A DNA stretch of 20,597 nucleotides from contig JANMPT010000098.1 of assembly GCA_031370005.1 (NCBI GenBank), forward strand, positions 1 through 20,597, read 5' to 3'. The notes under the pieces were generated by a model. The model saw only the letters and a program-made list of their open reading frames with translations, did not search any database and had not been told where the DNA came from. Origin of the DNA: Bdellovibrionales bacterium (GTDB taxonomy: Bacteria; Bdellovibrionota; Bdellovibrionia; Bdellovibrionales; Bdellovibrionaceae). Of the stretch, positions 1-20,597 are shown in pieces (position 1 is the first letter of the stretch; every line of letters starts with the position of its first letter). Position numbers and translations under genes: made by a program.

Positions 1-93
1 GTATCTTTTTGATGCAATCCGCGTTACTACGCCGATTACTCTGTCCAGTCCTTCGGCTATTCTCTTAAAGTTGAGCTGCTCACCGTCTTTCAA
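1..93 (-). CDS. Possible 5' part of a hypothetical protein running off the left edge (MKDGEQLNFKRIAEGLDRVIGVVTRIASKRY...)
   Basis: TTG at 93-91 with GGAG (104-101) 7 nt upstream; the frame is open for 31 codons to the window edge. Too short to identify. Confidence 0.35.
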   Translation of the reverse strand, partial: MKDGEQLNFKRIAEGLDRVIGVVTRIASKRY

Positions 94-206
94 AATGCGT
101 CTCCGCTAGTGACTTTTCGGCTATAAACTACGAAACTTTAGACCTTCGTCGAGATTTATTAATGTATCTTTTTGAGATCACATATTACAAAGCCGCCGAT
201 TCAGGC

Positions 207-259
207 CTCCCTACGCGCAGCCCACGGCGCTTCCACAGTTTGGGCAACGATAACATCCG
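207..259. repeat. Direct repeat copy 1: displaced duplicate of the nrdJ 3' end (att-like site)
   Basis: 207-259 matches 929-981 at 51/53 nt (mismatches 228/950 and 235/957). On the minus strand it encodes [15 protein letters not shown] versus Nrd[16 protein letters not shown]. Confidence 0.95.
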
Positions 260-357
260 TAAGTGATCGCGCCATAGGGTGTTCGATTCGTCACGACCAA
301 CATAACCACTTGTAACTATTGGATTAAGTCTCAATCTCACCATTTTTCGCACAATAA

Positions 358-386
358 TTGACAATATGTGTGGTTTTTGATACATT
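358..386 (+). promoter_or_regulatory. Sigma70-type promoter of the HTH gene
   Basis: TTGACA (358-363), 17-nt spacer, TACATT (381-386) with extended -10 TG (378-379). RBS GGAGG at 398-402 precedes ATG 408. Confidence 0.75.
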
Positions 387-407
387 TTGCCTTAGACGGA
401 GGCCCTT

Positions 408-809
408 ATGATTGGGACGGCTATAGATAAAACATTAGAGACCATGAAGCTGTCCAACCGAGGACTGGCAAGACTGATCAAGGTTGATGTTCATACGATC
501 ACTGACAACAGAGAAAAAGAATGGACAGATCTCACCCCAAATACTTATAAAAAATTGGGAGCGATTTGCCACTTGATCATCCAAGATTTTAATTTGTACA
601 GAGCTTCGGTCATCATCGAGATTCTTAACCAACACGTCTTCAAGGATGTGGACAATAAAAAGTATTCTGTGCTGACAGCACTCAATAGCGATAAATTTGA
701 TCTCGAAGCTGTTGTTGAAATTGGTAAGATGGCGCAGAAATTCTACGTTGAAAAATCTTTAAAATCGGCTCCATCTGTGCCACCATTGCCGGATGCCATT
801 CCAGCCTGA
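408..809 (+). CDS. Xre-like HTH protein, probable antitoxin or transcriptional regulator (133 aa)
   Basis: Strong promoter and RBS; N-terminal HTH-like segment LSNRGLARLIKVDVHTIT; overlaps the next ORF by 17 nt as in type II TA operons. Family assignment is by pattern only. Confidence 0.6.
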   Translation: MIGTAIDKTLETMKLSNRGLARLIKVDVHTITDNREKEWTDLTPNTYKKLGAICHLIIQDFNLYRASVIIEILNQHVFKDVDNKKYSVLTALNSDKFDLEAVVEIGKMAQKFYVEKSLKSAPSVPPLPDAIPA

Positions 810-975
810 ATATTCCCAATCTTTTAAAGCAGAGTTAGTCCGTCTCGACGGCGGGAACGCGGCTGAAAAAAAGAGAGCGCAGACTGTTAGATCGAAGCAA
901 CGCTTGGCAATAAGTCGCCTCAAATTCGCTCCCTACGCGCAGCCCACGGTGCTTCCGCAGTTTGGGCAACGATAA
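793..975 (+). pseudogene. Probably truncated toxin-like ORF (N-terminus resembles RelE/ParE-fold starts)
   Basis: ATG overlaps the end of the HTH gene. MPFQPEYSQSFKAELVRLD...KKRAQTVR looks like a strand-helix toxin start. The frame then runs into the antisense of nrdJ (repeat copy 2) and stops at 60 aa. Confidence 0.45.
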
Positions 976-981
976 CATCCG
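929..981. repeat. Direct repeat copy 2: last 15 codons, stop codon and 4 downstream nt of nrdJ
   Basis: Same 53-bp sequence as 207-259, offset by 722 bp. Confidence 0.95.
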
Positions 982-3215
982 CTGGTTAGCACGGTGTCGT
1001 TACCGCACTCGGGGCACTTCATTGTCCAATGCGCTTTTTCTTCTAATTTTTTAAGATTCAAGGGCTGACTGACCTTGCTGCCATCACGGTAGATGGCAAC
1101 GGCCTTTAGGCCTAACTTCCAGGATTGAAGATAAATTTCACTGATGTCTTTTTCAGTTGCGGTGCTTGGCATATTTACTGTCTTCGAAATCGCACCACTG
1201 ACAAAAGGCTGAACCGCCGCCATCATCATGATATGGCTCTCTGGTGACAGAGATCGTTGATCAACTTGAGCTGTGGCACAATCAAAAATTGGCAGATGCT
1301 CTGATTTCAGGTGAGGAGCCCCCTCAATACTGCGATGCTCTTTGAGATAGGCAAGAATGCTTTCTACTTCCTTCTCAGAGTATTTTAGCACCCGCAGAGC
1401 CACCGGCACTGATTGATTGACGATCTCCATCTCGCCACCGCCGACAAGTTTTTTATATTTTATGAGCGAAAAATCCGGCTCAATTCCCGTGGTATCGCAA
1501 TCCATCAAAAGACCAATGGTTCCGGTTGGCGCAATCACGGTCGCTTGAGCATTGCGGAATCCATGTTTTGCTCCCATAGCCAACACATCTTGCCAAAGCT
1601 CTTCACAGGTTTGCTTGAAGTCCTCCGGCAAAAGTGGCCATGGAATCTTGTCCAAAGCTTTGGCATGTTTGCCAATCACCTTCAGCATGGTTTTTTTATT
1701 TTTAGTGAAGCCCTTAAATGGACCGCGAGTCTCTGCCATTTGCGAACTCGTCAAGTAGGCAATTCCATGCATCAGGCTTGCAATCGCACCAGCCCATGCT
1801 CGCCCCGCTTTACTATTGTATGGAAGGCCTTTTCTCATCAAAAAACTTCCCAAATTGGCAAAGCCCAAGCCCAGCGGGCGGTATTTATGACTATTCTCCG
1901 CGATTTTTACTGTGGGATAGCTTGAATAATCCACTAGAATTTCTTGAGCCACAAACATGATGCGGGCCACATGCATAAAACTTACCAAATCAAAGTCCCC
2001 TTCTGGAGTCATAAATTTGGTCAAGTTAATTGAAGCTAAGTTACAAGCGCTGTCATCGAGGAACATATACTCGGAGCAGGGGTTGCTCGCACGAATTTCG
2101 CCGTCTGCTGGACAAGTATGCCACTCGTTGATGGTATCATGATATTGCACGCCCGGATCCGCGCACATCCATGCCGAATGTACGATGTGATCCCAGACTT
2201 CTTTCGATGGCAAAGTCCTTAGAGTCTTACCATTAACTCGTGCCTTCAACTTCCAGTCTTTGTTATCTAAAAGACCTTTCATAAAAACATTCGGCACTCG
2301 TACCGAGTTATTGGCATTCTGCCCTGCCACCGTACGATAGGCTTCGCCTTCGAAGTCTGCTTCGTAGCCAGCAGCAATAAGGGCGTGGGCCTTCTGTTCT
2401 TCCTTCATTTTCCAATCAATAAAATCTAAAATTTCAGGATGATCCAGATCCACGCAAACCATTTTTGCGGCTCTGCGCGTGGTGCCTCCGGATTTAATTG
2501 CCCCGGCTCCACGATCAAGGACCTCTAGAAAAGGAATAAGTCCAGAGCTGACCCCGCCGCCACTAAGGAGCGGCTCGTACTTACTACGCAAACGCGAAAA
2601 ATTTGTTCCCGATCCAGAGCCATATTTGAAAAGTTTTGCCTCCGTCTTTGCCAAATCAAAAATACTCTCAAGAGAATCTTCAACACCTTGAATAAAGCAG
2701 GCCGAACACTGAGGTCTTTCGTAGGCGTTGTTAATTTTGCGAATAGATCTGGATTTTTCATCCCAAGCAAAGTGCTCGCTTTTAGAGACGATGCCATAGC
2801 TATTCAGCCCCACGTTAAACCACACCGGACTATTGAAGGCCGCCCGCTGTGAGTACAAAATATACTTTAGCTCTTTTGTAAAAACCTCAGCTTGTTGCTT
2901 ATTGGCAAAGATCCCTCCCTGATGGATTCCGGCTTTAACGATGGCTTCAGTAACTCTATGAACCATTTGTTTCACGGAGTCTTCGCCCTTAAATGTGTCT
3001 GTTTTTTTTCGGAAGTATTTACTTGCAGCGATGTCCACAGCAAGCTGAGACCAAGTCTCCGGAGCCTCTACCTTTTTCATTTTAAAAAAAACACCACCGC
3101 TGCGGTCTTTGATTAAACAATCCCGACGACTCCATCGGAACATCGCTTCCGTATCTTTTATACCCGAAGTAAAATACTCCGCAAAAACCATGCTCTGTAT
3201 TTTATTTTTTGCCAT
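933..3215 (-). CDS. nrdJ: Vitamin B12-dependent (class II) ribonucleotide reductase, 760 aa
   Basis: Motifs [36 protein letters not shown] (thiyl Cys), [17 protein letters not shown] and GAISKTVN; C-terminal CPEC...CPNC zinc ribbon. Confidence 0.96.
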
Positions 3216-3270
3216 GACTCATTCTAGATAGAGCTTCCCTCTCAGGGCAAGCAGGGTTAACATCGGAGAG

Positions 3271-4428
3271 ATGTCGAACCCAGCCAAACCCATTTATTTG
3301 GATTACAACTCTACCACTCCTGTGGACCCTTATGTTTTTGCTGCCATGGAGCCTTACTTTAAGACTCACTTCGGCAATCCATCGAGCTTTGCTCATCAAT
3401 GGGGTTGGGCAGCACAAAAAGCTGTCGACAAAGCTCGCGAACAAGTCGCATCACTGATCGCAGCGCGACCTTCAGAGATCACATTCACCTCCGGAGCCAC
3501 TGAAAGTAATAACTGGGTGATCTTTGCTTTAATCGAAAAATTCCGCGCCGAAAACCCAAAGGAGCCCATTCACTTCCTAGCAAGCCATATCGAACATAGC
3601 TCAGTGATGAATGCGCTAAAGGAAGCGCAGCGCCGGGGTGTAGAGGTTGATTTTGTAAAAACCAATAAGTACGGCCAAGTTGAATTTGAGACCGTGGCTA
3701 AAGCCCTTAAACCCCATACAAAACTTATGAGTTTTATTTGGGTGAATAATGAAATTGGTACGATCAATCGCCTGAAGGAACTCACTCAACTTGCTAAAGA
3801 AAAACAAATCTATATTCATAGCGACGCCACACAAGCCCTCGGCAAAATCCCAGTTGATATTCGCGACACTCCCTTGGATTTTCTCTCGGCATCGGCTCAT
3901 AAATTTTATGGTCCAAAGGGCGCGGGAATTTTATATATTCGAGGAGCACATCCGAAAGTGACTCTGCCACCTTTTATTTTTGGCGGGGGACAGGAGCTGG
4001 GACATCGCTCCGGCACTCACAATGTCCCAGCCATTGTCGGACTTGGCGCTGCGGCAGAACTCTGCCAAAAACTTATGCCTGAAGAAATGACTCGAACCAC
4101 GGAGTTAAGAAATTATCTTTGGTCCGGAATTCAAAAAAATAATCCTGAAGCTTGGCTCAATGGTCACCCCACCGAGCGTTCGCCAATTAATCTCAACCTT
4201 ACTTTTCCGAAAAAAAATATAGAATTACTATTGCCAAAACTTGGTCGCCTGGGATTCAGCCAAGGCTCGGCCTGCCATACCGGAAGCCTCGAAGTCAGTC
4301 CGATTTTAACGGCAATTGGCCTATCCCCAGAAGAAGCTCGAGGCACTCTCCGCCTAAGCCTTGGGCGTTGGACAAGCAAAGAAGATTTAGATATTGCCAT
4401 GGCAAGTATTGCTGAGGCTATGAATTAA
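3271..4428 (+). CDS. iscS: Cysteine desulfurase, IscS/NifS family (385 aa)
   Basis: IYLDYNSTTP, FTSGATESNN, HSDATQ, PLP-lysine motif SAHKFYGPKG, RSGT and catalytic-Cys loop SQGSACH. Confidence 0.93.
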   Translation: MSNPAKPIYLDYNSTTPVDPYVFAAMEPYFKTHFGNPSSFAHQWGWAAQKAVDKAREQVASLIAARPSEITFTSGATESNNWVIFALIEKFRAENPKEPIHFLASHIEHSSVMNALKEAQRRGVEVDFVKTNKYGQVEFETVAKALKPHTKLMSFIWVNNEIGTINRLKELTQLAKEKQIYIHSDATQALGKIPVDIRDTPLDFLSASAHKFYGPKGAGILYIRGAHPKVTLPPFIFGGGQELGHRSGTHNVPAIVGLGAAAELCQKLMPEEMTRTTELRNYLWSGIQKNNPEAWLNGHPTERSPINLNLTFPKKNIELLLPKLGRLGFSQGSACHTGSLEVSPILTAIGLSPEEARGTLRLSLGRWTSKEDLDIAMASIAEAMN

Positions 4429-4477
4429 CCAAATAATTTCAAATGCTTACGAAATTGCACCAATTCATACTACAGGC

Positions 4478-4506
4478 TTCTACTCATGAAACGCCTGTGG
4501 TATGAT
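4478..4506 (+). promoter_or_regulatory. Putative sigma70 promoter for iscA
   Basis: TTCTAC (4478-4483), 17-nt spacer, TATGAT (4501-4506) with extended -10 TG. RBS TAAGGAG precedes GTG 4533. Confidence 0.5.
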
Positions 4507-4532
4507 GAGGTACTTGCGTAAGGAGAATTTCC

Positions 4533-4859
4533 GTGATTACGATCTCAGAAACTGCTGCTAAAAAACTAGCCGTTCTTAAAGCTGAAGAGGGCCAAATCGA
4601 CGCCGCCTTCCTTCGGGTTGAGGTTAAAAAAGGCGGATGTTCTGGCTTGTCTTATAAAATGAATTTCGACACCATGGCTCGCGAGGGTGATAAGGTCTTT
4701 GAAACCAATGGTCAAAAAGTCGTGGTTGATCCTCAAAGTATTCTTTATATTCTAGGAATGACCCTGGAGTTTTCTGGCGGCTTGAATGGCAAGGGTTTTG
4801 TCTTCAATAATCCGAATGCTAGTAAAAACTGTGGTTGTGGCTCCTCATTCAATGTTTAA
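4533..4859 (+). CDS. iscA: A-type Fe-S cluster carrier (IscA/HesB family), 108 aa
   Basis: GGCSGLSY and C-terminal NPNASKNCGCGSSF motifs. Confidence 0.93.
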   Translation: MITISETAAKKLAVLKAEEGQIDAAFLRVEVKKGGCSGLSYKMNFDTMAREGDKVFETNGQKVVVDPQSILYILGMTLEFSGGLNGKGFVFNNPNASKNCGCGSSFNV

Positions 4860-4874
4860 TTTTTTAAAGTCAAT

Positions 4875-5690
4875 TTAAGCCGCTTTTTGGGCTGCTATAG
4901 AAAGATATTCATGAATGACTTTAGAGATGGTCTCCGGGCGCGACTTTATGGCCAAATGACCAGCTCCCGTAAGTTCAACCACCTTTTCTGCACGAAGCTC
5001 ACTGGTGAATTTCAGATAGGCCTCTTTTGAAAACAATAAATCTTCGCGATCAAAAATCATCAAGCATGGAAAGTTTGTCACCGACAACTTGTCTTTCCAC
5101 CAGCTCCAATCTTCACGACGGAGCATCCAAGCAAAGTTGTAAATTAAATGTGATACAAACAATAATCGACGCCCTTTAAGCGTGTCCAAACGCCCCACTC
5201 CACCACTACGTTCATCACGAAAAATCGCGGCTGCTCGTTTCAAAAATGCTTTGCCTATCGGAGTCGATAGCAAAACGTAAATCGAGCGCGAATTCATCGG
5301 TATCACAAAAAAGTACCGAAGTTCCGGTAACGAGAACAATGGAATAGGATCTGGAATCAGCGGATTGATCAGAATCATTTTCTCTATTAACTCTGGATGT
5401 TGCCGAGATAAGGCCCAAGCCAAGGCACCACCAAAACTTAAGCCCGCAATACTGATCTTTTCGCCTGGGAAATTTATTTTAATAAAATGTGCGATTGTTT
5501 CCACTTGAACTGTAAAAAAGATTCTGTCCGTACTCATAAACAAATGTGAAAGATTCGGCACCACCACACGGTAGTTTTTCGAAAGTTCACTCGCGCAAGG
5601 TTCCCAATGATGAACACTTCCACCGAAACCATGAAGCAGAATCAAGATCGGACCTTGTCCGCGCTCGCGAAATGTAATCTTATGAGCCAT
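4875..5690 (-). CDS. Alpha/beta fold hydrolase, 271 aa
   Basis: LLHGFGGS oxyanion motif, GLSFGG nucleophile elbow, DRED acid region and GAGH catalytic His. Confidence 0.88.
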   Translation of the reverse strand: MAHKITFRERGQGPILILLHGFGGSVHHWEPCASELSKNYRVVVPNLSHLFMSTDRIFFTVQVETIAHFIKINFPGEKISIAGLSFGGALAWALSRQHPELIEKMILINPLIPDPIPLFSLPELRYFFVIPMNSRSIYVLLSTPIGKAFLKRAAAIFRDERSGGVGRLDTLKGRRLLFVSHLIYNFAWMLRREDWSWWKDKLSVTNFPCLMIFDREDLLFSKEAYLKFTSELRAEKVVELTGAGHLAIKSRPETISKVIHEYLSIAAQKAA

Positions 5691-5736
5691 GCCTTCTTTT
5701 CGGTTGCAAATAAGGACATTTTAACTCGACTTTAAG

Positions 5737-6288
5737 CTAGAAGCTGCCGCCCCCGGAAAGAACTATAAAATACTGAGTCTCATCCTTAGGAAGTCCTATA
5801 CCCATTAAATCTTCGCGAGTTTTAAAATAGGACAAATACTTCGCTCCGCCGCCCAGACTAATCCCACCGAGCTTCAAGATGATCCCCGCCTCGGCTGTTG
5901 CTGCGTTATTATCTGCGGATGCAAACCGAAGACCTGGCCCTGCGAAGGCCTGAAATCCCAAACTTTTATCCTCAGTACTCGCATCAAAAATGGCCAAAAC
6001 TGCGGAGTCCAAACCGCTCACACCCTGAATATTGGAACCAAAGCGAGTGAAAATCCCATTCTTCCAGTTCAACCAATCCGTAAGATACCAATTTAAATTT
6101 AATTTTAATTCAGAATAGGTATTGCTGTTTTCGATCCCCCTTGAAGCACTGATATCATAGATAAATGTCGGGTGAGTATCTGGAAATTTTCGTATGTTTG
6201 GCTCTGTTCGACACCAAGCCAAGTTTGCCCAAAAAAATAAAAATGAAAAACTCATCCTTAAAAAAATATTTGTCATGGCAGACCTCAT
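5737..6288 (-). CDS. Hypothetical exported protein, likely small outer-membrane beta-barrel (183 aa; start uncertain)
   Basis: Hydrophobic signal-like N-terminus, alternating amphipathic strands (ELKLNLNWYL, FQAFAGPGLRF, ISLGGGAKYL) and terminal Phe. ATG abuts the ferredoxin stop. Confidence 0.65.
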   Translation of the reverse strand: MRSAMTNIFLRMSFSFLFFWANLAWCRTEPNIRKFPDTHPTFIYDISASRGIENSNTYSELKLNLNWYLTDWLNWKNGIFTRFGSNIQGVSGLDSAVLAIFDASTEDKSLGFQAFAGPGLRFASADNNAATAEAGIILKLGGISLGGGAKYLSYFKTREDLMGIGLPKDETQYFIVLSGGGSF

Positions 6289-6792
6289 TTAGTTTTTGGG
6301 TTGCGACTTTTGATTTCTTCCGCGGGGCCTTCCCTGTCGGTGCTTTTGCTTCTGTTGAGGCGGACGCGACTCTTGCGGCGGCTGAGACGGAGCTCCCTCT
6401 TCAGGCTTTTCAGTTAACAAGATTGTATCTTGAACTGCCTGGGATTCTTTTTGTTTTTGACTTCGGAACCCGCGAACTTTTTTATTTTGATTCTCCTGCC
6501 GCTCAAGTTGCTCAGTAAGATCCACGGTCACATCGCCAAAACAGTGTATTTGGCAGGAAAGTCGGCGACTATCAATACGCCAGTTAGTACCAATGAGACC
6601 TAACTCAGCTTTGTTCGGCGGAAGCACATTGTTTTCACCTTCAACAACACGCACTCGACATTCCGCACAGCTGGGAACGCCTTTACAAATAGACTTGATC
6701 TCAATGTGATTTTCTGTCGCAATCTGCAACAGGCTTTTTTCCGGCGTCACATCAAATTCAACATTTTGCGGAATAAATTTAACTTTCATCAT
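6289..6792 (-). CDS. 2Fe-2S ferredoxin-domain protein with a basic low-complexity C-terminal tail (167 aa)
   Basis: C-x5-C-x2-C (CKGVPSCAEC) plus RLSCQ; Q/P/R/K-rich tail. Confidence 0.88.
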   Translation of the reverse strand: MMKVKFIPQNVEFDVTPEKSLLQIATENHIEIKSICKGVPSCAECRVRVVEGENNVLPPNKAELGLIGTNWRIDSRRLSCQIHCFGDVTVDLTEQLERQENQNKKVRGFRSQKQKESQAVQDTILLTEKPEEGAPSQPPQESRPPQQKQKHRQGRPRGRNQKSQPKN

Positions 6793-6801
6793 GCCACCAC
6801 A

Positions 6802-8025
6802 TTACTTAATTATGATTTTCACAAATTTCTTTTTGCCGGCCTTTAATACAAACTGTTCTCCGCTTTTAAGATCCCATTTAGCCTTTGAATCCGACAGCTT
6901 CTCACCATCCCTTTGGACACCGCCACCTGTGATTAAACGCCCAGCTTCACTATTGCTAGAGGCAAGACCTGCTTTAACCATTAGAGCACAGACTCCGAAT
7001 TGATTTTCGGCAAAAACTTCAAACACTGGAACTTCGTCTGGAAGCCCTTTTTCTACAAAAATACGATTGAATTCGTCTTCAGCGTGCTGAGCGGCTGCTT
7101 CCGAGTGAAAACGCCTGATCAAGAACTTTGCTAAAGTCACCTTCACATCACGAGGATGCTTACGCCCCTCTTTCACATCCATTTGCAGCTGCGACAACGC
7201 AGAAGCCGTAATATCAGTCAAAAGCTCATACCAACGATACATAAGCTCATCTGAAACTCGCATTGTTTTACCGAACATGTCTTTGGGCGTATCCACTACA
7301 GAAATATAATTATCCAGACTCTTAGACATCTTGTTCACACCATCCAAACCCTCAAGGATTGGCATAGTAAGAACGCACTGTGGCTCCTGTCCATAAGCGC
7401 TTTGTAAATCCCGGCCCACGAGTAAATTAAATTTCTGATCAGTCCCGCCCATCTCGACATCGGACTTCAGCATCACGGAATCATAACCTTGCGTCAGCGG
7501 ATACAAAAGCTCATGAAGTGAAATCGGGCTTCCTGATTTAAAACGATTCGTAAAATCATCACGCTCCATCATCCTTGCGACGGTGTAGCGCGAGGCCAAA
7601 CTTATCACTTCAGAAAATTGCATTTTCTCACACCAATGAGAGTTAAATACGATTTCAGTTTTCTCTGGGTCAAGAATTTTAAAGATCTGAACTTTGTAAC
7701 TGCGAGCATTCTCTTCGATCTCTTCGCGAGTCAATATCGGCCGTGTCGTATTTTTCCCGGAGGGATCGCCAATCATTGCTGTAAAATCCCCGATCAAAAA
7801 TTGTACATGATGACCCAGGTCCTGAAAAAGCTTCAGTTTATTAATCACCACAGTATGGCCCAAATGAATATCTGGACGTGTAGGATCTGCCCCGAGTTTA
7901 ATTTTTAGTGGCTGATTCTTCGCTTTACTGCGCGTAAGTTTTTTCAACATATCGTCATCGCTGATAAGTTCCGCGACGCCGAATTTAATTCTCTCAAGCT
8001 GTTCGCGAGGATCCATGAACGACAT
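6802..8025 (-). CDS. tyrS: Tyrosine--tRNA ligase, 407 aa
   Basis: [13 protein letters not shown] (HIGH motif), [22 protein letters not shown] and a C-terminal S4-like domain ending AGKKKF. Confidence 0.97.
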
Positions 8026-8028
8026 CGA

Positions 8029-9594
8029 CTACCTCGCGTGTTCCACAGAACGACTCTCGCGAACAACCGTGACCTTCACTTGACCTGATTGTGGTATCTC
8101 GCGCTCAATCTTCCGAGCAATATCACGGGCCAACATCGCAGACTGATCGTCGGTAACTTTGCTGCTTTCAACCATTACGCGCACTTCCCGACCAGCTTGT
8201 AGAGCAAATGTTTTTAAAACGCCGTCAAAGCTGTTGCCAATACTTTCAAGATCTTCCAGTCGATGAATATAAGAGTCCATGTGCGGACGACGAGCCCCAG
8301 GACGAGATGCAGACAAGATATTAGCCGCGTGAACAATCCACGCCAAAGCTGTGCTTGGTTTTTCATCATCTTGATGAGCACGAATCGCATGACAAATCTC
8401 TTCAGACTCACCGTATTTTTTTGCCCACTCCGCGCCCACAATGGCATAGCTACCTTCAGCAGTGTGTTCAATTGCGCGGCCAATTTCATGCAAAATCCCA
8501 GCGCGACGAGCTTGCTTAACATTCATTCCCATTTCGCCAGCAAGTAGGCCAGAGATATATGCCACCTCAAGAGAGTGATTCAAAACATTCTGAGCATGAG
8601 TTGACCGATATTTCAAACCACCAAGTAGCTTAATAAGCTCTGGGTGCATGTTCGGAATACCAAGCTCCGCCACTACGCGATCACCTTCTTCTTTAATGGA
8701 TTTCGTGATTTCCGCTTTTTGCTTTTCAACAACCTCTTCAATGCGTGCGGGATGCACTCGACCGTCTTCCATGAGCTTTTCAATGGTCCGTTTTGCAAGT
8801 TCGCGGCGAACCGGGTCAAAACCAGAGATCACCACGGCCTCTGGAGTATCGTCCACAATCAAATCTACGCCACACATGGCTTCCAAGGTACGAATGTTAC
8901 GTCCTTCACGACCGATAATTTTACCCTTCATCTCATCACTCGGCAAAGCCAAAACACTGACGGTTCTTTCAGATGTGTACTCGGAGGCAAAGCGCGAAAG
9001 TGCTGTGCTAATAATACGGCGAGCTCTTTTGTCAGCTTCTTTTTGAGCTTCATCCTCGATTTGAGTTATTTTTTTTGCGGCTTCCACTTTTGCTTCGTCT
9101 TCAAGAGCTGAAATCAATTGGCGACGGGCTTCTTCAGCAGTCATGGCAGCCACAGACTCTAATTTTTGCTTTAACTCAGAAATATGAGTATCCGTCTTTT
9201 TCTCAAGCTCTTTGATACGGTTCTCAGAGATGGCAACTTTTTCTTCCCGGTCTTTCAACTGAGAGACAAAACGTTCGTTCTCATCTAATTTTTGTTTAAA
9301 CTGATCATCGACCTCTTTTAGACGACGATCCAATTGAGACTCTTTATTTTTCAACTGTGATTTGTGCTTATGTATGTCAGTCTCAACGTTTTTACGCGCT
9401 CGGGATTCAAAATCCTTCGCTTTTGTCTCTGAATCCTTTTTAATTTTAGCGGCTTCAGAATTTGCTCTGTTAACAATACGATCAGCCTCCATGCGCGCTG
9501 ATTTTTTCTTCGCTTCATCTTGAATTTTCTTGATAATGAAGACTATTGCGCCCCCGAAAACCAAACCAAGAATTGATGTAATAACAACTTCCAT
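8029..9594 (-). CDS. rny: Ribonuclease Y homolog (TM anchor, coiled coil, KH, HD, C-terminal domain) with degenerate HD motifs, 521 aa
   Basis: N-terminal TM helix, long coiled coil, KH motif MKGKIIGREGRNIR, DGRVHPARIEE, SASRPGAR and QAGREVRV. The HD doublet reads HE. RBS AGGAG upstream. Confidence 0.95.
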   Translation of the reverse strand: MEVVITSILGLVFGGAIVFIIKKIQDEAKKKSARMEADRIVNRANSEAAKIKKDSETKAKDFESRARKNVETDIHKHKSQLKNKESQLDRRLKEVDDQFKQKLDENERFVSQLKDREEKVAISENRIKELEKKTDTHISELKQKLESVAAMTAEEARRQLISALEDEAKVEAAKKITQIEDEAQKEADKRARRIISTALSRFASEYTSERTVSVLALPSDEMKGKIIGREGRNIRTLEAMCGVDLIVDDTPEAVVISGFDPVRRELAKRTIEKLMEDGRVHPARIEEVVEKQKAEITKSIKEEGDRVVAELGIPNMHPELIKLLGGLKYRSTHAQNVLNHSLEVAYISGLLAGEMGMNVKQARRAGILHEIGRAIEHTAEGSYAIVGAEWAKKYGESEEICHAIRAHQDDEKPSTALAWIVHAANILSASRPGARRPHMDSYIHRLEDLESIGNSFDGVLKTFALQAGREVRVMVESSKVTDDQSAMLARDIARKIEREIPQSGQVKVTVVRESRSVEHAR

Positions 9595-9608
9595 ATGTGG
9601 ACTCCTAC

Positions 9609-10178
9609 CTATTTACACTGAATAATTTCATTTTCCGTGACCAGAACATTGACGCGGATATCATGTTCCTCCTCGGGAAGATCCTGTTCAAGAATCTGAC
9701 AATTAAAACAAATCCCAATCCTTGGTACCAGGCAATCCGCCAAAGCCTTGTCATAAAAGCCACGACCCTTTCCCAAGCGACAACCTTTTTTATTAAAACC
9801 TAAACCTGGAACCAAAACCCCAGTAATCTCCTCAATGCCGAGCTTGCGAGAGTCCTCAGCAGGTTCCATCACGCCAAAAGGGCCTTTGATAAAATTCTGC
9901 GAGATATAAAATGTTAAGTGATCAGCTTCCATACGTGGATAAGCCCACTCAATGTGATCCATATGGCGATAGCATGGGGTTAAATCAGGCTCCTGAGGCA
10001 GGGCCAAATACCCGGCCCAAATTCCCTTTTCGTTTTTAAGGTAATCCATAAGATTTTCACAAATCTGATGCTGAATTTGGACAGAGGAGTGCGGAGACTC
10101 TTTTTGTAAAAGAGCTTTCATGTGGTTACGCCATTGGCGCTTGCCCCACGACTGCATTTTATCTACACGCAAATTCAT
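9609..10178 (-). CDS. ygfA: 5-formyltetrahydrofolate cyclo-ligase (189 aa; may start at Met8)
   Basis: VLVPGLGFNKKGCRLGKGRGFYDKAL and EEHDIRVNVLVTE motifs; typical zapA-ygfA-rny context. Confidence 0.92.
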   Translation of the reverse strand: MNLRVDKMQSWGKRQWRNHMKALLQKESPHSSVQIQHQICENLMDYLKNEKGIWAGYLALPQEPDLTPCYRHMDHIEWAYPRMEADHLTFYISQNFIKGPFGVMEPAEDSRKLGIEEITGVLVPGLGFNKKGCRLGKGRGFYDKALADCLVPRIGICFNCQILEQDLPEEEHDIRVNVLVTENEIIQCK

Positions 10179-10203
10179 TCCAGCCTCAAACTACAAAACA
10201 GGG

Positions 10204-10506
10204 TTAAACTGTTCTATTGAGTTTGGAATTCTCTAGATCGATTGAAAGTTTAAGAGCTTTTTCTTCTATTTTTGCAAGCTCACGATAAGCTTTTCGTTTT
10301 AGAAGAATCAGTTCCTCCGCCACATTAAGTGCCGTAAGAACCGCTGCATTTTGAAAAGAACCATACTTAGTAACACCCATAGCCTGGTCCATTTTATTGT
10401 TCACAAATTCGACAAGTTCTTGAACTGTTGCATCATCATGGGAGCTTTTGAGTTTGTATGGAACTCCCGCAATCAGAAAGTCATAGTTTTTTTTCTCAGA
10501 TGCCAC
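10204..10506 (-). CDS. zapA: Cell division protein ZapA, 100 aa
   Basis: IAGVPYKL, FVNNKM and AVLTALNVAEEL followed by a coiled coil. GTG start with GAGG RBS. Confidence 0.9.
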   Translation of the reverse strand: MASEKKNYDFLIAGVPYKLKSSHDDATVQELVEFVNNKMDQAMGVTKYGSFQNAAVLTALNVAEELILLKRKAYRELAKIEEKALKLSIDLENSKLNRTV

Positions 10507-10626
10507 TCAAACCTCGTGGGCCATCATTGGCCCTGCTCAAATCCTTAAACAGTCGCCTTGCGGCGCCTTTCAAACTTTCAAAGTACTTTAAAGAATCTAG
10601 AAAATCCTTTATTAACAGTACCTAAA

Positions 10627-10654
10627 ATTATAACTGAGTTCATAGACTTAGCAA
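10627..10654 (-). promoter_or_regulatory. Putative sigma70 promoter of the zapA-ygfA-rny-tyrS operon
   Basis: Minus strand TTGCTA (10654-10649), 16-nt spacer, TATAAT (10632-10627). Confidence 0.55.
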
Positions 10655-10677
10655 CTTTTGTTTGTCAAATTACTGCG

Positions 10678-11313
10678 TTATTTTTGAAAACAACTGCAAA
10701 CAATGCCAAAGTCCTTTTTGTCTTCGCAAAGAAGTCGCTTATTGGCAAAAGTGTCACTCAATTCCAACTCAAAAACATTTTGGAAATTTCGTTTGAAGCT
10801 CAAACTTAATCCATTGAGCTTTGTGTCAAAATAGGAGCGCTCATCCTCTATGACCTCTTGGTTCAAAAAATATTGATCCAATACTTTCTGAGGAGGATTG
10901 ATGCGTTGAGACTGAGGCAAATCCACCGGAACCCCAACTCCCTTGGCGTCTAACTTTTCGAGGCTTAAAATATAATCAAACTTAAACTTTTTAGCCGATT
11001 TTGCGGAAAGATTTAGTCTTTTCTTATGACCCTCAGGATCCTTGAGAATGACCTGACGATATCTGAGAAGGGATTGTGATGTGACAAACTTTCGATCGAT
11101 GTCCTCTTTCAACTGATTTAGGTCAACCTTCAAGGCTAGGGTCTCGTTTTTAAGCTCAGGGTAACAATGAGTCAGATTTACATAAGAAACAGACACGGGC
11201 CTCTCTTTAGGCTTCTGGACAGCGTCGGCAGTGGGCGACAAAGCAATCCCCAAGGCAACACAAGTGATTGCGCAAGATATAAGAGACAAAAAACCCCCTC
11301 GAGAAATCCCCAA
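10678..11313 (-). CDS. Hypothetical secreted protein, 211 aa
   Basis: Signal peptide-like N-terminus ending ADA; Lys-rich body; C-terminal C-x9-C-x-C. No recognised family. Confidence 0.7.
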   Translation of the reverse strand: MGISRGGFLSLISCAITCVALGIALSPTADAVQKPKERPVSVSYVNLTHCYPELKNETLALKVDLNQLKEDIDRKFVTSQSLLRYRQVILKDPEGHKKRLNLSAKSAKKFKFDYILSLEKLDAKGVGVPVDLPQSQRINPPQKVLDQYFLNQEVIEDERSYFDTKLNGLSLSFKRNFQNVFELELSDTFANKRLLCEDKKDFGIVCSCFQK

Positions 11314-11334
11314 ATTGAGAACCTCTGAAGGATG

Positions 11335-12981
11335 CTAATGATTTTTAGTTAAAAAGGCAATCACGTCTAAATCTTGACCAGCAGCCACCCCCGCCCCCGG
11401 CATTGGACCTGTGATTTCATCCACAGTAAACCCAGTAAAGGCATCAGTATTTCTTTCGTGCTGGAAGCGAAGCCACTTTTCGTGATCATACCAAAGGCGT
11501 TTTTGTCCATCATCGCGACAAGACCTCAGCTCATCACCTTGACCACCCCAGCGAAGTTCAGCGCAGTGATAAGGATCAAAACTCAATTCATAAATACGGG
11601 CACGGGCCTGATCAAGATTCATTCCAACATCGCGGCCATCACTATTTTTGTAAGTGATTTGGCATGCACTTGCGCTTTTTTTGTAGGCATTGAGCATGTC
11701 ATCCGCGAGATTTACGCCATGATAATCCACTTTGCCATCGTGAGATCTATAGTGGCTTAAAGCATCACTGACATAGGTTCTAAGTTCTTTAAACGCCACT
11801 TTCAAACGAGCGTCTCTGGCTGGAGTAGCATAGGTTTCCCACTCGCCCTCAGCGCCATAGATGTTATTCGGTAAACGAATCGGATGTGCCCGTTGATTAA
11901 TGCCGGCAGAGATGGCCACCTGCACGGCCACAGCTCTTTCCTGCATTCCTTTGCACAACTCTTGAGTCATAATTTTAACATCATCAACGGGGTTCTCTAT
12001 CAAGGGCCCATCAGCCAAACGATTGCGAACCCAATCATAATAGTTCATTGTTTCACCTTGAAAAACAAACTGCGCCTGTCGCCAGTCTGGAGTCGCACTT
12101 GTGCCATAATACTGTTCAGTACTATACATCGGGAGATCACGGTCTTTCGCACCTAAAATACTGCCTCCATAATAACCGTCAACACTATCCCATGTCGCAC
12201 CAGTTAAATACAGTGGGCGCCAGTTTTTAAAACCCGCCCCCTGCCCCGGATAAGCACGCATGAAACGCGAATTATAAACTCCAGAGGTCAAACTATTATC
12301 AGGATGTGCATCGATATAATAAAGTCGCCCATCATTGGTAACCTTGTATACAGTGACAACATGGCCATTGGGATCATAAATTACAGTGCCAGGGCGAATC
12401 GCATCACGGGTGATTTTGACCGGATAAAAATCAGAATATAATTTGTCTGCATCCATACCTTTATAACTTACCCGAAAATTTGCCGAAGAGACTTCGTTAG
12501 GAAGCAGATCATTGAAAATTTCAAGAGCATTTGGAAATTTCATTTTGCCAAGAAATGACTTTTGTACAATTACAGAATAACGCTCACGTACGACATTGCC
12601 ATAAGGTGAGTAACGAATGTCTTTAACCAGGTCTCCAGTTCCCTGAATGGGACTGACACCAGTTACAAACCCAAAGGGCAATTGGTTTCGCCACGCATAG
12701 TAGGCCCGCAAAAAATATGGAAAATCTGCACAGTCGGAAAACATCTGAAGTCCAGCAGGATCCGTAGAGGCATAGGGATTAACCTTCGGATTGCGAAAAC
12801 ATTCCGCAACGGTGGCGCAGAGGCCACTTGAAACCCCATCTCCGACCTGAGCGATATAACGAATATAATTTTCCTCGTCTGAGACTCCCCACTCGGCCTT
12901 TGCGAGCTTCCAGGGAGCTACAGCGTAGGCTTGGACGGCTATAAGAAATGTTAACACTACGAAAATAAAAAAGAAGCTCAC
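11335..12981 (-). CDS. Large secreted protein with papain/NlpC-P60-like catalytic motifs (548 aa from GTG 12981; ORF open from 13062)
   Basis: Signal peptide SFFFIFVVLTFLIAVQAYA follows GTG 12981. Motifs SDCADFPY and IRPGTVIYDPNGHVVTVY...YYIDAH. Confidence 0.75.
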   Translation of the reverse strand: MSFFFIFVVLTFLIAVQAYAVAPWKLAKAEWGVSDEENYIRYIAQVGDGVSSGLCATVAECFRNPKVNPYASTDPAGLQMFSDCADFPYFLRAYYAWRNQLPFGFVTGVSPIQGTGDLVKDIRYSPYGNVVRERYSVIVQKSFLGKMKFPNALEIFNDLLPNEVSSANFRVSYKGMDADKLYSDFYPVKITRDAIRPGTVIYDPNGHVVTVYKVTNDGRLYYIDAHPDNSLTSGVYNSRFMRAYPGQGAGFKNWRPLYLTGATWDSVDGYYGGSILGAKDRDLPMYSTEQYYGTSATPDWRQAQFVFQGETMNYYDWVRNRLADGPLIENPVDDVKIMTQELCKGMQERAVAVQVAISAGINQRAHPIRLPNNIYGAEGEWETYATPARDARLKVAFKELRTYVSDALSHYRSHDGKVDYHGVNLADDMLNAYKKSASACQITYKNSDGRDVGMNLDQARARIYELSFDPYHCAELRWGGQGDELRSCRDDGQKRLWYDHEKWLRFQHERNTDAFTGFTVDEITGPMPGAGVAAGQDLDVIAFLTKNH

Positions 12982-13068
12982 CTCGCGGCGTCGCTCCCGA
13001 TAAAATTCTCGGCGAACTACGCCATGAACAGAATTTGCCACTAGCCCCCCAGCCACTCTCAAGTCATT

Positions 13069-13134
13069 TGACAGCTCAGATTCTTTACAAGAAAAATATT
13101 ACCTGGATTCAATATCTTGTGGAATAAACTGTCA
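13069..13134. repeat. Imperfect inverted repeat just downstream of ftsY
   Basis: Nested pairing arms TGACAGCT/AACTGTCA, ATTC/GAAT, ACAAG/CTTGT and ATATT/AATAT. Confidence 0.45.
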
Positions 13135-13142
13135 CAAGGGTT

Positions 13143-14207
13143 CTAACTAAAAATACTTTCAACAAATTCGTGGGGGGAAAAGCTGCGAAGATCCTGGATT
13201 CTCTCACCAACTCCTATAAATTTAATTGGAATCTGAAGCTCATTTGCTAGTCCCACGGCAACCCCGCCTTTTGCAGTACCATCCATTTTGGTGAGAATTG
13301 CCCCCGTAAGCGACAGTGCTTTGTTATATTCCTTGGCTTGAATCAATGCGTTTTGCCCAGAGTTCGCATCAAGCACAATGATCACCTCATGTGGAGCTTC
13401 AGGAATCACCCTGGCCATCACGCGTTTCATTTTCTTGAGCTCTTCCATCAAATTGTCTTGAGTGTGCAATCTTCCAGCCGTGTCAATGATAACAATGTCA
13501 TACTTTTGCCCTTTGGCCTTGCTGACAGCATCGAAAACAACGGCACTTGGATCCGTCACTCCCTCTGGAGAAAAAATTTCTACCTGGGCTCGTTCAGTCC
13601 ATACTTTGAGTTGCTCTCCTGCTGCTGCACGGAATGTATCGCCCGCAGCGACAAGAACTTTTTTACCTTGGCTAGCAAATTGAGCCGAAAGCTTACCTAT
13701 ACTTGTAGTTTTGCCGGCACCGTTAACACCGACGATCATGAGCACGGTGGGGCCCTCTTTTGTAAATCGAAGCAAATTACTAGGAAGCTTTGAAAAAACA
13801 TCTTCCATTTCAGTCTTCAAGGTTTCGCGCACTTTTGCGAGATCCGTTTTTTCTTTTCGACTCATGTCAACAAGTGCACCCATAAGCTTTTGAACGGTCA
13901 CAGAGCCAAGATCGCTGGTGTAAAGAACCTCTTCGATCTCTTCAAGATGCGCTAAGGGCTCGTTAGCTTTAAAAAGCAGCTTAATACGGCCAAAAATATT
14001 TTCTTCAGTGGCCTTGAGGGCCTTTCGAAGATCGACGGCACTTTCCTCAACAGCCTGTACTTCAACAGTCTTTACACCAACCACTGAAGGCGATACGCCT
14101 TTATTTTTTAAAAGCATGTACCAGAGTATTGCGAAAATTAAAGTGCAGACTACGCCCAGAACCGCAAATGCCAATATCGCATAGTCGTCATTTAAATTGC
14201 GAAACAT
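13143..14207 (-). CDS. ftsY: Signal recognition particle receptor FtsY with N-terminal TM helix, 354 aa
   Basis: GVNGAGKTT, DTFRAAA, DTAGR, TKMDGTAKGG and GVGE motifs. Start overlaps the smc stop (TAATG). Confidence 0.97.
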   Translation of the reverse strand: MFRNLNDDYAILAFAVLGVVCTLIFAILWYMLLKNKGVSPSVVGVKTVEVQAVEESAVDLRKALKATEENIFGRIKLLFKANEPLAHLEEIEEVLYTSDLGSVTVQKLMGALVDMSRKEKTDLAKVRETLKTEMEDVFSKLPSNLLRFTKEGPTVLMIVGVNGAGKTTSIGKLSAQFASQGKKVLVAAGDTFRAAAGEQLKVWTERAQVEIFSPEGVTDPSAVVFDAVSKAKGQKYDIVIIDTAGRLHTQDNLMEELKKMKRVMARVIPEAPHEVIIVLDANSGQNALIQAKEYNKALSLTGAILTKMDGTAKGGVAVGLANELQIPIKFIGVGERIQDLRSFSPHEFVESIFS

Positions 14208-17200
14208 TACTGAATGTCCTGAAGACTCACAGATACCATTGTTGAAACCCCTCGCTCCTGCATCGTCACACCGTACAGCTTGCCCGCCACTTCCATCGTA
14301 TGTTTATTATGCGTGACAACGATAATTTGTGATCGCTTTGCCATCTCCCGAACGAGGTCATTAAAACGAAAAACATTGGCATCATCAAGTGGAGCGTCAA
14401 CTTCATCCAGTAAGCAATAAGGGCTTGGTTTCACCAAAAAGATCGAAAAAACCAAGGCAACCGCGGTTAGAGCCTTTTCGCCACCCGACATCAAGCTGAC
14501 ATTTTGCATTTTCTTGCCTGGAGGTTTGGCAATGATTTCAATACCCATTTCACCTTTTTCCACGTCTTCATGAAGCTCTAATCTGGCCTCACCACCACCA
14601 AACAAGACAGGGAATACCCGAGTAAAGCGGTCATTAACGAGATCAAAAGTCTCTTTAAAACGCTTAGAGCAGATTTTGTTGATACGATCAATCACCTTAC
14701 GAAGTTGTTCCTTTGCTTCCGTCAAATCAGCATGTTGCTTGGTTAGGAACTCGTAACGCTGGGCAGTCTCTTCATACTCTTCGATCGCTGATAGATTCAC
14801 TTCGCCAATCTTCGCGATTTTCTCACGAAGTTCTCTCAATTGAGCTTCGGCTTCCGCAGGATCGCCTTCGCGACTTTGGTACTTTTCAACCACATCAAAA
14901 AGAATCAGCATATATCGCTCGCGTATTTGATCCACGAGATATTGCTCTTTCATGCGCGCTTGCTCTAATTTCAATTGAGCCTCGTTCATCCGAGCCTGTC
15001 GCTCATTGCGTGCTCGTTGGGAGCTGGCGATTTCATCGCCCCTCATTTGAATTTGCGCGGCCATCTGCTCATAAGTATCTTTCTCGGTAGACATCCGAGC
15101 CTTGAGGCCCTCAACTTCGCGAATATTACGTTCAAACTCAATTTTTTTCTCTTCAAGTGTCATTTGACTGTCAGTCATTTGTGTGGAGTACATTTGAGAC
15201 TCTTCACTCATTCTTGAGAGCTGAGCTTCCAATTCACTCAAAGACTTATTCACCATTTCCAACTGACGAAGCACACCATTGTACTCTTGGGTTCTAGAAA
15301 CAGATTCTACCTGCAGTTCACGAACCTCATTTTGAAAGCCATCAAACCCAAGACGTGTCGACATCAGTTCAGCATTTAGCGCTTCAGTTTGCTCTTCAAG
15401 GCTTTTCTTCTTCGCGCGAGCCTCTTCAAGATTTACTATCAAATCATGTAACCTGGCTTCCTGTTGCTCCACTTGCTCCGTAATTTTATGAAGTTCACGC
15501 CCTTGTCGCTCTACCGCATGTTGAGCATTTTGAAGTTCATTTTCAGAACGCTCCACATCCTTGCGAAGCTCAATGACTTTAATTTCCTGCTCAACTTTAC
15601 GTTTTTGAGCACCCTCAAAATCATTCACAACATTGGCTAATTGTTCCTCTAGTTTTTTTAGAGCTTGCTGAGCCAAAGCTAATTTTCCAGCCCATTCATT
15701 TTTTTTCTCAGTCAGTTCTTTGATTTCGCGTCGACGTTTTAAAACACCAGAATCTGCAGACTCCACAGATCCGCCCGTCAACATTCCATCAGCCGACAAG
15801 GTGTCTCCGTCGGCTGTAACAAATGTCCAACCTTGATATTTTGCTCTGAGACTCAGGGCTGTGCGAATCGAATCCACAATTGCCACGCCATCTAGCAAGT
15901 ATGAAACTGTGTTTTGATATTTTTCATGTGAACGAACGACATCCTTTAGTATGACTTGAACTCCAGGCTCGGCGCTTGGGGCTGAGCCTAACACTTTATG
16001 AGCAGTTTCAGTCGCTGACATAAAACTAGAACGACCCGACTTTGCTTCTTTTAGATGGTCGACAGCCTCAATCGCTTTGCTATCATCAGCGGAAAGTAAC
16101 ATTTGAAGACGAGAGCCCAAAGCTGCTTCCATCGCCACTTCGTATTTACTTGGGACTTCTACAACCTCAGAGACTGGTTGAAACATAACCGAACCGTCTG
16201 CTGTGATCTCCTGATACTTCGCTTTCTGCCAAAGCATGACGTTTTTCACACCCTCTTGAAAACCTTCGAAATTAGAGTGCAGGTTTTCAAGGCCATAGAG
16301 TCTAGAGGTTACTTCGTTCAATTGATCTTTGAACTCTTCAACTTCAATTTTTTTAATTACCGACTGTTCTGTTAAGATTTTCTTATTCACTTCAAAAGAT
16401 TCGAAGTCGTTCACCAAATCCAGTTGCATTTGGCGTTCTTTTTCTAGCTCATTAAAAACTTTGCGACGACGGACTTCGAATTCAACTTGCTTTTCACGAA
16501 GTTCATTCACAACCAACTGCTCGCTGTCCCCACGCTCTTTAAGATCTACGATCTGCCCTTGGAGGGAGTTTACACGTGCATCCAAGGAGGACTCAGATTG
16601 GCCTATGGCAAATAACTCACGACGTTTTCCAGTTAGCTCTTCATCTACTTCTGTGATGCGCGATTGTGAATTTTGAAAAATCAGGTTTTTATCATTATAT
16701 TGAGCCGTTAAAACTTCGGACTCTTCTTTTAAAGATTCCACCTGAGAGTTCAGCTGAGCATGCTCTTTAAGCAACAGCTCTTGCCGCGCTTGCTGCTCTT
16801 GCAAAATCGTACCAGTCATTTGCTCATTACGGCGGGCTTGCTCGATTTCGAAACGTAGCTCTTGGATCTCCATCTCTTTTTTTTGAGACAAAGATTGTTT
16901 GTCATAATATTGGATCTGAATCACTTCCAAAGATTTTTCTTTTTCAAGGATCTGCAATTTCAGAGCTTCAAACTGCGCCTGCAAAGCGGAAACATTTGTT
17001 TCACCTTCTACTTCTAAACTTTGCGCTTCATCAAAGATGCGCTGAGCTTCGTCAGCCACTTTACGAAGGTCCGTATATTGGATAGTGCTTAACCAAAGAT
17101 CCAGGTCTTCAATTTGATTTTTAAGGCCACGATAGCGCTCCGCACGCTGAGCCTGTCTTTGCAAAGAATCAATTTGCCGTTTTAACTCACCAATAATGTC

Positions 17201-17785
17201 TTGTAAGCGAACGAGATTCTGATCCGTCGCTTGCAGTTTTCTTTGAGACTCACGTTTACGAACTTTAAACTTCGTAATGCCGGCGGCTTCTTCAATTAAG
17301 GTTCGTCGTTCTTCTGGTTTTGCAGTGATAATTTTACCAATCATCCCCTGAGCAATAATGGAGAAGCCTTTAGAACCAGCTCCTGTGTCCATAAAGATCT
17401 CTTGCACGTCTTTCAAACGAGAGGGCTCTTTATTTACGAAGTACTCCCCCTCGCCATCGCGATGCAGACGACGAGTGACCATAACTTCAGAATGTTTGAT
17501 GTATTTTGCGGGAAAAGGGCCGCCATCATTTTCAAGTGTTAAAGAAACTTCGCACATGCCGAGTGGAGCATAGCCTTCGGCCCCGGCGAAGATAACATCC
17601 GACATCGTTGCCCCGCGAAGGTCCTTCACAGACATTTCGCCCATGACCCACATCAAGGCATCCACAATATTTGATTTTCCGCAACCATTCGGCCCGACAA
17701 TCCCTGTGATACCAGCGTCAAATTGAATAACTGTGCGATCTTTGAACGACTTAAAGCCTACGAGTTCGATTTTTTTGATTCTCAA
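14207..17785 (-). CDS. smc: Chromosome segregation protein SMC (1192 aa from TTG 17785)
   Basis: GFKSF, Walker A GPNGCGKSN, coiled coils flanking a hinge, signature MSGGEK, Walker B/D-loop LLDEVDAPLD and H-loop VTH. GAGGGG RBS lies 5 nt before TTG 17785 (MRIKKIEL). Confidence 0.97.
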   Translation of the reverse strand: MRIKKIELVGFKSFKDRTVIQFDAGITGIVGPNGCGKSNIVDALMWVMGEMSVKDLRGATMSDVIFAGAEGYAPLGMCEVSLTLENDGGPFPAKYIKHSEVMVTRRLHRDGEGEYFVNKEPSRLKDVQEIFMDTGAGSKGFSIIAQGMIGKIITAKPEERRTLIEEAAGITKFKVRKRESQRKLQATDQNLVRLQDIIGELKRQIDSLQRQAQRAERYRGLKNQIEDLDLWLSTIQYTDLRKVADEAQRIFDEAQSLEVEGETNVSALQAQFEALKLQILEKEKSLEVIQIQYYDKQSLSQKKEMEIQELRFEIEQARRNEQMTGTILQEQQARQELLLKEHAQLNSQVESLKEESEVLTAQYNDKNLIFQNSQSRITEVDEELTGKRRELFAIGQSESSLDARVNSLQGQIVDLKERGDSEQLVVNELREKQVEFEVRRRKVFNELEKERQMQLDLVNDFESFEVNKKILTEQSVIKKIEVEEFKDQLNEVTSRLYGLENLHSNFEGFQEGVKNVMLWQKAKYQEITADGSVMFQPVSEVVEVPSKYEVAMEAALGSRLQMLLSADDSKAIEAVDHLKEAKSGRSSFMSATETAHKVLGSAPSAEPGVQVILKDVVRSHEKYQNTVSYLLDGVAIVDSIRTALSLRAKYQGWTFVTADGDTLSADGMLTGGSVESADSGVLKRRREIKELTEKKNEWAGKLALAQQALKKLEEQLANVVNDFEGAQKRKVEQEIKVIELRKDVERSENELQNAQHAVERQGRELHKITEQVEQQEARLHDLIVNLEEARAKKKSLEEQTEALNAELMSTRLGFDGFQNEVRELQVESVSRTQEYNGVLRQLEMVNKSLSELEAQLSRMSEESQMYSTQMTDSQMTLEEKKIEFERNIREVEGLKARMSTEKDTYEQMAAQIQMRGDEIASSQRARNERQARMNEAQLKLEQARMKEQYLVDQIRERYMLILFDVVEKYQSREGDPAEAEAQLRELREKIAKIGEVNLSAIEEYEETAQRYEFLTKQHADLTEAKEQLRKVIDRINKICSKRFKETFDLVNDRFTRVFPVLFGGGEARLELHEDVEKGEMGIEIIAKPPGKKMQNVSLMSGGEKALTAVALVFSIFLVKPSPYCLLDEVDAPLDDANVFRFNDLVREMAKRSQIIVVTHNKHTMEVAGKLYGVTMQERGVSTMVSVSLQDIQ

Positions 17786-18124
17786 ATTAACCCCTCTCAA
17801 TATCCTCTAGAAGTAGCCTGAACACAGAGCAAGTCCTTGGTCCAGGAGTGCCAAAGATCAGTTAACTTTCCCTAGGGATTGAAGCCCTGTCAATCAAAGC
17901 CTACTAAACAGCGGGCTCCTGCTGAAAACTTAAGCTAGCTTGCCATGCAGTTTACGCATTGCGTTTTTGCGTGACGAGCTCCCGGCTACTTTTAAATGAT
18001 TGGCGGCCACAGCAGAATATGACTGATAAAAAATATTCTTTTCTCAATCCCGCCTTATCTTCGCGATATTATGCCCTCGATACAAGAAACATAGAAAATA
18101 ACACAATCAGCATGAGGTATTGTT

Positions 18125-18475
18125 ATGGAAGCGGAAGTAAACTCCATTGATGTTCTTGAAGCCGGCACTGGATTTATGCAAAGCATGAGCGAGGTGATTC
18201 ACCTGCTTGATAAAAAAGGCTACCGTGAGAATTTCAGTGCTAAAATAGACCACTTTGAATGCCGTTCAGGAACTTTCCGAATTTATCCTAAAGACATCGT
18301 CATAGACAGCCTCTTCCGCTTTGAAAACACCTCTGATCCAGATGACCAATCCATCCTCTATGCGATTTCCGCACCTTCAGTGGGGTTAAAAGGGGTTTAT
18401 GTCGAGTCCTACGGAGTCAACCAAGATGAAATGTCCAAAGAAATGATTGAACGCTTAAAAAATCACCCACATTGA
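18125..18475 (+). CDS. Small conserved hypothetical protein (family often auto-labelled 'phosphoribosylpyrophosphate synthetase' but not Prs), 116 aa
   Basis: Pattern KKGYRENF...FRFENTSDPDDQSILYAI...KGVYVESYG, recognised from memory; GAGG RBS upstream. Confidence 0.7.
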   Translation: MEAEVNSIDVLEAGTGFMQSMSEVIHLLDKKGYRENFSAKIDHFECRSGTFRIYPKDIVIDSLFRFENTSDPDDQSILYAISAPSVGLKGVYVESYGVNQDEMSKEMIERLKNHPH

Positions 18476-18495
18476 TCCGCATCGAATTGAAGCGA

Positions 18496-19464
18496 TCAAC
18501 CAGCCGGTTTTATTTTTATTTTGGGGTAAAAAAACTCAATCTGTCCACGACTTCCCAGTGTCGTGCCAGGATGAACTAATGTGGCACAGGCGGCGGCAAG
18601 GCCCCATCTAAGAAGATCTTCCGAGTGATGTTTTTCAAATTGTGCAAAATTCTCCGCCAGTAAACTTCTTTTTCTCCAAAGCTGCGAAACCATCGCCCCA
18701 ACCATGGAGTCGCCAGCTCCAACCACCGAACGAATTTTCACTTTCGGCATTTTGCCGTACCAAGCAAACTGCGGAGTCACCAGCAGTGCCCCTTTACCCA
18801 CTGAGGAAACACAAACAAGGGAGTTCTTTTTGGTAAGTCTCCGAGCCTCACGAAGAACACTGGCAATCGTAGGCAGTGGTCGCCCCAGGGCCTCTTGGAA
18901 CTCGTGAAGATTTGGCTTGATCAGAAGCGACTGGTAAGAAAATATTTTTTTCAGAACTGCCCCGGGGCAATCGACAATCGCGGGGATATTTTTCTTTTGG
19001 CAAAATTCAAGAATTTCTTGGAGGTCATAGACAGAGAACCCCGCCGGAAGACTTCCACCAATCACCAGCATTGCGGGCTTTTTAATTTTTAAAATGAAAT
19101 CAAAAAGAGCTTCTCTTTCACGGGGCTGAATCGCGGGGCCTGGGAAACTCAAGCGTGTCTGTAGTGGGGAGTTCTTGGCTGACACAGTGATTCCGATTCT
19201 GGTACTGCCATTAATTTTTATAAATTTATGATGAAGGCTTTCTTGATCCATAAGCCGCTTCAGTTCTTGGCCAACACCACCACCAAGAAAACCAGTGAGT
19301 GTTACCGGCGAGCCTAAACGCTGCAATATCCTGGCGGCATTAATCCCGTTGCCACCGGGATATCTGGTTTCATTTTGAACATAGGACTTTTCATTCGGAA
19401 TCAATTTGTCCACAATCCCGCCCAGATCCAGGGCGGGATTTGGAGTCAACGTGTAAATACCCAT
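18496..19464 (-). CDS. PfkB-family (1-phosphofructokinase-like) hexose kinase, 322 aa from ATG 19464
   Basis: YTLTPNPALD, PGGNGINAAR, IKPNLHE and VVGAGDSMVG motifs; AAGGTG before ATG 19464. Confidence 0.9.
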   Translation of the reverse strand: MGIYTLTPNPALDLGGIVDKLIPNEKSYVQNETRYPGGNGINAARILQRLGSPVTLTGFLGGGVGQELKRLMDQESLHHKFIKINGSTRIGITVSAKNSPLQTRLSFPGPAIQPREREALFDFILKIKKPAMLVIGGSLPAGFSVYDLQEILEFCQKKNIPAIVDCPGAVLKKIFSYQSLLIKPNLHEFQEALGRPLPTIASVLREARRLTKKNSLVCVSSVGKGALLVTPQFAWYGKMPKVKIRSVVGAGDSMVGAMVSQLWRKRSLLAENFAQFEKHHSEDLLRWGLAAACATLVHPGTTLGSRGQIEFFYPKIKIKPAG

Positions 19465-19489
19465 GGAACACCTTGCGACCAATTTACTG

Positions 19490-19930
19490 CTAATTTACTG
19501 CGGTACAAGATAAATAATATCCTTTTTTGAGATCTATATTATTGGCAGTCTCGAGAAAAATACCTCGTTGTCGAGGCACAGTCACCGTGTCAGGTCTGCT
19601 TGAATCCTGCGCGCACGAGATTCTTAAATACTTACGAGAGAAAAAACCCCCGGTTCGAACACTCAAGTCCTGATAGTAATTTCCCGCTGAACCGACATTG
19701 GCCTTGCTGATATCAATGCCGCTAAGATTTAAGCCCAATTCGTTGATATCCTGCTGTTCAGTAGGGTTTTCAGCCTGACAGGAAATTTTCAAAGTGGAGG
19801 CCGCCGCCGGGGAAATCTGGCGAAGGCACTCGCGAATAAAACTATCCTTCGAGTTCACTGTGCCGCCGAACACTTGTATGGAAGCAAAAAGGGTTGAAGC
19901 CAACCCTATGCCTAATATAACTTTTTTCAT
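19490..19930 (-). CDS. Hypothetical secreted protein, 146 aa from ATG 19930
   Basis: TAAGGA RBS; signal peptide MKKVILGIGLASTLFASIQVFG; four Cys, ends LSCTAVN. Confidence 0.7.
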   Translation of the reverse strand: MKKVILGIGLASTLFASIQVFGGTVNSKDSFIRECLRQISPAAASTLKISCQAENPTEQQDINELGLNLSGIDISKANVGSAGNYYQDLSVRTGGFFSRKYLRISCAQDSSRPDTVTVPRQRGIFLETANNIDLKKGYYLSCTAVN

Positions 19931-19951
19931 AAAAATCCTTACCAACGCAGT

Positions 19952-20359
19952 TTATTTTGCGCGACATGAAAGTGCGATTTTTTCTCCAGTGGAAAGACTA
20001 TTCACAGCGCTCTTATCTTTTGGATTTGAAGACAGAACAACAATAAAGTCATTTTTCTGTGTATCTTGACCAGCAAGATCGTAGATGACTCCGCTAGAAT
20101 ATACTTTCTTAAAGCCCTTCAATCTCATATTAACAACTGTCCCGTCGCTTTTTCTTATGCTAGCAGCGCCGCCACTAACCACGTAAGCCTCAGGGCTGTT
20201 TGAATACTTTGATGTTGAAACTTGTACGTTCGCCAACAAAGCTCCCTGAGCCGAAGAACACTTAATAAGCTCCATTTTTCCAGACATTGGTCCGCCTGCA
20301 TGAGCAAGACCCGCAGCCAAAAATGGCAAAATCAACGCGCAAACTTTTACCTTTTGCAT
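19952..20359 (-). CDS. Hypothetical secreted protein, 135 aa
   Basis: AAGGAG RBS; signal peptide ending AHA; Cys near each end of the mature chain, ends LSCRAK. Confidence 0.75.
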   Translation of the reverse strand: MQKVKVCALILPFLAAGLAHAGGPMSGKMELIKCSSAQGALLANVQVSTSKYSNSPEAYVVSGGAASIRKSDGTVVNMRLKGFKKVYSSGVIYDLAGQDTQKNDFIVVLSSNPKDKSAVNSLSTGEKIALSCRAK

Positions 20360-20536
20360 AAATACTCCTTTTTATAATCGTTCGGAAATTTGCCAGGACC
20401 CGTTCCAGGCTTAAAAACCTCCAAATCATTCTGAACTGATCACTGCGATAGTCATTCCAACTTGGTTTATAGCCTTATTGGAGTTGATGAATAAATCACT
20501 GTCTAAAATCTTGTTGCTGGAGCCAAAAATGTCACT

Positions 20537-20596
20537 TTATTCGGGGTCTCCGTAAGATTCAGGGGCCAAAGCCCTCAGGAATAATCCTGAACCCGC
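20537..20596 (-). CDS. Possible 3' end of a gene entering from the right edge (...AGSGLFLRALAPESYGDPE*)
   Basis: Open frame of 19 codons from the edge to TAA at 20539-20537; could be chance. Confidence 0.2.
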   Translation of the reverse strand, partial: AGSGLFLRALAPESYGDPE

Positions 20597-20597
20597 A

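Follow-up and report, generated by a model that had tools for sequence, protein, structure and literature searches.

What keeps a full-length RNase Y in a genome once its HD site has degenerated? The question is raised by a gene in a 20,597-nucleotide stretch of Bdellovibrionales DNA (contig JANMPT010000098.1; the window, meaning the whole stretch analysed), whose product a preliminary description had taken for a membrane-bound RNA-binding scaffold with lost or altered cleavage. We propose, with a probability of roughly 0.6, that this protein, copy A, would be the non-catalytic RNA-binding subunit of a heteromer with a second RNase Y, copy B, encoded elsewhere in the same genome.

An RNase Y with three of seven HD ligands

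The reading frame (9594-8029, minus strand) encodes 521 aa with no internal stop, and AGGAG stands 7 nt before the ATG, so the frame and ribosome-binding site are intact, as first described. Against the RNase_Y profile TIGR03319 the protein scores 624.4 bits (cut-off 454.35), above the family threshold; it contains the Pfam domains RNase_Y_N, KH_1 and HD, and it is the orthologue of 'Ribonuclease Y 1' of B. bacteriovorus HD100 (CAE79098.1, Bd1188). The HD phosphodiesterase motif, H...HD...H...HH...D, comprises seven ligands (PMC8177086, in excerpt), and this set is incomplete in the window protein (3/7). The features of the gene are as follows.

8029-9594, minus strand: rny copy A, encoding a 521-aa RNase Y whose HD site is degenerate (translation and profile matches)
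9602-9606, minus strand: Shine-Dalgarno-like AGGAG, 7 nt ahead of the rny A ATG (sequence)
9529-9594, minus strand: N-terminal membrane anchor, about aa 1-22 (hydropathy)
8977-9531, minus strand: coiled coil, aa 22-206, with a net basic charge at aa 30-100 and in register, free of gaps, with the coil of copy B
8779-8964, minus strand: KH domain, aa 211-272, intact (Pfam KH_1, E 7.9e-10)
8902-8913, minus strand: KH GxxG loop, GREG, aa 228-231, kept in 145/145 A copies and 1/80 B copies
8308-8607, minus strand: HD domain, aa 330-429, fold predicted intact, 3/7 ligands remaining (H340, H369, H407)
8577-8575, minus strand: H340, CAC, ligand kept
8490-8488, minus strand: H369, CAT, ligand kept
8485-8487, minus strand: E370, GAA, replacing the Asp of the HD dyad (codon read)
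8446-8448, minus strand: Y383, TAT, replacing His (codon read)
8376-8374, minus strand: H407, CAT, ligand kept
8371-8373, minus strand: Q408, CAA, replacing the second His of the HH pair (codon read)
8320-8322, minus strand: N425, AAT, replacing the last Asp, the sole change common to all A copies
8032-8307, minus strand: C-terminal domain, aa 430-521, conserved (identity comparison and fold search)

Outside the HD domain the protein has the parts expected of an RNase Y. A hydropathy peak of at least 1.5 marks the N-terminus in 58/58 A copies and 51/51 B copies tested, helices are predicted at residues 2-149 and 153-208, and in a fold search the KH region matches KH domains (Z about 12). The C-terminal domain has been proposed as a dimer contact in B. 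subtilis RNase Y (PMC9775385, in excerpt).

Each of the codons named in the preliminary description (H340, H369, E370, Y383, H407, Q408, N425) is present as first read, and the changed positions are indeed usually invariant, with seven ligands in 32/32 single-copy relatives and in 23/23 matches outside the Chlorobi. Because E370, Y383 and N425 recur in 6/6 other genomes of the genus, and Q408 in 4/6, sequencing error is ruled out, and the loss of D425 is lineage-wide (145/145 A copies).

A second copy with the opposite defect

A tblastn search of the window genome (G000) found one further rny, at G000:C54:72543-74123, encoding 526 aa and 34% identical to A. This copy B has the opposite defect: all seven HD ligands are present, and the KH loop reads CDTKG where copy A has IGREG. 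In the predicted structure of B, strands and helices are still arranged as in a KH domain; a fold search with that model gave no match at E 0.001 or better. Among the B copies listed, scores against TIGR03319 were 385-452 bits, below the cut-off of 454.35. Annotation is in need of correction here: 'ribonuclease Y' and 'Ribonuclease Y 1' are the database names of the dead copy, and B, whose catalytic site is intact, is entered as no more than 'Rnase Y domain-containing protein'. Copy B is unlinked to A and stands alone, and its neighbours vary between families. Since B keeps the catalytic set and is without the GxxG loop, a division of labour fits better than the lone scaffold that had been envisaged.

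As for other ribonucleases, the window genome (99.8% complete) has a gene for a 512-aa RNase E/G; a search of it for RNase J found none. RNase E/G occurred in G000 and in 5/5 other genomes tested and did not separate one-copy from two-copy genomes.

With presence defined as a match at E 1e-110 per query, a threshold of our own choosing, both copies occur in 134/150 Bdellovibrionaceae genomes, A only in 13 (six of which carry a further, weaker match whose sequence was not extracted) and B only in 3. All 25 single-contig genomes of the family have both. So do 13/17 genomes of the sister family, the remaining 4 having one gene with both sites intact, and the other families of the order have one intact rny, except G307 (98% complete), which has B only. 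The A-only genomes include two at 99% completeness, G057 and G099, each with a six-ligand A. Two genes that flank B in a same-genus genome were also not found in G057, as would be expected if the assembly had a gap there or if the gene order differed. G018 carries two B copies on different contigs in addition to A. In the assemblies of G032 (copy A) and G198 (single copy) rny is split into two reading frames, which may be assembly error.

Reciprocal losses, selection and history

Copies were extracted for A from 76/151 family genomes and for B from 67, with 13 and 14 more from other families; they comprise best matches, roughly one from each genus, and unusual cases, a non-random sample, and were assigned to the A, B and single-copy classes by overall similarity, not by motif. 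The GxxG loop was kept in 89/89 A copies and all seven ligands in 0/88 complete rows, whereas B copies had seven ligands in 82/82 and GxxG in 1/80; the KH loop of B aligns poorly, with the second Gly left in 51/81. Complete single-copy genes of the same phylum kept both motifs (seven ligands 32/32, GxxG 33/33). Adding 59 non-duplicate named loci and dropping rows shorter than 430 aa gave an enlarged set of 145 A copies, in which D425 is kept in 0, GxxG in 145 and the full ligand set in 0; the genomes counted are kin, and these counts are not independent events.

The same reciprocity is seen in conservation. Mean pairwise identity was calculated from 47 genome pairs, with two genera reduced to a single genome each, and from 17 single-copy genes. 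For the KH domain it was 0.81 for A-A, 0.45 for B-B and 0.76 for single-copy genes, and for the HD domain 0.59, 0.74 and 0.74, respectively. In the domain that it retained, each copy matches the ancestral gene in conservation; in the other domain it is relaxed. KH is the best-conserved part of copy A (81% vs 59% for HD), and outside the HD domain A is more conserved than B. Values of dN/dS, which had been suggested as a per-domain check, were below 0.1 in every domain of both genes, with dS unsaturated in few pairs (16/171 in one genus, 1/21 in the window's genus), a pattern indicating that purifying selection maintains A and B. Complementary loss of ancestral functions, the mark of a subfunctionalised pair, was thus found at sequence level. 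The view of copy A as a conserved, membrane-anchored RNA-binding protein whose HD metal site is lost therefore stands (KH identity of 81%, dN/dS below 0.1, lineage-wide change).

In a 47-sequence mixture-model tree, the A copies form one clade (support 97) among the single-copy genes of the order, split by the two families (100 each). The B copies form one clade (100) on a long branch outside A and the single-copy genes of the class, those of the window's family making one clade (99) and those of the sister family another (91). A constrained A+B clade was not rejected (p-AU 0.277), so duplication and acquisition are both possible origins of B. A FastTree run without the HD columns placed the intact single-copy gene of G231 inside A, as if D425 had been lost twice; the mixture-model tree, with A monophyletic at 97, was preferred.

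A proposed A-B heteromer

RNase Y of B. subtilis dimerises via a parallel coiled coil, and in a model of the dimer a channel lies close to the KH domains (PMC9775385, in excerpt). The coils of A and B align gap-free with a fixed offset of +1. Over aa 30-100 the net charge in the window genome is +7 for copy A vs -8 for copy B, and A was positive and B negative in 71/71 genome pairs; with means of +7.2 for A, -9.3 for B and +7.5 for single-copy genes, the change lies on the B side. By a strict i to i+5 charge score, A-B pairing differs weakly from the homodimers (mean -2.3; below zero in 61/71), so the charge argument rests on net charge. Opposite coil charges are what an A-B coil would favour, which is indirect evidence, and given its acidic coil B-B pairing looks disfavoured.

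We propose that RNase Y function is divided between two genes in the Bdellovibrionaceae and their sister family. Copy A, at the ancestral locus, would contribute anchor, coiled coil, KH loop and C-terminal domain and be unable to hold the catalytic metals; copy B would contribute the full HD site and go without the KH GxxG loop. In a membrane-bound A-B heteromer, the KH domain of A would then bind single-stranded RNA and the HD site of B would cut it. Since RNase Y dimerises on a parallel coiled coil, an A-B heteromer seems the likeliest working form.

The components of this proposal differ in strength. Copy A very probably does not cut RNA; single HD mutations almost abolish cleavage by B. 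subtilis RNase Y (PMC10303841, in excerpt). Copy B alone is likely to bind RNA poorly; mutation of GxxG weakens binding by KH domains without unfolding them (PMC3413153, in excerpt). Reading from the sequences, we would on balance expect A and B to bind each other and act in trans. A more tentative generalisation, for which we would give slightly less than even odds, is that the main mRNA-decay endonuclease of the Bdellovibrionales could be an obligate heterodimer of two half-functional RNase Y paralogues joined by an acid-base coil, in which the KH domain of one chain would pass RNA to the HD site of its partner.

Copy A might instead be a separate RNA-binding regulator or scaffold, with B cutting as a homo-oligomer whose basic surface replaces the KH loop. 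We regard this as unlikely, although it is the alternative that survives best. Such an A could bind and protect transcripts, damp B as a dominant-negative partner, or recruit degradosome proteins at the membrane. The charge of B after the KH domain has risen to +6.0 vs +1.9, a gain of basic charge by which B could bind RNA alone. Overproduced inactive RNase Y is dominant-negative in B. subtilis, not helpful (PMC10303841, in excerpt). A and B are unlinked, with RPKM values of B 2-3 times those of A, and genomes of one small distant family (f22, below) pair a dead copy with one in which both sites are intact; as GxxG is present in that active copy, retention of a dead copy does not require reciprocal loss. 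However, a regulator leaves two observations unexplained, namely the loss of GxxG in 79/80 B copies when every single-copy gene kept it, and the acidic B coil in 71/71 pairs.

Decay of the metal site

The HD site of copy A has eroded to different degrees. Six ligands are left in 61 of the 145 A copies, five in 4, four in 5, three in 21, two in 52 and one in 2, and copy A of B. bacteriovorus HD100 keeps 2/7. H369 is kept in 144/145 and H407 in 138/145, and the remaining positions changed state on the tree at least 10 (H340), 12 (D370), 13 (H383) and 18 (H408) times. Position 370 is N, G, E, S, A, Y, M or V in A copies and position 425 is N, Y, F, S, C, K or V. From this distribution we infer that D425 was lost first and that the other ligands then decayed repeatedly. 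Tyr occupies position 383 in 71/76 A copies without Asp370 and 0/69 with it, and recurs in several lineages; at a guess, Tyr383 fills the emptied pocket. With replacements varying by lineage and HD100 keeping only 2/7 ligands, 'lost' suits copy A better than the 'altered' cleavage that had been offered as the other option.

It is nevertheless conceivable, at long odds, that A keeps a reduced or different metal chemistry on another substrate, for example at a one-metal site formed by H340, H369 and E370. The near-constancy of H369 and H407 and the six-ligand A copies would agree with this, as would the Chlorobi, which fixed the D-to-N change and kept the other ligands, and Ddi2, which is active without the last Asp, in keeping with the tolerance of HD sites for non-canonical ligands (PMC8177086, in excerpt). 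Since 61/145 A copies and nearly all Chlorobi matches keep six ligands, a D-to-N change alone may not mean a dead site, and given such plastic HD sites an early A may not have been fully dead. Yet there is no conserved replacement set, four positions changing at least 10-18 times on the tree; 75/145 A copies keep at most three ligands; and the HD-GYP protein Bd1817, in which Asn likewise replaces the last Asp, does not act on its substrate (PMC8177086, in excerpt). For the window protein, with 3/7 ligands, the doubt about a dead site is small.

The locus and data from B. bacteriovorus

The neighbours of copy A relevant to its history and to transposon data are the following.

10204-10506, minus strand: zapA, upstream gene of the ancestral rny locus
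9609-10178, minus strand: 5-formyltetrahydrofolate cyclo-ligase gene, upstream gene of the ancestral rny locus
6802-8025, minus strand: tyrS, beginning 3 nt past the rny stop codon, relevant to polarity in transposon data

The gene order is zapA, 5-formyltetrahydrofolate cyclo-ligase, rny, tyrS, ferredoxin, and because intact single-copy genes of the order and class have the same neighbourhood, copy A sits at the ancestral place. Among 80 loci retained of 261, the closest named relatives were Pseudobdellovibrionaceae and Bdellovibrio records at 66-93% identity. A 6S RNA gene is often located between zapA and the cyclo-ligase gene; here the gap (10178-10204) is about 25 nt and no Rfam families were found in the window, so a 6S RNA gene is not at this site. 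The 2Fe-2S ferredoxin-like gene directly after tyrS (6289-6792, minus strand) has a low-complexity basic tail; its place at the rny locus is conserved in 58 loci throughout the class. Three further minus-strand reading frames, 11335-13062, 10678-11313 and 5737-6288 (575, 211 and 183 aa), have signal-peptide-like starts and gave no match in Pfam and NCBIfam scans; relatives of the 211-aa gene lie upstream of zapA in 29 family loci. Ordinary housekeeping genes fill positions 933-3215, 3271-4859 and 13143-17800 of the window, among its housekeeping genes those for B12-dependent ribonucleotide reductase and ftsY (profile matches), and cysteine desulfurase-like, Fe-S scaffold-like and smc genes were recognised from translations.

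Published data on B. bacteriovorus bear on both copies. In the Tn-seq supplements for strain 109J (PMC6561027, in part), EP01_RS15625 'ribonuclease Y 1' (A) has 0 insertion sites in 6/6 samples and is classed as putatively essential; zapA also has 0 sites and the cyclo-ligase gene is ND. With these two genes without insertions and tyrS downstream, polarity could account for the empty A gene. The gene assigned to B by its neighbours, EP01_RS07005 'ribonuclease Y', is absent from the authors' 201 essential genes and shows a sparse-insertion pattern beside normal or tolerant neighbours, with an SD/mean of 1.732 in 2/4 conditions, the value given by two zero replicates of three. B thus looks depleted of insertions, with noise like that of tyrS, pheS and RNase III and also of an L-PSP gene. 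RNase E/G tolerates insertions (W 0.43-0.97) and appears dispensable in the same supplements. Overall, the 109J data fit a need for both copies, with polarity as a confounder for A and noise for B.

Expression points the same way for the two genes. In HD100 RNA-seq supplements (PMC3627812, in part), RPKM goes from 16 to 409 for Bd1188 (A) and from 46 to 802 for Bd2166, a 1584-bp gene assigned to B by length and neighbours; taking the columns as attack and then growth phase from the sheet name, A and B as read both rise between these phases. In contigs from B. bacteriovorus RNA libraries the B gene was covered in 4/4 runs, 3/4 contigs spanning about the gene alone, a weak hint of B transcription, which contigs cannot show. 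The supplements of PMC10627809 other than files 6, 7 and 9 gave no match to RNase Y names.

A last functional alternative is that A took on a role unrelated to B, as a membrane tether for RNA or ribosomes or in division, and that B alone is the RNase. The operon shared with zapA, the absence of Tn-seq insertions in A and its conservation above that of B outside the HD domain would suit such a role. The best fold matches of the HD region of A are glycyl-tRNA synthetase chains (Z 14.4, from a search with A), and the HD-like domain of glycyl-tRNA synthetase is not known to be catalytic. We nonetheless find it improbable, as the zapA neighbourhood is ancestral and common to intact single-copy genes, and the reciprocal KH loss in B would go unexplained. 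That A is a decaying duplicate or a sequencing artefact is hardly credible: ligand positions do drift between lineages and reading frames are split in the two relatives' assemblies mentioned above, but genomes throughout the genus share these codons, nearly all copies have an open frame, dN/dS is below 0.1 and the pair spans two families.

Dead-site RNase Y genes in other lineages

Degenerate sites are found beyond the Bdellovibrionales. The 150 best representatives at 50% identity were retrieved with the A profile, which biases them towards dead forms; 147 were scorable, of which 115 keep seven ligands and 32 lack at least one; GxxG is kept in 149/150. Twenty representatives were looked up, and those named were Chlorobaculum, Calditrichota and Riflebacteria. 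Chlorobi-like matches have D425N in 95/97, with each other ligand kept in at least 95/97 and GxxG kept, whereas all seven ligands were present in 23/23 non-Chlorobi matches of the same search. These matches are RNase Y proteins of green sulfur bacteria, that of Chlorobaculum tepidum included.

In the small distant family f22, a dead-HD rny occurs with an intact rny bearing GxxG in 3/3 genomes (G190, G183 and G378; locus pairs L134/L154, L135/L155 and L309/L310). The dead copy lies at the ancestral locus in the two genomes mapped and does not group with A in the tree; it looks like an independent case or an earlier stage. In another family, f20, the single RNase Y match starts at profile position 166-181 in 5/5 genomes (L157-L161; G356, G246, G299, G221 and G185); these proteins may be without the usual anchor and coiled coil, with KH and HD intact.

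Significance and comparison with known systems

Why RNase Y is a dimer and what its KH domain does in cleavage are open questions in the field, and a 2024 review states that a structural study of RNA binding by the KH domain is not yet reported; a sequence search of the PDB matched 0 RNase Y chains. A natural KH/HD pair makes both questions directly testable in B. bacteriovorus, a predator that has been cultured and is genetically tractable (Bd1188 and, by inference, Bd2166). If the heterodimer is real, RNase Y dimers would work in trans and RNA decay in the cell would come under the control of two genes. The many RNase Y genes with dead sites in other phyla, similar ones occurring in Chlorobi, Calditrichota and Riflebacteria, would then be marked as subunits of similar pairs. 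A literature search, with most subscription papers beyond its reach, found no description of the reciprocal pair; the name 'Ribonuclease Y 1' implies that some database knows of more than one copy.

Retention of an HD fold after loss of activity has precedents in Bd1817, the inactive HD-GYP protein of B. bacteriovorus, which has the last Asp-to-Asn change like copy A, and in the divergent HD domain of RelA (PMC8177086, in excerpt). Both belong to other HD subfamilies, and a paralogue with reciprocal loss is described for neither in the excerpts of PMC8177086. RNase Y itself (B. subtilis Rny/YmdA, S. aureus CvfA, TIGR03319) has the anchor, coiled coil, KH, HD and C-terminal domains in the same order and length as the proteins studied here. 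In the characterised enzyme, KH and HD functions lie on one chain of a homo-oligomer (PMC9775385, in excerpt). Here, they lie on two unlinked genes whose products are 34% identical.

Divided labour is known from other ribonucleases. RNase J1 and J2 form a heteromer in which J2 is weakly active, and we know of no reciprocal loss of an RNA-binding motif in J1. In the archaeal exosome (Rrp41/Rrp42, with a KH-containing cap) Rrp42 is inactive, and in split archaeal tRNA splicing endonucleases catalytic and structural subunits are divided. J1 and J2 of the Firmicutes are, like A and B, two paralogous ribonucleases in one cell (PMC3997798, in excerpt), with a fold that differs from that of RNase Y. 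The archaeal exosome, with its KH platform (PMC9775385, in excerpt), has recognition and catalysis on separate subunits, as proposed for A and B. The folds of exosome and splicing endonuclease are unrelated to that of RNase Y, and A and B are full-length copies with mirror-image losses.
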